From positions 66,183 through 130,182 of IMG/VR virus record IMGVR_UViG_3300032607_000125: a stretch of DNA of 64,000 bases. The stretch is one strand, 5' to 3'. Below are positions 1-64,000 of this stretch, in pieces. The notes beneath the pieces are model-generated. The model was not told the origin of the DNA and made no database searches. It saw nothing but the letters and a program-made list of their open reading frames with translations. How positions within the stretch are numbered: position 1 is the first letter of the stretch; each line of letters opens with the position of its first letter. The DNA is from a virus. Both the position numbers and the translations under genes were made by a program.

Positions 1-2
1 CG

Positions 3-374
3 CTATTTTTGAATGTCATTAAAGATAGATACGGCGTTAAAAGCGTGGCATTCTTTGTTATGGATTCTACTATGAGAGCATGTGGAGCGTTCATAAGAGC
101 TAATAGCACGATAACTAGTGCTTCTCAGGCTATTGATGCTTCTTCTCATATCATGAATTCATTGAGAAAAGATAAGTTCTGTGTTCTTACGAACATTCCT
201 GGTCGCGATGAAATGTATTTGTTAGTAGCTAATACTAAAATTCGAGATGATAGTATTAAGAATATCACTGAAGATATGTCTGCAAGCTCCATTGCACGTC
301 TTCTTGGGAACTCTATGAATTCGCGTAAGTCATCGCGGGTGGTTCTTAACAAATTTATTGGAATGGTTGCATAA
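3..374 (+). CDS. C-terminal part of a conserved T4-like protein (CobT/VWA-like partner of the CobS-type ATPase), truncated by the window edge
   Basis: Frame is open to the left edge; ends ...SRKSSRVVLNKFIGMVA; lies directly upstream of the CobS-like ATPase, the usual arrangement. Confidence 0.5.
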   Translation, partial: LFLNVIKDRYGVKSVAFFVMDSTMRACGAFIRANSTITSASQAIDASSHIMNSLRKDKFCVLTNIPGRDEMYLLVANTKIRDDSIKNITEDMSASSIARLLGNSMNSRKSSRVVLNKFIGMVA

Positions 375-379
375 AGTCC

Positions 380-408
380 TGTACATTAAATCGTCTATTT
401 GATATAAT
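380..408 (+). promoter_or_regulatory. Early (sigma70-type) promoter TGTAC(A/T/C)-N17-TATAAT, representative of about 21 copies
   Basis: Same motif with exact 17-nt spacer starts at 380, 2199, 15155 (TTTACT), 20979, 30733, 37274, 37319, 38116, 41041, 44090, 45621, 46857, 47112, 47466, 50739, 60215, 62193, 62449, 62979, 63764, 63941, mostly just upstream of gene starts or tRNA blocks; resembles the T4 early GTTTAC -35. Confidence 0.9.
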
Positions 409-435
409 AGATCTATAACTACCGAGTTCTATATT

Positions 436-1551
436 ATGGATACAAATTTTCTCTCTGTTCTTTTCAAAGAATTTCCCGATGTTGTAACATCGAAGCAGGT
501 AACCCGCGCTCAAATCGTTGAAGTGATGGCTTTAACTGCTACGTCGAAATACCCTACTTGGCTTATGCAGAATCGCGTAGGCCGTGGTCTCTATGCTGTT
601 CTAAACGACACCATTGATGAAGTTCCACCTGAAGTTCCAACTCCTAAAAATCTTAAGTCTATGGTTAAAAATGAAGACACCGCATCTCTGATTCCAAAGG
701 TAGACCCTAACTATGTCGCCTTTGGTAATCATAAGGACATTGATACGATCATTAAGTCTAAGCAGTTTTATCCTGCTTACATTTCAGGCCCAACTGGTAA
801 TGGTAAGTCTACTACTGTAGAACAGGCTTGTGCTAAGAACAAACGACCTCTCATTCGAGTTAACTTGAATATGATGACTGATGAAGATCAACTGATCGGG
901 TCTAAGACTCTAGTAGATGGCAATGTTGAAGTGATTGAAGGACCGGTTTTGATCGCTATGCGCTCCGGTATTCCTCTTCTGCTTGATGAGATTGATGCCG
1001 GTTCTGCGAACACACTACTGTGTCTACAACCTATTCTTGAAGGTAAACCATTTTACTTCAAATTGAAGAATGAATTGATCTATCCTACTGAAGGCTTTAC
1101 TGTATTTGCCACTGCGAATACTAAAGGTAAAGGATCAGAAGATGGTCGTTACATTGGCACAAATGTTTTGAATGAGGCGTTCCTTGAGCGCTTTGCAATC
1201 ACTTTTAATCAGGAGTATCCATCTGCTTCTATTGAACGTAAGATTGTTATGAATCTAATGAAGTCCTACTCATGCGAAGATGAGGATTTTGCTGACACTC
1301 TAGTTAAATGGGCCGATGCAATTCGTAGGACTTTTGCAGATGGCGGAGTTGATGAGACCATTACAACCCGTCGTTTAGTACACATTGTTCGGGCATTCTC
1401 TATCTTTAAAGATAAGAAGAAAGCCGTTGAATTGTGTATTAATAGATTTGACGATATCACTCGCAATGCTTTCGCCGATCTATTTGAAAAGGTCTCAACG
1501 CCAATTGTTACAACTACTATGCCTGTAGCATCAACTGAAATCCCATTCTAA
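436..1551 (+). CDS. cobS: CobS/MoxR-like AAA+ ATPase
   Basis: Walker A GPTGNGKS, Walker B LLLDEID, ATANTKG, NEAFLERF and TRRL motifs. Confidence 0.85.
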   Translation: MDTNFLSVLFKEFPDVVTSKQVTRAQIVEVMALTATSKYPTWLMQNRVGRGLYAVLNDTIDEVPPEVPTPKNLKSMVKNEDTASLIPKVDPNYVAFGNHKDIDTIIKSKQFYPAYISGPTGNGKSTTVEQACAKNKRPLIRVNLNMMTDEDQLIGSKTLVDGNVEVIEGPVLIAMRSGIPLLLDEIDAGSANTLLCLQPILEGKPFYFKLKNELIYPTEGFTVFATANTKGKGSEDGRYIGTNVLNEAFLERFAITFNQEYPSASIERKIVMNLMKSYSCEDEDFADTLVKWADAIRRTFADGGVDETITTRRLVHIVRAFSIFKDKKKAVELCINRFDDITRNAFADLFEKVSTPIVTTTMPVASTEIPF

Positions 1552-1559
1552 GGACTTAT

Positions 1560-1916
1560 ATGAATTACACTACACTGAGCAAAACACAAAAGCGTTGCAT
1601 TGATGCTTTTATTACTATTCGCCCTGCTCTGGCGTCCCAATACAGTATTACGCGATCGGAGGTAGAAGCACTTTTTGCTGAACTACATTCAATGCGTAAT
1701 ACAGGCGGGGAAAAGATTGGTTACCCTATGTGGCTTGTCAAAGGTGACAAAGTTTCACGTGGTCACTATAAGTTCCCTGCACCAAATTTGATCGAAGCAC
1801 AAGAAGCTCAGATCAAATCTAATGCCAAAGCTGCTGAAGATTTGGTGAAAAATTCAGAAGAAGATAAAGAATATTTCACAGAATTGCATGCTTATGGTAT
1901 AATGGAAGTAGCTTAA
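1560..1916 (+). CDS. Hypothetical protein
   Basis: 118-aa ORF with AGGA RBS, in operon context. Confidence 0.7.
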   Translation: MNYTTLSKTQKRCIDAFITIRPALASQYSITRSEVEALFAELHSMRNTGGEKIGYPMWLVKGDKVSRGHYKFPAPNLIEAQEAQIKSNAKAAEDLVKNSEEDKEYFTELHAYGIMEVA

Positions 1917-1946
1917 CCGCTATATCATCAACATAATGGAGTTATC

Positions 1947-2192
1947 ATGAGTAAATTATCTCGACTTGAAAAATACCTGAAATCAGGTTCTACTGCAACG
2001 CCTCGCCAGATCACTGGCATGTTTGGATTGCAAAATCCAACATCGGCAATCCACGCTCTTCGTAGTGCTGGTCTTTGCGTGTATGCAAATAAAGCTACAC
2101 TTAGCACTGGTGTTACTACTGTTAAATACAGTGTTGGTAAACCAACGAAGAAAATGATTGCAATGGCGCACGCGCTTGGCATGTTTGCTTAA
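1947..2192 (+). CDS. Small basic, possibly winged-HTH protein
   Basis: 81 aa, GGAG RBS, TPRQITGMFGLQNPTSAIHALR helix-turn-helix-like segment. Confidence 0.55.
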   Translation: MSKLSRLEKYLKSGSTATPRQITGMFGLQNPTSAIHALRSAGLCVYANKATLSTGVTTVKYSVGKPTKKMIAMAHALGMFA

Positions 2193-2252
2193 TTAGATTG
2201 TACTTAAATGGGAGATTTTGATATAATAGTATCTTAATCTCCTATTTTAATT

Positions 2253-2585
2253 ATGAAAAGCAAACCAATACTTACACCGGCAGGTCGCAAATTTGATGGT
2301 GGTAAACTTCGCTATGGACTAATACCTCCTCTTGCACAACAAGAAATGGTAAAAGTTCTTACGTTTGGTGCAGAAAAGTATGAACCTGATAATTGGAAAT
2401 ATGTTGAAGGTTCTATCACTCGCTATTTTGATGCCATGGAACGACATGTTTGGGCATGGAAAATGGGCGAAGAGTTAGATCCAGAAAGTGGAATCCACCA
2501 CTTGGCCCACGCAATGTGTTGCCTTGCATTCCTCTATGAACATGATGTGAAATATACAAAGAAAGAACCAAATGGAATTAAGTAA
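2253..2585 (+). CDS. dATP/dGTP diphosphohydrolase-like protein (DUF5664 type)
   Basis: GRKFDGGKLRY, GAEKY..DNW, RYFDAMERH, ESG.HHLAHAMC motifs. Confidence 0.8.
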   Translation: MKSKPILTPAGRKFDGGKLRYGLIPPLAQQEMVKVLTFGAEKYEPDNWKYVEGSITRYFDAMERHVWAWKMGEELDPESGIHHLAHAMCCLAFLYEHDVKYTKKEPNGIK

Positions 2586-3228
2586 AGAAACCCTGTCGTT
2601 GATCAAGAACTTCGCTGGCATTAATGGCAGTCTGATGCTTAAGCAGGGAAATAAGTTGTCCACAATCTCAGAAGGAAAGAACATCATGGCAGAAGTGTCA
2701 ATTGATGAAGACTTTCCAATGGATTTTGGAATTTACGATTTGAATGAATTCCTAAATGTCGTATCGCTGTTCCCAAGCACTCAACTTGACTTCAATGAGA
2801 AGTATGTCATGGTGTCTGATGGTGGTACCAGCAAGATTAAATACTTTGCTGCAGGTGATGGTGTTGTTAAATCCGCGCCTTCTACGATTAAGTTTCCACA
2901 AGCCGATGTTGAGTTTACAATTGATGCAGCTCAACTGGCAATGATTCTTAAAACCTCTTCAGCATTGAAGGCAAGTGACTTGTCTATTGTTGGTGACGGA
3001 AGTACTCTTAAAGTTCTAGTGTCTGATAAAAAGAATGATACTTCGAATGCATATGAAGTTACTATTGGCAAGACCAATGAAACCTTTAAAGCTAATCTTA
3101 AAGTAGAAAATCTTAAGATGCTTCCCGGCGACTACGAAGTTTCTATCTCTAAAAAGAAAATCTCCCGCTTTAAAAGCACTACTGATCTCACATACTTTGT
3201 CGCTGTTGAAGCTGACTCGGAGTTCTAA
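2572..3228 (+). CDS. gp45: Sliding clamp
   Basis: MELSKETLSLIKNFAGIN, FGIYDLNEFL, YFVAVE; upstream of the clamp loader. Confidence 0.95.
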   Translation: MELSKETLSLIKNFAGINGSLMLKQGNKLSTISEGKNIMAEVSIDEDFPMDFGIYDLNEFLNVVSLFPSTQLDFNEKYVMVSDGGTSKIKYFAAGDGVVKSAPSTIKFPQADVEFTIDAAQLAMILKTSSALKASDLSIVGDGSTLKVLVSDKKNDTSNAYEVTIGKTNETFKANLKVENLKMLPGDYEVSISKKKISRFKSTTDLTYFVAVEADSEF

Positions 3229-3359
3229 TGGGCGAAGGTGCATTTAGAGGACTTGGTGAAGCATTTGTAATTGGCTTTATCCTTCTCTGCACACTAGGTT
3301 TTTTGGAAATTAGTGGACATTGTTATTTGGCTGTTTCAACACGTGAGCATTAATATATT

Positions 3360-4298
3360 ATGAGTAATCAGTATCTTTGGACCGAGAAGTATAGACCATC
3401 GACAATCGATGAGTGTATTCTCCCCGAAGCAATGAAGAAAACTTTCCGTGAGTTTATCGACTCCGGAGAGTTGCCTAATTTCTTATTCTGTGGCGGCGCT
3501 GGTGTGGGTAAAACCACAGTAGCAAAAGCACTATGTAATGAAATTGGTGCAGAATATCTCTTCATCAATGGATCAGAAGAATCTGGTATCGATGTTCTTC
3601 GTAGTAAGATTAAAAGTTTTGCATCTTCTGTCTCTTTGACTGATGCTAAGAAAGTAGTTATTCTTGATGAAGCAGACTATCTTAACGCTAATAGCACTCA
3701 GCCTGCTCTTCGTGGTTTTATTGAAGAGTTCAGTAATAACTGTAGGTTCATCTTTACCTGTAACTTCAAGAACCGAATCATCGAACCTCTGCATTCTCGC
3801 TGTGCAGTGGTCGAATTCAAAGTAGAGAATAAAGATAAGCCTGCAATCATGGGTGCATTCTATAAGCGTGTAGTTGGTATCCTTAAGACTGAAAATGTCA
3901 CCTTTGAGCAAAAGGTTGTGGTTGAATTAGTTTCTAAGTACTTTCCAGATTATCGTCGTGTTCTAAATGAATTGCAACGATACTCTGTTAGTGGTACTAT
4001 TGATTCTGGTTTGCTTGTCAATCTTGGCGATGAATCATACGTTGAACTTATCAAACACTTGAAGACTAAAAACTTTACTGAAGTTCGTAAGTGGGTCGGT
4101 AAGAATTCTGATACTGAATCGACTGAACTATTTCGCAAGTTCTACGATAAAGCTGTTGACATTCTAGAGCAAGGATCTATTCCTCAATTAGTTTTGATTC
4201 TTGCTGAGTATCAATATAAAGCGGCCTTTGTCGCAGACCGTGAAATTAATACTATGGCAGCCTTGACTGAAATTATGGCACAACTAAAGTTTAAATAA
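3360..4298 (+). CDS. gp44: Clamp loader large subunit
   Basis: LWTEKYRP, GVGKTT, ILDEADYL, SRC motifs. Confidence 0.97.
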   Translation: MSNQYLWTEKYRPSTIDECILPEAMKKTFREFIDSGELPNFLFCGGAGVGKTTVAKALCNEIGAEYLFINGSEESGIDVLRSKIKSFASSVSLTDAKKVVILDEADYLNANSTQPALRGFIEEFSNNCRFIFTCNFKNRIIEPLHSRCAVVEFKVENKDKPAIMGAFYKRVVGILKTENVTFEQKVVVELVSKYFPDYRRVLNELQRYSVSGTIDSGLLVNLGDESYVELIKHLKTKNFTEVRKWVGKNSDTESTELFRKFYDKAVDILEQGSIPQLVLILAEYQYKAAFVADREINTMAALTEIMAQLKFK

Positions 4299-4612
4299 TG
4301 AATGAATACCTTCAAATTGTATTGTTTGTAATTATCTTTTTTCTTGGTTGGTGGGGTCGTGAATGGTCAGCTAAGCGACAAGTAGACGCAATGTTAAAAG
4401 AAATTGCAGAAGAAGAAACTGCAGTCGTAGATGGCAATAAGATTCGTATCACTGTTGAGAAACACGATGGGTGTTTCTATATCTATGATCGTAGTGGCAC
4501 ATACCTCTCTCATGGCGAAAGCTTTGACATCGTTGAAGCTATTCTGAAAGAAAAGTTTCCAGGTAAGTTGTTCGCAGCATCTGAAGAAGATCTAGCTAAG
4601 TTGAATTCATGA
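4298..4612 (+). CDS. Hypothetical membrane-anchored protein
   Basis: N-terminal hydrophobic helix; overlaps both flanking genes. Confidence 0.65.
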   Translation: MNEYLQIVLFVIIFFLGWWGREWSAKRQVDAMLKEIAEEETAVVDGNKIRITVEKHDGCFYIYDRSGTYLSHGESFDIVEAILKEKFPGKLFAASEEDLAKLNS

Positions 4613-4989
4613 GTTTCTTTGACTTCTTAAACGCGATCAATGATAGTAAAAAGGATCTTATAAAAGAAGACCCTCTTACTGAAAAGGATTATATTCCATT
4701 CATGGTGAACAGGGGCTTGTCATACTTTCCCGATACTATTATGTTTGCAAATGAAATGAATTCGCATGCTGCTATTCCAAAAGATTGGCAGTTTGCTTTT
4801 TATCTTAATGGAATCAATAAGAAGAAACGTTTCTCTAAGTGGCATAAGAAAGATCAAAACTCTGATCACCTTAAACTTGTCATGAAGGAATATGATTACT
4901 CTGCAGAAAAAGCAGCAGTTGCATTAGAACTTCTTACCGATGAAAATATTAAAGAATTAACTACAAAATATAAAGAAGGTGGTAGATAA
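4609..4989 (+). CDS. gp62: Clamp loader small subunit
   Basis: Y.PFMVNRGLSYF.DT..FANEMN; position between gp44 and regA. Confidence 0.9.
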   Translation: MSFFDFLNAINDSKKDLIKEDPLTEKDYIPFMVNRGLSYFPDTIMFANEMNSHAAIPKDWQFAFYLNGINKKKRFSKWHKKDQNSDHLKLVMKEYDYSAEKAAVALELLTDENIKELTTKYKEGGR

Positions 4990-4993
4990 GTAG

Positions 4994-5001
4994 TATAAAT
5001 A
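4994..5001 (+). promoter_or_regulatory. T4 late promoter TATAAATA
   Basis: Exact consensus upstream of regA; other + strand copies at 22913, 32839, 49023, 51895, 53874. Confidence 0.7.
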
Positions 5002-5049
5002 TTCAGTCTCATATACATATTATGATAATAATATAACAAGGAAAAGTGA

Positions 5050-5472
5050 ATGACTGAATTAATTTATTACGATTGGACTCAAGATTCAATGCTTGAGGTG
5101 ACGTTGCCAGAACCAGATAATTTTCTTAAGGTTCGTGAAACTCTCACTCGTATTGGAGTAGCATCTCGTAAAGATAAGACACTGTATCAATCTTGCCACA
5201 TCTTGCATAAGCAGGGTAGGTATTTTATTGTACACTTTAAAGAACTTTTTGCGCTTGATGGTAAAGAAGCTAATATTACTATCAGTGATATTGAGCGTAG
5301 AAATACGATTACTAGTTTGCTTGCAGACTGGGGATTGTTAAAAATCGTTCTTCCGTCTAAGGCAGAAGAGCGTGTATCGTTGTCTCAGATCAAAGTAGTA
5401 TCCTTTAAGGAGAAACAAGATTGGACTCTAACTGCTAAATATAACATTGGCAAAAAACCTAACACTAATTAA
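5050..5472 (+). CDS. regA: Translational repressor RegA
   Basis: DNFLKVRETLTRIG, LYQSCHILHKQGRYFIVHFKELFALDG. Confidence 0.97.
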   Translation: MTELIYYDWTQDSMLEVTLPEPDNFLKVRETLTRIGVASRKDKTLYQSCHILHKQGRYFIVHFKELFALDGKEANITISDIERRNTITSLLADWGLLKIVLPSKAEERVSLSQIKVVSFKEKQDWTLTAKYNIGKKPNTN

Positions 5473-5481
5473 TGGACATAT

Positions 5482-5685
5482 ATGTTAAAATTTGAATTGA
5501 CTCTTGAAGAAGCAAACGCTATTCTTGCTGCTCTTGGCAAAGGCACTTTTGATCAAGTTGCTGCGTTGATCAATAAACTTCAGCAACAAGCACAACCGCA
5601 ATTGCCAGCACTGGAAGAAGCAATGGCAACCGCAGCAAAAGCTAACGCTGTTGCTGAAGCAGCTGACGCTTCAGCCGCTGCTTAA
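5482..5685 (+). CDS. Small Ala-rich hypothetical protein
   Basis: 67-aa ORF with GGA RBS. Confidence 0.6.
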   Translation: MLKFELTLEEANAILAALGKGTFDQVAALINKLQQQAQPQLPALEEAMATAAKANAVAEAADASAAA

Positions 5686-5689
5686 TAAA

Positions 5690-5886
5690 TCTCAGGGATG
5701 GGAACTAGGCGGCACCCTAGTAAATAACTGCCATTAATTTGGCCCACCTTAGGGCTGTTTGATGCTACGGTAAAAGGCGTCCGGGCAATTGCACTGTCAC
5801 TCGTTAGTTGACCCTGTATTAAGTAAGCAGGACTATCGTTATGCCTTCGGGGTAACACTTACTACACTCGCTTAATAGGAGAAATC
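5690..5886 (+). ncRNA. Candidate structured 5' leader of hsp20
   Basis: About 200 nt of GC-richer intergenic DNA with hairpins actagg/cctagt and a ttcg-capped stem, ending at the AGGAGA RBS. Confidence 0.35.
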
Positions 5887-6396
5887 ATGACTAATTTTAA
5901 ATTAGGTAATATCACGTTCGGTCCAGCATTCAAGGACTTTGACAAATACTTCGTAGGTCTTGAAGAACAACAAGATCACATGCAAAGACTGCATGCAGAA
6001 ATCGCGAAGAACATCCCCGGTTACCCTCCATACAATATCAAGAAAAATAGTGACAACTCATACACTATCGAACTTGCTGTTGCCGGTTTCGCTCAAAGTG
6101 AAATTGACATCGAAATTGATGGTGGCAAACTAATCGTTAAGGGCAATTCTGCTCTTACTGAAGACGACAAAAATGAAAACTTTCTGTTCAAAGGTATTGC
6201 TAATCGCGCGTTCACTCGTGCTTTTGCTATTGATGATCAGATTGAAGTAAAAGGTGCTGAACTTTTTAATGGTATGCTTAGAATTGTTTTGGAGCGCTTA
6301 ATTCCAGAAGAAACTAAACCGAAGAAAGTTCAAGTTAAAACTAGAGGTAAGACTCTTAGCGAAAGCGAAAAAGAGCATATCGCTAGTAGACTATAA
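5887..6396 (+). CDS. hsp20: Small heat shock protein (Hsp20/IbpA family)
   Basis: YPPYNI, IELAVAGF, KGIANRAFTRAF, NGML motifs. Confidence 0.95.
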   Translation: MTNFKLGNITFGPAFKDFDKYFVGLEEQQDHMQRLHAEIAKNIPGYPPYNIKKNSDNSYTIELAVAGFAQSEIDIEIDGGKLIVKGNSALTEDDKNENFLFKGIANRAFTRAFAIDDQIEVKGAELFNGMLRIVLERLIPEETKPKKVQVKTRGKTLSESEKEHIASRL

Positions 6397-6419
6397 ATGA
6401 TTTAATATTTGGAGTTATT

Positions 6420-6728
6420 ATGGCAGTGACAGTTTATAAACTTATCAGTGGTGAAGATATTATTGCAGATGTAGAAGGAGAAACTTCTACTACAGTTACT
6501 CTAAAAAACCCAGCTGCAATTATTGTACAGCAAACAGATGATGGAAGAGTTGGAGCAGCTTTTGCTCCATTTACTCCATTTGCTAAAGACAATAGAGTTG
6601 TGATCTATAAATCAGCAATTGCTGGTCATATGGAAATAGACGTTAAATTGGCTAATGAATATAGTAGGATTTTTGGATCTGGTATCATGATTGCTTCTGC
6701 GAACGAGATGCCAAAGATGATTATCTAA
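6420..6728 (+). CDS. Conserved T4-like hypothetical protein upstream of the polymerase
   Basis: KLISGEDIIA...LKNP pattern. Confidence 0.7.
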   Translation: MAVTVYKLISGEDIIADVEGETSTTVTLKNPAAIIVQQTDDGRVGAAFAPFTPFAKDNRVVIYKSAIAGHMEIDVKLANEYSRIFGSGIMIASANEMPKMII

Positions 6729-6801
6729 ATTGTATTTTTAATCAGGAACAGGGTATAATTAATTTTATATCCTGTTTTACGTTATATCATGAAAGTTAAG
6801 A

Positions 6802-9336
6802 ATGCGATTTTATACATCTATTAATAGATACGGAAATAACTTATTGTACCGTGGATACGAAGATGGAGTGCGCGTTAAGAAAAAAATTCCATTTAAGCCT
6901 ACGCTTTATGTTAAAGGCAAAGGCAAGTCTAAGTATAATGCATTGGATGGTACTAATGTAGATCCAATCAAACTCGGCTCAATGCGTGAAGCTAAAGAGT
7001 TTGTTGAGAAGTACGACAGCATTGAAAATTTTACCATTTATGGTAACACTAATTACATCGCTCAATTCATTGCGGAAGAATTCCCCGGTGACATTAAGTT
7101 TGATCGTAGCAAGATTCGAGTTCATACACTTGACATCGAAGTAGCATCTAATGAGGGTTTCCCTGAGCCAGATGTAGCACTTCACACAGTAACAGCAATT
7201 GGTATTAAAGATAGTGTTCTAAACGTTTACTTTGTTTGGGCTCTAGGCGACTATGACACGACCAAAGCAATCATGAAAGATTGCCAAATTCGCTATACGA
7301 AATGTAAAGATGAAGCAACACTATTAAAGTCTTTCATTGCATTCTGGCATGATGAATTCTTATGTCCTGATGTAGTGACAGGATGGAATATTCGCACCTT
7401 TGATATTCCATATCTCGTTAATCGTATCAATCGAATTCTTGGTGAAGATGATGCTAAAAAGCTTTCACCGTGGGGAATGGTTGAAGCTAAGATGGTCACA
7501 ATGCGTAAAGGCTTGGTTCAAGTTTATGAAATTACTGGTATTGCTCAGCTTGATTATCTTGATCTATTCCAAAAGTTTGGGTATTCCTTTGGTCCACAAG
7601 AATCATACAAACTTGATCACATTGCGTATGTAGTGCTTGGTGAAAAGAAACTAGATTATGACGGTACTCTATATAGTCTTTATCTAACAGATCACCAAAA
7701 GTTTATTGATTACAACATCAAAGACGTATGGCTTGTTGATCGCATGGAAGATAAGATTGCAATGATTACGCTGTGTTTGACTATGGCCTATAAAGCCGGT
7801 GTTAATTACTCGGATACAATGGGCACTGTTGCAATTTGGGATGCATTGATTCATAGAACTCTGATGGCCGATAACATCATCATTCCGCCGAATAAGAATA
7901 GTTTTAAAACTGATTATGAAGGTGGATATGTTAAAGATCCACAGTGTGGAGTCCATGATTGGGTTGCTTCTTTTGACGTTAACTCGCTTTACCCAAACAT
8001 CATTGTGCAATGGAATATGAGTCCAGAAACTATTCTTAAAGGTGATGTTGAACGCAACGTTAATGTTGACACTTGTCTTAGTGGTCTTTTGAACACAACT
8101 GAAAAGTCTATGGCTGGAACTGGTCAATACTTCTCAAAGCATAAGCAAGGATTCATGCCAAAGATCATTGAAGAAATGTATGAAGAACGAGTTGTCATTA
8201 AAAAGAAAATGATTGAGTCTAAGAAAGAACTTGAGGTATGTGATCGTACTGATAAAGTAGAAGTATATCGCATTGAACGTGACATTGCTCACTTTGAAAA
8301 TCAACAAACTGCTATCAAGATTCTATTGAATTCATTGTATGGCGCTCTTGGCAATAAGTACTTCCGTTACTTTACGATGGAGATTGCAGAAGGTATTACT
8401 ATCTCTGGCCAATTGATTATTAAGTGGGGTGAGAAGTACATCAATAAGTATCTCAATGATATGCTTAAGACTAACAAAGATTATGTTATTGCAATCGATA
8501 CTGATTCGATCTATGTAAGTCTTAATGATCTTGTTAATAAAGTTTATAGTGTTGATGGTATGGTTTCATCTGAGTTTCCCAAAGATAAAATTGTAGATTT
8601 TCTTAGTAGAGTTTGTACTAAGATTGAAGCTGATGTATTTGACCGATGCTTTAAAGAACTTGGCGAAAACATGAATGTGTACAAACCTCGTATCACAATG
8701 AAACGAGAAAGCATTGCAGACCGTGCAATCTGGTCTGCAAAGAAACGATACATTCTAAATGTATTAGATAATGAAGGAGTTCGATATGCGCAACCGAAAC
8801 TTAAAATCATGGGTATTGAGGCGATCAAATCGTCTACGCCGGCAACGTGTCGCAAGGCTTTTAAAGAGTTGTTTCAAGTGCTCATTAGCGGCACGGAAGC
8901 ACAAACTCAGAGCTTTATTCAAGATTTCCAAAAAAGATTCGATGCTTTACCAGCGGAAGACAAAGCATTCCCGCGTGGTGTATCGTCGCTTAAGAAGTAT
9001 AGTGACCCAAAGCTAATCTATAAGAAAGGTACTCCAATCAATTCACGAGCATCACTATTGTATAATAACATGCTTAAATTGCATAAGTTAGAAAACAAGT
9101 ATGAAGCTATTAAAGAAGGTGAAAAGATCAAGTACATTTATCTTAACCCTAGGAACCCTATGCGTGAAGATGTTATTGCATTTACTAGCATTCTGCCTCC
9201 TGAGTTTGGTCTACATCGCTTTATTGACAATACAACACAATTTGAAAAAGCTTTTCTCGATCCTGCAAAGATAATCATTACTTCTATTGGTTGGAAGGCG
9301 GCAGAGGAAGCATCACTTGAGGATTTCTTTAGTTGA
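6802..9336 (+). CDS. gp43: Family B DNA polymerase
   Basis: Exo DIEV; SFDVNSLYP, KILLNSLYG, IDTDS; uninterrupted 844 aa. Confidence 0.98.
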   Translation: MRFYTSINRYGNNLLYRGYEDGVRVKKKIPFKPTLYVKGKGKSKYNALDGTNVDPIKLGSMREAKEFVEKYDSIENFTIYGNTNYIAQFIAEEFPGDIKFDRSKIRVHTLDIEVASNEGFPEPDVALHTVTAIGIKDSVLNVYFVWALGDYDTTKAIMKDCQIRYTKCKDEATLLKSFIAFWHDEFLCPDVVTGWNIRTFDIPYLVNRINRILGEDDAKKLSPWGMVEAKMVTMRKGLVQVYEITGIAQLDYLDLFQKFGYSFGPQESYKLDHIAYVVLGEKKLDYDGTLYSLYLTDHQKFIDYNIKDVWLVDRMEDKIAMITLCLTMAYKAGVNYSDTMGTVAIWDALIHRTLMADNIIIPPNKNSFKTDYEGGYVKDPQCGVHDWVASFDVNSLYPNIIVQWNMSPETILKGDVERNVNVDTCLSGLLNTTEKSMAGTGQYFSKHKQGFMPKIIEEMYEERVVIKKKMIESKKELEVCDRTDKVEVYRIERDIAHFENQQTAIKILLNSLYGALGNKYFRYFTMEIAEGITISGQLIIKWGEKYINKYLNDMLKTNKDYVIAIDTDSIYVSLNDLVNKVYSVDGMVSSEFPKDKIVDFLSRVCTKIEADVFDRCFKELGENMNVYKPRITMKRESIADRAIWSAKKRYILNVLDNEGVRYAQPKLKIMGIEAIKSSTPATCRKAFKELFQVLISGTEAQTQSFIQDFQKRFDALPAEDKAFPRGVSSLKKYSDPKLIYKKGTPINSRASLLYNNMLKLHKLENKYEAIKEGEKIKYIYLNPRNPMREDVIAFTSILPPEFGLHRFIDNTTQFEKAFLDPAKIIITSIGWKAAEEASLEDFFS

Positions 9337-9908
9337 AAAATCTATCAGATTATATCAAAGTTTATGATGATGTATTTACAAAAGATTTTTGTTCATCGCT
9401 GATTACTAAATTTGAAACGTTGGATAGTACTACTAGTCCTTCACTGAGATTGTCAGATCATTCTTGGGATAAAGATTATAGACGTTTCATGGAAGTCAAC
9501 ATAAAACAAGATCCAGCATTTACAGATTTAATAGATCCATATTATGCTCGCATTCAGGAAGTTTACGCGCATTATAAACAGATGGTAGGCGGCGAATTCT
9601 TTCCATCTAAATTCTCACTTGAAGAAGCAAGAATGAAGAGGTATTTAAACGACGACTACGAGCAGTTTGGTTGGCATGTCGACATCGGAGATAAGGCTTC
9701 GGCTAGTAGATATTTAGTTATGTTTACTTATCTGAATGACGTAGAGGATGGTGGGGAGACTGAGTTTAAGTCTAATTCAAATTTTACTGTTAAACCTAAA
9801 TGTGGTAGAATTGTAGTATTCCCTCCTTATTTTATGTTTGAACATCGAGGCAGAAAACCAATCAGCAATAACAAATATATCTTGTCTACATACTTACACT
9901 ACGCATAA
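9333..9908 (+). CDS. 2OG-Fe(II) oxygenase (P4H-like)
   Basis: WHVD...YLND...GGET...FEHRG...KY facial-triad pattern. Confidence 0.9.
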   Translation: MKNLSDYIKVYDDVFTKDFCSSLITKFETLDSTTSPSLRLSDHSWDKDYRRFMEVNIKQDPAFTDLIDPYYARIQEVYAHYKQMVGGEFFPSKFSLEEARMKRYLNDDYEQFGWHVDIGDKASASRYLVMFTYLNDVEDGGETEFKSNSNFTVKPKCGRIVVFPPYFMFEHRGRKPISNNKYILSTYLHYA

Positions 9909-9919
9909 GGAAACATCTA

Positions 9920-11005
9920 ATGAGCTTACTAGATAAAATTAAAAAAAATACAACGATCAAAGATTCTGCAATTCTCTCGCAGAGTAAATTCTTCACCAAG
10001 AAGGATATGATTCAAACGGCAATTCCAGCAATGAACGTTGCATTGTCGGGAGAACTTGATGGCGGCTTCGTTCCAGGACTTACACTTTGGTGCGGTCCAT
10101 CAAAACACTTTAAGTCCATGTTCTCTTTGATCATGGCAAAGTCCTATATGGACAAATACCCAGATGCAGTCATGGTATTCTATGACTGCGAATTCGGTAC
10201 ACCAACTGCTTACTTCACAGCACTTCAAATCGATACTAGTCGTATTCTTCACGTTCCAATTATGAACATGGAAGAATTTAAATTTGACGTAATCAAACAA
10301 CTTGAAAATCTTGATCGTGGTGATCGCGTTATCTTTGTTGTAGACTCACTTGGCAATATGTCATCTAAGAAAGAAATGGATGATGCTCTAGAAGGTAAGT
10401 CAGTTGCCGATATGTCTCGTGCTAAACAGATGAAGTCTATCTTCCGTATGATTACACCTTACTTGAATCGTCTTGATATTCCAATGGTAGCCGTTAATCA
10501 CATCTATATGGAACAAGGATTGTATCCTAAGGCTATCGTATCAGGTGGAACTGGTGTTTATCTTTCAGCTGATAATATCTACATCCTTGGTCGTCAACAA
10601 GAGAAAGATGGAACTGATATCATTGGTTACAACTTCATTATCAACGTTGAAAAATCACGATATGTTCGTGAGAAATCTAAGATTCCAGTTTGTGTTAAGT
10701 TTGAAGGCGGTCTAAGCAAATGGTCTGGACTTCTAGACATGGCACTTGAATCTAAGCATGTTATTAAACCAAGCAATGGCTGGTACGCCAAAGTAGATCC
10801 ATCAACTGGAGAGATGGAAGAAAAGAAATGGCGTATTAAGGATACTGAATCGAAAGAATTTTGGAGTTCTATTCTCCTGGATGCTTCATTTAGAAATTGG
10901 GTTAAAGAACGCTATCAGGTATCACATGGTGATATCATTAATGATCACGAAATCTTAAAGGAAATGGAAACATATGCAGAAGACGACACCTCTGAGACCT
11001 CATAG
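9920..11005 (+). CDS. uvsX: RecA-like recombinase UvsX
   Basis: GPSKHFKS, YDCEFG, VVDSLGN, SGGTG, VEKSRYV. Confidence 0.96.
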   Translation: MSLLDKIKKNTTIKDSAILSQSKFFTKKDMIQTAIPAMNVALSGELDGGFVPGLTLWCGPSKHFKSMFSLIMAKSYMDKYPDAVMVFYDCEFGTPTAYFTALQIDTSRILHVPIMNMEEFKFDVIKQLENLDRGDRVIFVVDSLGNMSSKKEMDDALEGKSVADMSRAKQMKSIFRMITPYLNRLDIPMVAVNHIYMEQGLYPKAIVSGGTGVYLSADNIYILGRQQEKDGTDIIGYNFIINVEKSRYVREKSKIPVCVKFEGGLSKWSGLLDMALESKHVIKPSNGWYAKVDPSTGEMEEKKWRIKDTESKEFWSSILLDASFRNWVKERYQVSHGDIINDHEILKEMETYAEDDTSETS

Positions 11006-11357
11006 GGTTTTAGGTAAGACTTCTCCCACTGGTGAACTTCATGCCTTGTCGTTCACTAGTGGAGAATTTGCTGATATTATATTCTCATACACTGATGTCA
11101 AGTTTATTGAACACGATGATGCTTTAACTATTGCATTTGAGTATCATTTGCATGACGTACCTCATCACTTAAAAGACTTCAATACAGAAGTTTTTGAAAA
11201 AGAACTTGGTGATTTTATAACAGCGTTACTCTACTATGGTATTGAACGCGACAAAATGGGATTTATTGATGGCGAACAGAATAGAGAAGACGATTCTTTC
11301 GAATCTGATGCACAACGAAGCGTACTGCCGGAAGGTAGTGCCATTCCTAAAGACTGA
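10974..11357 (+). CDS. gp40-like protein
   Basis: Size and position between uvsX and gp41 match T4 gene 40; sequence similarity not confirmed. Confidence 0.5.
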   Translation: MQKTTPLRPHRVLGKTSPTGELHALSFTSGEFADIIFSYTDVKFIEHDDALTIAFEYHLHDVPHHLKDFNTEVFEKELGDFITALLYYGIERDKMGFIDGEQNREDDSFESDAQRSVLPEGSAIPKD

Positions 11358-11904
11358 GTATTTCTCAGATCAATTTGAGAAAGTTGTTGCTCAAGAGTTA
11401 GTAGCGTTCTTCACTGAATATAATAAGCCAGCATCACTTGAAATCCTTGCGATTCAACTCGGCAATCGCAAGGATCTTCGTGGTGAACAACTTGCTCAGG
11501 TTGAAAGCTACATCAATGAACTGACATTCAAAACTGATAACGATGAATGGTTGTATAAACACACTGAGGCTTTTTGTAAGAAGCAAGCGGTGTATAATGC
11601 AATCATTGATTCGTTTGAAATCATTGAAGGCAAAGACAAAGTTCGCAGTGAAGATGCTATTCCTTCCATGCTATCAGAAGCTCTTGCGGTTTCATTTGAT
11701 GCATCGGTTGGCCATGATTATCTTGAAGACTTTGAAGAACGATACGACTTCTATAATCGTACTGAAGAGAAACTAGAATTTGATCTAGATCTATTCAATA
11801 AAATTACAAAGGGTGGTCTATCGAAGAAGACTCTGAATGTTATTCTCGCAGGCTGCGTTCATCCAGATACTTTAGTTAGAGTGCGATTTAAGAAGAAAGC
11901 GTAA
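11269..11904 (+). CDS. gp41: Replicative helicase N-terminal fragment fused to a 16-aa split-intein N part (CVHPDTLVRVRFKKKA, 11854-11901)
   Basis: gp41 N-terminal motifs up to KKTLNVILAG, then Cys1 and a stop; true start ATG 11269 rather than 11236. Confidence 0.92.
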   Translation: MANRIEKTILSNLMHNEAYCRKVVPFLKTEYFSDQFEKVVAQELVAFFTEYNKPASLEILAIQLGNRKDLRGEQLAQVESYINELTFKTDNDEWLYKHTEAFCKKQAVYNAIIDSFEIIEGKDKVRSEDAIPSMLSEALAVSFDASVGHDYLEDFEERYDFYNRTEEKLEFDLDLFNKITKGGLSKKTLNVILAGCVHPDTLVRVRFKKKA

Positions 11905-12511
11905 ATCCTAATCTATATCCATTAGACAAGAATTCGTTTAATCTTTCTTGACGAATTCTTGTTCTGTGTTTTCCATTTGTTACACAAATCATACCTATTA
12001 ATGATTTTCCTCCAAGAGAAGCGTATTCAGATCTTTTTTCTTTATTGAAAATTGCAATTCCAGCTTTCATTTGTGATTGTGCGCCAATTTTACCACCTAA
12101 TGATGCATGTTCTTTAAATTTGTCTGGATTGTGAATACCAATCATATTCTTGATTTGCGTGGCTGCACCCATACGCCGCCATTCATTTCGTTCTTCTAAA
12201 GACTTTGAGAAAAATCCAATGTCATTATCTCTGCAATATTCACCAGTTATTTTGCGCTGATGCGATGTTAAATTTGCACCGAGCATATACATAGCCCTTA
12301 AATCATTTGGAGATTTATAAATTTTCCATAGTAAATAATGCGCAATAATGTGTTCTCTTATTGTCAAATATGTAAAATTAGAAATGTCATCAGTTCCACC
12401 AGCATGTTTAGGAATAATATGGTGCCTATGTAAATTAGAACTAGGTTTCCATTCATTTATGATTGTACTTTTACTCATACATAGATTATAATAAACTTTA
12501 TCGTAGAACAT
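11888..12511 (-). mobile_element. MobE-like HNH homing endonuclease, antisense, inside fractured gp41
   Basis: HHIIPKHAGG.D..NF..LT.REH..AH motif; AGGAGA RBS; TATAAATA on the minus strand at 12548-12555. Confidence 0.9.
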
Positions 12512-12547
12512 TGGTTTCTCCTAAATTATCGCCTGTACCGGCTAACT

Positions 12548-12555
12548 TATTTATA
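12548..12555 (-). promoter_or_regulatory. Late promoter driving the antisense HNH gene
   Basis: tatttata on + reads TATAAATA on minus, about 37 nt upstream of the HNH ATG. Confidence 0.7.
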
Positions 12556-12571
12556 CTCTAAATTGAAAAAT

Positions 12572-13750
12572 ATGACTTGGATCACAAAAGAAATAAAAAT
12601 AAATGACATTGAGTCTATGCTAGAAGACTATGATGTTGAAGTAGATTCTCCAGATGGGTTTGTCCCAGTATCTCTATTTGTTGATAAGGGAGAATGGGAC
12701 GAGTTTAAGTTGACAATGCTGGATGGTCGCACTATTCACGTCAACGAAAATCATCTATTTGAAACCGACTCAGGTTGGCAGTATGCTAAAGATTTAGTTG
12801 ATACTGGTGTTAATACATATATTAGCGATACTGGCACTTCACTTGGTATTTTGACAAAAACTGGAAATCGTATTCCCATTGTTGATATTCAGGTAGAACA
12901 CGAGAATCATAGGTATTATACTAATGGAGTATCATCGCATAATACTGGCGTGGGCAAGAGTTTGTTCATGTGTCACGTCGCCGCTGGCGCTTTAATGCAA
13001 GGTAAGAACGTACTGTATATTACAATGGAAATGGCAGAAGAACGTATCGCTGAACGTATCGATGCTAACTTGCTTAACATGACAATGGAAGAACTTAGTA
13101 AAGTTACTAAGGACATCTACGAGACTCGTCTTGGCAAGTTGATCAAGAAAACTGCTGGTAAGTTAATCGTTAAGGAATACCCCACAGCAGCAGCTCACTC
13201 TGGACACTTTAAAGCATTGCTTGAAGAGTTGAAGATGAAACGTAACTTCATGCCAGACTTAATCGTTATTGATTATCTAAACATCTGTTCTTCTGCTCGT
13301 ATGAAAGCCGGTGCTGGAGTTAATTCATACACCTTCATTAAGTCTATTGCAGAAGAACTTCGTGGTCTAGCCGTTGAGTATAATGTACCAATCCTTAGTG
13401 CAACTCAAACTACTCGTAGTGGATTTGGTAATACCGATGTTGGACTAGAAGATACTTCTGAATCATTTGGTCTTCCAGCAACTACTGACTTTATGTTTGC
13501 GTTAATCTCCACTGAAGAACTTGAGAATCTTAATCAGATCATGGTTAAACAACTTAAGAATCGTTATAATGATGTGAACTATTATAAACGATTCGTTATT
13601 GGTGTTGATAGATCTAGAATGAAATTATATGATGTTGAAGAATCAGCGCAGAAGAATATATCTGATGCTGGTCAAGATGATGGCCCTGCCTTTGATAAGA
13701 CTTCATTTGGTAAAAGGATGAAAAGTGCCGGTGACGGGTTTACATTTTAA
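12572..13750 (+). CDS. gp41: Split-intein C part (to His-Asn at 12938-12943) fused to the helicase C-terminal fragment
   Basis: Hint motifs EVDSPDGF, VNENHLF, DIQVEHENHRYYTNGVSSHN followed by Thr+1 and TGVGKS (Walker A), then TMEM, VIDYL, SATQT. Confidence 0.93.
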   Translation: MTWITKEIKINDIESMLEDYDVEVDSPDGFVPVSLFVDKGEWDEFKLTMLDGRTIHVNENHLFETDSGWQYAKDLVDTGVNTYISDTGTSLGILTKTGNRIPIVDIQVEHENHRYYTNGVSSHNTGVGKSLFMCHVAAGALMQGKNVLYITMEMAEERIAERIDANLLNMTMEELSKVTKDIYETRLGKLIKKTAGKLIVKEYPTAAAHSGHFKALLEELKMKRNFMPDLIVIDYLNICSSARMKAGAGVNSYTFIKSIAEELRGLAVEYNVPILSATQTTRSGFGNTDVGLEDTSESFGLPATTDFMFALISTEELENLNQIMVKQLKNRYNDVNYYKRFVIGVDRSRMKLYDVEESAQKNISDAGQDDGPAFDKTSFGKRMKSAGDGFTF

Positions 13751-13783
13751 TCGTAATGTGTTATAATTGTTATAGGAGAATAT

Positions 13784-14185
13784 ATGTCAACTAATTGGGT
13801 AAAAGACATGCAGGATATGCATGCAAAATTTGGTGTTAACACCGTGATTCGTGGATTGGATAAAGCAAAGCTTGCTGCATTCATTCAATTTCGCATTAAG
13901 TTCTTGCAAGAAGAACTAGATGAAATGATCGTATCAGACAATGGTGATGATACAGTTGATGCATTGATTGATCTTTGTGTGGTTGCTATTGGAACACTTG
14001 ATGCGCTAGATGTTAACGCATATACTGCTTGGGATCGAGTGCTAACAGCAAATATGACAAAAGAAATCGGTATTAAAGCGAGTAGACCTAATCCACTGGG
14101 ATTACCAGACTTGATTAAACCAGAAGGTTGGATTGCTCCAAGTCACGCTGATAATGTTGGATTGCTAAGTAAGGTACAAAAGTAA
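13784..14185 (+). CDS. MazG-like all-alpha NTP pyrophosphatase
   Basis: FLQEELDE...DALIDL..VAIG, WDRV..ANM.K motifs. Confidence 0.8.
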   Translation: MSTNWVKDMQDMHAKFGVNTVIRGLDKAKLAAFIQFRIKFLQEELDEMIVSDNGDDTVDALIDLCVVAIGTLDALDVNAYTAWDRVLTANMTKEIGIKASRPNPLGLPDLIKPEGWIAPSHADNVGLLSKVQK

Positions 14186-15151
14186 ATGTTTTCTCTCACC
14201 GTGTTTAAATCAATCTTTGATAACAAGACGGATACTCGTATTGACTTTGAAACCTTTGAAAAGTTTGAGAAGTCTTTATATTATCTTTCTACTATTAAAG
14301 GTTATAAAGCTAAGCGCGGTGAGTTTGTAAAGCATGCATCTCCTCTTATTTCACCAGCTGTCTATAAGCCTGATACTACTAGAGCAAATGCAAACGTAAT
14401 TGAATGGGCAGGCTGGGCCGCCCTTGATGTTGATAGTCACACCTTTGAAGGAGACCTTGAAAATGCATTGGCTAATTTATATCCTGACATTTATTTCGTT
14501 TGTTATTCTACTGCTAGCAGTACTCGCTTGGCACCTAAGTTCCGTCTCGTTTTTCCACTTGCGAGATCTATTAGGAGTGAGGAAATCAAACACTTCTGGT
14601 TTGCACTCAATACAGAATTTGGCATGGTGGGAGATACACAGACTAAAGATCTATCTAGAATGTATTACGTCCCTGCGATATATCCTAATGCTCATAATTT
14701 TATCTTCAGTCATCGCACTGATAAGTTTCTTGATGTTGATGCTCTTTTAAGCAAACACCCGTTTACTGCTCCAAGTACATCTAGTTCTTTTATGGATAGA
14801 CTACCCGAGAGTATGCAAAAAGAAATAATTAAGCATCGTCAACAAAAACTATCAGAAGATAAAAAAGAATTTGAATGGACATCTTACAACGATTGCCCAT
14901 TTTTAAGTAAGCATCTAATTAGTGATTATAAAAGTATTTCTAGAGTAGATGGCTCAGGTCGATATTCTATGATCTATAAGATAATGACTAGCATTGCATG
15001 TAATGCTATTAAACGTAAATACCCCATCACTGAATATGAAATTGTTGATATCGTTCGTAATCTGGATCGTGACACTAGCAATCGCTATGCTAAGCGCCCT
15101 CTTAATGTTGAAGCTTCCAGGGCTATCGAATTTGCATATAGAAACGTTTAG
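14186..15151 (+). CDS. AEP/PrimPol-like protein
   Basis: ALDVD, YSTASS, PKFRLVFPL, DLSRMYY.P pattern. Confidence 0.6.
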   Translation: MFSLTVFKSIFDNKTDTRIDFETFEKFEKSLYYLSTIKGYKAKRGEFVKHASPLISPAVYKPDTTRANANVIEWAGWAALDVDSHTFEGDLENALANLYPDIYFVCYSTASSTRLAPKFRLVFPLARSIRSEEIKHFWFALNTEFGMVGDTQTKDLSRMYYVPAIYPNAHNFIFSHRTDKFLDVDALLSKHPFTAPSTSSSFMDRLPESMQKEIIKHRQQKLSEDKKEFEWTSYNDCPFLSKHLISDYKSISRVDGSGRYSMIYKIMTSIACNAIKRKYPITEYEIVDIVRNLDRDTSNRYAKRPLNVEASRAIEFAYRNV

Positions 15152-15209
15152 TTGTTTACTTTAATTCGTTCTTATGGTATAATAAAATTATACTTAATAG
15201 GAGTACTAT

Positions 15210-15428
15210 ATGAATGATCGCGATTATAACAATCTGCAATTCTTGCTCACATCGAGTGAAGATGTCATCGCAGATTGGTTTTTAAAAACCAGTGTAGATG
15301 ATATTGAATATGCTATGCAAATTATGCTTATGGCAGGTGAAGAGATGAGAGCTATCTCTTCTGAAATTCACGACGAAAATGAAACTTTTGAAGAAGCTAA
15401 CGCAGTATTATCAAGATTCCGTCTATGA
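15210..15428 (+). CDS. Hypothetical protein
   Basis: 72 aa, downstream of an early promoter, AGGAG RBS. Confidence 0.7.
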   Translation: MNDRDYNNLQFLLTSSEDVIADWFLKTSVDDIEYAMQIMLMAGEEMRAISSEIHDENETFEEANAVLSRFRL

Positions 15429-15859
15429 CTAATCAAGAAACGCTTGGCACTATAGGTGAGATCTATTATCAAGCTATCTTTGGCGGTCTTCTTTCCGAAT
15501 ACAAGTATGATGGCAATAAAGACCTCGTGCAAGTAGATGGGCTTCAAGTCGAAATAAAAACACAGAGCCGCTTACGTGGTTCTAATGCGTTCACTGTTAA
15601 TAAAGCAAATGCGAACAACTTAAAGAAATGTTTGTATGTTGATAGATTAATTTTTATAGAATATAGCCTTAGTGATATAATAATTATATACGAATGCACT
15701 GATCGTAGAAGTGTATTTGGCACCCTTACAGCTGATGGCCGAAACATGGCATGCTGGCCTATCAATCAAATGCAAGTTCTTAAAAAAGTAAAACACCCAA
15801 AACTCGCAGAAATCATGCGCAACTTCTCTAACTCTGAAACTCTAGGACATTTTGAATGA
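15425..15859 (+). CDS. Putative PD-(D/E)XK nuclease
   Basis: GTIGE...KD...VEIKT motif. Confidence 0.5.
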   Translation: MTNQETLGTIGEIYYQAIFGGLLSEYKYDGNKDLVQVDGLQVEIKTQSRLRGSNAFTVNKANANNLKKCLYVDRLIFIEYSLSDIIIIYECTDRRSVFGTLTADGRNMACWPINQMQVLKKVKHPKLAEIMRNFSNSETLGHFE

Positions 15860-16329
15860 AAGAAAATCAATACTCACGCGAATCAGCAAACATTCTCCTT
15901 GAAGCTGCAAAACTTCAAGAATCGAAAGGCCGTGATTATAACAACGCAGTATCCAGCGTCCAGCAAGCAGATTACTATCCACGTGGCGTGTATTCTATTC
16001 TAGACATTGTGAATGCAAAATATCTTCGTATGGTTTCAGTTCTCGAGACTATGGAACACGGTGGTAAAGTTAATTTTGAATCCGTTGAAGATTCCGCGAT
16101 TGATCTTATTAACTATGCATCATTTGTAGTTGCATATATTCGTGGTGAAGTTCCAGGCCAATTGACTAACAAAGATATCTTCAATAAAACCATGAGTAAA
16201 GAAACTCATCCAACTAATTCACTGACTCCAAACAAGTTTAAAGCAACGCGCTTAGAATCAACTCCTATTGACGTTGATTGGGCTAATGCAAAAACTGGAA
16301 CAGTTCGTGCTCAATTTAACGATCGTTGA
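15856..16329 (+). CDS. Nucleotide-modification-associated domain protein (Nmad1/DUF1599-like)
   Basis: Q..KG.DY...K..R...ES..DS..DLINYA helical motif. Confidence 0.7.
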   Translation: MKENQYSRESANILLEAAKLQESKGRDYNNAVSSVQQADYYPRGVYSILDIVNAKYLRMVSVLETMEHGGKVNFESVEDSAIDLINYASFVVAYIRGEVPGQLTNKDIFNKTMSKETHPTNSLTPNKFKATRLESTPIDVDWANAKTGTVRAQFNDR

Positions 16330-16330
16330 T

Positions 16331-17050
16331 ATGAATACTGTACATGATATTCGACAAAAGCTTGCCACGCTTTACAAAAAAGGCGAGTTTGTAACTGATA
16401 AGTCTGGTGTAAAAACTGTTGAGATTATGAATGCAAACTTCATGGCCACATCACCTCTTATCTTTGGCGCTGTCAATGAAGACTATGTTCAGCGTGAACT
16501 AGCATGGTATAACTCTGAATCATTGAATGTTAATGATATTCCCGGTGGACCTCCAGCAATCTGGAAACAGGTCGGCGATAAAGACGGGTTTATTAATAGT
16601 AACTATGGTTGGTGCGTCTATTCCGCTGATAACAACTATCAGTTTGATCACGTTGTAACTGAACTTGAAGAACGCCCTGATTCCCGTCGTGCCATTATGA
16701 TCTACACTCGTCCTACGATGTGGGGTGATCATAATAAGAATGGTCGTTCAGACTTCATGTGTACCAACACAGTTCAATACATGGTGCGTGATAATAACGT
16801 ACATGCTATTGTTAACATGCGTTCCAATGATGCATGGGCTGGATATCGCAATGACTACGCATGGCAAATGCATACATTGATTGCTGTAGCAAAATCGCTT
16901 AACTCTCGTGGTAAAGATTATTTGCTTGGTGATATTTACTGGAGCGCTGGGTCACTTCACATTTATGAACGTCAGTTCTATTTGATTGACAACTATATCA
17001 AAACTGGTGACTTATCTATCTCTAAAGAAGAATATGACAAATTGGTCTAA
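16331..17050 (+). CDS. gp42: dCMP hydroxymethylase
   Basis: DFMCTNTVQY, NMRSND..G.RNDYAWQ, GSLH.Y closely match T4 gp42, with the cytosine-specific Asp in RND. Confidence 0.93.
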   Translation: MNTVHDIRQKLATLYKKGEFVTDKSGVKTVEIMNANFMATSPLIFGAVNEDYVQRELAWYNSESLNVNDIPGGPPAIWKQVGDKDGFINSNYGWCVYSADNNYQFDHVVTELEERPDSRRAIMIYTRPTMWGDHNKNGRSDFMCTNTVQYMVRDNNVHAIVNMRSNDAWAGYRNDYAWQMHTLIAVAKSLNSRGKDYLLGDIYWSAGSLHIYERQFYLIDNYIKTGDLSISKEEYDKLV

Positions 17051-17477
17051 ACGATATCTCAGCTTAGCAAAAGAAGTTTCTACTTGGAGTAAAGATCCTA
17101 GTAGAAAAATTGGTGCTATCGCTGTAGGATCTAAAGGTCAGATTTTATCTCAAGGCTATAATGGATTCCCTCGTGGAATTGATGATACTCTTGAAAGATA
17201 TAATGACCGTGAAACAAAGTATAAATACGTCGTCCACGCAGAAATGAATGTAATTTATAATGCAACGTTTAATGGGGTATCCTTAGACGGAGCTTCATTG
17301 TACGTGTATGGGCTTCCAGTTTGCTCCGAGTGTGCTAAAGGTATTATCCAAGTTGGTATAAAGAACGTCATCATCTTCACTGATGACGTGGTTCCAGAAA
17401 TTTGGACTAAAATGTATAATTTGTCGTGGAGTATGTTTATAGAAAGTGGCGTTCAATGTGAATGGATTCATGACTAA
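17034..17477 (+). CDS. cd: dCMP deaminase
   Basis: GYNG, HAEMN, P.CSEC zinc motifs. Confidence 0.92.
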   Translation: MTNWSKRYLSLAKEVSTWSKDPSRKIGAIAVGSKGQILSQGYNGFPRGIDDTLERYNDRETKYKYVVHAEMNVIYNATFNGVSLDGASLYVYGLPVCSECAKGIIQVGIKNVIIFTDDVVPEIWTKMYNLSWSMFIESGVQCEWIHD

Positions 17478-17607
17478 CGAAGAAGTTTTAAAATTTTATG
17501 ATGAATTGGTTGAACACTATGGCGATGAACTAGTTGACTTTGAACACTGCCCAATTACATTCGCTCATCAAATTAAATTATACAAATATTATAAGGTGAC
17601 TACATGA
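17470..17607 (+). CDS. Small hypothetical protein (45 aa), not in the ORF track
   Basis: MTNEEVLKFYDELVEHYGDELVDFEHCPITFAHQIKLYKYYKVTT; ATGA overlap with agt. Confidence 0.7.
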   Translation: MTNEEVLKFYDELVEHYGDELVDFEHCPITFAHQIKLYKYYKVTT

Positions 17608-18809
17608 AAATAGCAATCATCATGGGCCGTGGCATTGAAGGCTGTGGCGTAACTAAATTTACCGTTGAGCAAACTAAATGGTTTGCAAAGAATGGTCATG
17701 AATTTACTGTGTTCTCTTCTAAAGATAAGTCATGGACTCGTAAGAACGCGCATGATGTGTCAAACGTTGTTCAACTTAAATTTGCAAAACCAGAAGAAAC
17801 TGATAAACTCATTGCGGGTTGTAATGCCGCCGATGTTGTTATTATCAATAGTCTACCATCGATAGGTCATTCTGAAGACTGTATCACTCAATTTAAACGA
17901 GCATTAAATGAAATCACTAAACCAATTGTTCTTATTCAACATGACCATTCTGCGCTATCAATTCGTCGTAATGCTGCAATCAATGAGTCTATTGGAAAAG
18001 CTAGTGTGCTCTTTGGCCATAGTTCTACTAATGATTTCGCTCGTATCGTTGAGTCTTCAACTGGTGGCGGTGGTTTAGCAGGGTTTTTCGGTGAAGATAA
18101 TTCTAAGAGTATTCTAAACTTTCAACCAGGCATGGACTTTGATTCTGTTCGTGCTAAGTATTGGTTGCCCATCGAACAGACTAATCCTATAATGAATAAA
18201 TGGGTTGGACGTACTACTTCTTGGAAAGGTTACGTTCAGATGTTTAAATTCCACAATGAATTTTTACGTCCAGGTGGATATATCACAACCTTTGAAGGTA
18301 TTGAAAAGTCACCAGCATACTTAGCATTCCGTGAGTTGTCTGAATTTAATCCTCATATCAATGATAAAATTACAGATATTGCATTAAAGACTAATGAACC
18401 TGCATATGTATTTGGACCATACATTAATCATGAAATGCTTCAACGTATGGCACTATGCGGATTTGGTTATCAACTATCTGCATTGGATGGACGATACATT
18501 GAACGATCAATTGAGTATACTCATTGTGAGGTTGCGTGTACTGGCGTAGTTCCTGTATTTCGTAAGGCTTATGGCGAACGTTGTACTCATCGATCACTTG
18601 GCGATAAACTAATTAATTGCAAAGACACCGGTACAATTTGGCTTGATGATAATAACATGCAGCCTGCGTATGAACTACTAAATAAGTTGGCCAAGGATGA
18701 TATCATGAGAAACGAATATCGTGAAATGGCATTTGAATTTTATAAACAACATCAAGATTCTCAACATACCTTTGATGAGATGATGGTACAAATCGAAAAT
18801 AACTTATGA
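17604..18809 (+). CDS. agt: DNA alpha-glucosyltransferase
   Basis: GRGIEGCGVTKF, QHDHS..S.RRN, GRTTSWKG, EG.EKSPA, EYTH.E, HQDS colinear with T4 AGT. Confidence 0.93.
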   Translation: MKIAIIMGRGIEGCGVTKFTVEQTKWFAKNGHEFTVFSSKDKSWTRKNAHDVSNVVQLKFAKPEETDKLIAGCNAADVVIINSLPSIGHSEDCITQFKRALNEITKPIVLIQHDHSALSIRRNAAINESIGKASVLFGHSSTNDFARIVESSTGGGGLAGFFGEDNSKSILNFQPGMDFDSVRAKYWLPIEQTNPIMNKWVGRTTSWKGYVQMFKFHNEFLRPGGYITTFEGIEKSPAYLAFRELSEFNPHINDKITDIALKTNEPAYVFGPYINHEMLQRMALCGFGYQLSALDGRYIERSIEYTHCEVACTGVVPVFRKAYGERCTHRSLGDKLINCKDTGTIWLDDNNMQPAYELLNKLAKDDIMRNEYREMAFEFYKQHQDSQHTFDEMMVQIENNL

Positions 18810-19993
18810 CCTTTAAACATGCAAGTATAGTTCCACTAATTGGTGGCGAAACACTTGGTCAAATGGCAGCATTTGGAACTAAACCAGATTACCTACTTTC
18901 ATATTCACCATTTAGTAGTAACGATTCACATCTTGTTAATCACTTAAAGGATGTTCCATATATCTTACTTGATCAGGGTGGAACTCATCCTCATTACGTA
19001 GATGTTGTTAATGCAGTTTGTCCATGCGCAGGATTATCTTCATTGTCTCCATCTGCAAATTCTGACTCAGCCGTTAACGATTGGTTGACAACTACTGCTA
19101 AGTATGTACTAGAAGAAATGAAACCAAAAGTTTTGTGGGGTGAAAATGCACCACGATTTGCCGGTGCAATGGGTAAACCAATCGTAGATAAACTTCATAA
19201 GCTTGCAAGCGACAATGGTTATACAATGTCAATCTATCGTACTAAGTCACTATTGCACGGCCTTAGTCAAGTTCGTGAACGTTCATTCTATTTCTTTTGG
19301 CAAGGTACAACCATTCCAATCTTTAATTACTTTGATCGCCCAAATAAAAAGATTGAAGATCTTCTAACTGAAGTGCCAAAAGACGCTACTCAGAACGAAG
19401 TTACAAATAAAAGAATCCCATCAAAAGATGATCCTTATTATCGTTATGTGCTAGAAGAACTTGAAGGCGGTATCACCCACGCAGAGTTTGCTTCTAAGAT
19501 CAATCTGTCATATGACATTCTTAATTACATTGAATCTAAGACTAACTATCTAGAGGTTAAGAAGTGGGCTGAAAAACAAGGTCTCACTAAAATGGCAGCT
19601 AAGTGCCAGGTGATGCATGACAAACTCGCCGCTGGTGGTAACATCATGAGACGTTCTTCTTATGTTCCAAAGAACTATAGCGGTGCATTCGTTGGACACC
19701 TTCCCATGAGTATGACTCATCCTGTAGAAGATAGGTATCTAACATATCGTGAATGTATGGCAATGATGGGATTGCCAAATGACTTTGAATTGTTAAGTCC
19801 TGCTAAGAATCTAAACCACATTTGTCAGAACGTACCAGTTGGAACTGCTACTGATATGGCTATGGAAGTTAAAGCATCGTTGGAGGGTAAGCGTGATAGA
19901 GTGAATGCTTCATTGCTTTATCAGTTTAACAACAATAAGACATATGAGATTCGAGACACTGAACCTATACAAAGTCTAGAAGAATTCTTCTAA
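18806..19993 (+). CDS. C5-cytosine DNA methyltransferase homologue with atypical motif I
   Basis: PC catalytic motif (CPCAGLS), ENAP, Q.RER, RYLT.RE...MG.P; no canonical FxGxG (IVPLIGGE instead). Confidence 0.75.
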   Translation: MTFKHASIVPLIGGETLGQMAAFGTKPDYLLSYSPFSSNDSHLVNHLKDVPYILLDQGGTHPHYVDVVNAVCPCAGLSSLSPSANSDSAVNDWLTTTAKYVLEEMKPKVLWGENAPRFAGAMGKPIVDKLHKLASDNGYTMSIYRTKSLLHGLSQVRERSFYFFWQGTTIPIFNYFDRPNKKIEDLLTEVPKDATQNEVTNKRIPSKDDPYYRYVLEELEGGITHAEFASKINLSYDILNYIESKTNYLEVKKWAEKQGLTKMAAKCQVMHDKLAAGGNIMRRSSYVPKNYSGAFVGHLPMSMTHPVEDRYLTYRECMAMMGLPNDFELLSPAKNLNHICQNVPVGTATDMAMEVKASLEGKRDRVNASLLYQFNNNKTYEIRDTEPIQSLEEFF

Positions 19994-19995
19994 TA

Positions 19996-20014
19996 AAATG
20001 CCCTTCGGGCATTT
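19996..20014 (+). terminator. Hairpin terminator
   Basis: aaatgcc-cttcg-ggcattt immediately after the stop codon. Confidence 0.65.
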
Positions 20015-20060
20015 GTAGTTTATAATAAATAGAATTAGAAACTTTATAAATGGAATAATC

Positions 20061-20972
20061 ATGACGGCGAATACGATACTATCAGACATTAACGAACTAT
20101 ATACTGGATATGTGTTGAATGGCAACAAATGGTATGACAGTGAAGCTCAACGCCAATATAATATTCGTGTAGGTCAAGCGCAACCAGATGAAGTTGCAGA
20201 TGCAATTGGTAAAGCTAAAGTCATGGCCGAAGAGTTTTTAAAATGGGCTAAAGCTAATAAGTATTCTAACAATGTAAAAGGTGTATGGTGGACAGCTAGA
20301 CCGGGATCTATGAGTTCTGCATTTGGTTCGCCAGTTGATCAAAAAAAGAATCCAACAGATATTTTAGTGCAGTTTACTTCTGGTCCAATTAATGGATTTT
20401 TAGGATTATCCGCAAAAGCTACTAAAGGCAGTGGCGATATTGGATTTAAGAATCCAGGTCTTGGCACAGTAGATAGAAATCTAGGACTTAAATTAGCAGA
20501 TGAATACGCTAATCAGAGCAAACAAACTATTGTTAAATTTGCTTTGCCAGAAGCGGCACAGGCTCGTAAAGAATATATTCGTAAGAATCCTGGTATTAAA
20601 AAACACACAGAAGCGATTGGTTCTAGTATATTATCTGCAATGAGAGATGAGATGTTAGTAAGATTAAATAAGTTTAATCAAAAAGATCTTATGAAGTATC
20701 TATTGACTGATTGGATGGATGCTGATATAGTATCTCCTCCATATGTTAAAGTTACTGGTCAAGGCAATAAGCAACCATATAAAGCAGTAGTAATGGATCC
20801 AACAGATAATGAGAAACTTAATGCATTATCTAAATATACAATTACATTAGAAAAAGTAGGTAATGAATCTATTGGTGTTAAAGCTGGCGCTAAAAAGATA
20901 ATGAAGATTCGATTTAAATTTGAATCCGAAAAGATGGCTTCTTCTGTTAAATTGTCTGGTGATCCTTGGTGA
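20061..20972 (+). CDS. Restriction-endonuclease-fold (PD-(D/E)XK-like) protein
   Basis: NPTDILVQF...GLSAK motif. Confidence 0.5.
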   Translation: MTANTILSDINELYTGYVLNGNKWYDSEAQRQYNIRVGQAQPDEVADAIGKAKVMAEEFLKWAKANKYSNNVKGVWWTARPGSMSSAFGSPVDQKKNPTDILVQFTSGPINGFLGLSAKATKGSGDIGFKNPGLGTVDRNLGLKLADEYANQSKQTIVKFALPEAAQARKEYIRKNPGIKKHTEAIGSSILSAMRDEMLVRLNKFNQKDLMKYLLTDWMDADIVSPPYVKVTGQGNKQPYKAVVMDPTDNEKLNALSKYTITLEKVGNESIGVKAGAKKIMKIRFKFESEKMASSVKLSGDPW

Positions 20973-21024
20973 AAGCCCTGTACAATAAATCTAATGTGTG
21001 GTATAATACTACTATAAAGACAAA

Positions 21025-22254
21025 ATGCTAAATCTAAAAGACTACCTTAAAGAAGAAAAGAATACGCACATGGAACACATTGAAGATTTGGTCTTCAATG
21101 AGGGCGTTACCGGTACTCGTAAAGCTATTAACTTTTTGCAAGACTTGCGTAATATGCTTGCTGGCAATAGTAAAAGTAAAGTCACTGCGACAGTTAAATG
21201 GGATGGCGCACCTGCAATCTTTGTTGGTGTAGATCCAACGGATGGAAAATTCTTTGTAGCAAAGAAGGGTATCTTCAATAAGAATCCAAAAGTCTACAAG
21301 ACAAACACAGAGATTGATGCTGATCTATCCGGCGAACTTGCTGCAAAGTTTAAAGTTGCTCTTAAAGAATTTGCAAAACTTGGTATTAAATCCGGTGTTT
21401 ATCAAGGTGACTTAATGTTCACTGATGATAAAAAGACTGAAACGATTGATGGCGAGAAGTATATCACTTTCCATCCAAACACCATTATGTATGCAGTTCC
21501 ATATGATTCGATTCTTGGCAAGAAGATTCGTTCTGCAAAGATCGGCGTGATTTGGCATACCACATATGTTGGCGATTCATTTGAATCAATGTCTGCTTCA
21601 TTTGGTAAGACTATTGTTGACAAGCTTAACGCTATTTCAAGTGTTTGGATGGATGACGCTAACTATAAAGACTATTCTGGTACTGCAACATTTACTGCTG
21701 CAGAAACTAAAGAAGTTACTACAATCTTATCACGTGCTGGCACTTTGTTTAATTCTATTAGCGCTCCAACGTTGAATGCTATTAGCAATGATGAAGACTT
21801 GCTAATGGTTGTTAAAACATTTGGCAACTCTAAGATTCGTAAAGGTGAAGTGATTACCAACACTAAAGCTCATGTACAAGAACTCTACCATTGGATTCAC
21901 GATAGATACGAAAAAGAAATAGAAAAGAAAAAGACTTTGGCTGGAAAGAAAACACAAGAACAGATGCGTAAGAAAATCCTAAGTTTCTTTGCTCATCATG
22001 ATCAGAATCAAATTGTCGCAATCTTTGATTTGGTTAATTTACTAGTTGAAGCAAAATCAATGATCATTGGTAAGATGAATCAGGCTGGCCACGTTAGCAC
22101 ATTTCTTAAGACTGCTAATGGTTTTAAAACAACCGGCGTTGAAGGATTTGTTGCAATAGATCACCTCACTGGCGGTGCTGTAAAGATTGTAGATCGTATG
22201 GAATTCAGCAATGCTAATTTTTCTGCTAACATTATTAAAGGATGGACAAAATGA
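21025..22254 (+). CDS. Conserved T4-like protein (DUF6267 type) with ligase-superfamily motifs
   Basis: KNTHMEHIED N-terminus; KWDG, QGD, EGFV, VKIVDR. Confidence 0.75.
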   Translation: MLNLKDYLKEEKNTHMEHIEDLVFNEGVTGTRKAINFLQDLRNMLAGNSKSKVTATVKWDGAPAIFVGVDPTDGKFFVAKKGIFNKNPKVYKTNTEIDADLSGELAAKFKVALKEFAKLGIKSGVYQGDLMFTDDKKTETIDGEKYITFHPNTIMYAVPYDSILGKKIRSAKIGVIWHTTYVGDSFESMSASFGKTIVDKLNAISSVWMDDANYKDYSGTATFTAAETKEVTTILSRAGTLFNSISAPTLNAISNDEDLLMVVKTFGNSKIRKGEVITNTKAHVQELYHWIHDRYEKEIEKKKTLAGKKTQEQMRKKILSFFAHHDQNQIVAIFDLVNLLVEAKSMIIGKMNQAGHVSTFLKTANGFKTTGVEGFVAIDHLTGGAVKIVDRMEFSNANFSANIIKGWTK

Positions 22255-22775
22255 TAGATTTTAAAACATACTTAGAAGAAAAGCGCGGGCTTTGGGATAA
22301 CATCCACGCTAAGCGTAAACGAATTGAAGCCGGTTCAGGCGAACGTATGCGTAAACCTGGCAGCAAAGGCGCTCCATCTGAAGCTGATCTAAAAGCAGCA
22401 AATGAACAGTTCGATCTTATTGAAGAAGTAGTAGAACAACTTGCCGAAGAACAAGGTATTGATTCAGAAACTATCTGGGAAACTCTCGAGTCAGTCGATG
22501 ATAATGAATTGTATGAATATGCTATTGACGCAAAAGGCCATAAGAGTTCTACTGGCGGCCTAACGCAAAAAGGTGTTGATGCGTACAATGCAAAGACTGG
22601 TGGTAACCTTAAGACTGCCGTAACAACTCCACCTTCTAAATTGAAGCCTGGTTCAAAAGCTGCTAATCGCCGTAAGTCTTTCTGTGCTAGAATGGGCGGA
22701 GTTGAAGGTCCAATGAAAGACGATAAAGGTCGTCCAACTCGTAAAGCATTGGCACTCAAGAAGTGGAACTGCTAA
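22251..22775 (+). CDS. Putative internal head protein (DUF6321-like C-terminus)
   Basis: MIDFKTYLEE; WDNIHAKRKRI; RRKSFCARM...ALKKWNC. Confidence 0.7.
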   Translation: MIDFKTYLEEKRGLWDNIHAKRKRIEAGSGERMRKPGSKGAPSEADLKAANEQFDLIEEVVEQLAEEQGIDSETIWETLESVDDNELYEYAIDAKGHKSSTGGLTQKGVDAYNAKTGGNLKTAVTTPPSKLKPGSKAANRRKSFCARMGGVEGPMKDDKGRPTRKALALKKWNC

Positions 22776-22921
22776 TGATTACGTTTAAAGATTGGTTAAA
22801 AGAAGAGAATACTCAAGGTGATGAGGGAACTGATAAGCTTACCAAGCATCGCAAGAAGCTTACGCCGGGCGAATTACCAATTACCGCAGAACCTCTTAAG
22901 AATTTTGAAATGTATAAATAA
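22775..22921 (+). CDS. Small putative internal head protein (48 aa), not in the ORF track
   Basis: MITFKDWLKEE...EGTDKLTKHRKKLTPGE; TAATG overlap. Confidence 0.65.
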   Translation: MITFKDWLKEENTQGDEGTDKLTKHRKKLTPGELPITAEPLKNFEMYK

Positions 22922-22950
22922 GAGTATAACAATTGTATTGATGGAACAAA

Positions 22951-25035
22951 ATGAAAAAACTAAGACAGGTCTTAAAAGAACTGCCATCTAGAAAAGTAGT
23001 ATTCGCATTTGGTCGCTTTCAGCCACCAACGACAGGGCACGAGTTGCTTGTTAATGCAGTCAAAAAGATCGCCTCCGCACAGAAGGCCGATCATGTCATC
23101 TTCGCTTCTCGAACAAATGACAAAAAATCAAACCCACTTCCAGTAGATCGTAAGGTATATTACCTTACGAGAATGTTTCCGCGAACTAACTTTGTTGCTG
23201 CTAATGATGAAATTCGCACATTCATTGAAGCTGCGAAGATGTTATCCGGCAAGTATAAAAATCTAGTCATGATTGCAGGTTCAGATAGAGTTCCTGAATA
23301 TACTAAGATCTTAAATAAATATAATGGCGATATATTTCACTTTGACACAGTTGAAGTAGTTTCAGCCGGCGAACGAGATCCAGATAGCGATAGCGCTACA
23401 GGAATGTCCGGTACTAAGATGCGTGAAGCTGCAGTCGCTGGCGATTTTAAAAAATTCAAAACAGGTCTACCACGTACACTAACTGATCTTGATGGCAAGC
23501 GTCTCATGAACGAGATTCGTCATGGCATGGGCATTGAAGCTGTTAAAGAACAAGTAAAGTTTGCAACTAATACTTTGCGTGAAAAGTATTACGCCGGCGA
23601 AATATTCAACATTGGTGATAAAGTAACTGATGGCAATAATGTATATGAGATTCTTGATCGTGGTTCTAACTATATCACCGTTGTCAATGAATCCGGCGCA
23701 ACAAGTAAAAAGTGGCTCGACGCAGTACAACCGATTGTAGTAGAAGACGTCAAACCTGGATATGATCCAAAGCAAATATCGTATAAGGGTTATACCACAA
23801 AGAATTTTGATAGATCAGAAGATGCTGCAAAAGCGTTTCAAGATACTATCAATAGAGATGGCGATCCAGTTGCAATTTTAAACGCAATCAAAGCAACTGA
23901 TACATATATGGGTCTTAATGATAAGCACCTAACTGGTGAAAAATTTACAGATCAAGAAAAAGAAACATGGATTGCAGCGCATGAAAAGGCTAGAGAGTCT
24001 TTAAACAGAGTCGGTGAATTTGCTCATCACCAAGATTACTGGCATATGCATCATAATGAATTAGAAGGCACATTAGTTCATTATGATGAAACTGGCAAAG
24101 AAGAAATGCGCGAACAAATAGAAAGAATAGAAGAAATGAAATTCTCACCATCGGATAAAATTAAAGTAGCTCGCATTATTGCCGGTTCACTTGGCGTAAA
24201 TAATGTAGACGACAAATCAGGTCCTGAAGGAATGGTTAATCAAGGTTTACGTACTATTAAAAATAAACGTATGACACCGGAAGCATGGGCTGTCATTAAA
24301 AACATGCTTACAATGGCGACAGATGCTGGTATTAAATTCGATGCTAATATCGTTGGCAAGAAAGTAGAAGAAGCTGTCGCTATTGCAGATAAAAATAAGA
24401 ACAACACTTCAGATCAAGAGGCATTGCAATCAGATATAGTTGCTAATGACAAAAGTAACGTTGGTCATACACTTGGCGGTACGAATGATTCTCATCGTAG
24501 AATGAAAATTAAATATTCACTTGGTGAAGAATCTGAAAGAGAAGAACTTGAAGATGAAGGTCTATCAGATGAAGAAATCGATAAGATGATTGAAGACTTA
24601 TCGGATGATGATTACTTAGAAGCATACGACGACGAAGAACTATCTGTTGTTGATGAAGACACTGGCGATCATATTAACGAGTTAAAGGAAGAAGAAATAA
24701 TTATGGAAGTTCTTTCGCGTGCTGAAAGAATTAGATCAAAAATTAGATTTGCTCGCTCATCATCAAAGCGCGAACGTAGAACCCGCATTGCTCTTAAGAC
24801 TAGATCTACTGGCAAAGTTATTAATGGAAGAGCCCGTAAAATGGCAATCATGGCAATGAAAAAGAGAATTGCAAAGAAACCATTGAATACATTGTCTATT
24901 GGCGAAAAAGAAAGAATCGAAAAGATTATCGCTCGTAGAAAAGCAGTCATCAATCGCATTGCAATGAAGATGGTTCCAAAAGTTCGCAAGATTGAGAACG
25001 ATAGATTAGTGCATAAGACATACACAAAAGGTTAA
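22951..25035 (+). CDS. Cytidylyltransferase-like (HxGH) nucleotidyltransferase with a long charged C-terminal extension
   Basis: FGRFQPPTTGH, AGSDR, MSGTKMR; acidic then basic tail. Confidence 0.8.
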   Translation: MKKLRQVLKELPSRKVVFAFGRFQPPTTGHELLVNAVKKIASAQKADHVIFASRTNDKKSNPLPVDRKVYYLTRMFPRTNFVAANDEIRTFIEAAKMLSGKYKNLVMIAGSDRVPEYTKILNKYNGDIFHFDTVEVVSAGERDPDSDSATGMSGTKMREAAVAGDFKKFKTGLPRTLTDLDGKRLMNEIRHGMGIEAVKEQVKFATNTLREKYYAGEIFNIGDKVTDGNNVYEILDRGSNYITVVNESGATSKKWLDAVQPIVVEDVKPGYDPKQISYKGYTTKNFDRSEDAAKAFQDTINRDGDPVAILNAIKATDTYMGLNDKHLTGEKFTDQEKETWIAAHEKARESLNRVGEFAHHQDYWHMHHNELEGTLVHYDETGKEEMREQIERIEEMKFSPSDKIKVARIIAGSLGVNNVDDKSGPEGMVNQGLRTIKNKRMTPEAWAVIKNMLTMATDAGIKFDANIVGKKVEEAVAIADKNKNNTSDQEALQSDIVANDKSNVGHTLGGTNDSHRRMKIKYSLGEESEREELEDEGLSDEEIDKMIEDLSDDDYLEAYDDEELSVVDEDTGDHINELKEEEIIMEVLSRAERIRSKIRFARSSSKRERRTRIALKTRSTGKVINGRARKMAIMAMKKRIAKKPLNTLSIGEKERIEKIIARRKAVINRIAMKMVPKVRKIENDRLVHKTYTKG

Positions 25036-25039
25036 TAAC

Positions 25040-25486
25040 ATGAATGGATTACTACCAGCGCTAAGAACATCATTGGCTAACACCTTTGTAATGTACTTCA
25101 AAACACAGGGCTTTCACTGGAATGTCGAAGGTATTCACTTTAGTCAATATCATAGTTTCTTTGGTGATCTTTATGATGACCTTTATGGAGCAGTAGATCC
25201 ATTAGCTGAAAATGTTAGAAAACTTGGAGAGTATGCTCCAAGAAGTCTTACTGAAATTTATAAGTATAGTACACTTACAGAGTCTGACCTCGTTGGAACC
25301 GACGTAAAAGAAATGCTAAATAGTTTACTAACAGACAATACTGAAGTACTTAATTCACTGAATAGAACATTTGCATTAGCAAATACCGCAAATGAACAAG
25401 GTCTTGCAGACTACATTGCAGCACGTATTGACGCACATAAGAAGCATGAATGGCAATTGCGTTCATCACTAAAGGGACAAGAATGA
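25040..25486 (+). CDS. dps: Dps/ferritin-like protein
   Basis: FHWNVEG..F..YH.FF..LY......D.LAE; H.KH.W.L. Confidence 0.9.
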   Translation: MNGLLPALRTSLANTFVMYFKTQGFHWNVEGIHFSQYHSFFGDLYDDLYGAVDPLAENVRKLGEYAPRSLTEIYKYSTLTESDLVGTDVKEMLNSLLTDNTEVLNSLNRTFALANTANEQGLADYIAARIDAHKKHEWQLRSSLKGQE

Positions 25487-27240
25487 GCACACTTAAAAAA
25501 ATCTTAGAACGTCGTGGCATGGGCAAACAACAATGTTGCCCAGATTGTGGAAGCCGCGTGCAAATGCAAGAAGGCGGTTGTCCAGATTGCGGTATTAATT
25601 ATGGATTAAGCATGGGCGCTAAAGATGCACCGGGCATGTCTGAAGCTAAAACAGAAAAAGAAGAACAACCCACATCTGATTTTAAATTAGACAAAGCTGG
25701 TAGAAAAATTAAAGCATCAAAAATTATCTTTAGTTCAGGTGAAGATGATTCAACAAAGAGAGTACAGGAAAATATGAAAACAGCATACAAAGATTTAGTT
25801 GGAGCATATTCTGCACTACGACTAGAATCTCTACAACTTGAAGATGAGATCAATGAAGTCTTATCTAAAGACGCTGCAGCTGGCGAATGGATTAGTGACT
25901 TTGTTCACAGTGATAATCCAAAGTTTGCCAGTAAGTCTAAAGAGAAGCGTAAACAGATGGCCCTTGCTGCTTATTATGCTAAGCAAAAGAATGAAGAAGT
26001 TGATATTGATGAAGGCACCGGATCACTTAAGCCGGGTTGGATGTTAAAGAAAGATTCAGAACTTGCTAAAAAAGTAAAAGCTAATCAAGATTTAAACAAA
26101 AAGCGTGAAGCATCTTACGGCGATAAAGAAGCTGGTAAATCTGTTAAAGAAGAAGTCATTGATGAACTATCAGTTGATACTTTAAAATCTTATGATAAAA
26201 AAGCTACAATGGATTATGCAGTAAAGCGCTTGGCTGGCGATGATGTTGAAAAACGCCGCGCTGGTGTTAAAAATGCTAGAGCAAAATTGGCTAAAGAAGA
26301 TCTCGAACTGGACGAAGTAGATGATGCTCTTAATAAGCGTAATGCAGCATTAGCCGCCTTTGATAAAAAATCAACAGCAGATTATTGGAAAAGTCATGCT
26401 GAACTAAAAAAACATGATCCTAGAACAGCAAAGCCTACTGACAAATCTGTTAAAGAAGACCTTGAACTAGCCGAAGCAGAAAAAGAATATAAGCCTTCCA
26501 CTGCTCAAATGGGCCATGCAGGTAAGACAACAATCAAGCATATTAAGAATCCAGACGTTACACAACGCATGGCAGCTCACGATGTAAAATCATATGCCGA
26601 TCGTATTGCTCTTCTTAAAGATGCAAAGCGCAAGGGCAACTTAAAGGAAGACGGCATGCAAGAATCAGTATTTGATTATAAGAATAATCCAAGAGAAACT
26701 AAAGACAAGACTAAAACATCGACATACCATGATGTGAAGAAAGTGTCTACTGGAACTGTTTACACTAAACAGTTTGACAAAGATGGTACTTCAAAAGGTA
26801 GTGGAGATGATGCTGCTAAGAAAGCTGAAGGCGCTGTAAAACGTGGTCGTGGGCGTCCAAAGAAAGATAGATTCGCAGAATCAGTTGAAATTCTTATGAG
26901 CCTATCTGAAGAACAATTTGACTCAATGATGGAAGAAGGCTTTGACGCATTCTTTGAAGCATACGAACAAATCGATGAGTTGTCTAAGGATACTCTAAAG
27001 TCATATGTTAAGAAAGCCGCTCACTCTGCATCTAATACTGGTGCTGAATTTGGTTCACGCCACGCAGCTGGTCAAGAAGTAGAACGTTTTGCTAATCGTC
27101 ACATGGCTGATAAGTTTGGTAATCAAGACAAAATGAAAGCAATGGTCGGCGCTTCCCAGAAAGAAGTTGAAGCTGCTCGTGAGAAAAGCATGAAACGTGT
27201 AAGCGGCATCAAACAAGCCGTTGACAAATTAACAAAATAA
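25483..27240 (+). CDS. Modular charged protein, putative internal head polyprotein
   Basis: CPxCG zinc knuckles, two DELSxDTLKSYxKKA repeats, AT-hook KRGRGRPKK, many hydrophobic-x-E sites. Confidence 0.65.
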   Translation: MSTLKKILERRGMGKQQCCPDCGSRVQMQEGGCPDCGINYGLSMGAKDAPGMSEAKTEKEEQPTSDFKLDKAGRKIKASKIIFSSGEDDSTKRVQENMKTAYKDLVGAYSALRLESLQLEDEINEVLSKDAAAGEWISDFVHSDNPKFASKSKEKRKQMALAAYYAKQKNEEVDIDEGTGSLKPGWMLKKDSELAKKVKANQDLNKKREASYGDKEAGKSVKEEVIDELSVDTLKSYDKKATMDYAVKRLAGDDVEKRRAGVKNARAKLAKEDLELDEVDDALNKRNAALAAFDKKSTADYWKSHAELKKHDPRTAKPTDKSVKEDLELAEAEKEYKPSTAQMGHAGKTTIKHIKNPDVTQRMAAHDVKSYADRIALLKDAKRKGNLKEDGMQESVFDYKNNPRETKDKTKTSTYHDVKKVSTGTVYTKQFDKDGTSKGSGDDAAKKAEGAVKRGRGRPKKDRFAESVEILMSLSEEQFDSMMEEGFDAFFEAYEQIDELSKDTLKSYVKKAAHSASNTGAEFGSRHAAGQEVERFANRHMADKFGNQDKMKAMVGASQKEVEAAREKSMKRVSGIKQAVDKLTK

Positions 27241-27257
27241 TTCAAGGAGAATAAAAA

Positions 27258-27821
27258 ATGGCACTATGGAATAAAACAGACGTTAGTGGAAGTAAGCCTA
27301 AGTATCTTAGCGCTGCTGATGCTGCAAAAACAGTATTCGTATCACGCGAAGAAGCATTGCTTAAAACAAATAAAGACAAAGGTATCACTAGCGCAGGTTG
27401 GTGGTTATTTAAAGAACATAAAGATAGCAGTGGTAAAACACGATATAAAGCAGAATGCCTTGTAGCTATGAGTGTTGCTAATGCAATCTCCGGTGACGAT
27501 GCAGATGATGCAATCGTTGCAGACGTTGAAATTACAATCACTATTGCTGCACAACCTACTGCTCAAACATCAGTAACTGGCGCAGCAACATTCGGTGTAA
27601 CTGCTTCAGTTAATACTGGTGCAGTTACATACCAATGGCAACGTGCTTTAGCAGCAACGCCAACACGCTTTGCTAATGTATCAGCAGCTACTTCAGCAAC
27701 TCTAACACTAAGTGGCGTTGCTGCTGGCGATACTGGTAACCTATATAGAGTCGTTCTAAGTTCTGATTCTGGCGCTGCTAAAGTTAATTCTACTTCAGCT
27801 GCATTGACTTTCGGTTCTTAA
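27258..27821 (+). CDS. Virion protein with a C-terminal Ig-like domain
   Basis: ITIAAQP...F.V.AS...TYQWQ...YRVVLS. Confidence 0.7.
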   Translation: MALWNKTDVSGSKPKYLSAADAAKTVFVSREEALLKTNKDKGITSAGWWLFKEHKDSSGKTRYKAECLVAMSVANAISGDDADDAIVADVEITITIAAQPTAQTSVTGAATFGVTASVNTGAVTYQWQRALAATPTRFANVSAATSATLTLSGVAAGDTGNLYRVVLSSDSGAAKVNSTSAALTFGS

Positions 27822-27826
27822 TAGAC

Positions 27827-27840
27827 TGGGCTTCGGCCCA
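27827..27840 (+). terminator. UUCG hairpin, probable terminator
   Basis: tgggc-ttcg-gccca after the stop codon. Confidence 0.5.
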
Positions 27841-27848
27841 TCTTAAAT

Positions 27849-28220
27849 ATGAAATTAAATGATGATAACTTTCTTCTATATGCAATGCACAACTATGATA
27901 ACATACAGTGCCAAACAATAGAAGAGTTTGAAGAAGATTTAAAGAAGCTTCTTTACATTAAGAAGCTTCTTTCCAGATATAAAAATGATAATGATTTAAG
28001 AGAAAGATTAATCTTAAATCATATCATAGTGTTATATAATGTTTTTGGTGATGCTTTCACTAATATGATTTTTTTCAAGATAGATGAAGAGCACTGGCCA
28101 GCATTGATAACATTCTTAGTATGCGTTAATCGTATGCCAGATCTAATAGAATCCTATGGGATTCGTTTGTCTGATATTGTTCTTGATCAGAACATTATAT
28201 CAGCGTTAAGGAAAATCTAA
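27849..28220 (+). CDS. Conserved T4-like hypothetical protein
   Basis: NFLLYAM..Y...ERLILNHII.LYNVFG. Confidence 0.8.
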   Translation: MKLNDDNFLLYAMHNYDNIQCQTIEEFEEDLKKLLYIKKLLSRYKNDNDLRERLILNHIIVLYNVFGDAFTNMIFFKIDEEHWPALITFLVCVNRMPDLIESYGIRLSDIVLDQNIISALRKI

Positions 28221-28221
28221 A

Positions 28222-28761
28222 ATGATTGACAATTTAATAGCATTCAGAATTCTGTATATGCTCGTTACATCATTCGATAAGACAGATGCGTTTAAACTTG
28301 GTATCATTGATGCTGAAGGTAATCCTCTTAAGAAAATTAAAGATCTTAAGACATCTGAAGAAAAGAACGCATATGACATGCTTGATCGTTTAGTGTTCTC
28401 ATTGAAGAAATTGCTTAGCAAATTGCCGGGTGGTAAGAGTAAACTTGCAAGTTTAGCTGCGGCATATTGGTTAGTTAAGGAGTCCTACGAGACTCAAGAA
28501 GTAGTGACACAAGAACAACTAAATAGTCTTGTAGACCTCATTGAATCAAATCAAATTGTATTAAAAGAACAAGCAAACATTCAGGGTTACCTAAGTCTTA
28601 CCGAAGAAGGTGAAGGCGGAATAGCTAATGTTTCTGGTGCTGCAACTTCAACAGATAAACCTGTTGTTAAATTAAATAAAAAGAATAAACCAGTGTCCGG
28701 CATAATTGGTACTCCTAATTATGTTGTACGTCGCAACAAAAAAATTACACCGATGGGATGA
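28222..28761 (+). CDS. Conserved T4-like hypothetical protein
   Basis: AFRILYML.T.F..TDAFKLGIID.EG. Confidence 0.75.
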   Translation: MIDNLIAFRILYMLVTSFDKTDAFKLGIIDAEGNPLKKIKDLKTSEEKNAYDMLDRLVFSLKKLLSKLPGGKSKLASLAAAYWLVKESYETQEVVTQEQLNSLVDLIESNQIVLKEQANIQGYLSLTEEGEGGIANVSGAATSTDKPVVKLNKKNKPVSGIIGTPNYVVRRNKKITPMG

Positions 28762-28763
28762 TC

Positions 28764-29708
28764 ATGAAAAACTTTAAAGAATTTAGCGTAGAATTAGACG
28801 AAGTTTCTAATGATTATTTTAAACGCCGTAAAGATGAAGAAGATCGCATTGCTGGAAAGAAAGCTCCCGCTAAACGTAAGCCTAAGCAAACTGATTACGA
28901 AAAGAAACGCAAAGAGCAAATGAAAGAAGATATTGCTATTTGCTCAGAGTGCGGTCAAGCACCATGTGTGTGTGATGATAGTCATGGGTTTGTATCAGAA
29001 GCTGCCACTAGTGTAAAAGGTTGGGCTGCACAAGTTCGAAAAACCCATGGTGCAACTGTTAAGTTTGTCAACAAAGCGTCTGGTAGTGGCATAGACAATA
29101 GATCAATTGCTAGAAATGCAAAAGGTGAAACTGTTGGAGTGTATAATCGCAACACGGGTAATGCTACTGTGCACGAACCAAAGTCGAATATAAAAGAAGC
29201 TGCTTTAGATGAAGTTGCACAAGGCCATACTATTGAAGCTCATGGCATTCGTGGTATGAAAGGGACTGCTTGGAAAAAGACTTTCAAGAGTCATGATCAT
29301 TTAGCTAAATGGGCAGACGCCAATGATAGCATTGAAGTACATGCTACTCGCGATCTTGATGGCGTTAAAAAGAAAACAAATGAAGAAGCATTATCGAAAA
29401 GAATGCCTGGAAATGTTGGCGATTCCCTCGGGTATTTAAATGCTGCGGAACGCGCCAAAGAACTTGCACGTCGTAAAGCTAAGATAGCTGGTAACACAAC
29501 TCCTGCTAGTAAAGCATTTGTTAATAAAGCACTCAAAAAAGAAGAAGTTCTTGATGAACTCTCTACTGATACTTTAACTTCCTATAAAAAGAAAGCTGGA
29601 GAATCAGCCACTGCAGCAGATAAAGCCGGTGATACTACTAAAGGCCATAAGCGCTTTAAGGGTATCATGAAAGCTACATTCAAACAGTTCGCTAACGACG
29701 CTAAGTAA
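28764..29708 (+). CDS. Putative internal head protein
   Basis: MKNFKEFSVE N-terminus; DELSTDTLTSYKKKA module. Confidence 0.65.
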   Translation: MKNFKEFSVELDEVSNDYFKRRKDEEDRIAGKKAPAKRKPKQTDYEKKRKEQMKEDIAICSECGQAPCVCDDSHGFVSEAATSVKGWAAQVRKTHGATVKFVNKASGSGIDNRSIARNAKGETVGVYNRNTGNATVHEPKSNIKEAALDEVAQGHTIEAHGIRGMKGTAWKKTFKSHDHLAKWADANDSIEVHATRDLDGVKKKTNEEALSKRMPGNVGDSLGYLNAAERAKELARRKAKIAGNTTPASKAFVNKALKKEEVLDELSTDTLTSYKKKAGESATAADKAGDTTKGHKRFKGIMKATFKQFANDAK

Positions 29709-29710
29709 TC

Positions 29711-30280
29711 ATGTGGCTACTTAGCTTCCTTCCAGATTATGCCTTTCACTTATTGACTCTACTTGGAGTCATAGGTGTTATCGCCTGTTTATTTCCAATT
29801 CCATATAAACAAATCGTTCAAATTTTATCTGTGATCGTATTATCATTTTCATTATATATTGAAGGTGGTATCGCGAATAGAATAGAATGGGAAGCTAAAG
29901 TTGCTCAATTAAATCTTGACATCGCAAAGAAAGATGTTAAAGCTGCTCAAGTCACTACTGAAATAGTTACTAAATATATAATCAAAACACAAATTGTGAA
30001 GGAAAAGGGCGATGTCATCATTAAAGAAATTCCAGTATACATCACTAAAGATGATGATGCTAGGTGTATTGTGCCTAATGGTTTCGTCTTGCTCCACGAT
30101 AGTGCCAGTAGAAATGAAGTTCCCGTCACCGCCGGAAGAGTTAATGAAAGCGCCTCAGATGTTAAAATCTCTGAAGTCGCAGGAACAGTCATCGCAAATT
30201 ACACCACCTACTATCAAATCGCAGAGCAATTAAAAGCGCTCCAAGATTGGGTAAGAGAACAACAAAAAAATTATAAGTGA
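29711..30280 (+). CDS. Inner-membrane spanin (Rz-like)
   Basis: N-terminal TM helices, coiled coil, conserved C..P.GFV.LHD.A and L.ALQ.W. Confidence 0.8.
   Translation: MWLLSFLPDYAFHLLTLLGVIGVIACLFPIPYKQIVQILSVIVLSFSLYIEGGIANRIEWEAKVAQLNLDIAKKDVKAAQVTTEIVTKYIIKTQIVKEKGDVIIKEIPVYITKDDDARCIVPNGFVLLHDSASRNEVPVTAGRVNESASDVKISEVAGTVIANYTTYYQIAEQLKALQDWVREQQKNYK
30051..30233 (+). CDS. Outer-membrane lipoprotein spanin (Rz1-like), embedded in the i-spanin gene
   Basis: Signal peptide with lipobox VSSC then Pro-rich FPSPPEELMKAP, in an alternative frame. Confidence 0.8.
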   Translation: MMMLGVLCLMVSSCSTIVPVEMKFPSPPEELMKAPQMLKSLKSQEQSSQITPPTIKSQSN

Positions 30281-30289
30281 GTATGTCTA

Positions 30290-30730
30290 ATGGCTGCGGA
30301 AATAGAAGTAGAAGTACTAAAAAGTGTAGTTAAAAAACTAGACTCATCGCTCGATAAAATATCTGAAGTAAGCAACACAATTGCAAAACTGTTAGCTGTT
30401 CACGATGAAAGAATTAGTTCCTTGGAAAAAAATACAGATAAAAAAGAAGATGAGATTAAAGAATTACATTTTCGGCTTACGACGCAGACCCGTGAGATCT
30501 TTGATAAATTAGAATTAATGGAAGCTAGAATTGAGAAGCGTATTACTGAAGGTGGCATAACAACTTCACTTCAACATGAAAGAATTGATGCAGAAATGAA
30601 AGCAGAAATTAAAAATATTTCCGAAAGAATTCAAGTATTAGAATCATGGCGTTGGTATCTTCTTGGTGGCGCAGCTGTTGGCGGTTGGGTTTTATCTAAG
30701 TTTACAGATTGGACTAGTTTTCTAAAATAA
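30290..30730 (+). CDS. Coiled-coil protein with a C-terminal TM segment (possibly lysis-related)
   Basis: Heptad pattern then LESWRWYLLGGAAVGGWVL. Confidence 0.65.
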   Translation: MAAEIEVEVLKSVVKKLDSSLDKISEVSNTIAKLLAVHDERISSLEKNTDKKEDEIKELHFRLTTQTREIFDKLELMEARIEKRITEGGITTSLQHERIDAEMKAEIKNISERIQVLESWRWYLLGGAAVGGWVLSKFTDWTSFLK

Positions 30731-30792
30731 TTTGTACTTCTTTTCCTCGTTGATATATAATGTATTATGTGAATTTATTAATGGAGAAGTCT

Positions 30793-31476
30793 GTGCAAAG
30801 TGTAAAATTAATTTCGTCCTCAAAGCCTTCAAAAGAATTAGTCTTAGAAGGTCTTTATGATGCTCAAGAACTCATCGCATATTGCGCTCGAGTTTCAAAT
30901 CCGTCTAACCAGTTAAACACTGGTTCATCAGACAAACTAATCAAATATCTAATTAAGCACCAACATTGGTCACCTCTTGAAATGGTGTCAGCTTGCTTAG
31001 AGATTGAAACTACTCGAGATATTGCTCGGCAAATTCTTCGTCACCGTAGTTTTTCATTCCAAGAATTCTCTCAACGATATGCAGATCCAACTAAGGATCT
31101 TTCATTCGTTACTCGGGAAGCTCGTCTTCAAGATACGAAGAATCGTCAAAACTCAATTGAAACAGATAATTTAGCTTTACAAGCATTCTGGGAAACTCGT
31201 CAACAGCGCGTTATTGATGAATGTAAAGCAGCATATGAGTGGGCCATTGCAAATGGCATTGCAAAAGAACAAGCCCGTGCAGTTCTACCAGAAGGTTTGA
31301 CTGCTTCTCGCATGTACGTTAATGGTACTCTTCGTTCATGGATTCACTTTATTCAAGTTAGATCCGACGTTAGTACACAGAAAGAACATCGTCTAATTGC
31401 TCTCGAATGCGCTAAGATTATCGCCGAGATTTTTCCTCTGATGAATGAAATATATAGTAACCAAGCAGAACAATAA
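30793..31476 (+). CDS. thyX: FAD-dependent thymidylate synthase
   Basis: CARVSNP, HWSPLE, RHRSFSFQEFSQRY, RSW.HF; GTG start after GGAGA inferred. Confidence 0.93.
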   Translation: MQSVKLISSSKPSKELVLEGLYDAQELIAYCARVSNPSNQLNTGSSDKLIKYLIKHQHWSPLEMVSACLEIETTRDIARQILRHRSFSFQEFSQRYADPTKDLSFVTREARLQDTKNRQNSIETDNLALQAFWETRQQRVIDECKAAYEWAIANGIAKEQARAVLPEGLTASRMYVNGTLRSWIHFIQVRSDVSTQKEHRLIALECAKIIAEIFPLMNEIYSNQAEQ

Positions 31477-31484
31477 GGAAAATA

Positions 31485-32834
31485 ATGAACGATGTAATTC
31501 ATGGTATCAAGGTAGATTATTCACGCGATAGTCTATTCGATGAACTTGGTAAGATTAGACTTAGAGAATCTTACATGAAAGATGATGAAGTCTCACCACA
31601 AGAAAGATTTGCATACGTATCATCTACTTTTGGCAGTAACCCCGAACATACACAAAGATTATATGAATATTCTAGTCTTCATTGGTTGTCTTATGCTACT
31701 CCAATTCTTTCTTTTGGTCGCAGTAAGCGTGGTTTGCCTATATCATGCTTCCTTAATTATATTGAAGATACTGCGGAGGGTCTAGTTGATAACCTTTCAG
31801 AAACTAATTGGCTCAGTATGCTCGGCGGTGGTGTGGGCATTGGCTTTGGCATTCGTTCTGCCGATGATAAGTCTACTGGTATTATGCCACATCTTAAAAT
31901 GTATGATGCTTCTTCTTTGGCGTATCGTCAAGGTCGCACTCGCCGTGGTTCTTATGCCGCTTATCTTGATATCTCTCATCCCGATATTATTCCTTTCTTA
32001 GAAATGCGAAAGCCTACAGGCGATCAAAATCTACGTACATTGAATATGCATCATGGTGTTAACATTCCAGATGCGTTCATGGACATCATTGAAAAATGTA
32101 TGCTTGATCCAGAAGCAGATGATTCGTGGGATCTAATAGATCCAGCAAGTCTTGAAGTTCGTGAAACAGTTTCAGCTAAGCACCTATGGCAGCAATTGCT
32201 TGAATTGCGCATGACAACAGGTGAACCATATCTTCACTTCATTGATGAATCAAATCGTAAGCTTCCACAATGGCTTAAGGATAAAGGTTTGAGGGTACAC
32301 CAGTCTAATCTGTGTTCGGAGATTATTCTTCCAACAAATAAAGATCGTACTGCCGTATGCTGTTTGTCATCATTAAATTTGGAATATTACGATGCTTGGA
32401 AAGATCACCCAACTTTTCTACGGGACGTGGCTGAGATGCTTGATAACGTTTTACAGTACTTCATTGATAATGCTCCTGACAGCATATCAAGAGCAAAGCA
32501 TAGCGCTACTCTTGAACGCTCTATTGGTATTGGTGCCCTCGGTTTTCATGCACTACTCCAAAAGAACAATATTGCATGGGAAAGCGTTGTAGCAAAATCA
32601 CTAAACATTCGTATGTTTAAAGGAATTCGGAGTAAATTAGATGAAGCAAATAAGAGTTTGGGATCTGAACGAGGTGAAGCACCTGATGTACAAAGCCTTA
32701 TTGAGTTTGAAGATTCTGATGGCAATACCCGTAGCATTAATTCTTCTGATTTTGTTAGCGTTATCCGCAATGGTGAAGAAATTTCTATTCGTGCTTGTGC
32801 CATCGTTGAAGGAGATGACATTCTGAGTTTATAA
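31485..32834 (+). CDS. nrdA: Class Ia RNR large subunit, N-terminal fragment (NrdA-a) with a 48-aa non-RNR tail (32688-32831)
   Basis: PISCFL, GGGVG, QG..RRG, SNLCSEI, VCCLSSLN, GIGALG; ends after GEAPD plus tail. Confidence 0.92.
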   Translation: MNDVIHGIKVDYSRDSLFDELGKIRLRESYMKDDEVSPQERFAYVSSTFGSNPEHTQRLYEYSSLHWLSYATPILSFGRSKRGLPISCFLNYIEDTAEGLVDNLSETNWLSMLGGGVGIGFGIRSADDKSTGIMPHLKMYDASSLAYRQGRTRRGSYAAYLDISHPDIIPFLEMRKPTGDQNLRTLNMHHGVNIPDAFMDIIEKCMLDPEADDSWDLIDPASLEVRETVSAKHLWQQLLELRMTTGEPYLHFIDESNRKLPQWLKDKGLRVHQSNLCSEIILPTNKDRTAVCCLSSLNLEYYDAWKDHPTFLRDVAEMLDNVLQYFIDNAPDSISRAKHSATLERSIGIGALGFHALLQKNNIAWESVVAKSLNIRMFKGIRSKLDEANKSLGSERGEAPDVQSLIEFEDSDGNTRSINSSDFVSVIRNGEEISIRACAIVEGDDILSL

Positions 32835-32867
32835 ATTTTATAAATACCATTAGGAGCAAAATTAAAG

Positions 32868-33404
32868 GTGATCCCAATGCAGTACGATAAAATTTACATA
32901 AGTATAATAGAACAAGCAAAATCTAGACAATTAGACGGATATAGTGAAAAACATCATATTATTCCACGTTGTTTAGGTGGAATAGACGATAAATCTAACC
33001 TAGTTGCGCTTACATATAGAGAACACTTTGTATGCCATAAACTTTTATGTAAGATGTATCCCGGAAATCTTAAGCTTATTTGTGCTATATCTTTTATGAT
33101 ATACTCTTCTAAAAAGAATAAGCGCTTGATAAACTTAAAGGATTTTGATTATGTGAAGCGTATGTTAGCTCCTCATATGGGATCATGGAATAAAGGTAGA
33201 GAACCATGGAATAAAGGTTTGAAAGGTGATGATTTTAAATCTAAAAATCCTAATCATAGTAAACCTCCAAGCATGATTGGTTATAAATGGATAAACAACG
33301 TAACTGAACAAACAAAACTAGCGCCAACTAAAGAATTACCAAATGGATGGACCTATGGTAGAATAGACAATAGAGGCGATAATAATGGAATGAGAAAAAA
33401 ATGA
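32868..33404 (+). mobile_element. MobE-like HNH homing endonuclease splitting nrdA
   Basis: EKHHIIPRCLGG.D..SNLV.LT.REHF..H; late promoter TATAAATA at 32839. Confidence 0.9.
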
Positions 33405-34018
33405 CATTTAAAGTAAAAAAGATTAACAAAGAACATGATGGAGTTGGCAATAGATTTTCGCATTGTTCAGCAATAGCGCCAAACGCATCAAGCAGTATTC
33501 TTATGGGCAACACTAGTCCTTCTGTTGAACCTTATCGTGCCAATGCTTATCGCCAAGACACTCTATCGGGTTCTCACCTAAATAAGAACCGGTTCCTTGA
33601 TGCTCTATTGCGCAGTAAGCTTAATGAAAGTGAACTGCAAGATGCATGGTCGAGTATCATGGCAAATGATGGTTCAGTACAACATTTGAATATATTAACA
33701 GACGTTGAAAAAGAAGTCTTTAAGACATCGATGGAAATTGATCAACGTTGGGTTATTGAACACGCAGCTGATCGCCAAGAATACATTGATCAAGCACAGT
33801 CTATCAATGTATTCTTTAGACCAGATAGCCACATCAAATATATTCATAGTGTTCACTTTTTAGCATGGAAAAAGAAACTTAAGACTCTTTATTATTGCCG
33901 CTCTGAAAAGATTGGCAAAGCAGACAAAGTATCGAAAAGAGTTGAGCGTGAAATCATTAAAGAAATTGATATGAGATCTATTGTGGAAGGCAATGATTGT
34001 ATCGCTTGTGAAGGGTAA
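33401..34018 (+). CDS. nrdA: RNR large subunit, C-terminal fragment (NrdA-b) with a 12-aa basic N-terminal extension
   Basis: RFSH..AIAPNASSS, Q.YIDQAQS.N, KTLYY, C-terminal CIACEG. Confidence 0.92.
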   Translation: MTFKVKKINKEHDGVGNRFSHCSAIAPNASSSILMGNTSPSVEPYRANAYRQDTLSGSHLNKNRFLDALLRSKLNESELQDAWSSIMANDGSVQHLNILTDVEKEVFKTSMEIDQRWVIEHAADRQEYIDQAQSINVFFRPDSHIKYIHSVHFLAWKKKLKTLYYCRSEKIGKADKVSKRVEREIIKEIDMRSIVEGNDCIACEG

Positions 34019-34020
34019 CT

Positions 34021-34170
34021 ATGTGGAAGCTCTGGGCAAAAGCTCTAGGCGATAAAGCATCAAACGATAATAAAGAAGCAGATCGTATAGCATACATTAG
34101 AACATCGATTGTAATGGTATATGTTATAACTAACTTCTTTATTATTGCTGGCGTAATCAAACATTGGTAG
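34021..34170 (+). CDS. Small membrane protein (49 aa), not in the ORF track
   Basis: MWKLWAKALGDKAS...FFIIAGVIKHW. Confidence 0.65.
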   Translation: MWKLWAKALGDKASNDNKEADRIAYIRTSIVMVYVITNFFIIAGVIKHW

Positions 34171-34176
34171 GAGTAT

Positions 34177-34422
34177 ATGAAAGAAGTATTAAAATTTAGT
34201 GCATCATGGTGTGGTCCATGTAAGACACTTAGTAAGACAATAGAAAGCGCTGGTGATCTTGGCGTTAATATTCTAGAAATGGATATTGATGATCAGCTTA
34301 CGTTAGCAGCTAAATACGACATTAGAACTGTTCCAACATTAATCATCATGGAAAATGGAGTTGAACTTAAACGTAAAACAGGTGCTATGACTTTATCACA
34401 ATTAAAAGAATTTTTAACATAA
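34177..34422 (+). CDS. trxA: Thioredoxin
   Basis: WCGPC, IRTVPTL. Confidence 0.93.
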   Translation: MKEVLKFSASWCGPCKTLSKTIESAGDLGVNILEMDIDDQLTLAAKYDIRTVPTLIIMENGVELKRKTGAMTLSQLKEFLT

Positions 34423-34443
34423 ATTCATATAGACTTTGACACT

Positions 34444-34479
34444 ATGATCGCAATTAGTAATAGTTGCGATCATTTTATT
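34444..34479 (+). terminator. Intrinsic terminator
   Basis: atgatcgcaa / ttgcgatcat stem followed by ttttatt. Confidence 0.7.
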
Positions 34480-34560
34480 ATTTTAATAACGATTTAAATA
34501 ATAATTCTAAATTTTGCCTAGAATTATTATTTAAGTCAATCACTAAAGATTGGACTTGTA

Positions 34561-35574
34561 ATGATTAAACTCAAAGGCAAAAAAATGACAAAAAAACCGC
34601 AGAATCTGCTATCGGACCGTAATTCGTTTAAACCATTCAATTACCCGTGGGCATATGATGCTTGGCTAAAACATGAACAATCTCATTGGCTTCACACAGA
34701 AGTTCCAATGGCGGAAGACGTAAAAGATTGGAAAAAGAAACTAAGCGCAGAGGAGAAGCAATTCTTGACTCACATCTTTAGATTCTTTACACAAGGTGAT
34801 ATTGACGTTGCAGGTGGATACGTTAAGAACTACCTTCCGTACTTCCCTCAACCAGAAGTACGTATGATGTTGCTTGGATTTGCAGCTCGTGAAGCACTAC
34901 ACATCGCGGCATATTCTCACTTAATTGAAACATTGGGCTTACCTGATACTACATACAATGAGTTCCTAGAGTACGCAGAGATGAAAGAAAAGCATGATTA
35001 CGTGCTTGACCTATCAGCCCAGAATACTACTAAGGAAAATACAGCGAAGCATATTGCTGTATTTTCTGCATTTACTGAAGGTATGCAACTGTTCTCTTCA
35101 TTCATTATGTTGTTGAACTTCCCTCGTCATGGTAAGATGAAAGGTATGGGTCAAATCGTTACTTGGTCTATCGTTGATGAAACAATGCATACCGAAGGAA
35201 TGGTCAAACTCTTCCGCGAATATATAAAAGAGAACTCAGAGATTTGGAACGACCAACTCAAAGGAGAACTATATACCATTGCAGAACGAATGGTAGAACT
35301 TGAAGATAAGTTCATTGACTTAGCGTTTGCATTGGGACCTATGCAAGATTTAACTTCTGCTGATGTTAAACAGTACATTCGCTATATCACTGATCGCCGC
35401 TTAATCAGTCTTGGACTAAAGGGTATCTTCAAGGTTAAGAAAAATCCATTGCCGTGGGTCGAAGAAATGATCAACGCGCCTATTCATGGAAACTTCTTTG
35501 AAAATCGAGTCACTGATTACGCAAAAGGCGCACTTGGTGGCACCTGGAATGACGTATGGGGAAAGGCAGCATAA
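34561..35574 (+). CDS. nrdB: Class Ia RNR small subunit
   Basis: W...EVPM..D, FFTQGD, EA.H..AY, FTEG, DET.H, NFFE; start may be ATG 34585. Confidence 0.96.
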   Translation: MIKLKGKKMTKKPQNLLSDRNSFKPFNYPWAYDAWLKHEQSHWLHTEVPMAEDVKDWKKKLSAEEKQFLTHIFRFFTQGDIDVAGGYVKNYLPYFPQPEVRMMLLGFAAREALHIAAYSHLIETLGLPDTTYNEFLEYAEMKEKHDYVLDLSAQNTTKENTAKHIAVFSAFTEGMQLFSSFIMLLNFPRHGKMKGMGQIVTWSIVDETMHTEGMVKLFREYIKENSEIWNDQLKGELYTIAERMVELEDKFIDLAFALGPMQDLTSADVKQYIRYITDRRLISLGLKGIFKVKKNPLPWVEEMINAPIHGNFFENRVTDYAKGALGGTWNDVWGKAA

Positions 35575-35729
35575 TGGCTATTAGCAGATTATTCGAATGT
35601 TCACAGTGTGGTGCATTTGGCAAGATTACATTAAAAAGTGAAGAACATGAAAAGTCTTCAATCGTTTGCTGCCCGGTTTGTGCAGCTGATATCAGTGAGG
35701 ACGAAAAATATGATGACGAAGAAGATTAA
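35574..35729 (+). CDS. Small zinc-ribbon protein (51 aa), not in the ORF track
   Basis: CSQC...CPVC with an acidic tail; TAATG overlap. Confidence 0.65.
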   Translation: MAISRLFECSQCGAFGKITLKSEEHEKSSIVCCPVCAADISEDEKYDDEED

Positions 35730-35976
35730 CAAAATAATTATCTACTATAACGATGGAACATTCGAAGAAATTAAAACTGGCGTTCATGATGTGGCGCCTC
35801 AACAAAATCCGAACTTTACTAGCCCGCCTAGTATCTTGAATTATCCACCCGGCATGCGTACGCCAAACATGACACCTCCATGGAATGTCACAAGTACTTG
35901 TGGTCCAGGAGATAAATATTCCATTGCAACTAATAGTAATGGACATGTGGACTTTTCAAACAACAATAGTAGATAA
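35710..35976 (+). CDS. Hypothetical protein
   Basis: ORF from ATG 35710, Pro-rich. Confidence 0.5.
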   Translation: MMTKKINKIIIYYNDGTFEEIKTGVHDVAPQQNPNFTSPPSILNYPPGMRTPNMTPPWNVTSTCGPGDKYSIATNSNGHVDFSNNNSR

Positions 35977-36370
35977 CCTACCTGAAGACTGCGTTGGTTT
36001 TGTTTATTTAATTACGAATAAAACCAACGACAGGAAATACATCGGCAAAAAATTAGCGAAGTTCTCTAAGACTACGTATAAGACTGTAGTCTTAAAAAAC
36101 GGCACTAAGAAGAAAAAGAAAATCAGATCAAAAATTGATTCTGATTGGGTGACCTACTATGGTTCTAGCGTAGAACTATGCAAGGATATAGCGTTACTCG
36201 GTGAAGATAACTTTACTCGAGAAATTCTATTCTATTGCAAGTCTAAAGCAGAATGTTCATATGTTGAAGCCAGGGAGCAATTCACCCGGCGAGTACTTGA
36301 GACTACTGAGTACTATAATGGACAAATATCAGTGAGAGTCCACGGCTCTCATATCATAGGAAAAATATGA
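35945..36370 (+). CDS. GIY-YIG family nuclease-like protein
   Basis: GFVYLITN...KYIGKK, YYGSS, FTREIL, YYNG. Confidence 0.8.
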   Translation: MWTFQTTIVDNLPEDCVGFVYLITNKTNDRKYIGKKLAKFSKTTYKTVVLKNGTKKKKKIRSKIDSDWVTYYGSSVELCKDIALLGEDNFTREILFYCKSKAECSYVEAREQFTRRVLETTEYYNGQISVRVHGSHIIGKI

Positions 36371-37263
36371 CATACATGTTATTTTTATCAGCTATAGCTC
36401 TCTCAAGTGTAGCTGCGTATTATTCAATCATGGGACTAATTTCAATATTCTCAGGCGCTGCCATGTCTATTGCAATTATGGGAGGAGTTTTAGAAGTTTC
36501 TAAATTAACTGTGACATCATGGTTATATAGAAATTGGAAAGAAACGCCGAGATTATTAAAGGCTTACTTTATAACGGCAATCATTGTGCTTATGCTTATA
36601 ACTAGCATGGGCATATTCGGATACCTATCTAAGGCTCACTTAGAACAAGGCATATCATCTGGTAATGCATCGGCAGAAATAGCCCTATTAGATGAAAAAA
36701 TCAATATACAAAAGGAAAATATAAATGCAGCTCGTACAACGCTTACTCAATTGGATTCACAAGTCAACGCAGCCCTTGATAGGACGACTAACGCCTCCGG
36801 AGCCAACAACTCCAATTTTATTAGAAGAAGTCAAACTAGAGAACGAAACCGTCTTGCCGAAGAAATCACAAACGCGCAGACGCAAGTCAACAGCCTCAGT
36901 CAAGAAAAAGCACCTTTGGCCATCCAGCTTCGAGCAATAGAAGTTGAAGTAGGTCCAATCAAATACATCGCAGCATTGATTTATGGTGAGGGTCAAGATT
37001 CTACTACATTAGAAAAATCTGTACGCATTATCATCTTAATGCTAGTGTTTGTATTTGATCCATTGGCCGTTTTGATGTTTATTGCCGTTAATCAATCTGC
37101 GACAACACGGACCAAAACTCGTAAAATAAAGAAGATAGAAGAAGACAGTGAAGTTGAAGAGGATAGTAACATTCATATCAACAACACTATTGATGTTAAA
37201 GATCAATTCATTATTGAAAAGTGGTCTGATGGTTCTCAACATATGCATAAACAAGTTATTTGA
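36367..37263 (+). CDS. Multi-pass membrane protein with a periplasmic coiled coil
   Basis: Several N-terminal TM helices, heptads, VFVFDPLAV. Confidence 0.75.
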   Translation: MTYMLFLSAIALSSVAAYYSIMGLISIFSGAAMSIAIMGGVLEVSKLTVTSWLYRNWKETPRLLKAYFITAIIVLMLITSMGIFGYLSKAHLEQGISSGNASAEIALLDEKINIQKENINAARTTLTQLDSQVNAALDRTTNASGANNSNFIRRSQTRERNRLAEEITNAQTQVNSLSQEKAPLAIQLRAIEVEVGPIKYIAALIYGEGQDSTTLEKSVRIIILMLVFVFDPLAVLMFIAVNQSATTRTKTRKIKKIEEDSEVEEDSNIHINNTIDVKDQFIIEKWSDGSQHMHKQVI

Positions 37264-37352
37264 TTAAATTTATTGTACACAGTTATGCCGCAATGGTATA
37301 ATAACCCTCTGGTTTCAGTGTACAATAATTCGTTAGTGTGTTATAATCAATC

Positions 37353-37937
37353 ATGACATTCACTCTAGCAGAAAAAACAAAGATTCTTAAACTTAAGACA
37401 AATCTGTCTATAGTATTCAACACCAAGCTAAAAGAGATAAACGATCCACACTTTAGTACATTGATACGAACTAATTGTATCATCACTGGTGGAGCGATAG
37501 CATCTATATATCATAATCAAAAGATCAATGATATAGATCTATATGCTAAAGATAACGTAATCAGTATCAAAGATTACGTTATCACTCAAATGCCAAATCA
37601 CATTAAGCAGTATACATCGTATGATATGCTGCAGAAAAATGTACCAGCTATTACTAATAATGCAGTGACACTAGCTAATGATTTACAATTCATTTATATC
37701 GATAAAGCGGAAAAGTGTAGATCAGAATTTGATTTTATTCATTGCATGCCATGGTTTGATATTTTGACACAAAAGCTTTACATTTCACCTGAACAATATT
37801 CGGCAATTGCCACTATGCACTTAATTCCCAATCCACGCGGACAACCTGCAAAATTTTTACGTATAGACAAATATACTAAACGTGGTTGGGGTATCGATCA
37901 TACATTATATGAAAACGCAAAAAAGGAAATACAATGA
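37353..37937 (+). CDS. Pol-beta-superfamily nucleotidyltransferase-like protein
   Basis: ITGGAIAS...NDIDLY; FDFIHC. Confidence 0.7.
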   Translation: MTFTLAEKTKILKLKTNLSIVFNTKLKEINDPHFSTLIRTNCIITGGAIASIYHNQKINDIDLYAKDNVISIKDYVITQMPNHIKQYTSYDMLQKNVPAITNNAVTLANDLQFIYIDKAEKCRSEFDFIHCMPWFDILTQKLYISPEQYSAIATMHLIPNPRGQPAKFLRIDKYTKRGWGIDHTLYENAKKEIQ

Positions 37938-38125
37938 GTGGACCTGGATTTATAGCACCTGAAGAAGACAAGATTTGTGAACTATGCGGCGTTGAAGATG
38001 AATGTCGTCCGTATGGACCTAAGTACGAGCAAATTTGCTTTGATTGTGGTATGCTAAATGTAGAACTCACCAAGCAAAGAATGACAGAGTACATTTTCGG
38101 TGGACCAAAGAGTCCTGTACAATAA
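37934..38125 (+). CDS. Small zinc-finger protein
   Basis: CELC...ECRPYG...ICFDC. Confidence 0.7.
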   Translation: MSGPGFIAPEEDKICELCGVEDECRPYGPKYEQICFDCGMLNVELTKQRMTEYIFGGPKSPVQ

Positions 38126-38169
38126 TTCATCTTTAGAGTATAATTACTCATACAAACAAACTTTATATT

Positions 38170-39231
38170 ATGACTTACTTTATTCGTAGTGGCAATCAAT
38201 TCGACGTTTCTGCTGAAGCAGCTCTTGACATTAAAGAAGCGTTGCCTGCAGGCAACTATATCGTTAAAGAACGACCAATGGGCGGTCCTCTGTTTCTAGA
38301 ATCTGTAGATGACTTTAAGCCATTGACAAAGTTGTATGGTAATACCACGTGTCATGCGGGTCGTATCATTAACACATATCGTGATCGTGGTGCTAGTACC
38401 GGCGTATTATTAAATGGTGAAAAAGGCTCTGGCAAAACACTATTGGCTCGTCAATTGTCTATTGAATGTGCTACACTGGGCATTCCAACTATTATCATCA
38501 ATGCTCCATGGACTGGTGATAAGTTCAACAAGTTCATGCAAGACATCTCTCAAGAGTGTATGGTTCTATTCGATGAATTTGAAAAGGTCTATGATGCTGA
38601 TCAACAAGAAGTTATTCTAACGTTGTTGGATGGTGTATTCCCATCACGCAAACTGTTTGTTTTGACCTGCAATGATAAGTGGCGTATCGATTCTCACATG
38701 CGTAATCGTCCTGGTCGCATCTTCTATATGTTGGACTTCAAAGGATTGGAAGCTGAATTCATTGCTGAATACTGTGAAGACAATCTAAAGAACAAAAGCC
38801 ACATTGAAAAGGTTTGTCAAGTTGGAGCTATGTTCTCACAATTCAACTTTGATATGTTGAAAGCTCTTGTCGAGGAAATGAATCGTTATGATGAAACTCC
38901 ACAAGAAGCACTGTTAATGTTGAATGCTAAACCTGAATTTGCAGGTGATAGTAGGTTTAAAGTTGAGATGCGAGTTGATGGTAAGATCATTGAGACCAAT
39001 GATTGCGATCCAAATAACTGGAATGGTAATCCATTGACAAGTGCAATGATTCATGCTTCGTATGATACTGATCCAGATGATGCAGATTCTAACTGGAAGA
39101 ACTTGCAATTTTCTAACAATGACTTGACTCAAGTTCATCCAAAAGAAGGACGATTTGTATATGAACAAGGCAATTGTGAAATCACGTTGATTCGTCAACA
39201 AGAAAAGACATTCCATTGGGATGCATTTTAA
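38170..39231 (+). CDS. AAA+ ATPase
   Basis: GEKGSGKT, VLFDEFEK, LTCN, RPGR. Confidence 0.9.
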   Translation: MTYFIRSGNQFDVSAEAALDIKEALPAGNYIVKERPMGGPLFLESVDDFKPLTKLYGNTTCHAGRIINTYRDRGASTGVLLNGEKGSGKTLLARQLSIECATLGIPTIIINAPWTGDKFNKFMQDISQECMVLFDEFEKVYDADQQEVILTLLDGVFPSRKLFVLTCNDKWRIDSHMRNRPGRIFYMLDFKGLEAEFIAEYCEDNLKNKSHIEKVCQVGAMFSQFNFDMLKALVEEMNRYDETPQEALLMLNAKPEFAGDSRFKVEMRVDGKIIETNDCDPNNWNGNPLTSAMIHASYDTDPDDADSNWKNLQFSNNDLTQVHPKEGRFVYEQGNCEITLIRQQEKTFHWDAF

Positions 39232-39235
39232 TTAT

Positions 39236-39778
39236 ATGAAAACATACATCACATCTGACTTGCACTTTGGCCATGTAAACATCCTAAAGTTTTGCGCGTC
39301 AACTCGTCAATATAATGATGTTGATCATATGAACGATCTAATGATTAAAGAATGGAACTCCATCGTTAAGCCAGAAGATCTTACTTACATTCTTGGTGAC
39401 TTTGCTTTTTGTAACGCCGAACGTGCTACATCTATTGCGTATTCTCTAAATGGCCGTAAGATTCTTATTGAAGGCAATCATGATCGTAAAATTCTTAAAG
39501 ATGATAACTTTCGCAATTGTTTTGAAGAAATTCACAAGTATCATGAAGTGAATGTAGATAAGACTAAAGTTTGTATGTTCCATTACCCTATTGCTGAGTG
39601 GAATCAATGCTATAGTGGTTCTGTACACTTTCATGGTCATCTGCATGGTAGTAGAAGTGGCATTGATCAATATCGTGCACTTGATGTTGGTATGGATGCA
39701 ATGGGCGCTATTGCTATTGAGATGAATGAAATGATTGCTTTAGCAATGAAGAAATCAATCAAAACCCATCACAATTAA
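39236..39778 (+). CDS. Calcineurin-like metallophosphoesterase
   Basis: SDLHFGH, LGDF, GNHD, HGHLH. Confidence 0.92.
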   Translation: MKTYITSDLHFGHVNILKFCASTRQYNDVDHMNDLMIKEWNSIVKPEDLTYILGDFAFCNAERATSIAYSLNGRKILIEGNHDRKILKDDNFRNCFEEIHKYHEVNVDKTKVCMFHYPIAEWNQCYSGSVHFHGHLHGSRSGIDQYRALDVGMDAMGAIAIEMNEMIALAMKKSIKTHHN

Positions 39779-39830
39779 GATATACATTAAATCACTGATA
39801 TATTATAATTAATTTTTACAGGTAACTATC

Positions 39831-40058
39831 ATGCAAGGAGATAAACCATTGGCAGCACTATTTAAAGCTAAAGTCGAATCAGAAGACGTGATGACTATCA
39901 CTAAATTCACAACTCTTAAAGAAGGGTGGATGATCCAATCAGACTTTGATAAAAGTTTAGGATATGTAGCAACAAAGGTTTTTCCAACAGAGGCCTCAGC
40001 AAAAGCTTCTTCTGATGGTAATAACATTATTAGAGTAAAAGTAGAATGGCAACTTTAA
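39831..40058 (+). CDS. Hypothetical protein
   Basis: ORF after an early-like promoter. Confidence 0.55.
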   Translation: MQGDKPLAALFKAKVESEDVMTITKFTTLKEGWMIQSDFDKSLGYVATKVFPTEASAKASSDGNNIIRVKVEWQL

Positions 40059-40267
40059 ATATCGATTATGATGAATTTTATAGACTTCGCGTAGATATCT
40101 ATAAGACTAATGAAGACTTATTTCAATTTGTCTTAGCCAGAATTGATATGAATCCAGATCGTGTTGGTAAACCATTTGCCGAATCTAAGCATGAGTATTT
40201 TTTAAACAAACAACAACTGAAGCAATTCGTTGAACATATTAATGAGGCAACTCGTGATCACATCTAA
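40046..40267 (+). CDS. Hypothetical protein
   Basis: Overlaps both neighbours in operon fashion. Confidence 0.6.
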   Translation: MATLNIDYDEFYRLRVDIYKTNEDLFQFVLARIDMNPDRVGKPFAESKHEYFLNKQQLKQFVEHINEATRDHI

Positions 40268-40592
40268 CTCTCCCATCGATTTTTCAAGTATCGCATCCGC
40301 ATCTGGCGGCACTGATTCTTATACAAACACTCCTGAATTTAAAGAGTGGATCGTAGATCTTCTTTCAGAAGGTAATCCTACAACGATTACATTTACAAAG
40401 AAAGATGGTACATCTCGTGTTATGAGATGTACTCGTAATGCAGCACTTATTCCAAGTGCTCATACTCCAGCTGATGCTCAAGATTCTACTCGTAAAGTAT
40501 CAACTACCAATGTCACGGCCTTTGATCTTGATAAACAAGAATGGCGTTCTTTCCTTCCTGAAAATATTACACACATTAATTATGAATTCTAA
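40254..40592 (+). CDS. SH3/WYL-like beta-barrel protein (DUF2693 type)
   Basis: ITFTKKDG..R.MRCT...AFDLDKQEWRSF. Confidence 0.75.
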   Translation: MITSNSPIDFSSIASASGGTDSYTNTPEFKEWIVDLLSEGNPTTITFTKKDGTSRVMRCTRNAALIPSAHTPADAQDSTRKVSTTNVTAFDLDKQEWRSFLPENITHINYEF

Positions 40593-40770
40593 TACTTCCG
40601 TTTTTCTTGGCATTATCCTACTAATTATTCTTATTGCCTTTGGTCCATTAGTTACCATCTGGTCGTTAAATATTCTATTTCCTCTATTGGCAATTCAATA
40701 CAATTTTGCTACTTGGTTCGCAATCATTTGGATCGGCGCTTTCTTTAAAACAACTGTGAAAACTAAATAA
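40582..40770 (+). CDS. Small membrane protein
   Basis: Two hydrophobic helices. Confidence 0.6.
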   Translation: MNSNTSVFLGIILLIILIAFGPLVTIWSLNILFPLLAIQYNFATWFAIIWIGAFFKTTVKTK

Positions 40771-41033
40771 TGACTCAAATCTCTAGTCCTGCTGACCGCG
40801 TAAAGATCAAGAAAATGCTTGGTGAAATCTCCGATTCATACACTCGTATGTCTGCTGAACGAGATCTCATTAAGGAAACCATTAGTGAGATGTCGAAGGA
40901 ATTTAATCTTCCCAAGCGTACGCTGAATAAGATGGCGAAAACCTATCATAAACAGTCTTTCTTTAAAGATTCTGCAGACCATGAAGAGTTTGAAGCACTT
41001 TATCAGACTGTCGTAGAGCTGCAAAACCCTTAA
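40770..41033 (+). CDS. dsbA: dsDNA-binding protein DsbA-like
   Basis: EIS.S.TR...ERDLIKE......EF.LPK..LNKMAK.YHKQ. Confidence 0.75.
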   Translation: MTQISSPADRVKIKKMLGEISDSYTRMSAERDLIKETISEMSKEFNLPKRTLNKMAKTYHKQSFFKDSADHEEFEALYQTVVELQNP

Positions 41034-41093
41034 TCGACGGTGTACTTTAATTCGTGAATGGTATATAATAGATCATAATCTGGAGAAAAGTAC

Positions 41094-42287
41094 ATGTCTG
41101 TTGAAAAAGTGAAACCCGTAAAAGTAGTGTCTAAAGAACCAAAGATGCTACCAAGTGAACGTCGTAATCTAAAGCGTAGAGAAGTTGCTGAAAAGGCAAC
41201 ACTAGTTTTTGGCACTGGCAAAGGTAGTTTAGAACCTACTATTCGACCTTTGGCCTATAAGCCTGATTTGTTAAAAGCATTGAATTATTATAATGCTGCA
41301 TACGATAACAAAGACAAGCGCAAGTGGACGATGGCATACGTTGGCAAAGTCCATGCCAATGAATATGACGCACTTCCCGACTGGCAATTCAGTTCAGTTG
41401 GTACAATCATTCGAATGAAATCTCGCGATGTATATCTTGAACAAAATGAACTAGATTTTATTGAAACAAAGCTTACTGAACTTCGTGAGTTGTCGGCAAT
41501 GGGTGGTATGAAGCCATCTTCACTTAAAGGTGTACCAACTCCAAAAGCTGATAAACCTACAGTGTCAGTTCAAGATCGTATCGCCGAGAATGCTTCCACT
41601 CGCATTGGCGATATCAATGGAATGATTGATGAATTCATTACCAATGATGTTGAAGTCGATGTTGCATCGTATCTTAAAAGCAATGATGTAAGTCCTGCTG
41701 TAAGTAAGCTTATTCCCATTGCTTTTGATAAAGCAATCGCTGAACTTAAAGAAGCAATCAAAGGTGAAGATGCTCAACTAGTTGAGGGTTATTCTTTCCT
41801 CAAGAAAGTTAAACTGCGTAAACTCTTGAAAGCATATGAAAGCATTGCCGATGCCTGTAATCAACAAGCTGTTAGTGTTAAGTCAGTTCGTAAACCAACA
41901 GTTCGTTTGATCAAAGAAAAACCAGCTGCACTGATTGCTTCTAAAGTTAAGTTCCTTCGTGAGTTTCCAGAACTTGGATTGAAATCAGTTATGCCTGTTG
42001 GCATTGTTGGTGCCAATGAAGTCTGGATTTATAACACTAAATACAAAAAGATTCACGTATATCGCGCACTTGGCGATGCTAAACTTTCAATCAAGGGTAC
42101 TTCTATTCTTAATTACGAAGTAGCATCGTCTGATTGTAAGACTATTCGTAAACCAGAAATTGTCAAAACATTCGTCAGCATGGCACGTAAAACTATCTCT
42201 GCTGAATATGTTGCTTTGAAAACAAAGGTTGGTGTTGCGAATGGACGTATCAATGAAGATTGTATTATTCTGAAAGTGTTCTCATGA
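41094..42287 (+). CDS. Conserved T4-like hypothetical protein
   Basis: ALNYYN, VWIYNTKYKK, KTIRKP, NGRINE..IILKV. Confidence 0.75.
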   Translation: MSVEKVKPVKVVSKEPKMLPSERRNLKRREVAEKATLVFGTGKGSLEPTIRPLAYKPDLLKALNYYNAAYDNKDKRKWTMAYVGKVHANEYDALPDWQFSSVGTIIRMKSRDVYLEQNELDFIETKLTELRELSAMGGMKPSSLKGVPTPKADKPTVSVQDRIAENASTRIGDINGMIDEFITNDVEVDVASYLKSNDVSPAVSKLIPIAFDKAIAELKEAIKGEDAQLVEGYSFLKKVKLRKLLKAYESIADACNQQAVSVKSVRKPTVRLIKEKPAALIASKVKFLREFPELGLKSVMPVGIVGANEVWIYNTKYKKIHVYRALGDAKLSIKGTSILNYEVASSDCKTIRKPEIVKTFVSMARKTISAEYVALKTKVGVANGRINEDCIILKVFS

Positions 42288-42586
42288 AAAAACTTATTCT
42301 AATCTTAGCATTAGTTTCTACTTCCACTTTTGCACAACATCGTGGCAATCATGGAAATTGGAACTATGGCGGCAATCAATGGATTGCTCCATTGATCATT
42401 GGTGGCGTTATTGGATATGGGTTTAGTCAAAATAGACCTGTACAACAAGTACCTTCTTATGGTACAATCTATCAACAGCCAATTTATTCAAACCCACCTA
42501 TGCAACCTGTCTATCAAGAAGTAGTTGTATATAACCAAGATTGCTTTTGCTATATGAAACAATACCGTCAAATTGGATGGCAATAA
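42284..42586 (+). CDS. Secreted/membrane hypothetical protein
   Basis: Signal peptide MKKLILILALVSTSTFA. Confidence 0.65.
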   Translation: MKKLILILALVSTSTFAQHRGNHGNWNYGGNQWIAPLIIGGVIGYGFSQNRPVQQVPSYGTIYQQPIYSNPPMQPVYQEVVVYNQDCFCYMKQYRQIGWQ

Positions 42587-43456
42587 ATGATTCTCATTGA
42601 TTACTCAGCAGTAGCTGTTAATGCTATCTTGGCGTTCTCAGCAGATCTTAAACGTGGTTCTGATAATGAGAAGAAAGATCTTATTCGCCATGTGACATTG
42701 TCTTGCATTCGTTCTTATAAAAAGAAATATGGCAAGGAGTTTGGCGATATCGTTATCGCTTGTGATGGTCGTCATTACTGGCGTCGTGAAGTCTTTCAAT
42801 ACTACAAAGGTTCGCGTAAGAAAGCCCGTGAAGCTTCTGAAATCGATTGGCAAATCATCTTTGATACGCTGACTGAAATTCGTATTGACTTGGCTGAACA
42901 CTTTCCTTATAAAGTAGTTCACTATGATCGGGCCGAAGGTGATGACGTTATCTTTGTTATTTCAGAATCCACTCAAGAGTTTGGTCAACACGAACCAGTC
43001 ATGATCGTATCTTCTGATCATGACTTTGTCCAACTCCAAGAATTTGATAATGTAAGTCAATTCAGTCCTATGACTAAAAAGCTTATTAAAGTTAATAAAA
43101 AAGAATTGCACGAAAAGCTTATCACTCACGTTGTCAAAGCCGGTGACGATGGTATTCCCAATATCCTTTCCGCCGATGATGTATTCATGACAGGCACTCG
43201 TCAAACTACAGTAACTGCTAAACGCCTTGCTGAGTTTATTGAACTTGGTATTGATGCATGCCGTAATGATCTTGAGCGTGCTCGCTGGCAACGTAACTAC
43301 ATGTTAACTAGTTTTAAATCTATTCCTGTAGACGTTAAAGAAACTATTTTGGCAATGTACTATGATCAAAAGCCAAAAGGTGATAAGAATTCTATTATGA
43401 ATTATCTGATCAAACATAAATGCAGACAACTTTTAGATTCAATCGAGGACTTTTGA
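42587..43456 (+). CDS. rnh: T4 RNase H (5'-3' exonuclease, FEN family)
   Basis: ILIDYS, YKGSRK, EGDD, SSD.DF.QL, GDDGIPNI. Confidence 0.93.
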   Translation: MILIDYSAVAVNAILAFSADLKRGSDNEKKDLIRHVTLSCIRSYKKKYGKEFGDIVIACDGRHYWRREVFQYYKGSRKKAREASEIDWQIIFDTLTEIRIDLAEHFPYKVVHYDRAEGDDVIFVISESTQEFGQHEPVMIVSSDHDFVQLQEFDNVSQFSPMTKKLIKVNKKELHEKLITHVVKAGDDGIPNILSADDVFMTGTRQTTVTAKRLAEFIELGIDACRNDLERARWQRNYMLTSFKSIPVDVKETILAMYYDQKPKGDKNSIMNYLIKHKCRQLLDSIEDF

Positions 43457-43905
43457 TGTTTAAACATATCCCGGAAATTTTAGACGAATGCAATAAGGAT
43501 ACCACACTTCTTGCAAATTACAAAGGCAACGCAGCTCTTAAGTTTGTCTTTGAGCATGCATTTCTTGCCGAAAAGAAATTCGTTCTACCAGAAGGTGATC
43601 CTCCATTTAAAGAAGATGCTGCACCTATTGGTATGACTCCTGCTAATTTTACTCAAGAGACTAAAAAGCTTTATGTGTTTACTGCAGCACGTGAGTTAAA
43701 ATCTCTACGCCGTGAAACTCTTTTCATTCAACTGCTTGAAAATATTCATCCATCAGAAGCAAAAGTTTTGCTCGCCATTAAAGACCAGAAGCTAAATAAG
43801 CTATACAAGAACATCACTGCAAAAGTTGCGGCGAAGTATGGGTTTATTCCAGAACAGGTAAAAAATGAAAAACAAAACGGGGAACCAGCACCAAAAAAAT
43901 CTTAA
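43456..43905 (+). CDS. Conserved T4-like hypothetical protein
   Basis: LPEG.PP, RRE.LFIQLLE.IHP.EA. Confidence 0.75.
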   Translation: MFKHIPEILDECNKDTTLLANYKGNAALKFVFEHAFLAEKKFVLPEGDPPFKEDAAPIGMTPANFTQETKKLYVFTAARELKSLRRETLFIQLLENIHPSEAKVLLAIKDQKLNKLYKNITAKVAAKYGFIPEQVKNEKQNGEPAPKKS

Positions 43906-44086
43906 GATCATTCTTTCGATGGAGCAAATTGCACTCGCCAGGTGGTTGGCTGATCTACCCGACGAAGAAATTGTCTATGTGGAATGGCTTATTGAAGAAG
44001 TTGAATCTGCGCTAGATGAAATCGTTTTGCAACATAGTGGACTGATCGAAGCAACAGAAGTACTAGACGAAATACGTAGACTTTAA
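43865..44086 (+). CDS. Hypothetical protein
   Basis: 73 aa, acidic. Confidence 0.6.
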   Translation: MKNKTGNQHQKNLKIILSMEQIALARWLADLPDEEIVYVEWLIEEVESALDEIVLQHSGLIEATEVLDEIRRL

Positions 44087-44124
44087 CGGTGTACATTAAT
44101 TCGTCTATTTGATATAATAGACTC

Positions 44125-45414
44125 ATGATATTACAAATCCTTAATGAATTAGCAGCAACTTCCTCTCGCCTTGAGAAGGAAGCTATCATCCGTCGTGAAA
44201 AAGACAATATGCTTTTGAAGCGTGTTTACTTCCTTGCGTATGATCCATTCACTCAATTTTACCAACGTAAGATTCCAGCGTATACACCTGCTCAAGCGAA
44301 TCAAGCAGACTCGCTTGATTCTGTACTTGATAGTTTGGCTATGTTGTCTACGCGTCAAGTTACTGGTAATGCCGCTATTGGATACTTAACAAAACTCTTA
44401 AGTTCACTCGTTGAACGCGATGCTCAAGTGATTGAACGTATCATTGGCAAAGATCTTAAGTGTGGTGCTTCTGATTCAACGGCTAATAAAATTTGGCCTG
44501 GTCTTGTACACGAATATCCTTGCATGCTTGCATCTAAGTATGATGAAAAACTTGTCGCTAAAATCAAATGGCCAGCGATGGCACAATTGAAGATGGATGG
44601 TATGCGATTCAATGCTATCGTTAAAGATGGCAAGTGTGAATTTCGTACACGTAATGGCAAGGAAGTAAATCTGCTGGGTAATCTTGAGCAAGAATTTATT
44701 GCTTTAGCTAAAGATAAGAATGTTATCTTTGATGGTGAGTTAGTCGTACTCAGTGAAGATGGAATGTCTTATCTTGATCGACAAACTGGTAATGGTATTC
44801 TAAACAAAGCTGTTAAGGGAACCATCACTGCTAAAGATACTAGTCAAGTTAGTGCAACACTATGGGATATCATTGATTATGAAGACTTTCATAATGGTGT
44901 ATCAAATCAGTCTTACCACTTGAGATTTAACAAGCTTGAACTGATGCCTTTGGATTCTGGTAAAATTAGGCGTGTTGCTAGTCAGACTATCAATAACATT
45001 GAAGAAGCTCGAGAGATATTTGAACAATATTTGTCTGAAGGCCAAGAAGGTATTATTCTTAAAGACTTGAATAATATTTGGGAAAACAAGCGTTCACGTG
45101 GTCAAATCAAAATGAAAGGTGAACTTGAATGTGATCTTAAAATCGTTGGCATTCAAGAAGGCACTGGAAAATACGTTGGTAAAGTTGGTGCATACATTTG
45201 TGAATCAGAAGATGGTATCATTAAAGTTGATGTAGGTTCTGGTTTTAAAGATCATCAGCGTATCATTGATCAAAGTGTAATCGGTAAAGTGATTGCAGTT
45301 AAATATAATGCACGTATTAAAAATCGTCAGGGTGGTGATTCTCTTTTTCTCCCAATTTTTCTCGAAGTACGTGAAGATAAAAAAGTTGCAGATAATGCAA
45401 AAGAAATTGAATAG
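44125..45414 (+). CDS. gp30: ATP-dependent DNA ligase
   Basis: QLKMDGMR, FDGEL, EGIILK, VGSG, FLP.F. Confidence 0.95.
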   Translation: MILQILNELAATSSRLEKEAIIRREKDNMLLKRVYFLAYDPFTQFYQRKIPAYTPAQANQADSLDSVLDSLAMLSTRQVTGNAAIGYLTKLLSSLVERDAQVIERIIGKDLKCGASDSTANKIWPGLVHEYPCMLASKYDEKLVAKIKWPAMAQLKMDGMRFNAIVKDGKCEFRTRNGKEVNLLGNLEQEFIALAKDKNVIFDGELVVLSEDGMSYLDRQTGNGILNKAVKGTITAKDTSQVSATLWDIIDYEDFHNGVSNQSYHLRFNKLELMPLDSGKIRRVASQTINNIEEAREIFEQYLSEGQEGIILKDLNNIWENKRSRGQIKMKGELECDLKIVGIQEGTGKYVGKVGAYICESEDGIIKVDVGSGFKDHQRIIDQSVIGKVIAVKYNARIKNRQGGDSLFLPIFLEVREDKKVADNAKEIE

Positions 45415-45459
45415 TAACGTTTGAAACGTATATATAAGTAATACAACAAAAGAAGTAAC

Positions 45460-45555
45460 ATGCTTTCACTCCTATCTTATCGCAAAAATATATTCTTAGG
45501 TCTTAATGACCAGAGTATTGCGTGCCCGTTCACATTTGAAGGTTGGGACGATTAG
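45460..45555 (+). CDS. Candidate leader peptide (31 aa)
   Basis: MLSLLSYRKNIFLGLNDQSIACPFTFEGWDD; stop codon overlaps the antiterminator arm; SD weak. Confidence 0.55.
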   Translation: MLSLLSYRKNIFLGLNDQSIACPFTFEGWDD

Positions 45556-45617
45556 AGCTTAGAAGTTACGTATGTACTTAAAGCTCTAACCTAAAAAGTT
45601 AGAGCTTTTGTTTTTTG
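45552..45617 (+). terminator. Attenuator: terminator 45580-45617 with competing antiterminator 45552-45560/45581-45589
   Basis: aaagctctaac/gttagagcttt 11-bp stem plus T-tract; upstream ttagagctt is a perfect 9-nt complement of the 5' arm. Confidence 0.75.
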
Positions 45618-45659
45618 TAGTGTACAATAAATCATAGATGGTGTATAATACATCTATCA

Positions 45660-45700
45660 GCAGATTAATCTTAGTCTGCATAAAAGATTCTTTAACAATT
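45660..45700 (+). promoter_or_regulatory. Hairpin + rrn-like boxA antitermination site
   Basis: gcagat/gtctgc hairpin then ATTCTTTAACAATT, between an early promoter and tRNA-Gln. Confidence 0.6.
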
Positions 45701-45715
45701 CAGGTTTTCTTATGT

Positions 45716-45793
45716 TGGGGTGTAGCCTAGTCCGGTCTAAGGCAACGGTCTTTGAAATCGTCATCATTGGTTCGAATCCAATCACCCCTGCCA
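45716..45793 (+). tRNA. tRNA-Gln(TTG)
   Basis: Cloverleaf, loop CT-TTG-AA, TTCGAAT, CCA. Confidence 0.92.
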
Positions 45794-45874
45794 TATAAAA
45801 ACACATTGGGCTTGATGCAAATCATCGCGGGTATAGTGCTCTCCGAGCCGCGGACTAGAGTGTGTTTCTATATG
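45791..45874 (+). repeat. Stem-loop element H1 (family H1-H5)
   Basis: ccatataaaaacacat ... gtgtgtttctatatg terminal inverted repeat. Confidence 0.65.
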
Positions 45875-45882
45875 ATATTTTT

Positions 45883-45972
45883 GGAGATATGGATGAGTGG
45901 CTTAAATCAACGGTTTGCTAAACCGTCGCTGGGTAAATCTGGCCGCAGGTTCGAATCCTGCTATCTCCGCCA
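45883..45972 (+). tRNA. tRNA-Ser(GCT)
   Basis: Long variable arm, TT-GCT-AA, G73, CCA. Confidence 0.93.
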
Positions 45973-45978
45973 AACATC

Positions 45979-46053
45979 GCGACTATAGCATAGTGGTAGT
46001 GCCGAGAACTCATAATTCTTAAGGGGTAGGTTCGAATCCTACTGGTCGCACCA
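45979..46053 (+). tRNA. tRNA-Met/Ile2(CAT)
   Basis: CT-CAT-AA, paired G1-C72 (not initiator), CCA. Confidence 0.88.
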
Positions 46054-46071
46054 ATTTTAAAAAGGAAGTTT

Positions 46072-46632
46072 ATGTCTACAGTATTAGCATTAGATGCAAC
46101 AGGACTTCCACGTAAATGGATCAACTATGAAGATGCTATTTCATATTTTGCAAAAGATATGGTGGTGTGGACATTAGGTGAAACTGTTGCAACATTTCGT
46201 GGAGGTATTCAAAATGACGGTGAGATGTCGGTGCTTAGCACTCCATCTATTATCGCTGTTCGTGGTAAAGGATTCTCCATAGAAAAAGCTGGTACAGTAG
46301 CACTGACTAATAAGATTTTGTTCGCTAGAGATAGAAACATTTGTGCTTATTGCGGTGGCTCCTTTACTAACAATCATTTGTCTAGAGATCACGTTCATCC
46401 TGTTTCACGGGGTGGACAAGACGTTTGGACTAACGTAGTAAGTGCATGTGTAAAGTGCAACACTCATAAGAGTGCTAAGCTTTTAAAAGAATGTGGATTA
46501 GAACTTTTATACGTTCCCTACGTTCCATCGCACTACGAAAATATGATTCTGCAAAATAGAAACATATTAGCAGATCAAATGAATTATCTGATGAGTGGTG
46601 TTCCAAAGCACAGTAGAATTCGATTAAATTAA
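46072..46632 (+). CDS. HNH endonuclease (McrA-like, two CxxC)
   Basis: RD...CAYCG, DHV.P.SRGG, NVV.AC..CN..K. Confidence 0.88.
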   Translation: MSTVLALDATGLPRKWINYEDAISYFAKDMVVWTLGETVATFRGGIQNDGEMSVLSTPSIIAVRGKGFSIEKAGTVALTNKILFARDRNICAYCGGSFTNNHLSRDHVHPVSRGGQDVWTNVVSACVKCNTHKSAKLLKECGLELLYVPYVPSHYENMILQNRNILADQMNYLMSGVPKHSRIRLN

Positions 46633-46637
46633 TTAAC

Positions 46638-46715
46638 GTACAGGTGCCCGAGAGGTCCAAGGGAACTGATTGCAAACCAGTAAAACCATGAGTTCAAATC
46701 TCATTCTGTACTCCA
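46638..46715 (+). tRNA. tRNA-Cys(GCA)
   Basis: TT-GCA-AA, U73 discriminator, CCA. Confidence 0.88.
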
Positions 46716-46847
46716 AATGACCATTTTAGGGCATAAACACCCTATATGAATCAACAACTTAGACACCTCAAAGTGACGTACGTTCATACTTCCCACGAAG
46801 ATGTATGGATACCCGCTTTGAGGTCTTTCAGGCACCTGAGGGACGGC

Positions 46848-46906
46848 AAACAACGGTGTACATTAATTAGAAGTTGTGGTATAATTGATCTATCAAAACA
46901 AAGGAT
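46848..46906 (+). repeat. 59-bp promoter cassette, copy 1 (identical copy at 47103-47161)
   Basis: aaacaacggtgtacattaattagaagttgtggtataattgatctatcaaaacaaaggat occurs twice. Confidence 0.9.
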
Positions 46907-46912
46907 AGAAAA

Positions 46913-47104
46913 ATGACTCGTAAATCTAAAGACATTGTCAACATTGTTGACGGCGTTAAAGTTACAATCTGTGCTTATCGTGGACCTCGTTTCAATGAAC
47001 AAACGTTCGATGTAAACAAGAGTCGTTACACAGCTTGGCATCAAGGTGTCAAGAACTATGAGCATGGCACCCGTGGAGTTCAAGGAACTGTAACAAGTTT
47101 GTAA
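46913..47104 (+). CDS. Small early protein
   Basis: Follows cassette copy 1. Confidence 0.65.
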   Translation: MTRKSKDIVNIVDGVKVTICAYRGPRFNEQTFDVNKSRYTAWHQGVKNYEHGTRGVQGTVTSL

Positions 47105-47166
47105 ACAACGGTGTACATTAATTAGAAGTTGTGGTATAATTGATCTATCAAAACAAAGGATCCATT

Positions 47167-47448
47167 ATGAAAAAAGTTAGAACAGACGCTTATATGTTTA
47201 CAGCAGATCCTCTGTGTGTAGGTGATATGCAAATGATTGAAACAGTTCGTAAGACAATTGCGATTGTGAACAAACAAGCAAACATTATTGCTAAATGGTC
47301 ACAGCAACCTGCAAAATTGTTTAGAGTTTGTTTGAAAGCGCGCTTGGGTAAGGGAAATCCTCTTTCTGAGAAATATAAAAATCAGTGGATTAAAAGCATT
47401 AAGCTTGAAGATGCACGCACAATAGACGTATACGTACAACGTCGTTAA
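47167..47448 (+). CDS. Small early protein
   Basis: Follows cassette copy 2; ATG 47167. Confidence 0.65.
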   Translation: MKKVRTDAYMFTADPLCVGDMQMIETVRKTIAIVNKQANIIAKWSQQPAKLFRVCLKARLGKGNPLSEKYKNQWIKSIKLEDARTIDVYVQRR

Positions 47449-47509
47449 TGTTAGTAAAATAACGGTGTACAAATAATAAAGAATGTGGTATAATTACTAC
47501 ATAAACTAG

Positions 47510-47550
47510 GAAAGATCATCGAATCTTTTCACAATAGTTCTTTAACAATT
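47510..47550 (+). promoter_or_regulatory. Hairpin + rrn-like boxA antitermination site
   Basis: gaaagat/atctttt hairpin then GTTCTTTAACAATT (47537-47550), between an early promoter and tRNA-Glu. Confidence 0.65.
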
Positions 47551-47565
47551 CAAGTTTCTTATTTT

Positions 47566-47640
47566 ACTGCTATCGTCTATCGGTTAGGACACTAGGTTTT
47601 CAACCTGGTAAGCGGGGTTCAACTCCCCGTAGCAGTACCA
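47566..47640 (+). tRNA. tRNA-Glu(TTC)
   Basis: TT-TTC-AA, CCA. Confidence 0.9.
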
Positions 47641-47728
47641 TATTAAAGCACATTAGATTCCTTTTACTCTGCCCTCTGCACCTAGTGCCACTGGCGGATT
47701 AGATTTCTTTTAGTGTGCTCTAATATGG
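47638..47728 (+). repeat. Stem-loop element H2
   Basis: ccatattaaagcacat ... gtgtgctctaatatgg. Confidence 0.65.
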
Positions 47729-47777
47729 TAATGAAGGACTAATTACCCTTCACCATAATCGGGAGTCATGAACCGAT

Positions 47778-47861
47778 GAACTCGTAGTCATCTAATGGTA
47801 AGGTAGGCCCGATTATGGGGCCGCATGCAGGTTTCGAAATCCTGTCTACAATGAGTTCGCA
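47778..47861 (+). pseudogene. tRNA-like element with non-canonical loops
   Basis: D arm TAATGGTAA, ggccc/gggcc stem with loop GATTATG, 9-nt T loop, extended acceptor stem, no CCA. Confidence 0.5.
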
Positions 47862-47930
47862 TATACAAACATACTTAACCGCCCATGTTGCACCTAGTGC
47901 GTGAAGGATCCGAGAGTATGTTTCTATATG
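47860..47930 (+). repeat. Stem-loop element H3
   Basis: catatacaaacatac ... gtatgtttctatatg; shares internal tgcacctagtgc with H2. Confidence 0.65.
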
Positions 47931-47943
47931 TTTTAAAAAGATT

Positions 47944-48018
47944 GCGGCATTCATATAACGGTCATTATCTCGGATTGTCTATCCGAAGACGGGAGTTCGA
48001 CTCTCCCATGTCGCGCCA
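47944..48018 (+). tRNA. tRNA-Asp(GTC)
   Basis: TT-GTC-TA, G73, CCA. Confidence 0.92.
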
Positions 48019-48145
48019 GTATTAGTTGGATTGATCATCCAAGATAGTAAACGCTAACCGTCGTGGCCACCCGGCGGTTCTTGCAGTGTTATACTGCTAC
48101 GAAAAGGCGGGGTAAGAGTCCCGATATAGGGTGTGCTAGTAATTT

Positions 48146-48221
48146 GGGGGATTAGCTCAGCTGGGAGAGCAATTGCTTTGCAAGCAATAGGTCAACGGTT
48201 CGATCCCGTTATCCTCCACCA
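48146..48221 (+). tRNA. tRNA-Ala(TGC)
   Basis: G3:U70, TT-TGC-AA, CCA. Confidence 0.95.
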
Positions 48222-48229
48222 AGTTTTAA

Positions 48230-48301
48230 GCGGGTTGTTTGTGGAATACGTTTAGCCTTCCAAGCTGAAAGATGCAGGTTCGAATCCTGTAGCCCGCTCC
48301 A
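48230..48301 (+). tRNA. tRNA-Gly(TCC) with a shortened D arm
   Basis: CT-TCC-AA, U73, CCA; only 72 nt. Confidence 0.8.
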
Positions 48302-48356
48302 GTAACTCTCCCTTGTATGCGGAGTATAATATGATAAGTAGTATACAAACGAATTA

Positions 48357-48441
48357 GCCCCGATGGTGGAATTGGTAGACATCCCGGTCTTAGAAGCCGG
48401 CGCCGAAAGGCATGCGAGTTCGAATCTCGCTTGGGGCACCA
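48357..48441 (+). tRNA. tRNA-Leu(TAG)
   Basis: CT-TAG-AA, long variable arm, CCA. Confidence 0.93.
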
Positions 48442-48585
48442 AAGCAGCGTATAGGTTACATTATTCAGTATGAGCAACAGGGTACCTAGGTAAATCCTTG
48501 GGCGGGCAATAGTACGTACATCAATGTAACAGGTGGTAGTGATCTACTTCGGACGAAGACCTCAAAACTTCGTCTACTAAATTTA

Positions 48586-48677
48586 GGAAAGTAATGCAGC
48601 GGGGTTGGTCCTGCGACCAGCCTTGAAAACTGGGTTCTCTTAATCGGGATGGGGTTCGACTCCTCTGCTTTCCGCCA
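48586..48677 (+). tRNA. tRNA-Ser(TGA)
   Basis: CT-TGA-AA, long variable arm, G73, CCA. Confidence 0.88.
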
Positions 48678-48685
48678 ATGTTTAT

Positions 48686-48761
48686 GTTGTCGTTAGTGTA
48701 ATGGTTAGCACCAGAGATTGTGAATCTCTTAGCATGGGTTCGAATCCCATACGTCAACCCA
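48686..48761 (+). tRNA. tRNA-His(GTG)
   Basis: G-1:C73, TT-GTG-AA, CCA. Confidence 0.92.
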
Positions 48762-48762
48762 T

Positions 48763-48838
48763 ACAACTTTAGCTGATGTGGTCATAGCGGTGTCTTGAAG
48801 CGGCATTGAAGCAGGTTCGATTCCTGCAGGTTGTACCA
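48763..48838 (+). tRNA. tRNA-Phe(GAA)
   Basis: TT-GAA-GC loop, wobble-rich anticodon stem, CCA. Confidence 0.78.
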
Positions 48839-48903
48839 AAAGTTTTGATAGTGTCGTAGATTTTGCATTAGTAGTTTAAGCAGAGGAATACATTATCAAT
48901 CAT

Positions 48904-48978
48904 TGCCTTATAGCTCAGAGGAAGAGCAAACGCTTGATAAGCGTTAGGTCGACATTTCGAAATTGTCTAAGGCAACCA
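48904..48978 (+). tRNA. tRNA-Ile(GAT)
   Basis: TT-GAT-AA, CCA. Confidence 0.9.
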
Positions 48979-48984
48979 ATTTAA

Positions 48985-49019
48985 TGGACTGAAACTTTAA
49001 GGTGAAGTAATTGGCTTTA
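48985..49019 (+). pseudogene. 5' half of a tRNA (Lys-like), broken at the anticodon loop
   Basis: tggactg-aa-actt-taaggtg-aagt-a-attgg-cttt, followed directly by a late promoter. Confidence 0.6.
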
Positions 49020-49051
49020 TTATATAAATACATAAACTATAAGGAATATGT

Positions 49052-49654
49052 ATGGAAAAATGTAAATTTTGCGCAAAATTGGGATTTAAGAATTTAAAAA
49101 TTCATGAAAGACAATGCAAAGAAAACGTTAATAGAACTTGTGCTATTGGTCATAAAGGCGGAAACCACTTTACTACTGGTAAATCTAAAACACATTCTGA
49201 TTTTACTAAAAATAAAATGAGCCAATCACAATTGGGGAAAGCTCATACAGAAGAGACTAAGAAAAAGTTATCAATTATACGAAAATTATATTTAGAAAAT
49301 AATCCAGATAAAGTTCCATATCTTTTAAACCATTCTTCAAAGATAAGTTATCCTGAACAATATTTTATTGATTGTTTTATTAATGATGTTGATGCTAAAT
49401 TTCAACATCATGTTTATAGATATAAATTAGATTTTGCCAATGTCAAAGAAAAATTATACTTTGAAATTGATGGTGAGCAACATTATAATGATAAAAGAAT
49501 TGTTGAACACGATATCAAAAGAACTCAAAAGTTAAATGAAATGGGATGGACATGTTTTAGATTGAGATGGTCTCATTTTCAAAAGTTAAACGAAGAAGAA
49601 AAAAAACAAAAAGTTTTAGAGATACGATTTATGATGAAATGGTATCATAGTTGA
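49052..49654 (+). mobile_element. Homing endonuclease, Zn knuckle + NUMOD3 + Vsr/DUF559-like nuclease
   Basis: CKFC, HTEETKKKLS, SYPEQ, LDF...EIDGEQH...D..R...GW..FR. Confidence 0.85.
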
Positions 49655-49698
49655 CTTTTAATCAACCTTTCCCAGTTCGAATCTGGGTGAATCGACCA
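49625..49698 (+). tRNA. tRNA-Lys(TTT), overlapping the endonuclease 3' end
   Basis: cgattta/tgaatcg acceptor, atga/tcat D stem, CT-TTT-AA, CCA. Confidence 0.88.
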
Positions 49699-49847
49699 AG
49701 TTTTGTTTATGTGTGTATGGTAATACCTTATGTGAATGCGGACCCATTTTTCATCCGGCTGCATTGTACTCGAAGCCCATAGCAGTAGGTGTCGAGCCTA
49801 TTGGTGATTGACTGAAAATATAGATCACAGTGAACAAATTAATTTTC

Positions 49848-49932
49848 GGAGTAGAAGCATCAATGGTGATGCAGAAGGCTGTAACCCTTCCGCCCTCGGG
49901 CACGCCTGGTTCGATCCCAGGATACTCCACCA
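49848..49932 (+). tRNA. tRNA-Tyr(GTA)
   Basis: CT-GTA-AC, long variable arm, CCA. Confidence 0.9.
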
Positions 49933-50085
49933 GTCAAACGATAGTGCGCACTATCTAACGGTTGTAAGTGACGATGAGTTATATCGGAACTTTCACTATT
50001 TTATTCCTGAGTTTAGCGGGTTTTGCGCAGACCTTGCCAATGTTAGTAACGTGCTATGCGATGAGCACCTTAGGAGCCAGTTTAT

Positions 50086-50160
50086 TCCCCAGTAGCACAG
50101 CGGTAGTTGCGCAACACTGTTAATGTTGATGTCGTACGTTCGATCCGTACCTGGGGAGCC
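50086..50160 (+). tRNA. tRNA-Asn(GTT), CCA not encoded
   Basis: CT-GTT-AA, G73 followed by CCC. Confidence 0.88.
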
Positions 50161-50199
50161 CTTCGGTTGAAGTACAAAATACTTCAACCACAATTTAAT

Positions 50200-50274
50200 G
50201 CGTCTGTAGTATAATGGATAATATTCTAGGCTACGAACTTAGTAATGGTGGTTCGATTCCATCCAGACGCACCA
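50200..50274 (+). tRNA. tRNA-Arg(ACG)
   Basis: CT-ACG-AA, CCA. Confidence 0.92.
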
Positions 50275-50284
50275 AGTATTTTAT

Positions 50285-50360
50285 AACTCAGTAGCTCAAT
50301 TGGCAGAGCACTTCCTTCATACGGAATAGGTTTCCAGTTCGAGTCTGGACTTCACGACCA
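50285..50360 (+). pseudogene. Pseudo-tRNA (CAT) with an unpaired acceptor stem
   Basis: Intact D, anticodon and T arms and CCA, but aactcag cannot pair with cttcacg; anticodon arm identical to the tRNA at 51689. Confidence 0.65.
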
Positions 50361-50368
50361 GTTTTATT

Positions 50369-50442
50369 GCCCTTGTATCCTTAATGGTAGAGGTGTCCTG
50401 TTTTGTAAGCAGGGTGCGGAGGTTCGATTCCTTCCTGGGGCA
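50369..50442 (+). tRNA. tRNA-Thr(TGT), CCA not encoded
   Basis: TT-TGT-AA; acceptor has one mismatch. Confidence 0.75.
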
Positions 50443-50501
50443 CTGGTAATACTGTAAAAAAGATGACTAAACGAAATAGTTATCTTCAAAAATATAAATT
50501 A

Positions 50502-50575
50502 GCCTCGGTAGTTTAATGGTAGAACGTCGTCTTTACATGGCGAATACGGGAGTTCAATTCTCCAACGAGGTACCA
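50502..50575 (+). tRNA. tRNA-Val(TAC)
   Basis: TT-TAC-AT, CCA. Confidence 0.85.
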
Positions 50576-50583
50576 ATATTATA

Positions 50584-50618
50584 GGAGGTCGGGATTTCAA
50601 AATTCCCCCCGGACACCA
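50584..50618 (+). pseudogene. 3'-half tRNA remnant
   Basis: Variable loop ggaggtc, T-arm-like stem, ...ggacacca; no 5' half. Confidence 0.45.
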
Positions 50619-50789
50619 GAATATAAATTAGTCTATTAGCCAACTGATAGATTAACTATGATGACTTTGTATGCCGAAGAACCGTGCATGCATTAAAAAA
50701 GTGGTATAGTCCACAACGGTCTGTCTATCAACTTCACATGTACTTTAAATCGTACATGTGATATAATTAATCTTTAATAGGAATATATA

Positions 50790-50939
50790 ATGAAACCAAC
50801 CAAGAACTTTAAGATGTCCAGCACTACTAAAACACTGTTGGCGTCTATTGCCGATAAAGATGTCTATAACCTTTTTAAAGCAAACATGGTTCAAGCTCAA
50901 CTGGCTTCAGAAATTAAACCAGCAAAAGAAAAGAAATAA
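50790..50939 (+). CDS. Small basic protein (49 aa), not in the ORF track
   Basis: MKPTKNFKMSSTTKTLLA...; early promoter at 50739 and AGGA RBS. Confidence 0.65.
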   Translation: MKPTKNFKMSSTTKTLLASIADKDVYNLFKANMVQAQLASEIKPAKEKK

Positions 50940-50945
50940 ATATAA

Positions 50946-51016
50946 CGCGGGGATTCAGGTGATCGGTCAGTCTCATAAGCTCGACCTAGAAGTTTCGAAT
51001 ACTTCCTCCGCAACCA
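50946..51016 (+). tRNA. tRNA-fMet(CAT)-like, degenerate D and anticodon arms
   Basis: C1:A72 mismatch, CT-CAT-AA, CCA. Confidence 0.6.
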
Positions 51017-51028
51017 ATTAGCGTTTAT

Positions 51029-51310
51029 TTGCAAAGTTCTTATGAAATAAAATTTGCAACTTTATTAGATGAATTGAACATTGAATGGTCTAGACCGGAT
51101 CCATTAACGTGGATAGATGATAACGGTGGTGATCATAGATATTATCCAGATTTTTTAGTTGGTAATATCTACATAGATATGAAAAATGACTATTTAGCAA
51201 TTAAAGATAAACCTAAAATTGATACAGTAAGACACCAAAATAAAGTTGATATTAGGATAGTAACAAAAGATTTTATAACAAAAGATTATATTTTAGCTCT
51301 TAAAGCATAG
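51029..51310 (+). pseudogene. N-terminally truncated TnsA-like PD-(D/E)XK endonuclease
   Basis: SSYE, RYYPDF, IDMKN; no good start or RBS; ends inside tRNA-Thr. Confidence 0.65.
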
Positions 51311-51370
51311 ATGGCGATGTACCGGTTTTGTAATCCGGTTAGTAGGGTTCAAGTCCTTGTGAGAGCACCA
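51296..51370 (+). tRNA. tRNA-Thr(TGT), overlapping the endonuclease 3' end
   Basis: gctctta/tgagagc acceptor, TT-TGT-AA, CCA. Confidence 0.88.
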
Positions 51371-51378
51371 TAACAAAA

Positions 51379-51417
51379 GTTCCGGGTGTGGGAGTTCGAT
51401 TCTCTCCTGGGGCACCA
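51379..51417 (+). pseudogene. 3'-half tRNA remnant
   Basis: gggag-ttcgat-tctct T arm, cctggggc-a-cca. Confidence 0.6.
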
Positions 51418-51502
51418 TATTAAAATACATAAAGTGAGTTAGCTTTAGGCTTTCCACCTATACATAGCAATCGCCGGACCTATGTTGTGTATTTCAATAT
51501 GG
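51415..51502 (+). repeat. Stem-loop element H4
   Basis: ccatattaaaatacat ... gtgtatttcaatatgg. Confidence 0.65.
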
Positions 51503-51553
51503 CAAAACTATTTAAGTACAATGGTCACACGCCCTTGCTTAAATTTGAAGTTG

Positions 51554-51678
51554 TCATATTAGAACTTTATTGACGTGCATAACTTGCAAGTTGCGCAAGA
51601 CCTGTGTGCGGTGATCTAGTAGTTGCGAACGGCTCTTGTACTAGCGAGAAAGCTTATATCGATAATGTTCTAATATGA
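51554..51678 (+). repeat. Stem-loop element H5
   Basis: tcatattagaac ... gttctaatatga. Confidence 0.55.
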
Positions 51679-51688
51679 TAATGTTCAT

Positions 51689-51764
51689 GGTAATGTAGCT
51701 TAGAGGCAAAAGCACTTCCTTCATACGGAATAGATCGTGAGTTCGAGTCTCACCATTACCACCA
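51689..51764 (+). tRNA. tRNA-Met/Ile2(CAT)
   Basis: TT-CAT-AC, paired acceptor, CCA. Confidence 0.88.
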
Positions 51765-51775
51765 TTAATTAATTT

Positions 51776-51854
51776 CCGAGCGTAGGATAGTCTGGCTCAT
51801 TCCGCCTGCTTTGGGAGCAGGATGTCGCAGGTTCAAATCCTGCCGCTCGGACCA
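51776..51854 (+). tRNA. tRNA-Pro(TGG)
   Basis: TT-TGG-GA, C1-G72, CCA. Confidence 0.93.
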
Positions 51855-51920
51855 AAATATAGTGGTGATAATTGGTATCACACTGCGTTAAATGTATAAA
51901 TAATAGTATAGGAGAAACTT

Positions 51921-52583
51921 ATGCTATTATGTAAATTTTGCAACAAAGAATGTAAAAACGAAAACTCTCAACGAAATCATCAAAGACTTTGTAAGAGTAA
52001 TGCTAATCGGCAATCAACATGGCTTGAAACCCATCGAGATCAATTGCCATCTTGGAATAAAGGTCATACTAAAGAAACTGATCCAAGGATTGCAGTTAAT
52101 GCTGCAAATACTTCCATTGGCATGAAACTAGCAATAGGCGAAGGTAGACATTCCGGTGCTTGGAATTCAGAGTATTGGACTGAAGAAGTTCGTAAAAATA
52201 AATCTGAAGAAAAAAAAGAACTTTATAGAAAATTTCCAGAAAAACATCCTAATAGAAAATTAGCTGGAAATAGAAATAAAATGACTTATCCAGAGCAAGT
52301 TGCTCATGATTGGTTGTTAGACAATAAAATATTATTCGAACCACAGAAGTTAATTGATGGAAAATATATTGACTTTTGTGTTGATAATATTGTTATTGAA
52401 ATAGATGGTGAGCATTGGCATCCAATTGGAAATACTGCAGATGCTGACCGTGATTCAAAACTAAAATCTTTGGGGTATGACGTTTATCGCATACGTAGTA
52501 AAGAAAATATACATAGTAGACTAGAAACAATTTTTAATCGCTCTTTTAGTATAAAGGCATTACAATACATTGGTAATGTATAG
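51921..52583 (+). mobile_element. Homing endonuclease, Zn knuckle + Vsr/DUF559-like nuclease
   Basis: CKFC..ECKN..S..NH..LC, TYPEQ, IDF...IEIDGEHWH, D..RD..L..LGY; late promoter at 51895. Confidence 0.85.
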
Positions 52584-52613
52584 ACGCTGGATCGTTACCA
52601 GCAAGGAGCACCA
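52540..52613 (+). tRNA. tRNA-Thr(GGT), overlapping the endonuclease 3' end
   Basis: gctcttt/aaggagc acceptor, TT-GGT-AA, atypical T loop ATCGTTA, CCA. Confidence 0.82.
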
Positions 52614-52623
52614 AGGAGTAGAT

Positions 52624-52830
52624 ATGAATCACGGCGGTAAGGGGTCTAAACCTAGACCAATCAGTGTAAGCGATATTGAATACGCAGATCGTTGGGATAC
52701 AATCTTCGGTAAAGATAAGAAACCTGAATTGAAAGAAGTAGTCGAATACGATAGTCGAAAGATGTTGACTGAAGTAGATCCTCTTCAAAAATTAGTAGAC
52801 ATATCCCAAGAATTGGGATTGTATGATTAA
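52624..52830 (+). CDS. Small conserved hypothetical protein
   Basis: GGKGSKPRP.SV...RWD.IF; AGGAG RBS. Confidence 0.7.
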   Translation: MNHGGKGSKPRPISVSDIEYADRWDTIFGKDKKPELKEVVEYDSRKMLTEVDPLQKLVDISQELGLYD

Positions 52831-52870
52831 CACGGCTTAGTCCTCTACGTAAGTACGACTGGGTTCTTTT

Positions 52871-52953
52871 ACCTGCATGGGGAAATTGGTAAACCCAGCG
52901 CACTTAAAATGCGCCACGCAAGTTTCCCGGTTCGACTCCGGGTGCAGGTACCA
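52871..52953 (+). tRNA. tRNA-Leu(TAA)
   Basis: CT-TAA-AA, variable arm, CCA. Confidence 0.92.
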
Positions 52954-52956
52954 TTT

Positions 52957-53030
52957 ATATCCATAGTGTAATGGCAACACTTTGTTCTCCAAAAGCAACA
53001 TTCTAGGTTCGAGTCCTAGTGGATATGCCA
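52957..53030 (+). tRNA. tRNA-Trp(CCA)
   Basis: CT-CCA-AA, G73, CCA. Confidence 0.88.
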
Positions 53031-53514
53031 ATCATAAGAGTCCTGGACACGCGGACTTTAAAATGAGGTGGATGTAAGTGGAATCCTTACAACTAATAAA
53101 TAAATTATGACACTTATAAAATACAGAGATGCTGGTATGGCAACATACACTTGGTTCTGGGTTGACTCTGAAACTAAACATCAAGTAAGTCCATATTTTG
53201 ATTCTGAAAAAGACGCAAATAAATGGGCAAATAGTGCATAACTGAATCTTGTTTTATATGAATAAATCTATCAAGGGAACTTGGTAACGCTTACAGTGGC
53301 GAATCACTGTGGCAAGTGGAACACTTCCACAATATGTTATGACTACACTTAATGATATGAAGGGTCACTTCATTATACCTATCGCAATGAATAAAACATA
53401 TTGAGTCGTTCGTCACGGGATCGTAACTGACCGCACCAGGGAATCTGGAATTAACCAGTGCACTTTATAGACATATGAAGTTACGAACAAATAGCAGTAG
53501 ATGTATTGCTTTTC

Positions 53515-53548
53515 AAAGGGAATCTTCGGATTCCCTTTGTCGTTTTAT
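53515..53548 (+). terminator. Intrinsic terminator closing the tRNA region
   Basis: caaagggaatc-ttcg-gattccctttg then tcgtttt. Confidence 0.8.
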
Positions 53549-53559
53549 ATAAGTAATGT

Positions 53560-53871
53560 ATGGCAATAAAACCACCCACACCTACAGCCGCAGCAGGCAG
53601 ATATAAAGAACATGCATGTCCAAAGTGTAATGTATTGCACAGAGGTCGGGGACCATATTGCACTAAATCATGTGCTAATCTTGATCGCAGTGAAGAAGTT
53701 AAAAAGAAACTTAGTGATACTAAGAAGTATGGCGATAAGGGTCAACTAGCAACATGGGAACTAAACTGGGGTATAGATTATGAGCCTATCATAGCTGGAC
53801 CGCCCGTGGGGCTAAATGATAATCAATTCGTTGAAGGTGGCGATGTTTGGACTTCAGATGACTCTTGGTGA
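53560..53871 (+). CDS. Small zinc-binding hypothetical protein
   Basis: CPKC...YC..SCAN, RSEE.KKKLS. Confidence 0.65.
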   Translation: MAIKPPTPTAAAGRYKEHACPKCNVLHRGRGPYCTKSCANLDRSEEVKKKLSDTKKYGDKGQLATWELNWGIDYEPIIAGPPVGLNDNQFVEGGDVWTSDDSW

Positions 53872-53911
53872 ATTATAAATAGAATAATATGAAAGTTTTA
53901 CTGGAGATCAC

Positions 53912-54607
53912 ATGCCGTTAGCAAGAGGTTTATCACAATTAGCAGGTTTAATTACTATCGATGGAAATGATGTAATTATGAATGGTGCGCTGGGTGCAAC
54001 AAATTTAATAGGAAATAATACTGGCGATGAAACACTAGCAACTATCAAGAGCAAGTTGGGTGTTACAACCCTCAGTGGTACTAACACTGGGGACCAAATC
54101 ATCCCAACAACTTTGCCAGCCTCTGACGTCTATGCATGGGCAAAGGCAACAATAAAGCCAACTTACTACGCCGCAGACGTTGGCTTGGGCAGTGTTGATA
54201 ACACTTCAGACTTAGCCAAGCCAGTCAGCACAGCCCAAGCCGAGGCAAACACCGCAGTTCAAAACGCAGCAGCCTCAGACGCCACAAGCAAAGCCAATGC
54301 TCGGCAAGCTACCCTAGTCTCTGGCACAAACATTCGTACAGTGAATGGTCAATCTGTGTTAGGCACTGGAGACTTGACTATCTCATCTAGTTCAGTGACA
54401 ATGAGTACAACTGTACCGAATACTCCATCATCTGGAGACCAATGGTGGGACTCTACAGAAGGCGCATTATATATTTATTATGATGATGGTGATTCTCTAC
54501 AGTGGGTTCCTTCTACAAATAATTTTGCTGGTCCAGTTGCAAGCACTACAGAATCAGTCGGAATCACTACAGGTAAATCAATTGCAATGGCAATTGTATT
54601 CGGATAA
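53912..54607 (+). CDS. Tail-fibre-like protein
   Basis: VGLG.VDNTSD..KPVSTAQ, LVSGTNIRT.NG, P..GD.WW...G.LY.YY.D motifs; late promoter at 53874. Confidence 0.75.
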   Translation: MPLARGLSQLAGLITIDGNDVIMNGALGATNLIGNNTGDETLATIKSKLGVTTLSGTNTGDQIIPTTLPASDVYAWAKATIKPTYYAADVGLGSVDNTSDLAKPVSTAQAEANTAVQNAAASDATSKANARQATLVSGTNIRTVNGQSVLGTGDLTISSSSVTMSTTVPNTPSSGDQWWDSTEGALYIYYDDGDSLQWVPSTNNFAGPVASTTESVGITTGKSIAMAIVFG

Positions 54608-54616
54608 GGAATAAAA

Positions 54617-54979
54617 ATGGCAAACCCCAACATAGTAAACGTCACCTCAATTTTTGGAAAAACTAACGGACTAGCAGTGACAACTACACCGACTGCAATA
54701 GTTACGAACCTTTCAGCTTCTAATAAAATTCTTAAAATTAATTCATTAATTATAGCAAATGTTAATGGAACATCATCTGCTGATATAACTGCAGATGTGC
54801 TTAAAAATGGTACAACTTCTCGAAGAATTGCATTTACTATTGCAGTTCCTAATGATGCAACTTTGGTGTTGATATCTAAAGATACCTCGATATACCTTGA
54901 AGAGAATGATAGTATTAGATTAACGGCAAGTGCTAACACCGCCTTGGAGGCGGTGTGTTCATATGAAGAGATAAGTTAA
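54617..54979 (+). CDS. Conserved virion structural protein
   Basis: MANPNIV.V..I.G, I.VP.DATL, YLEE.D, SYEEIS. Confidence 0.7.
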   Translation: MANPNIVNVTSIFGKTNGLAVTTTPTAIVTNLSASNKILKINSLIIANVNGTSSADITADVLKNGTTSRRIAFTIAVPNDATLVLISKDTSIYLEENDSIRLTASANTALEAVCSYEEIS

Positions 54980-55971
54980 TGGGATTTTATACAACAAATC
55001 AAGGATACATTGGAGTTGTTGGCAGCAATAGATCAACCAATTTACAAGTAATTGGTTCTTCAGTAGTATTAGGCGCAGTAGGATTGTATCCATTTAGTAA
55101 TTTTACTTTTACCAACGGAACACAAGTAGGCCGATTTGGGCCAGATCTGAGTAACTTGCTTAGTTCGTACAACACAACAGTGGACCCGTGGTTAACCGAT
55201 TTAGAGTTTTATAATGCTGTCGATGGGATTCAATTTTGGACAGTACCTGCCGATGGTTTGTATCAAATAACATGCTATGGTGCACAAGGCGGCGGAGACC
55301 AAGGCGGGTTAGGAGCAAGTATTAAAGGTACTTTTACGTTAACCTCCGGCGAAGTATTAAATATATTGGTGGGTCACGTTGGATTAAGTTCAACTCATGC
55401 AGCAGGCGGGGGCGGTGTATCTGCTGCATGGAGAAGTGATTTAACATTGTTAGTTGCAGCAGGCGCCGGCGGCGGCGTAACTCCTGGTGGCACCAGGGTA
55501 GATGGGTGCAACGGACAAATAGCTACATCAGGTAGTGTCGGGCAAGCAAGCCCTGCTTGGAATAACTATTCAGGTGGTGATGATGGCGGCGGCGGCGCCA
55601 GCTCATCAGGAACCGGCGGCGGCGGCTCAGGAGGAGGATGGTTATTTGATGCTGGATCGGATAGCACTGGCGCAGCTCAGGGCTTAGGTCGACCAAACGG
55701 CTGGTTAGGTGGAATCAGTAGAACGTCCGGTACTGTGCCAGTTACTGGATCGTTCGGCGGTGGCGGTGGCGCAAGTTCCGGCAGCCCTATAAATACATTT
55801 AATGGTGGTGCCGGCGGCGGCGGTTATTCGGGTGGTGGTGCTGGCGTGGGTGATGGTGACGGTAGTCCCGGTCGAGGCGGTGGTGGTGGATCATTTAACT
55901 CTGGCAGCAATCGGCTTAACCAAACTGGTATCGGCCTCGGCGATGGATTAGTGGAAATCGCACTTTTATAA
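54979..55971 (+). CDS. Glycine-rich (PE-PGRS-like) fibre/adhesin protein
   Basis: WTVP..G.Y.I...GA.GG, many GGGG runs. Confidence 0.75.
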   Translation: MGFYTTNQGYIGVVGSNRSTNLQVIGSSVVLGAVGLYPFSNFTFTNGTQVGRFGPDLSNLLSSYNTTVDPWLTDLEFYNAVDGIQFWTVPADGLYQITCYGAQGGGDQGGLGASIKGTFTLTSGEVLNILVGHVGLSSTHAAGGGGVSAAWRSDLTLLVAAGAGGGVTPGGTRVDGCNGQIATSGSVGQASPAWNNYSGGDDGGGGASSSGTGGGGSGGGWLFDAGSDSTGAAQGLGRPNGWLGGISRTSGTVPVTGSFGGGGGASSGSPINTFNGGAGGGGYSGGGAGVGDGDGSPGRGGGGGSFNSGSNRLNQTGIGLGDGLVEIALL

Positions 55972-55989
55972 TATGGATGAAAAAAAGAT

Positions 55990-57075
55990 ATGAGAAGAAA
56001 TTCCGGTATAATAGGTGAACAGCAGACAACTTCCACTGAACATGCTTCCGGTGTATTTGACTTGTTTGATGTATACAATGCTAGAAAAAATGATATGTGG
56101 CCGATTACGCCATTTACACCAATTTCAGCTTCACCTCCTGCATCAATATCAAATACATACAGTTTCAACTTTACTGGATCTGATCAATTATTCACTATAC
56201 CGGATAATGTAAATTGGATACTTGTAACGGCTGATGGTGGAGGAGGAGGTGCCGGTGTAAGCATTGCAACGCCTCCTGGACACGGCGGCCGCATTACAGG
56301 ATGGGTAATAGTTGAACCTGGCCAAGTATATACGGTTATTGCTGGCGGTGGTGGCTCCGGGCGAGGCCCAGCCGCTACTGCTAGGTATGGCGGTGGCGCT
56401 GGTGGCTTTAGTGGTATTCTTAATAACTTAGGAAATCATATTATTACAGCGGGCGGCGGAGGAGCCAGTCAAATAAACTTACCTATCATTACATCTGGGC
56501 TAGCAGTGACTGCAGGAGGACATTCGCTTGTTTTTAGTAATACTTCAGCAGCTGGCGGCCTTGGTGGGTTTGCTAATTCGAATACATCATCTGACTCTAT
56601 TTTAATTGGAGCAGCTGGGGCGTCAACAGGCGGCGGAGAGGGTGGAACTACGTGGAATGGCAGTTCGTCTCTTGACGCAGGTGGCGGTGGCGGTGGTGGC
56701 GGCTTTGGTGTTATTGCTGGCCTTGGAGGACTAGGTAATAATGGAAGCAATACATCAGTAAATAATACCGGCGAAGGCGGTGGTGGCGGTTATGGTGGTG
56801 GTGGCGGTGGTGGTGGTGGTGGCTTTGGCAGTCAAACACAACGTACGAATCCCGGATCTGGTGGTGGCGGCGGCTATATAGGAGGCCAAGGCGGCGAGAA
56901 TTCATTATCAAACCGACACAGTGCTGGCCAAGGTGGATGGAATTTCTTTTTTTGGTCCTCTAATCCTAGAGGTGGCAATTCGATAGCTCCTACTTCGACG
57001 CAGGGCGCAGGGGCACTTGGCGCAACAGCAGCAGGCGGTAATGGTGCTAACGGCACAGTAACAATACAATGGTGA
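55990..57075 (+). CDS. Glycine-rich fibre/adhesin protein
   Basis: FT.P..V.W..V...GGGGG, C-terminal GG.G.V.I.W. Confidence 0.75.
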   Translation: MRRNSGIIGEQQTTSTEHASGVFDLFDVYNARKNDMWPITPFTPISASPPASISNTYSFNFTGSDQLFTIPDNVNWILVTADGGGGGAGVSIATPPGHGGRITGWVIVEPGQVYTVIAGGGGSGRGPAATARYGGGAGGFSGILNNLGNHIITAGGGGASQINLPIITSGLAVTAGGHSLVFSNTSAAGGLGGFANSNTSSDSILIGAAGASTGGGEGGTTWNGSSSLDAGGGGGGGGFGVIAGLGGLGNNGSNTSVNNTGEGGGGGYGGGGGGGGGGFGSQTQRTNPGSGGGGGYIGGQGGENSLSNRHSAGQGGWNFFFWSSNPRGGNSIAPTSTQGAGALGATAAGGNGANGTVTIQW

Positions 57076-57197
57076 TCTTATGGTTTTTCAAATTAAATAA
57101 ACATAGATGATTAATACATTGTCAAATAACTGTGATAATATCAATAGTCCATTTAATATTATTTGGCTGACAGAGTATAATAAAATAGGAATTAAAG

Positions 57198-58466
57198 ATG
57201 GCATCAATTAACTTTCCAGCAACACCTTCTCTTAACGACACGTTCATTTTTGGTAATATCACATTTCAGTGGGATGGTGTGAAATGGAAAACTGTAGCAT
57301 CTAGTCAGTCGTCAAACACTGTATTTGCAGCCCCAAATGGGACTACAGGAACTCCTTCTTTTAGAGCGATTGTAGCTGCTGATATACCCACATTAAATCA
57401 AAACACTACAGGTTCAGCAGGTTCAGCAGCTACGCTTACTACATCTAGAACGATTGGTGGTGTTAGCTTTAATGGTTCAGCTAATATTAACTTACCTGGT
57501 GTCAATGCAGCAGGTAATCAAAGTACGACTGGCTCAGCAGCTACGCTTACTACATCTAGAACGATTGGTCTTTCTGGTGCAGCAACAGGTACAGCTACCG
57601 GCTTTAATGGTTCAGCTAATATTACTATTGCAGTCACTGCACTTAATGCCACTAATTTAACATCTGGGACAGTCCCTAATGCTAGAGTATCTGGTACTTA
57701 TACTGGTCTGACTAACTTGACTGGTTCAGGCACAGTTGACTTTGCGAAGTTTGCAGGGCTCGTTACTGACCTAGTTAGTACACCTAGTTTTACATGGACA
57801 GGTGATTTAACTACTGGTTTTTATAGACCTACTGTTAGTCAAATTGGTGTAACAATAGCTGGTACGCAGAGAGCATTGTTTACTTCTACTGGTTTAACTG
57901 TAAATGGAACTGTTACTAGTACAAATTTGTCGGGTACAAATACTGGCGATCAAACTCTTGCTTCTTTAGGTGGTCAAGAAGCCCTAGTCTCCGGCACAAA
58001 CATCCGAACCATTAACGGTGAAACCCTGCTTGGCGCAAGCAATATAGTCGTTACTGGTGCAACTGGACCAACTGGACCAACTGGACCAACTGGACCTGCT
58101 GGTGCAGATTCTACTGTTCCTGGACCTCAAGGCGACGGCTTTTTAGTAATTCCTCAAGTTGTGTATTCGTCTAATACGTTTTTACCTCTTAGTACTTCTG
58201 GAAAACATGTCTTGCACCCATCTACTGCTGTTGATTCTGTAACTTATTACATAAGAGGTACATATAATTGGGAAACAGGAACTGTAATTACAATAATAAA
58301 TCAAATTGGCGCTGGAGCAATAATTATATCAGAATATGAAAACACTATCATAAGACTTGCTGGTTCAGGTGAAACTGGCAGTAAAACATTAGATGCTGCC
58401 TGTATGGCAACATTGTTATATTTGGGTAATAATGAATGGATCGCAAGTGGTATGGGATTATCATGA
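57198..58466 (+). CDS. Tail fibre protein with internal repeats and a short collagen tract
   Basis: MA.INFP..P, two SAATLTTSRTIG repeats, (GPT)n. Confidence 0.8.
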   Translation: MASINFPATPSLNDTFIFGNITFQWDGVKWKTVASSQSSNTVFAAPNGTTGTPSFRAIVAADIPTLNQNTTGSAGSAATLTTSRTIGGVSFNGSANINLPGVNAAGNQSTTGSAATLTTSRTIGLSGAATGTATGFNGSANITIAVTALNATNLTSGTVPNARVSGTYTGLTNLTGSGTVDFAKFAGLVTDLVSTPSFTWTGDLTTGFYRPTVSQIGVTIAGTQRALFTSTGLTVNGTVTSTNLSGTNTGDQTLASLGGQEALVSGTNIRTINGETLLGASNIVVTGATGPTGPTGPTGPAGADSTVPGPQGDGFLVIPQVVYSSNTFLPLSTSGKHVLHPSTAVDSVTYYIRGTYNWETGTVITIINQIGAGAIIISEYENTIIRLAGSGETGSKTLDAACMATLLYLGNNEWIASGMGLS

Positions 58467-59269
58467 GTGTAGTACAACAAATTTTATTAATTCAAGGTAA
58501 TGCGTTTAGTCTTGTTACGCCAGGACAAGAAGAATTTATAACGCCTGGAACATATTCTTGGGTTGCACCAGCAACAGTTACAAGCGTTTCTGTACTTTGT
58601 ATTGGTGGAGGCTCAAACTTATTATATGGTGGTGGCGGTGGCGGTCTAGGTTATATAAACAATTATGCTGTTATACCAGGAGAAACATACCTTGTAGTAG
58701 TAGGTGTGGGCGGAATTAAAGATATAAATACCGGGCTTGGTGATGATACTTATTTTATTTCAATTGATGTTGTCTGTGGTGGTGGTGGTACAGCTGCCAG
58801 TAATACTACAGTTGGTTTTGGCGGCCGGTTTGTTGGAACAGGTGGCGGCAATGGCGGAAGTGGCGGTGTTGCTGGAAGTGGTGCTGCTGGCGGTTATAGT
58901 GGAGGTGGTCGAGGTGGAAGTGGCAAAGGCGCAAATAGTCAAGTTGTAGCAGGTAATGCTGGAAGTAACGGAGGTGGTGGCGGCGGTGGTTCAGGTTCTG
59001 GTTATTCGCCGGGCGGTGGCGGTGGCACCGGAATATATGGAATGGGCGAAAGTGGCGCTGGAGGTGATAGTAGTGGCGGCGGTGGCGGCGGCGGTTCAGG
59101 TGGAACTGCTGGAAGTAGTAATATGCCTTTTAGTATTGGCGGTGTATATGGTGGAGGCGCTTCTCATCGAGGTAGCAATAATGGTGGAACTGCTGGACAT
59201 GGAGCTTTACGCATTATTTGGCCGGGTGAGACTCGAAGATTTCCAAGTCTTAGAACAATAGATGAATAA
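58463..59269 (+). CDS. Glycine-rich fibre/adhesin protein
   Basis: F.TPGTYSW.AP..VTSVSV.C.GGG; GA.RIIWPG..R.FPS. Confidence 0.75.
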   Translation: MSVVQQILLIQGNAFSLVTPGQEEFITPGTYSWVAPATVTSVSVLCIGGGSNLLYGGGGGGLGYINNYAVIPGETYLVVVGVGGIKDINTGLGDDTYFISIDVVCGGGGTAASNTTVGFGGRFVGTGGGNGGSGGVAGSGAAGGYSGGGRGGSGKGANSQVVAGNAGSNGGGGGGGSGSGYSPGGGGGTGIYGMGESGAGGDSSGGGGGGGSGGTAGSSNMPFSIGGVYGGGASHRGSNNGGTAGHGALRIIWPGETRRFPSLRTIDE

Positions 59270-59278
59270 GGATAAACA

Positions 59279-59836
59279 ATGAAATATGCACAAATAAATC
59301 AAACGAGCACTGAAGCTATTCAAATAAATGAAAATGAAATTATTGCATGGGATTCAACTCATTTTTGTCGTATATTAAAATTAACAGCCGATCAAATTGT
59401 ACAATTCAAAATTGTAGAACTGCATGTGACGCCTGAACCACAAATTGATCCTATTACTCAAACTGTGATGCGCGATGGTTGCGAATTTGCAAATAACGTA
59501 TGGCAATATAAATGGTCAATTATTGAATTATTTGCTACACAAGAAGAGCGTGACAAAGCACACGCCGAATTAGCTGAAGATATGCGATTAGCTTCAATTC
59601 CATTTAAAGTCGATATGCGCCAAGCACGCCTTGCTCTACTTCAAAGTGGACATCTTTCAACAGTATCAAATGCAATTGCATCAATGCAAGGCGTTGATGG
59701 GGACGCAGCAAGAATTGAATGGGAATTTGCTGCGACAGTAATACGCGATGATTCACTTACACAAGCACTAATATCTATTTTGGGTTTAACTGATTTACAA
59801 GTAGATGAACTATTCACACAAGCAGGAAAATTATGA
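59279..59836 (+). CDS. Tail-fibre-associated/assembly protein
   Basis: V.MRQARLALL..G.L...IEWE.A...R...Q.DELF..A. Confidence 0.7.
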   Translation: MKYAQINQTSTEAIQINENEIIAWDSTHFCRILKLTADQIVQFKIVELHVTPEPQIDPITQTVMRDGCEFANNVWQYKWSIIELFATQEERDKAHAELAEDMRLASIPFKVDMRQARLALLQSGHLSTVSNAIASMQGVDGDAARIEWEFAATVIRDDSLTQALISILGLTDLQVDELFTQAGKL

Positions 59837-60165
59837 ACATATTTTATACAAACTTTGGTATACCAAAACAATTTGCAGGAATGACACGTGGGCCATTTGT
59901 CTTCATTCGACCTGAATATAAAGATGACATTGGTTTATTAGCACATGAACAAACGCATGTAAAGCAATTCTTTCGGACATTCTTCTTACATGGATTCTTC
60001 TATTTGTTTTCGGATACGTATAAGTTGAATGCAGAAGTTGAAGCATTCAAAGTCCAAGCAACATATTATTCCGGTGATACTCTTCCACAATTTGCAGAAT
60101 TCATCGCGAATAATTATGGACTAAACATCACTGCAGAAGAAGCGTTGACAAAACTTAGAGCGTAG
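59833..60165 (+). CDS. HExxH metallopeptidase-like protein
   Basis: LLAHEQTHVKQ, E.EAFK. Confidence 0.6.
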   Translation: MNIFYTNFGIPKQFAGMTRGPFVFIRPEYKDDIGLLAHEQTHVKQFFRTFFLHGFFYLFSDTYKLNAEVEAFKVQATYYSGDTLPQFAEFIANNYGLNITAEEALTKLRA

Positions 60166-60182
60166 TTACATTTGTTACCATA

Positions 60183-60204
60183 AAAAGGGCCTTCGGGTCC
60201 TTTT
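60183..60204 (+). terminator. Intrinsic terminator
   Basis: aaaagggc-cttcgg-gtcctttt. Confidence 0.75.
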
Positions 60205-60263
60205 GTCGTTTCTGTGTACATTAAATCGTCGATGTTGTATAATCAATACAACAAGGAACAAAT

Positions 60264-60446
60264 ATGAAATATAGCGTAGTGATTATTCAGGTCAGTCATA
60301 AAGTATGTAACGAGGTCATGGAGACCAACATCTTTGATAATGTCGAGCAAGCCCAGCAATTCGTCAATGACTTCAATGCTGTACAACTCATTATGCCTAC
60401 TGATCCTAGGCTGGTCGCTATGAATCCCATCGCATTCGCAGATTGA
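60264..60446 (+). CDS. Small early protein
   Basis: After promoter 60215, AAGGA RBS. Confidence 0.65.
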   Translation: MKYSVVIIQVSHKVCNEVMETNIFDNVEQAQQFVNDFNAVQLIMPTDPRLVAMNPIAFAD

Positions 60447-60447
60447 T

Positions 60448-60678
60448 ATGCATCCCAACATTATCAATATCATCTCCAACAACGCTCGCATTCGGGACTT
60501 CTATAACATAGGTCCAGTACAAAAGGCAGCGATTGAAGATCTTATTTCCGATGTAGCATGCGAAGCACTTCTTATCATATATCGTAATCACCACATTCAA
60601 GCAGGTGAGATACAAGTCTATATAGACATCGAAAAACAATTCGGTGAACACTTCACCAATAGGAAACCAAATGTCTGA
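60448..60678 (+). CDS. Small early protein
   Basis: Operon spacing. Confidence 0.55.
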   Translation: MHPNIINIISNNARIRDFYNIGPVQKAAIEDLISDVACEALLIIYRNHHIQAGEIQVYIDIEKQFGEHFTNRKPNV

Positions 60679-60838
60679 TTGCAACACACCTCGTATTAAA
60701 CCCGCGTTGTATAGCGTCGGCGTCGGTGATGATGGGCAGACTCAACTTACGCTTAACAATGAGTATGGATCTATCACTTTGTCAATGGGATCCGAAGCTG
60801 TTGAACAAATGATTAGACTCCTTGAAGCTACGTTGTGA
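60671..60838 (+). CDS. Small early protein
   Basis: AGGA RBS, ATG 60671. Confidence 0.6.
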   Translation: MSDCNTPRIKPALYSVGVGDDGQTQLTLNNEYGSITLSMGSEAVEQMIRLLEATL

Positions 60839-61038
60839 CTGCTCCAACTAAGTTCAACAAGGTGCTGGGCTATCGCATGGTGTTTGAGCCAATCATTCAA
60901 CCATCGGGGTATGTCTATACACAAGCGTTCATCCTATGCAGTCAATGTAAGGCACCTATCTCATCTCACGGTGGCCCGTGCTATCACTCCCTATGTATCC
61001 CATGTTTTGAAGCGATGAACGATGACCTGTCGATGTAA
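60835..61038 (+). CDS. Small zinc-finger protein
   Basis: CSQC...CIPC. Confidence 0.6.
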   Translation: MTAPTKFNKVLGYRMVFEPIIQPSGYVYTQAFILCSQCKAPISSHGGPCYHSLCIPCFEAMNDDLSM

Positions 61039-61249
61039 AGTATGTCTCGAATATAAGGAGTTCAATGATCGTATTGGTTTGCTACCGATCGAGCATCAGG
61101 ACTTCTTCAATCGGATGTACGATAAGGTAACATACCTAGAGAGTGTCACTGCTCAACTTCAAGGCATCATCGACGGTACGTGGCCAAATGCCGATGAATT
61201 CATCAAACGAAAGAGAGAACTCCATGCTGCACGTAGTATCGGGAAATAA
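61022..61249 (+). CDS. Small hypothetical protein
   Basis: Overlaps both neighbours. Confidence 0.55.
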   Translation: MTCRCKVCLEYKEFNDRIGLLPIEHQDFFNRMYDKVTYLESVTAQLQGIIDGTWPNADEFIKRKRELHAARSIGK

Positions 61250-62096
61250 TATCGAGTTCACCAACTATGTTAGGGAGAAGTCACTTCAACCTGCTCAAGC
61301 AAAGTATGTATCAAATGTTGATACATTGAGAGGTTTGAATGACATCACCGGTGTCTTCATCGGCACATGCTACGATCGACCCGACATTGCTTCCATCGTC
61401 CAGTGTATTAACATCATACGAACTAGGACAGCAAAGCCTTTGATTAAACTTGATAGTCTGCGTGACATGTCTAGTCATAGTCAAATCAAGGGTAAGAGCC
61501 CCACATCGCTGATCGTAGATGAAGTCCAAAGCTGGTCACAGACCAATGTTCCAACTCCTCGGCATACTGTCATCACTCAACGCTATACAATCAATGTTAG
61601 ACTAGGCCGTGGACTAAGAGAAGATCATATAATCACGGCCCAAGCCGCGAAATATAACTCCTATTGTAATACTGAATCAAGAACTATATTCGGCGAAACA
61701 TCGTACACCTTCACATCATGGGAAGATGCTAAGCACTTCGCGAACGACACATCACCGGACTCGACCTTTGGAGTTAATTGTTCTGGCGCGGCTTGGCTTG
61801 ATTCCACGACCAAGCCATACGACACTTCCACTCAACGCTACATCAATCCATACCAGCTTGACGCTAACACAGCATCAACTGTCTATACTGTATCAATCCC
61901 ATGTACGGAAGCAGCGACCTCAACATTTATTATACCAGAATATATACAAGAAGCACTAAAGCATGCTAGATCATTCTCATCCTATATCACCAATACATGG
62001 AGTAAGACTACCTGCTGTTATCAGTATCTCTTCACTAATAGTACAGAAGCTGCATCCTTCGCCGTTACATGCAATGGATGTGTAACCACACAATAG
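61224..62096 (+). CDS. Hypothetical protein
   Basis: Long open frame, no recognised motif. Confidence 0.6.
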   Translation: MLHVVSGNNIEFTNYVREKSLQPAQAKYVSNVDTLRGLNDITGVFIGTCYDRPDIASIVQCINIIRTRTAKPLIKLDSLRDMSSHSQIKGKSPTSLIVDEVQSWSQTNVPTPRHTVITQRYTINVRLGRGLREDHIITAQAAKYNSYCNTESRTIFGETSYTFTSWEDAKHFANDTSPDSTFGVNCSGAAWLDSTTKPYDTSTQRYINPYQLDANTASTVYTVSIPCTEAATSTFIIPEYIQEALKHARSFSSYITNTWSKTTCCYQYLFTNSTEAASFAVTCNGCVTTQ

Positions 62097-62482
62097 ATTG
62101 TCCATTTCATTACCGAGCAGTAATAAAAATACCGAGCAGTAATAAAAATACTACTCGGTAATAATATGAACTGGTAGTACATGATTTGTATATGTACAAT
62201 AAATCGCTTCTGAGGTATAATGATTGTATAAACGACTACGTAAGATCGATAACATGCTGCCGGCGAAGAACGGTACACAACGCTGACACTATGCAACGGT
62301 ACAAGACCAGTTCGTGGGAAAACCACCGCCTGCAAGCCTTGCGAGACTAAGGGCGCCATGACACATTGCGTACGTATGCACTAGTCAGGTAACCATACAG
62401 CCTTGCTGTTTTTATGCATAGAACACTGCATATCTATGATTCTAGCGGTGTACAATAAATCGTCTATTTGTTATAATAAATC

Positions 62483-62689
62483 ATGAACAAATTAAATACC
62501 TCAGAGATTCTTTCAGCTACCAACGACTTTGCTCACCTGTCGTACAAGGACAAAGGAAGCTTCTCCTATGCTTGTGGAACCTTCCAGTCCATGTTGGCAA
62601 CCATTGTCTCTGAGTTGCCAAAGCACAAGCAGATGGAGTTCCTCAAGACTCTGGAACAGGCAATGGAACGTATTGGTCAACCCGCATAA
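62483..62689 (+). CDS. Small early protein
   Basis: Directly after promoter 62449. Confidence 0.65.
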   Translation: MNKLNTSEILSATNDFAHLSYKDKGSFSYACGTFQSMLATIVSELPKHKQMEFLKTLEQAMERIGQPA

Positions 62690-62700
62690 AAGGATTCACT

Positions 62701-62873
62701 ATGCATATCGTTACACTTGGTGTTGTTGCTCTCTGGCTGGCTGGTATCGTTGGCTGGGTCATGAATATCATCACAATCATTCAGATCTCCCGTTGGAGAT
62801 GACCGGCATGCTGGTTGCACGAGTCATTGGTGTCTTTGTCGCGCCACTCGGAGCTGTTCTGGGTTACTTTTAA
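62701..62873 (+). pseudogene. Frameshifted small membrane protein gene
   Basis: MHIVTLG...GWVMNII stops at 62802, while the hydrophobic C-terminus TGMLVARVIGVFVAPLGAVLGYF continues in another frame. Confidence 0.5.
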
Positions 62874-63030
62874 TGGCTCAAGTGTAACCCACCAAGGTAC
62901 ATTTGATCCATAATCAGCGTGTCCGGAGAGACGGATAGTTCTGGACCGGTGAAAACGGAACAAAGACCGGCCGTCCTGTGTACATTAATTAGACGTTGTG
63001 GTATAATTAATCAAGAAACAGGGATACACC

Positions 63031-63204
63031 ATGGCTAAATTTGATCAAAACCGCTACGAAACCCTGCAAGTCCTGCGGAAGTTGGACAAATTGGACGAGA
63101 ATACTGAGAAAGAACTCCAAGATATGGCTATGGAGAAGCTCTTCAACATCATTGAGTCGGATCCTAGCCTCCTTGCAGTCTTCAAACGGTTGAAAGACCG
63201 TTAA
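63031..63204 (+). CDS. Small early protein (57 aa), not in the ORF track
   Basis: MAKFDQNRYETLQVLRKLD...; after promoter 62979. Confidence 0.65.
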   Translation: MAKFDQNRYETLQVLRKLDKLDENTEKELQDMAMEKLFNIIESDPSLLAVFKRLKDR

Positions 63205-63239
63205 GTTATACCATAATCAGCGTGTCCGGAGGAATCAGT

Positions 63240-63407
63240 ATGAATGAATACCGCATAGAATTTATATTTCTTGATCATGAATCGGATATAGCTCCATCCC
63301 GTGAGTATACTATAGTCGAAGCTCGCAATTTAGATGAAGCAGAGCAAGTATTCTATCTGAATCCAGATAGTTTTGGTTGTCATATACAGAATATATCGCT
63401 CTATTGA
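63240..63407 (+). CDS. Small hypothetical protein
   Basis: GGAGG RBS, ATG 63240. Confidence 0.55.
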   Translation: MNEYRIEFIFLDHESDIAPSREYTIVEARNLDEAEQVFYLNPDSFGCHIQNISLY

Positions 63408-63470
63408 TTTAATATATTGTACCAGACACGCTGATAACAGAACAGATTAAGTAAGAATCAAAGATATAAT

Positions 63471-63752
63471 ATGAAACAAGACTATACGATCTATATCACC
63501 AAGGCAGACAGCAGGACTAAATCAGGTTATCGTGCAGTGAGTACAACAGTTTGGACTGCGCGAGATGATGCCGGCATGCACCGGGAAGTTATTGAGTTGT
63601 ATAATTTCTATCCAATGGAGAAAGGTTATAAAATCGAGTATGCTCCAAGCATGAAAATGGTTAAGAGTCTCATGACTGGTGAATTAGTCGCGATTGATAG
63701 GGATACTCCATGGTCTTGTAATCCTGCTTCTGAGAGTTATTGGTCTAATTAG
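63471..63752 (+). CDS. Small hypothetical protein
   Basis: 93 aa; C-terminal DRDTPWSCNPASE.YW. Confidence 0.65.
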   Translation: MKQDYTIYITKADSRTKSGYRAVSTTVWTARDDAGMHREVIELYNFYPMEKGYKIEYAPSMKMVKSLMTGELVAIDRDTPWSCNPASESYWSN

Positions 63753-64000
63753 ATTTAATATATTGTACCAGACACGCTGTTAATGGTATAATTATCTTCT
63801 GTTCCCTGCTATTAATCCTTATTGATACTCCAGTCCAGTCAATCTATACCATTAACGGCGTGTCTGGATAATGGTATACCGCTTTAGCGGAACAGGATAG
63901 TTCTGGACCGGAGACAAGTGAATAGATCTGCACAAAGTAGTGTACAACAATTAGACGTTATGGTATAATTGATCTATCAAAACAGGAAAAGATCATGAAC

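Follow-up and report, generated by a model that had tools for sequence, protein, structure and literature searches.

A VidaL-type split intein with a 16-residue IntN in the Walker A motif of a fractured phage gp41 helicase gene

Organization of the fractured gp41 locus

The sequence studied comes from an IMG/VR virus record of 130,182 bp, approximately 80% complete, of which it forms the right half; the whole stretch of DNA that was analysed, 64,000 nucleotides (64 kb) in length, is referred to here as the window. Its source is an uncultured T4-like phage, whose closest cultured relatives are the Methylophilales (OM43) phages Melnitz, with about 70% nucleotide identity over gp41. The order of genes at the locus is uvsX (9920-11005), a small ORF, gp41-N, an antisense HNH gene and gp41-C. 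One gp41 copy and one intein were detected in the 130-kb record (approximately 80% complete). The nrdA gene of the same genome is also split by an HNH gene, and intein hallmarks are absent there.

The gp41-N gene (11269-11904, plus strand) consists of an extein, a short intein piece (IntN) and a stop codon. As judged from the Pfam DnaB match and from alignment with Melnitz, the N-extein (11269..11853, 195 aa) extends from the DnaB N-terminal domain into Walker A as far as its second residue (AG), and the 3' end of the gene reads KKTLNVILAG, then CVHPDTLVRVRFKKKA and the stop. IntN with its stop occupies 11854..11904 (16 codons at 11854-11901, stop at 11902-11904). The gp41-C gene, also on the plus strand, runs from ATG 12572 to 13750 and comprises IntC and the C-extein; alignment with relatives led us to prefer this ATG over an upstream in-frame TTG at 12563. 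IntC (12572..12943, 124 aa) opens with MTWITKE, contains blocks B (NENH), F (VDIQVEHENH) and G (SSHN), has VidaL (6vgv) as its best PDB match, and closes at residue 124 with GVSSHN. The C-extein (12944..13750, 268 aa and a stop) follows with TGVGKS from its Thr+1 and carries the RecA-fold ATPase core (Pfam DnaB_C). Upstream of gp41-C we found no obvious Shine-Dalgarno sequence and no promoter of its own, and no terminator-like site was found on the plus strand between the two halves; sigma-70-like promoter matches are no commoner in the sequence than in shuffled sequence.

Between the halves lies a free-standing gene of 207 aa on the minus strand (11888..12511), identified as an HNH homing endonuclease by Pfam (HNH) and by phrog_655 ('homing endonuclease'). 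The ORF is convergent with gp41-N, the two sharing the final 17 nt of the latter. The HNH ATG at 12511 is preceded by an AGGAG ribosome-binding site (12518-12522) and, at 12548-12555, the element TATAAATA, which matches the T4 late-promoter consensus and occurs nowhere else on the minus strand of the 64-kb window. Two HNH paralogues are found elsewhere in the genome; the other HNH gene in the window, a paralogue at 32868, likewise has TATAAATA some 30 nt upstream (32839-32846). Although the element is not enriched window-wide (10 found vs 6.5 expected), its placement ahead of both HNH genes is suggestive of a late promoter. Homologues of the antisense HNH, 47-53% identical, are found at the same place and in the same orientation in loci L007, L009, L010-13 and L020/21. 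The loci with this arrangement have IntC pieces 47-69% identical to the IntC described here, and the retention of the arrangement across such diverged IntC pieces indicates that it is old and maintained.

The position of the break was defined by comparison with unbroken genes. Both gp41 halves are 52-55% identical to Melnitz gp41 over their full length (55% for the C-extein), and at the equivalent position the unbroken Melnitz protein reads LAG/TGVGKS, where the slash here and below marks the insertion point. In the PHROG DnaB-helicase profile phrog_19, positions 158-361 match the N gene, ending at the last extein residue, and positions 362-589 match the C gene from residue 125, which places the profile junction at 361/362. 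When the insert is removed, a conserved 463-residue helicase is restored that is collinear with intein-free alleles. The nearest N-extein relatives in IMG/VR (L048-L055, 92-93% amino acid identity) are all intein-free, and in two of them (L050 and L055, 95-96% amino acid identity) the gp41 gene has 1392 nt, exactly the extein-only coding length here. The cassette of IntN tail, HNH gene and IntC is a clean presence/absence polymorphism among close relatives, which is the signature of a mobile intein. Target-site immunity was considered as well: against the intein-free alleles the nucleotide identity at the junction is 77-84%, vs 87-88% overall, with a Ser codon-family switch, a signal that we judged too weak.

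The residues of a class 1 intein are all present, namely Cys1, the block B His, the block F Asp/His, the His-Asn pair and a +1 nucleophile. Cys1 (11854-11856) comes directly after LAG and is invariant in nine distinct related loci, in which IntN follows the consensus CVHP[DE]T..[KR][VI]R..K. The block B His in NENHLF is invariant in family alignments; the block B Thr position is Asn in the whole gp41 family, whereas most inteins have Thr. The block F Asp/His (VDIQVEHENHRYY) and the block G His-Asn (SSHN) show no variation within the gp41 and UvsX families, and neither do the block F D/H and the terminal SHN in the nine gp41 loci. The +1 residue is Thr (12944), and a pattern count over the 120 best database clusters gave Thr after SHN in 116. 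In the nine loci, IntN has a pN/pS of 0.25 and IntC one of 0.37, at a pS of about 0.75 with synonymous sites near saturation; on these comparisons both pieces are under purifying selection. The net charge is +4 for IntN and -14 for IntC.

These observations bear out the anatomy proposed in the sequence-only reading. The cut through Walker A of the gp41 helicase is corroborated by the Melnitz protein and by the profile break, the coordinates and the lengths of 16 aa for IntN and 124 aa for IntC hold to the base, Cys1 and Thr+1 are read directly in the sequence, and the predicted restoration of ILAG-TGVGKS by excision agrees in length with the intein-free alleles. A free-standing endonuclease gene, the HNH gene, does lie between the halves.

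Relationship to VidaL in sequence, fold and insertion site

VidaL (6vgv/6vgw) is described in PMC13014065 (citing Neugebauer 2017 and Burton 2020) as a natural, S1-type atypically split, cysteine-dependent intein with a 16-aa IntN. A PDB search with IntC returned VidaL 6vgv as best match (E 1.1e-9), with the gp41-1 intein second (E 1e-5), and IntC is 31% identical to native VidaL IntC. A contiguous relative of the intein, L002, aligns with residues 3-144 of the fused VidaL crystal construct (E 1.7e-13). Searches with generic models were blank: IntC alone matched no Pfam family even at E 10, and PF14890 found nothing in the genome, since its sequence has diverged beyond what those models recognise; the homology was established instead with the PDB and with metagenome searches. 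The 23-residue IntN region, too short a query, matched nothing in the PDB. IntN is 16 aa long in both systems, CVHPDTLVRVRFKKKA aligns with VidaL IntN CLPKEAVVQIRLTKKG, and the split position is shared (...IRLTKKG and MIEEKK... in VidaL; ...RFKKKA, stop, and MTWITKE... here).

The evidence for a full HINT fold comes from an AF2 model of a contiguous relative that is 68% identical to the intein described here. This model (pLDDT 96.2) shows the HINT horseshoe fold, with strands at residues 7-13 and 20-25 and the split loop at residues 14-19 between them. In Foldseek its top match is 6vgv (TM 0.89/0.86, rmsd 1.6 A), and the matches below 6vgv are inteins and Hedgehog/BIL HINT domains only. Together with the E values for VidaL, this TM of 0.89 upholds the VidaL-like character suspected earlier. 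When IntC was folded alone, without IntN, the AF2 model had a pLDDT of 87.7, lowest over the last 30 residues, which would fit an incomplete domain awaiting IntN.

The intein thus has the features of the VidaL type (S1): two separate genes, a short IntN (about 15-35 aa) ending after strand 2, and homology to VidaL. In both, a homologous HINT domain with Cys1 is split in the same loop after strand 2, the IntN is a basic 16-residue piece of the pattern C-[VL]-x-x-[DE]-x-x-V-x-[VI]-R-x-x-K-K, the insertion falls within the P-loop of an ATPase with the RecA fold that serves phage replication/recombination, and a free-standing gene separates the halves.

To compare the insertion sites we located the native VidaL contig, using 76 VidaL residues from the PDB alignment; it is L027, with 100% identity over these 76 aa. 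Its N gene ends ...GKVTVFAGESG/CLPKEAVVQIRLTKKG followed by a stop, and its C gene, a Pfam RecA protein, reads ...GIVSHN/SGKSYF...; gp32 lies upstream and a 373-aa plus-strand ORF of no named family lies between the halves. From this layout VidaL interrupts UvsX at GESG/SGKS. That UvsX is the host of VidaL is not stated in the secondary literature consulted. The host protein is thus UvsX/RecA for VidaL vs gp41 here, and the insertion sites are GESG/SGKS vs AG/TGVGKS, the gp41 site being nearer to the start of the paralogous Walker A by two residues. The +1 residue is Ser in VidaL vs Thr here, and the halves are separated by the 373-aa plus-strand ORF vs an antisense HNH gene. Neither the host gene nor the insertion point of VidaL is shared, and the intein described here is therefore a relative at a different site and not the same allele. 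A 'VidaL T4Lh-1' intein was reportedly named by Neugebauer et al. and may already be a helicase-borne relative. With UvsX as the VidaL host, the clade spans two P-loop sites. The UvsX version is also present in a cultured phage, Pseudomonas phage PA5oct, with a 17-aa IntN; the N piece there is annotated only as hypothetical.

Distribution and variation of the gp41 version

In IMG/VR, 20 loci have an IntC 47-69% identical to the one described here, all of them in gp41 at LAG/C...SSHN/TG.GKS; in 5 of the 20 (L002-4, L017/18) the intein is contiguous, in a single frame. A search of 5.8 billion proteins with IntC matched 345 clusters (E <= 1e-3), none named an intein by its source. With so many matches, and with VidaL at E 1e-9, the resemblance is not one of chance. 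The short-IntN type had been called rare; these hundreds of metagenome clusters (345, at that threshold) show it to be less rare than that. Nineteen protein clusters have 90-98% identity and occur on up to 51 contigs. Among INPHARED cultured phages the gp41 version was not found, the best matches having less than 37% identity.

The best 120 of the 345 clusters divide into 111 of split size (372-409 aa) and nine contiguous ones (567-611 aa). On a FastTree of IntC and C-extein the nine contiguous forms need six state changes, at least five of which are forced by well-supported branches; this is a quick tree, forms were labelled split or contiguous by protein length, and homing of the intein from one lineage to another could give a similar picture. 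The DNA between split halves also varies, being occupied by an antisense HNH, by a sense HNH (L014/16) or by no gene (L005, L008), and in L008 and L010-13 the S1-type and canonical split kinds are both present in one gp41 gene. As far as these comparisons go, the pattern suggests repeated fracture or re-fusion at one loop.

A broader reading, which we put forward tentatively as plausible rather than probable, is that natural S1-split inteins form a large clade, with the Walker-A intein of gp41 as one branch, and that this clade has moved between the P-loops of UvsX (VidaL) and gp41, which are paralogous RecA-fold ATPases, at positions offset by two residues. In the gp41 branch, contiguous and split forms would have replaced each other at least five times, the same loop carrying an antisense HNH, a sense HNH or no endonuclease gene.

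Proposed trans-splicing mechanism and its meaning

We consider it very probable that a class 1 VidaL-type intein, naturally split after the second beta-strand (S1), interrupts the sole gp41 found between Walker A residues 2 and 3 (AG/TGVGKS), that trans-splicing yields the 463-residue helicase, and that the HNH gene is the mobility module. The two plus-strand genes are probably co-transcribed, since no terminator-like site was found between them, and would give gp41N(195)-IntN(16) and IntC(124)-gp41C(268). The basic IntN (+4) would dock on the acidic, incomplete IntC (-14) and contribute strands 1 and 2 of the HINT fold; for fractured genes, split-intein halves are described as carrying opposite local charges where they meet (PMC2677866). 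Cys1 would then form a thioester and attack by Thr+1 a branched ester, cyclisation of Asn124, aided by the penultimate His, would free the intein, and an O-to-N shift would leave a native Gly-Thr bond. AGTGVGKS would be restored in a 463-residue helicase laid out as in the intein-free alleles, and the spliced protein would yield the tryptic junction peptide TLNVILAGTGVGK. The antisense HNH, probably late-expressed, would cut intein-free gp41 alleles of co-infecting relatives, and the cassette as a whole would be copied in during repair. That the intein is active and needed for replication, as the sequence-only reading also held, is what we infer from the catalytic residues, the purifying selection and the single gp41 copy in a record that is about 80% complete.

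An alternative is that the intein is splicing-incompetent, and that the helicase pieces are held in a non-covalent complex by the intein halves or that C-terminal cleavage alone frees a usable fragment. Such a helicase would resemble the genes-in-pieces enzymes without inteins, and the split nrdA, devoid of intein hallmarks, shows that genes in pieces are tolerated in this genome; the block B Asn in place of Thr also points this way. However, the invariant catalytic residues (nine loci) and the Thr+1 shared by 116 clusters among the best 120 are unexpected for a mere docking module, a 140-residue domain retained in the P-loop would part AG from TGVGKS, and fast splicing is described for VidaL, the nearest relative of solved structure (PMC13014065). 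We therefore regard a splicing-incompetent intein as unlikely.

It might also be argued that gp41 is a dead gene, broken by a selfish HNH insertion, in a phage that relies on another host or phage helicase. The record is only about 80% complete, which leaves some room for such a helicase; but no second gp41 was found in it, both halves are intact ORFs that align with Melnitz gp41 along the full length at 52-55% identity, the intein pieces are under purifying selection, and the arrangement is retained in many diverged phages. This makes a dead gene very improbable. Joining of the halves at the RNA level, by an intron or by trans-splicing, is opposed by the Rfam scan of 11000-14000, in which no intron (group I and II included) or other RNA family appeared at E <= 1, and by the location of the intervening gene on the opposite strand. 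An assembly artefact is opposed by the recurrence of the layout in independent metagenome contigs and by the 19 protein clusters at 90-98% identity on up to 51 contigs. We give almost no weight to either of these two explanations.

The locus, read as a trans-splicing VidaL-type intein, can be placed beside other known systems. As in the fractured gp41-1 to gp41-9 systems (Dassa 2009, PMC2677866), a T4-like gp41 occurs as two adjacent genes with an endonuclease between the intein halves, and T4-late-promoter-like elements precede the endonuclease in those systems too (PMC2677866). However, those inteins are canonically split, with a long IntN and an IntC of about 35-40 aa, and lie at other gp41 positions (for gp41-1 to -7, P-SSM2 residue 356, HN/SSSDV; PMC2677866), whereas here the split is S1 and in Walker A; their endonucleases are GIY-YIG or Vsr-like, in contrast to the antisense HNH. 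PolB16 OarG, with an IntN of 15 aa (PMC10189870), and AceL-TerL and GOS-TerL, with an IntN of 25-37 aa (PMC11766414), share the short IntN, the long IntC, the phage or metagenome origin and the location in DNA-metabolism genes. PolB16 OarG differs in its Ser1/Ser+1 and is a weak structural match (Foldseek rank 39-40, TM 0.5-0.6), while in the TerL inteins the break is at S2 and follows helix 1 (PMC13014065).

The intein is an ordinary further example of the natural S1-split VidaL-type inteins in a fractured-gene layout, and the current understanding of inteins is unchanged. A short IntN can be prepared as a peptide, which makes split inteins of this kind desirable for protein semisynthesis; of the cysteine-dependent inteins that splice well in the list of PMC13014065, VidaL alone has an IntN so short. 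The intein described here, a natural Cys1/Thr+1 relative of VidaL that has diverged to 31% identity and has a 16-residue IntN, is a candidate for peptide-tag trans-splicing. The locus also brings a natural variant set, with IntN pieces of 14-18 residues, contiguous forms and intein-free target alleles, as candidates for orthogonality to VidaL. If the broader reading of the clade is true, the S1 loop would join the canonical site as a second position at which free-standing homing endonuclease genes repeatedly land or exit, and the family would offer dozens of natural, mutually diverged IntN tags of 14-18 residues. The presence/absence polymorphism is as expected of an actively homing element, and for the phage itself the only replicative helicase detected would depend on trans-splicing inside its ATP-binding loop.

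Forms of the gp41 Walker-A intein among relatives

We examined IMG/VR loci that carry an intein at the same Walker-A site as the split gp41 helicase gene. In L008 (766-3828) and L010 (2480-6750), and also in L011-L013, gp41 is distributed over three genes and is interrupted by two inteins, namely the Walker-A intein, split after its second strand, and a second intein of the gp41-1 type with the canonical split, whose junction in L008 reads ...HLFYANGILTHN/SSSDV. Each split in these three-gene loci has its own intervening ORF, with an HNH-like one in L008 and one of 359 aa in L010. In two further relatives, L014 (3257-3301) and L016, the IntN comprises 14 residues, CVHPDTKIRVRIRK followed by a stop, fewer than in the characterised inteins PolB16 and VidaL (15-16 aa); here the HNH gene lies on the sense strand.

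In a FastTree phylogeny of IntC and C-extein from the best 120 of 345 protein clusters matching the window IntC (P0001-P0120), contiguous copies of the gp41 Walker-A intein are interspersed among split ones, and the supported branches of this tree force at least five changes between the two states.

VidaL-type inteins in UvsX

The crystallised VidaL sequence was traced to its native locus at 1177-3853 of L027 (IMGVR_UViG_3300001097_000690), where the host gene, adjoining gp32, encodes a UvsX/RecA-type recombinase with the junctions FAGESG/C...HN/SGKS. The ORF between the UvsX halves (373 aa) belongs to phrog_22677, of unknown function; L029, 97% identical to L027, has no gene at this position. 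UvsX is also split by a VidaL-type intein in a cultured jumbo phage, Pseudomonas phage PA5oct (NC_071039, 766-3772). Its N piece, 81 aa annotated as "hypothetical protein", ends in GESG/CLPETAKVKIRLSKKQS and a stop, a 477-aa ORF without annotated function follows, and the C piece, annotated as "UvsX-like recombinase", starts with the IntC, which ends SSHN/SGKS. According to a note in the record, the UvsX C product was detected by MS/MS.

Other features of the window

The window also carries nrdA (class I RNR large subunit) as two genes with an HNH gene between them (31485-34018). Intein hallmarks are absent at this split. Compared with PDB 6dqw at residues 408/414, about 49 aa are added at the end of the N piece and about 13 aa at the start of the C piece. 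The HNH gene (32868-33404), with TATAAATA upstream at 32839, is a paralogue of that in the gp41 locus, and the arrangement resembles the mobE-split nrdA of phage Aeh1.

Separately, G+C content rises to 0.42-0.46 at 54000-60000, against about 0.37 elsewhere, and five consecutive plus-strand ORFs there (54979-59836) gave no Pfam matches.

DNA flanking the gp41 insertion

Compared with L050 and L055, close intein-free gp41 alleles, the 60 nt flanking the insertion (11824-11853 and 12944-12973) show about ten synonymous differences, including a serine codon-family switch (AGT versus TCA), with the amino acids unchanged. These synonymous differences might reflect immunity of the endonuclease target, but flank identity is just slightly under the gene-wide identity.

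Follow-up and report, generated by a model that had tools for sequence, protein, structure and literature searches.

A candidate ribosome-mediated attenuator with full-alphabet leader peptides ahead of phage tRNA arrays

A tRNA array in a phage genome is preceded by a compact element in which a short open reading frame (ORF) ends inside an inverted repeat, and the complement of that repeat forms the 5' strand of an intrinsic terminator. The anatomy of this element, its conservation in relatives, the coding signature of the ORF, matched changes in the repeat arms and leader peptides that mostly contain all 20 amino acids point to a ribosome-mediated attenuator that would sample every aminoacyl-tRNA class and gate late read-through into a tRNA array for all 20 amino acids, a reading that we consider likely. 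The element would probably act as a gauge of overall tRNA supply, permitting extra tRNA transcription when ribosomes slow. The stretch of DNA that was analysed, hereafter the window, makes up the final 64 kb of a phage genome of 130,182 bp; positions are those of the window unless given as genome positions. The features are:

44125 to 45414, plus strand: ATP-dependent DNA ligase gene, from the ORF list; upstream neighbour of the element and possible source of read-in transcription
45429 to 45436, plus strand: T4-type late promoter motif TATATATA, with 7/8 matches to TATAAATA, placed by alignment with relatives
45450 to 45455, plus strand: Shine-Dalgarno-like AAGAAG, aligning with AAGAGG, GGAG or AGGAAAG of relatives
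45460 to 45555, plus strand: leader ORF of 31 codons and a stop codon (ATG at 45460, TAG at 45553-45555)
45499 to 45511, plus strand: hairpin P1 within the ORF (GGUC, 5-nt loop, GACC), a candidate RNA polymerase pause hairpin
45523 to 45524, plus strand: pyrimidine-G step, 11-12 nt 3' of P1, a putative pause site
45552 to 45560, plus strand: arm 1, the antiterminator 5' strand, which holds the stop codon
45563 to 45579, plus strand: antiterminator inner helix and loop (AAGU.AC / GUACUU), from folds
45580 to 45590, plus strand: arm 2, shared as antiterminator 3' strand and terminator 5' strand
45598 to 45608, plus strand: arm 3, the terminator 3' strand
45609 to 45617, plus strand: U tract of the intrinsic terminator
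45621 to 45649, plus strand: independent promoter TGTACA-N17-TATAAT, from a promoter scan
45660 to 45679, plus strand: small boxB-like hairpin after the promoter (GCAGA / UCUGC)
45688 to 45700, plus strand: boxA-like TTCTTTAACAATT
45716 to 53030, plus strand: tRNA array of 23 tRNA genes for all 20 amino acids with interspersed endonuclease ORFs (ARAGORN, Rfam, and PHROGs for the HNH endonuclease)
53514 to 53539, plus strand: strong intrinsic terminator 3' of the last tRNA, from a terminator scan
genome 60862 to 61452: gp55-type late sigma factor gene (phrog_234, E = 2.5e-55)

No close cultured relative of the phage was found in the phage collection searched. Its DNA ligase is only 43% identical to that of T4-like Vibrio phages (tblastn) and its gp55 homologue only 54% identical to cyanophage gp55. 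No cultured phage with the element was found when the region and the element of one relative were compared with 50,697 phage records by megablast and blastn. A search of the 130-kb genome gave a single copy of the leader element, and an Rfam scan of positions 44000-54000 with E up to 1 returned only tRNAs and chance matches, leaving the leader uncovered. Behind the element, the array opens with tRNA-Gln, and the ARAGORN count of 23 genes bears out the sequence-only reading, which had tRNAs for all 20 amino acids following the putative switch.

Relatives were gathered by a ligase-based scan of viral contigs, which gave 80 loci, and further viral and metagenomic contigs were added by a terminator-plus-promoter pattern that is independent of the ORF and of arm 1. 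Run over all loci, nhmmer found the element 58 times, corresponding to 28 distinct metagenomic sequences. The association with tRNA genes is tight: in all 23 distinct sequences that extend far enough downstream, the first array tRNA, almost always tRNA-Gln, follows the element at 79-450 nt, and none of the 23 has a tRNA gene upstream of the element. Where enough DNA is available, the arrays cover 20 amino acids (the window and L105), 19 (L148) or 18 (L085). Some relatives have tRNA arrays without the element. Related phages had been singled out as the place to look for a conserved short ORF with three repeat arms ahead of tRNA arrays, and both the ORF and the arms are indeed conserved there, the arms changing together.

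The leader frame behaves like a coding sequence. It is open in 28/28 distinct homologues, in which the other five frames average 1.7-2.8 stops; the ATG is conserved, with a Shine-Dalgarno sequence ahead of it in the relatives. Indels within the ORF are multiples of three, pN/pS is about 0.64, and third positions wobble, with synonymous changes at Ala, Arg, Pro, Phe, Ser, Glu, Gly and Gln codons. Thus, one alignment column holds four synonymous Ala codons, and elsewhere CGC is exchanged with CGT, CCG with CCT or CCA, TTT with TTC, GAA with GAG, GGA with GGT and CAG with CAA. Such codon-like conservation suggests that the leader ORF is translated. At the level of the peptide, M, N, Q, R, E and W are invariant or nearly so within a semi-conserved motif, N-x-Q-[AS]-I-[AV]-R-[PT]-F-[ST]-x-E-(G)-W, and the invariant Trp stands 2-6 residues ahead of the stop (10 in L085). 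The peptide has no Pfam or PHROG match. Only six further small ORFs of the family came out of a profile search against 1.8 billion proteins, and a scan of viral contigs with the back-translated peptide returned known members only. We also considered a type I toxin or membrane micro-peptide and rejected it, the leader peptides being polar and mixed, without a hydrophobic run or transmembrane stretch.

At its 3' end the ORF runs into a switch made of three short arms. The 64-kb window contains exactly three copies of TTAGAGCTT (at 45552, at 45581 on the minus strand and at 45599; shuffle mean 0.74), all of which fall within 56 nt, as arm 1, arm 2 (the complement) and arm 3. A repeat search pairs 9/9 nucleotides at 45552-60/45581-89 and 11/11 at 45580-90/45598-608, and a terminator scan places the terminator at 45580-45608, followed by a TGTTTTTTGT tail. 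Both agree with the sequence-only reading that the stop codon lies in an arm whose perfect complement is the 5' arm of an 11-bp terminator with a T tract. At four alignment columns, a substitution in arm 2 goes with corresponding ones in arm 1 as well as arm 3 (for example A/U/U versus G/C/C); at one of these, a C-to-U change in arm 2 that is unique to the window is accompanied by G-to-A in each of the other two arms. Compensatory changes occur at 8/11 terminator pairs. The presence of G-U pairs (GGGUCU:AGGCCC) indicates that the structure forms in plus-strand RNA.

As an alternative to the terminator, arm 1 can pair with arm 2. Minimum-energy folds of the stretch from the Trp codon to arm 2 pair the two arms in the 21 sequences folded, and in 27/28 of a second fold set, in which L085 was mis-anchored. 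In the folded lineages the arm1:arm2 hairpin has an energy of -13 to -22 kcal/mol and the terminators -13 to -24 kcal/mol. The arm1:arm2 duplex is better than dinucleotide shuffles in most sequences (z -2 to -4.6), and cognate arms pair more stably than non-cognate ones (mean -12.4 vs -9.9 kcal/mol; permutation P = 5e-5). An inner helix sits at the same place in the relatives, as GAG/CUC, AAGAG/CUCUU, GGU/ACC or GUG/CAC. Fixed-column covariation of the six-pair antiterminator core in a model-fitted alignment is not significant, with 81% of cells paired and 85% after a slide of +1; the GGG:CCC core hardly varies, and the antiterminator register is one base apart between the GGGCU and GGGUCU sub-families. 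Support for the antiterminator is accordingly taken from the per-sequence folds, the shuffles and the cognate/non-cognate comparison. A four-segment design like that of trp was tried and rejected, as arm 1 has no partner in the 5' UTR or early codons with which it pairs better than shuffled sequence does (mean z = -0.47).

The position of the stop codon relative to this switch is nearly fixed. Among the homologues it falls either within arm 1 or within the loop of the antiterminator, and 24-33 nt separate it from arm 2 in every one, including L085, whose ORF passes arm 1. Given this spacing, a terminating ribosome would hide arm 1 together with the inner 5' strand while leaving arm 2 free. The leader as a whole has a better fold than its shuffles (z = -3.65), and the terminator state of the full leader is the more stable by 3-15 kcal/mol. 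Since the terminator state is thermodynamically favoured, read-through must be a kinetic outcome. The trp/his-type attenuator geometry that the sequence-only reading had recognized extends to the relatives, in which every sequence-level prediction that we tested held, from the coding signature of the ORF and the fixed stop to the link with the arrays.

It is the composition of the leader peptides that sets the element apart. All 20 amino acids are present in 18/25 distinct leader peptides; these are 31-35 residues long (43 in one) and include that encoded at L024:4592-4687, and three further leaders among the 25 contain 19. The alphabet is complete in 10/14 clade representatives, and one family member from the protein library packs 20 amino acids into 31 residues. 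The chance of a complete alphabet is about 1e-4, and windows of the phage proteome give P(20) = 0 to 5e-4; if the six invariant residues are kept in place, a single sequence has P(20) = 0.1-0.3%, rising to 0.6-2.5% with the leaders' own composition. As the lineages are related, these probabilities do not describe independent trials. A column-wise permutation of the 14 clade representatives yields 0.66 complete leaders expected vs 10 observed (0/20,000 permutations). The rarer residues also relocate: Cys appears in five different columns and His in eight, and Tyr, Pro, Lys, Val, Phe and Asp likewise shift between clades, as predicted by selection for the presence of a residue rather than for its position. 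In most clades the alphabet is complete, or one short, already 5' of the Trp codon, and a ribosome stalled in this part of the ORF would leave arm 1 free.

The window itself belongs to the least complete clade, the leaders of its nearest relatives having 16-18 amino acids. Our recount confirms its make-up of 18 amino acids (no His, no Val) and 26 codons, with four Leu and three Ser codon types; His and Val are missing although the array has both tRNAs. Taken alone, this leader is marginally unusual (P = 0.027 for 18 amino acids and 0.026 for 26 codons), in keeping with the caveat, raised at the outset, that codon diversity alone is not decisive; the strong signal comes from the relatives. The accompanying proposal that a stall at any codon could be sensed is strongly supported by them, for most homologous leaders are complete, far beyond chance, with rare residues relocated. 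A run of any single regulatory codon is absent from the leaders. The fraction of leader codons read by the phage's own tRNAs is 0.74 vs 0.77 genome-wide, and this lack of enrichment indicates that the leader samples amino acids and not specifically the codons read by the phage.

How the element is transcribed bears on when it could act. The relatives share an invariant TATA[A/T]ATA at the late promoter site, most of them with the exact TATAAATA, and their alignment reveals no conservation 5' of the motif, and hence no conserved -35. In the genome, TATAAATA occurs in 18 copies on the plus strand vs 3 on the minus, several of them 17-50 nt 5' of gene starts with a Shine-Dalgarno sequence and ATG. 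A T4-type late promoter is therefore plausible, given the gp55-type sigma factor gene and the occurrence of TATAAATA ahead of gene starts. A late-like motif in front of the ORF had been noticed before and is present, but the TATAAGTA then placed at 45433 is an overlapping alternative register, and the relatives align to TATATATA at 45429-45436. Similarly, the description of the Shine-Dalgarno sequence as weak fits the window, where AAGAAG is at the weak end of the range, but not the many relatives that have AAGAGG or GGAG.

The array does not await this transcription. A second promoter begins 4 nt past the terminator U tract and conforms to TGTACA-N17-TAnAAT, which is the other main promoter type of this phage (20 copies on the plus strand of the genome, 1 on the minus). 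GTGTACA is invariant in 19 aligned relatives, and L021 has a different promoter-like sequence there. The boxB-like hairpin that follows has counterparts in the relatives (GUCAAUC/GAUUGAC, GUCUG/CAGAC), and the boxA-like TTCTTTAACAATT occurs only twice in the 130-kb genome, at 45688 and 47538, both times behind promoters that open tRNA blocks. With a conserved promoter of its own and a boxA-like leader, the array would not depend on read-through, so that the switch would govern only extra, probably late, transcription. This restriction had been anticipated from the promoter at 45621, and the conservation of that promoter in the relatives strengthens it.

Within the ORF, hairpin P1 is conserved as a structure: 96% of cells are paired, two pairs have changed on both sides, and 0/500 shuffles reach the observed values. 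Its compensating changes exchange Gly and Asp codons, and one relative keeps P1 in a different reading frame. Downstream, the codon at the pyrimidine-G step is CGC, CGT or TGC in every homologue, the pyrimidine-G being retained where Arg has become Cys. The hairpin-dependent pause of the his and trp leaders has this form and spacing, and by analogy P1 and the pyrimidine-G step may pause RNA polymerase.

We infer from the sequences the direction in which the switch works and its physiological trigger. In this model, RNA polymerase would start at the T4-type late promoter, or read in from the ligase gene, and transcribe the 31-35-codon leader ORF, P1 and the pyrimidine-G step perhaps pausing it until a ribosome arrives. 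A ribosome that reaches the stop codon undelayed would mask arm 1 together with the inner 5' strand, yet halt at least 24 nt before arm 2, which would then pair with arm 3, and the terminator with its U tract would release a leader RNA of about 175 nt. If the ribosome instead stalls at a hungry codon 5' of the Trp codon, arm 1 would be free to pair with arm 2 as it emerges, the terminator would come too late, and polymerase would pass the boxA-like site into the tRNA genes. With all or nearly all 20 amino acids represented in the leaders, scarcity of any class of charged tRNA would register at the switch and be answered with more phage tRNA. A bolder form of the model, for and against which we see the case as evenly balanced, casts the leader as a 'test peptide' in which selection maintains each amino acid once or a few times, and which measures all charged tRNA classes at once and feeds back on the complete tRNA set late in infection, the phage thereby keeping its translation capacity steady if host tRNAs decay or are cleaved by anticodon nucleases.

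One feature sits awkwardly with a pure 'any codon' sensor, namely the six invariant residues (M, N, Q, R, E, W), which such a sensor does not require. These residues, the semi-conserved motif and a pN/pS below 1 would be expected if the element were a stand-alone late micro-gene whose product is the 31-35-residue peptide, provided with its own promoter motif and an efficient-looking terminator, and adjoining the array merely by gene order, with arm 1 serving mRNA stability or translation termination; the independent array promoter directly downstream suits this idea as well. We nonetheless hold it to be unlikely. It leaves unexplained why a helix that competes with the terminator has been kept, with matched changes in three arms, why the distance from stop to arm 2 is constant and why the alphabet is full while its rare residues migrate. 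Moreover, the peptide belongs to no Pfam or PHROG family, and the residues past the Trp are set by the nucleotides of arm 1.

Alternatively, the conserved peptide could itself stall the ribosome, as in arrest-peptide leaders of the TnaC, SpeFL or SecM type, in which a conserved C-terminal nascent peptide responds to one ligand or condition and so sets the terminator/antiterminator choice. The switch geometry would be identical to that of an attenuator, the invariant Trp is close to the stop, Arg and Glu are invariant, and it is the amino acids that are conserved, their codons changing synonymously. Yet a ribosome halted at the Trp codon or beyond it would sit on arm 1 and promote termination, which inverts the logic; the change from Arg to Cys (CGC to TGC) in two lineages, with the pyrimidine-G kept, points to a constraint on nucleotides; the full alphabet and the relocated rare residues go unexplained; and there is no match to a known family. 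We regard this account as improbable. More remote still is the notion of a non-coding structured small RNA, or merely the terminator of the ligase operon, with an incidental open frame and a chance repeat. The compensating changes in P1, which override amino-acid identity and in one case lie in another frame, and the folding of the whole leader beyond shuffles lean in its direction, but a frame open in all 28 homologues with all others closed, a conserved ATG with its Shine-Dalgarno sequence, indels in threes and wobble substitutions do not, nor do the conserved, covarying repeat and the lack of an Rfam match; we consider it very improbable. Each of these rivals explains a part, and none accounts for the three-arm switch, the fixed stop and the full alphabet together.

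A ribosome-mediated attenuator of the kind that we favour would have familiar relatives. Leader-peptide attenuation is a textbook mechanism of amino-acid biosynthetic operons, in which each leader senses one or a few amino acids. Like the element, the enterobacterial leaders trpL, hisL, leuL and pheL and the multivalent thrL and ilvL have a short translated ORF with a Shine-Dalgarno sequence and a terminator whose 5' arm has an alternative upstream partner; the choice of structure depends on whether a ribosome is stalled in the ORF or sits at its stop, and the leader may contain a pause hairpin. The element differs in that it controls tRNA genes instead of biosynthetic enzymes, has one or a few codons for every amino acid in place of a run of a single codon, uses three arms and not four, and is served by a phage late promoter, with the regulated genes also having a promoter of their own. 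Comparable too are the leaders of bmrB-bmrCD and vmlR of Bacillus and of lmo0919 of Listeria, where a generic slowing of ribosomes on a short leader ORF shifts the terminator/antiterminator choice to read-through, as proposed for the element, which would likewise sense translation stress and not a single amino acid. Those are bacterial resistance genes that respond to drug-bound ribosomes, and their leaders are not known to be full-alphabet or to stand ahead of tRNA genes. Terminator/antiterminator control by the state of tRNA is shared with the T-box riboswitch, which works independently of translation through direct binding of one uncharged tRNA and acts on synthetase or amino-acid genes. 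We rejected a T-box here, as the Rfam scan of 44000-54000 with E up to 1 gave no match and the conservation is codon-like.

The nearest case in print is the trn operon of Anabaena sp. PCC 7120, a long array of about 23-26 accessory tRNA genes that is induced by translational stress (PMC8421152, PMC10272220). That operon is cellular and plasmid-borne, whereas the element is of a phage, and what controls it are direct repeats and the TrcR repressor, acting at the promoter (PMC8421152); the words 'attenuator', 'leader' and 'terminator' are absent from the main text of PMC8421152. Full-text literature searches found no published account of a leader attenuator ahead of phage tRNA genes or of an all-amino-acid leader. 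The complete 20-amino-acid leader peptides in 18 of 25 distinct leaders are new.

If the attenuator model is true, tRNA genes would be gated by a whole-alphabet leader that gauges decoding capacity in general. The model predicts that starvation for any amino acid represented in a leader induces read-through, and that starvation for one the leader lacks (His or Val in the window) does not. Such a compact pan-amino-acid sensor could also serve as a reporter of translation stress. For phage biology, it would mean that phages control their tRNA genes by feedback, beyond merely carrying them, and it would provide a testable tie between phage tRNA arrays and the depletion of host tRNAs or tRNA-targeting defences.

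In several relatives (contig loci L004, L012, L016, L024, L031, L040 and L041) a small extra gene, some 65-75 codons long, separates the ligase gene from the attenuator leader, its product reading '...FWRGEK.DE.DYHDE...'; the window is without this gene. In the relatives that have this gene, the late promoter motif remains with the leader and not with the gene upstream. Within the leader itself, the A-rich 5' untranslated region including the Shine-Dalgarno sequence (45445-45459) is 80% complementary in the window to arm 3, the 3' strand of the terminator, together with the U tract (45598-45612), and both ends of the terminated RNA pair together in the minimum-energy fold. This predicted pairing could close the leader RNA after its release, with the ribosome-binding site concealed, or the complementarity could be a trivial A:U effect.

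Promoter-like elements of the form (G)TGTACA-N17-TAnAAT are present across the whole genome in 20 plus-strand copies versus 1 on the minus strand, with TG often preceding the -10 element. In the window they lie at:

Sites 1-8: 380, 20979, 37274, 37319, 38116, 42439, 44090, 45621
Sites 9-16: 46857, 47112, 47466, 60215, 62193, 62449, 62979, 63941

Their upstream box is conserved and unusual. Speculatively, a phage activator could recognise this box, much as with the MotA box of T4.

Beyond the tRNA genes listed by ARAGORN, Rfam marks three more tRNA-like stretches in the window, and one further tRNA gene is located far from the array. An intrinsic terminator lies about 480 nt 3' of the last tRNA gene (Trp) and is probably the end of the operon:

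48586-48673, tRNA-like stretch (Rfam)
50290-50351, tRNA-like stretch (Rfam)
51296-51367, tRNA-like stretch (Rfam)
53514-53539, strong intrinsic terminator, 11-bp stem with 5 GC pairs
Genome 4044, outside the window, tRNA-Arg, anticodon TCT

Two of the three stretches exceed the tRNA gathering score, while the other, a match to the tRNA-Sec model below threshold, may be a long-arm Ser tRNA. Immediately 5' of the lone tRNA-Arg(TCT) is a TGTACA-type promoter, behind which the genome-wide search found no copy of the boxA-like motif described next.

At both promoters that begin tRNA blocks, the order is promoter, then small hairpin, then TTCTTTAACAATT:

45660-45700, hairpin and boxA-like TTCTTTAACAATT behind promoter 45621
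47500-47550, hairpin and boxA-like TTCTTTAACAATT behind promoter 47466

The motif, a close likeness of boxA in the rRNA operons of E. coli, is restricted to these two sites in the whole 130-kb genome. In relatives, GTTCTTTAAAAATT lies 3' of hairpins whose sequences differ. The recurrence of the motif after a hairpin at both promoters, together with its counterpart in relatives, suggests Nus-factor antitermination acting on the untranslated tRNA operon.

Follow-up and report, generated by a model that had tools for sequence, protein, structure and literature searches.

Three ORFs in the tRNA array of a lake phage are nuclease genes lying within broken tRNA genes, and with their flanking sequences they probably represent free-standing homing endonuclease cassettes, composed of a piece of the target tRNA gene, a promoter/hairpin region, an endonuclease gene and a divergent tRNA of the same isoacceptor. 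The window, by which we mean the whole 64,000-nucleotide stretch analysed (positions 66,183 to 130,182 of IMG/VR record IMGVR_UViG_3300032607_000125), had previously been annotated from sequence alone. That original prediction, that each of the three ORFs terminates within a tRNA gene downstream of it, proved true: the stop codons of HEG1, ORF2 and HEG3 lie 30, 15 and 44 nt into tRNA-Lys(UUU), tRNA-Thr(UGU) and tRNA-Thr(GGU), respectively (Table 1). HEG1 (200 aa) ends IRFMMKWYHS*, its final 10 codons and stop being encoded by the tRNA; ORF2 (93 aa, TTG start) ends ALKA*; and HEG3 (220 aa) ends RSFSIKALQYIGNV*, with its last 14 codons encoded by tRNA-Thr(GGU). The two upstream orphan tRNA 5' halves, reported at 48985 and about 51857, are likewise real and derive from tRNA-Lys(UUU) and tRNA-Pro(UGG), and each of the two intact endonuclease ORFs has its own copy of the motif TATAAATA, as predicted.

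Table 1 Features of the three endonuclease sites, in window coordinates
Feature	Position	Strand	Basis or remark
Orphan 5' half of tRNA-Lys(UUU), allele type A	48985..49018	+	break within anticodon after CTTT
TATAAATA, T4-late-promoter-like motif of HEG1 cassette	49023..49030	+	
HEG1, zinc finger + candidate NUMOD3 + EDxHD/Vsr-like (DUF559) putative homing endonuclease	49052..49654	+	Pfam, PDB matches
Complete tRNA-Lys(UUU), allele type B, linked to HEG1	49625..49698	+	ARAGORN; Rfam 60.3 bits
Degenerate tRNA-Met-like sequence, closely 5' of ORF2 (context)	50945..51016	+	local match
ORF2, remnant zinc-finger/T7-endonuclease-I-like putative homing endonuclease	51029..51310	+	C-terminal alignment
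Complete tRNA-Thr(UGU) no. 2, linked to ORF2	51296 to ~51370	+	Rfam
Orphan 3' half of resident tRNA-Thr(UGU), positions 39-75 + CCA	51381..51417	+	
Complete tRNA-Pro(UGG), upstream of HEG3 cassette	51776..51854	+	ARAGORN
Orphan 5' part of tRNA-Pro(UGG): D-arm, anticodon stem, U32-U33	51856..51889	+	
TATAAATA (51895-51902) overlapping 5' arm of hairpin (51900-51930)	51895..51930	+	
HEG3, zinc finger + EDxHD/Vsr-like putative homing endonuclease, tRNA-Pro-associated subfamily	51921..52583	+	Pfam, profile
tRNA-Thr(GGU), unusual GGATCGTTACC T-loop	52540..52613	+	ARAGORN; Rfam 55.5 bits

Interrupted tRNA genes and their endonuclease-free alleles

For two of the three sites (HEG1 and ORF2), alleles lacking the endonuclease occur in lake-metagenome contigs, where the window's Lys 5' orphan and Thr 3' orphan are parts of intact tRNA-Lys and tRNA-Thr genes. 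An X7 contig bridges 49018 and 49699 with 39 nt, so that an intact tRNA-Lys with 7/7 acceptor pairs is formed. X6 and X7 contigs link 51020 to 51382, again across 39 nt, which yields an intact tRNA-Thr. All these contigs come from one study; the Lys bridging contig has a depth of 4.8 and is consistent with a loose end in X6. Such presence/absence polymorphism with exact boundaries is a hallmark of homing endonuclease genes.

At the HEG1 site, 31 of the 33 orphan bases at 48986-49018 are identical to positions 2-34 of the tRNA-Lys(UUU) of relative L008 (local score 58, shuffle maximum 36). The complete type B tRNA-Lys linked to HEG1 differs from the orphan, or type A, allele along its whole length, resembles the alleles of L013, L041 and L026, and is presumed to be immune to HEG1. 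Since this tRNA and the type A 3' half share almost no sequence, HEG1 is unlikely to have a right-hand homology arm within the tRNA. At the ORF2 site, the linked tRNA-Thr(UGU) no. 2, which bears a U31-U39 mismatch, was recovered by Rfam (44.1 bits; gathering score, 29) and not detected by ARAGORN. It is followed by a 3' orphan that the original prediction had missed (score 58 versus 32). The tRNA-Met-like stretch upstream of ORF2 matches tRNA-Met positions 31-77 (score 46, shuffle maximum 40) and received no call from ARAGORN or Rfam.

HEG3 breaks the cassette rule in the window, with tRNA-Pro upstream and the ORF running into tRNA-Thr(GGU). The upstream tRNA-Pro has a divergent D-arm of the endonuclease-associated type, as judged against the orphans and downstream tRNA-Pro genes of other cassettes. 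The tRNA-Pro orphan has a decayed acceptor part and breaks immediately before the anticodon; alignment of 51856-51889 alone gives no significance. Twelve viral contigs have its core TGGTATCACNCTGCGTT, ending at U33, within an intact tRNA-Pro(UGG) gene, and the orphan block is ~90% identical to the block upstream of the HEG3 homologue in L083. The ORF reads into tRNA-Pro in 12 of 14 HEG3 homologues, a junction maintained in the subfamily over 45-65% protein identity. L008 carries a near-identical tRNA-Thr(GGU) that no endonuclease ORF overlaps, and tRNA-Pro and tRNA-Thr(GGU) directly adjoin in L013, L025 and L041. We therefore rejected tRNA-Thr(GGU) as the invaded gene or replacement of HEG3, given the tRNA-Pro junctions of the 12 homologues and the free-standing gene of L008; these comparisons identify tRNA-Pro as the gene putatively invaded, and tRNA-Thr(GGU) as a bystander. 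The earlier cassette reading, in which an interrupted tRNA is paired with a linked, complete tRNA of the same isoacceptor, thus stands for HEG1 and ORF2 and falls where it took tRNA-Thr(GGU) as the HEG3 replacement. With HEG3 excepted, the cassette interpretation is largely supported by the endonuclease-free alleles and by the recurrence of the layout described below.

The tRNA array as a whole is strongly rearranged among relatives, and a degenerate tRNA identified with Rfam at 50290-50351 stands apart from the endonuclease genes.

A modular endonuclease family with a candidate late switch

From their domain content, the three ORFs are assigned to a single modular family of putative homing endonucleases, the N-terminus of which combines a C2H2 zinc finger, conserved in the alignment, with a candidate NUMOD3 as the presumed DNA-binding part. 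HEG1 and HEG3 have an EDxHD/Vsr-like nuclease, ORF2 a T7-endonuclease-I-like one. Both HEG1 and HEG3 contain a Vsr-like domain with catalytic E, D, H and D, and their earlier Vsr/DUF559 assignment was upheld by Pfam (DUF559, E=9.2e-11 and E=4.4e-8, respectively). HEG1 additionally matches NUMOD3 right at the Pfam cut-off (E=3.7e-4) and PDB 3HRL (E=0.0012), and its homologues in L082, L175 and L177 likewise adjoin tRNAs. HEG3, for which we found 117 homologous clusters, has a weak C2H2 Pfam match (E=0.017); residues E160, D162, H167, D174 and D178 are invariant across 30 homologues, and the subfamily profile (A3) matches I-Bth0305I (3R3P, E=1.9e-4) and 3HRL (E=2.7e-6). All 20 viral loci found with a HEG3 N-terminus are in tRNA clusters.

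ORF2 has lost its N-terminus and retains the nuclease domain only, which aligns with the C-terminal domains of full-length members (alignment A1); it is without the promoter motif. Alone, it misses the cut-off for Pfam Phage_endo_I (E=0.0038). Across the T7-endonuclease-I type, 7 of 15 members match this family (best 5.5e-10), and the family profile (A4), which displays the endonuclease I fold and motif (E...PDF...E/DxK), matches T7 endonuclease I (1M0D) at E=1.9e-9. On the strength of Pfam and the family profile, the specifically TnsA-like label once given to ORF2 was replaced by T7-endonuclease-I-like. No GIY-YIG domain was matched by Pfam in HEG1, ORF2 or HEG3. An integrase-driven tRNA-targeting element, which would carry a tyrosine or serine recombinase and duplicate a tRNA 3' end, was also considered and rejected, the sole ORF of the cassette being an endonuclease and the duplicated part mostly a 5' half.

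The motif (T/C)ATAAATA occurs at most 60 nt from the ATG in 20 of 33 cassettes, as compared to 7 of 118 control ORFs. Upstream of HEG3, a 13 bp hairpin at 51900-51930 buries both the RBS and the AUG (MFE -21.2 kcal/mol, z=-3.55), and none of 200 shuffles was equally stable. This hairpin design with the motif recurs in 9 of 27 cassettes versus 2 of 44 control ORFs, and is present in the Tequatrovirus F25 cassette too (z=-7). In T4, I-TevI, lysozyme and soc are translated only late, via an RBS-sequestering hairpin with an internal late promoter. HEG3 resembles these genes in that TATAAATA lies in the 5' arm of the RBS/AUG-burying hairpin, a likeness at the level of sequence. None of the ten window ORFs tested was a gp55-like late sigma factor.

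Recurrence of the layout across phages

Around 35 related cassettes with a common layout were found in viral contigs, metagenomes and cultured phages, T4-like coliphages included. It begins with a 5' tRNA half interrupted in its anticodon loop and continues with (T/C)ATAAATA, the endonuclease gene and an entire tRNA of divergent sequence, which generally matches the orphan in isoacceptor and which the ORF runs into or against; the arrangement occurs with Lys, Pro, Met, Thr and Arg tRNAs. Of 84 distinct ORFs (at least 120 aa) that precede a same-strand tRNA by at most 500 nt in the fetched loci, 19 run 4-44 nt into the tRNA, 22 end with 0-10 nt to spare and only 4 leave a gap of 11-50 nt, a pattern beyond chance. 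ORFs stopping within the next tRNA were found in L083, L084, L088, L089, L090, L098, L133-L138, L140-L144 and L146, as well as in the cultured phages F25 and Bhz51.

The 5' orphans that reach significance break off at tRNA positions 32-36 and, where measured, 31-38 nt before the ATG. They derive from tRNA-Lys (window), tRNA-Pro (L083, L133, L134, L136, L139, L142, L143), tRNA-Met (L097, L175) and tRNA-Thr (L095); about half of the cassettes have no significant orphan. Orphan and downstream tRNA are of the same isoacceptor in about 12 of 16 cases. The tRNA-Pro orphans are of the canonical type and the linked tRNA-Pro genes have altered D-stems, with acceptor strands that do not pair with the orphan. 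Downstream of the linked tRNA, 3' orphans are present in the window (Thr) and in L090 (Ile), and in L092 the endonuclease gene splits a tRNA-Met whose call returns upon in silico removal of the gene. In F25, whose endonuclease gene is present in 5 of 706 T4-like records, the unscored upstream piece looks by eye like an Arg(UCU) 5' orphan.

Mechanism, rival readings and known systems

In the mechanism we favour, the endonuclease would cleave the tRNA gene of a co-infecting phage that has a sensitive allele, close to the anticodon, and the cassette would be copied by break repair. Free-standing endonucleases may cut away from their insertion site, which is marked by the homology breakpoint. The orphan half may serve as a portable homology arm, as a retained binding site, or as both, whilst the linked tRNA, whose divergence alone suggests immunity, would maintain decoding capacity. 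The reading frame, having no stop codon of its own, ends at the first in-frame stop inside the linked tRNA, and this zero-spacer or overlapping junction may hold nuclease and immune tRNA absolutely linked.

The overlap could instead be adaptive, as first proposed, with RNase P cleavage at tRNA +1 stripping the stop codon and leaving a non-stop mRNA to be rescued and degraded, which would limit the endonuclease. Some 25 cassettes indeed have no stop before the tRNA, and sigma-70-like promoters head the tRNA arrays in which the ORFs sit, so that precursor processing must cut at ORF ends. However, the tRNA-encoded tails are not conserved, varying in both length and sequence, and many family members stop 0-10 nt upstream of the tRNA; for these reasons, the overlap looks like a by-product of the zero-spacer junction and not a designed regulator. 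A separate and well-precedented control is also present, and the RBS-hiding hairpin with its late-type promoter is the better supported candidate for expression control, leaving regulation by RNase P unlikely. Insertion at the anticodon loop would also suit ORFs encoded in self-splicing group I introns, such as that of I-Ssp6803I in tRNA-fMet, and in L092 the ORF is flanked by 5' and 3' pieces of one tRNA-Met. L092 is nonetheless the sole locus with matching flanks; no Rfam intron family was found in window positions 45000-54000 or in 12 loci, the ORF occupies all but ~40 nt of the insert, a complete tRNA and not a 3' exon comes next in the window, and no pairing exists between orphan acceptor strands and the 3' strands of the downstream tRNAs, which makes introns an exceedingly remote prospect.

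It could also be argued that the orphans are random leftovers and the overlaps chance deletion fusions, with no tRNA-specific homing, given how much the array is rearranged between relatives and that degenerate tRNA sequence also occurs away from the endonuclease genes; in SegB-driven amplification, moreover, segB-tRNA fusions are reported to arise by microhomology (PMC13096335). Incidental debris would not readily account for an orphan break (32-36) and an ATG distance that stay constant across subfamilies and nuclease types, an isoacceptor match between orphan and linked tRNA far above chance, a tRNA-Pro junction kept across the protein divergence of the HEG3 subfamily, or the exact boundaries of the presence/absence alleles, and we consider it very unlikely.

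The cassettes invite comparison with T4 SegB, a GIY-YIG free-standing homing endonuclease of the T4 tRNA cluster that is statistically tRNA-associated across phages and recognises the T-psi-C motif GGTTCRANTCC (PMC2330249, PMC13096335), and whose cleavage inside tRNA genes causes the T4 tRNA region to be inherited preferentially (PMC2330249). In amplified T6 mutants, the segB 3' end is reported to be fused to a tRNA 5' end (PMC2330249, PMC13096335). As with SegB, free-standing endonuclease genes here lie within a phage tRNA array; unlike SegB, they have EDxHD and endonuclease-I-like folds, and their junctions lie at the anticodon, from which recognition there is predicted, in contrast to the T-psi-C site of SegB. 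The portions consulted describe for SegB neither orphan 5' halves nor a linked tRNA of the same isoacceptor, nor an ORF whose stop falls in a tRNA (PMC2330249, PMC13096335). By analogy, HEG1, ORF2 and HEG3 would work like SegB, yet are not SegB-type members.

Known EDxHD enzymes (I-Bth0305I, Hef) reside in group I introns, between split-intein halves or beside protein genes (PMC3239194, PMC2677866). HEG1 and HEG3 share with them the Vsr-like domain and its invariant E, D, H and D residues and a phage/metagenome distribution, and may share an N-terminal NUMOD-type binding region, but differ from those described in lying inside tRNA genes, without an intron and with a C2H2 zinc finger. I-Ssp6803I is a PD-(D/E)xK endonuclease encoded by a tRNA-fMet group I intron, the splicing of which restores the tRNA. 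The cassettes likewise place a PD-(D/E)xK-type putative homing enzyme at a tRNA anticodon loop, but no ribozyme was found in window positions 45000-54000 or the 12 loci, and tRNA function would be maintained by a second, divergent copy. In fungal mitochondria (Allomyces atp6), mobile endonuclease ORFs bring a replacement gene end and the displaced part becomes a pseudogene. Here too the endonuclease gene would travel with a substitute for the displaced part of its host gene, although in Allomyces that host is a protein gene in an organelle, invaded by another enzyme family, whereas in the phage array a tRNA gene is the host and its substitute is an entire tRNA belonging to another allele.

Endonuclease ORFs ending at or inside tRNA genes

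The window covers the right half of a virus contig of 130 kb from IMG/VR, and the public runs containing its sequence are freshwater and lake metagenomes. Three endonuclease ORFs in its tRNA array had been predicted to terminate inside the following tRNA gene, and all three do so according to ARAGORN and Rfam tRNA calls (see table). Blocks of the array are headed by sigma-70-like promoters with an extended -10 element, and a megablast search of GenBank phages with this region returned tRNA-sized matches only.

Features of the tRNA array and orphan tRNA halves at homologous loci
Feature	Location	Details
DNA ligase gene	44125-45414	Precedes tRNA array
tRNA array	45716-53030	23 tRNAs by ARAGORN
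HNH endonuclease gene	46072-46632	186 aa; between tRNA-Met and tRNA-Cys; stop 5 nt before tRNA-Cys
HEG1	49052-49654	30-nt overlap with tRNA-Lys(UUU)
Partial tRNA, degenerate tRNA-Met-like	50290-50351	Rfam, 42.8 bits, model positions 6-65
ORF2	51029-51310	15-nt overlap with tRNA-Thr(UGU)
tRNA-Thr(UGU)	51296-51367	Rfam only, 44.1 bits
HEG3	51921-52583	44-nt overlap with tRNA-Thr(GGU)
tRNA-Pro 5' orphans	L133, L134, L136, L139, L142, L143	
tRNA-Met 5' orphans	L097, L175	
tRNA-Thr 5' orphan	L095	

A survey of overlap frequency across all fetched loci (84 ORFs) revealed that stops cluster at the tRNA 5' edge: 19 ORFs run into the tRNA, in 22 the gap to it is 0-10 nt, and in 4 it is 11-50 nt. Stops lie 10-25 nt into the following tRNA at homologous loci L083, L084, L088, L089, L090 and L098, the ORFs of L096 and L097 read through an entire tRNA-Met, and 12 of 14 full-length homologues of the HEG3 subfamily extend 10-15 nt into tRNA-Pro(UGG). 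Where the overlap is 10 nt, the TAG stop is supplied by the near-universal U8-A9-G10 of the tRNA. The conserved protein end is ...RLxEIF. Because the tRNA-encoded tails beyond it are variable, and because a nearly identical copy of the window tRNA-Thr(GGU) at relative locus L008 is overlapped by no endonuclease, the overlap is read-through into whichever tRNA comes next and not a conserved peptide.

Several further features of the array were observed. The partial tRNA at 50290-50351 shares ~74% identity with the tRNA-Met at 51689, and a second degenerate tRNA-Met-like sequence (50945-51016) was detected by local alignment only. A 59-nt repeat with identical copies at 46848-46906 and 47103-47161, and related ones at 45620, 47465 and 50738, contains a promoter-like site, GTGTACA...TGTGGTATAAT. 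The first tRNA-Thr(UGU) (50369-50443) lacks the encoded CCA end that its neighbours have.

Orphan tRNA halves and endonuclease-free alleles

The original prediction of mobile cassettes combining an endonuclease with a replacement tRNA was largely supported by a recurring layout, by partial tRNAs left beside the genes (orphans) and by endonuclease-free alleles; HEG3, with its overlapped tRNA-Thr(GGU), is atypical. The layout comprises a 5' tRNA half broken in the anticodon loop, the motif (T/C)ATAAATA, the endonuclease gene and a complete, divergent, linked tRNA, and searching viral contigs with the HEG3 N-terminus yielded 20 loci, every one in a tRNA cluster. Upstream of HEG1, the piece at 48986-49018 corresponds to positions 2-34 of tRNA-Lys(UUU), matching the L008 gene at 31 of 33 bases (score 58 versus a shuffle maximum of 36). 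Alignment alone could not name the tRNA behind the piece upstream of HEG3; its core is found in intact tRNA-Pro(UGG) genes on 12 viral contigs, and one of these genes, from position 1 to U33, is identical to the orphan before the L083 homologue. Significant 5' orphans of other cassettes end at tRNA positions 32-36, just before (T/C)ATAAATA, and 31-38 nt separate the break from the ATG in cassettes where this was measured. Orphan and downstream tRNA agree in isoacceptor in ~12 of 16 cases. Orphans are of canonical tRNA type. In the linked tRNAs the D-stem is altered, and the acceptor strands are not complementary to the orphan. A 3' orphan comes after the linked tRNA both in the window (Thr, 51381-51417) and at L090.

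Contigs of two lake metagenomes, X6 and X7, were mapped onto the region, and the proposed comparison with endonuclease-free alleles located exact insertion boundaries at the HEG1 and ORF2 sites. At the former, one X7 contig joins 49018 to 49699 via 39 other letters, with which the Lys orphan folds as a perfect tRNA-Lys(UUU), and a loose end in X6 agrees; the HEG1 cassette with its tRNA-Lys allele (type B; 680 nt) thus stands in place of the 3'-terminal 39 nt of a resident tRNA-Lys. At the latter, contigs of both metagenomes join 51020 to 51382 via 39 letters, yielding an intact tRNA-Thr(UGU) that includes the 3' orphan of the window, so that ORF2 and its tRNA-Thr replace the resident 5' half. 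In X5, a viral metagenome of another study, the endonuclease-plus genotype occurs unchanged. HEG3 has no contig cover in X6 or X7. The X6 and X7 contigs also omit 50275-50585 (the degenerate Met, the first tRNA-Thr(UGU) and tRNA-Val), and this block is therefore likewise variable in the population.

In the HEG3 subfamily, the usual order is a Pro orphan before the gene and a divergent tRNA-Pro after it. The window differs: its divergent tRNA-Pro (51776) precedes the orphan, and the ORF enters tRNA-Thr(GGU). Pro and Thr(GGU) are directly adjacent in relatives L013, L025 and L041. We take the window arrangement as a secondary rearrangement, which could have passed through a tandem copy, by analogy with the amplification driven by SegB, the T4 GIY-YIG homing endonuclease (PMC13096335).

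At L092-L094, tRNA-Met is split by an endonuclease gene; its two acceptor halves are complementary, and removing the gene in silico restored the tRNA-Met call. The splitting gene (L092 2433-3205) is of endonuclease-I type with no spare tRNA-Met adjoining, an arrangement that may represent the family in its simple insertion state. A group I intron reading of the insertions was rejected, as an Rfam search of window positions 45000-54000 and of 12 loci gave no match. The HNH gene of the array occupies the same place in all relatives reaching that far, its stop lying 1-6 nt before tRNA-Cys or, at L004, 4 nt inside it; no orphan tRNA half precedes the gene.

The T-loop of tRNA-Thr(GGU) (52588-52600) reads GGATCGWTACC, with A54/U58 swapped relative to the usual GGTTCRANYCC. 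This form occurs in 20 of 642 tRNAs of the fetched loci, across 11 isotypes, and also in the endonuclease-free tRNA-Lys allele (type A). It might protect tRNAs from SegB-like enzymes, whose recognition motif is GGTTCRANTCC.

Nuclease families and cultured phages

Both HEG1 (E=9e-11) and HEG3 (E=4e-8) match DUF559, a Vsr-like domain. HEG3 has 117 homologous protein clusters, and residues E160, D162, H167, D174 and D178 do not vary among 30 of them. A profile of these homologues matches I-Bth0305I (3R3P, E=1.9e-4), prototype of the EDxHD family (described in PMC3239194); phmmer of HEG3 against PDB gave no match, 3R3P being reached by the profile search only, and tblastn of HEG3 against phages found none. 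Viral-contig relatives found via the N-terminus have a zinc finger in common, CKFCNKECKNxNSxxNHERLC, joined to one of three nucleases: Vsr-like, HNH or a PD-(D/E)xK domain, the last being T7-endonuclease-I-like (profile versus 1M0D, E=1.9e-9; also Pfam). ORF2 aligns to this nuclease domain only and is thus a remnant without its N-terminus. Gene context was read from viral and metagenome locus scans, which cover a minority of the 117 HEG3 homologues; an alignment spanning all nuclease types (A1) proved too heterogeneous as a seed for locus searches, and seeding with L091 gained little. The HEG1 homologue adjoining tRNA-Lys at L082 (2327-3230) is apparently frameshifted, with a stop at 2938 and then another frame running through an HTH-like tail, again into tRNA-Lys.

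Cultured phages provide further examples. In Escherichia phage vB_Eco_F25 (Tequatrovirus), an annotated "endonuclease I" extends 38 nt into tRNA-Arg(UCU), its TAA stop being T36-A37-A38 of the tRNA; upstream lie a 5' piece that resembles Arg(UCU) and ends CTTCT (identified by eye) and an ATAAATA hairpin (z=-7). The gene is present in only 5 of 706 T4-like records. Stenotrophomonas phage vB_SmaM_Bhz51 (OR797040; L183 901-1554) carries an unannotated 217-aa zinc-finger/endonuclease-I-like ORF extending 33 nt into tRNA-His, an example of how gene callers that mask tRNAs may routinely overlook such ORFs. An endonuclease gene of Rhizobium phage RHph_TM2_3B abuts tRNA-Met with zero gap.

Expression control and the cassette reading

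The motif TATAAATA stands upstream of both long ORFs, HEG1 and HEG3, and is not enriched across the whole window (10 copies versus 6.5 expected). Within 60 nt of the ATG, (T/C)ATAAATA occurs in 20 of 33 cassettes versus 7 of 118 control ORFs. At HEG3, a 13-bp hairpin (51900-51930, z=-3.55), whose 5' arm begins inside TATAAATA, buries the RBS and AUG; such hairpins were found in 9 of 27 cassettes versus 2 of 44 control ORFs, and the upstream fold of HEG1 was not significant (z=-0.07). The HEG3 layout agrees with the T4 scheme in which only late transcripts starting inside an RBS-hiding hairpin are translated. No T4 gp55-like late sigma factor was found among ten window ORFs searched. Between the window and L083, the upstream block retains ~90% identity versus ~70% for the ORF, and homology ends exactly at tRNA +1. 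It had also been proposed that RNase P, in maturing the overlapping tRNA, removes the stop codon and leaves a non-stop mRNA. Compared with this putative regulation through the overlap, the hairpin with its late-type promoter is the better-supported control.

We class the cassettes as a variant of tRNA-targeted homing not described before in the literature found. For genes of this kind that literature, an incomplete selection covering SegB and the EDxHD family, mentions neither orphan tRNA halves nor a linked tRNA of matching isoacceptor nor a stop within a tRNA; earlier accounts may exist. Tentatively, and with somewhat less than even confidence, we propose that these are autonomous cassettes that replace tRNA genes, in which the 5' half would serve as homology arm and/or enzyme binding site and the linked tRNA would be immune; repeated homing would force turnover and recoding of phage tRNA genes, above all of their D-arms, and the overlapping subset would couple endonuclease synthesis to tRNA processing. 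Homing endonucleases usually spare their host by hiding in introns or inteins, or by sitting between genes. The cassettes appear as a third way, an intron-less insertion into an RNA gene accompanied by a working and presumably immune spare. If true, this would account for scrambled phage tRNA arrays, for sharply different alleles of one tRNA in related phages, and for array ORFs abutting or entering tRNAs. As phage tRNAs are counter-defence tools (PMC13096335), an element that moves and swaps them could influence phage-host conflicts. The model is open to bench testing because T4-like coliphages such as vB_Eco_F25 share the layout.

Many homing endonuclease genes are present in the phage, among them one (phrog_655, 32868-33404) lying between two halves of the ribonucleotide reductase large subunit.
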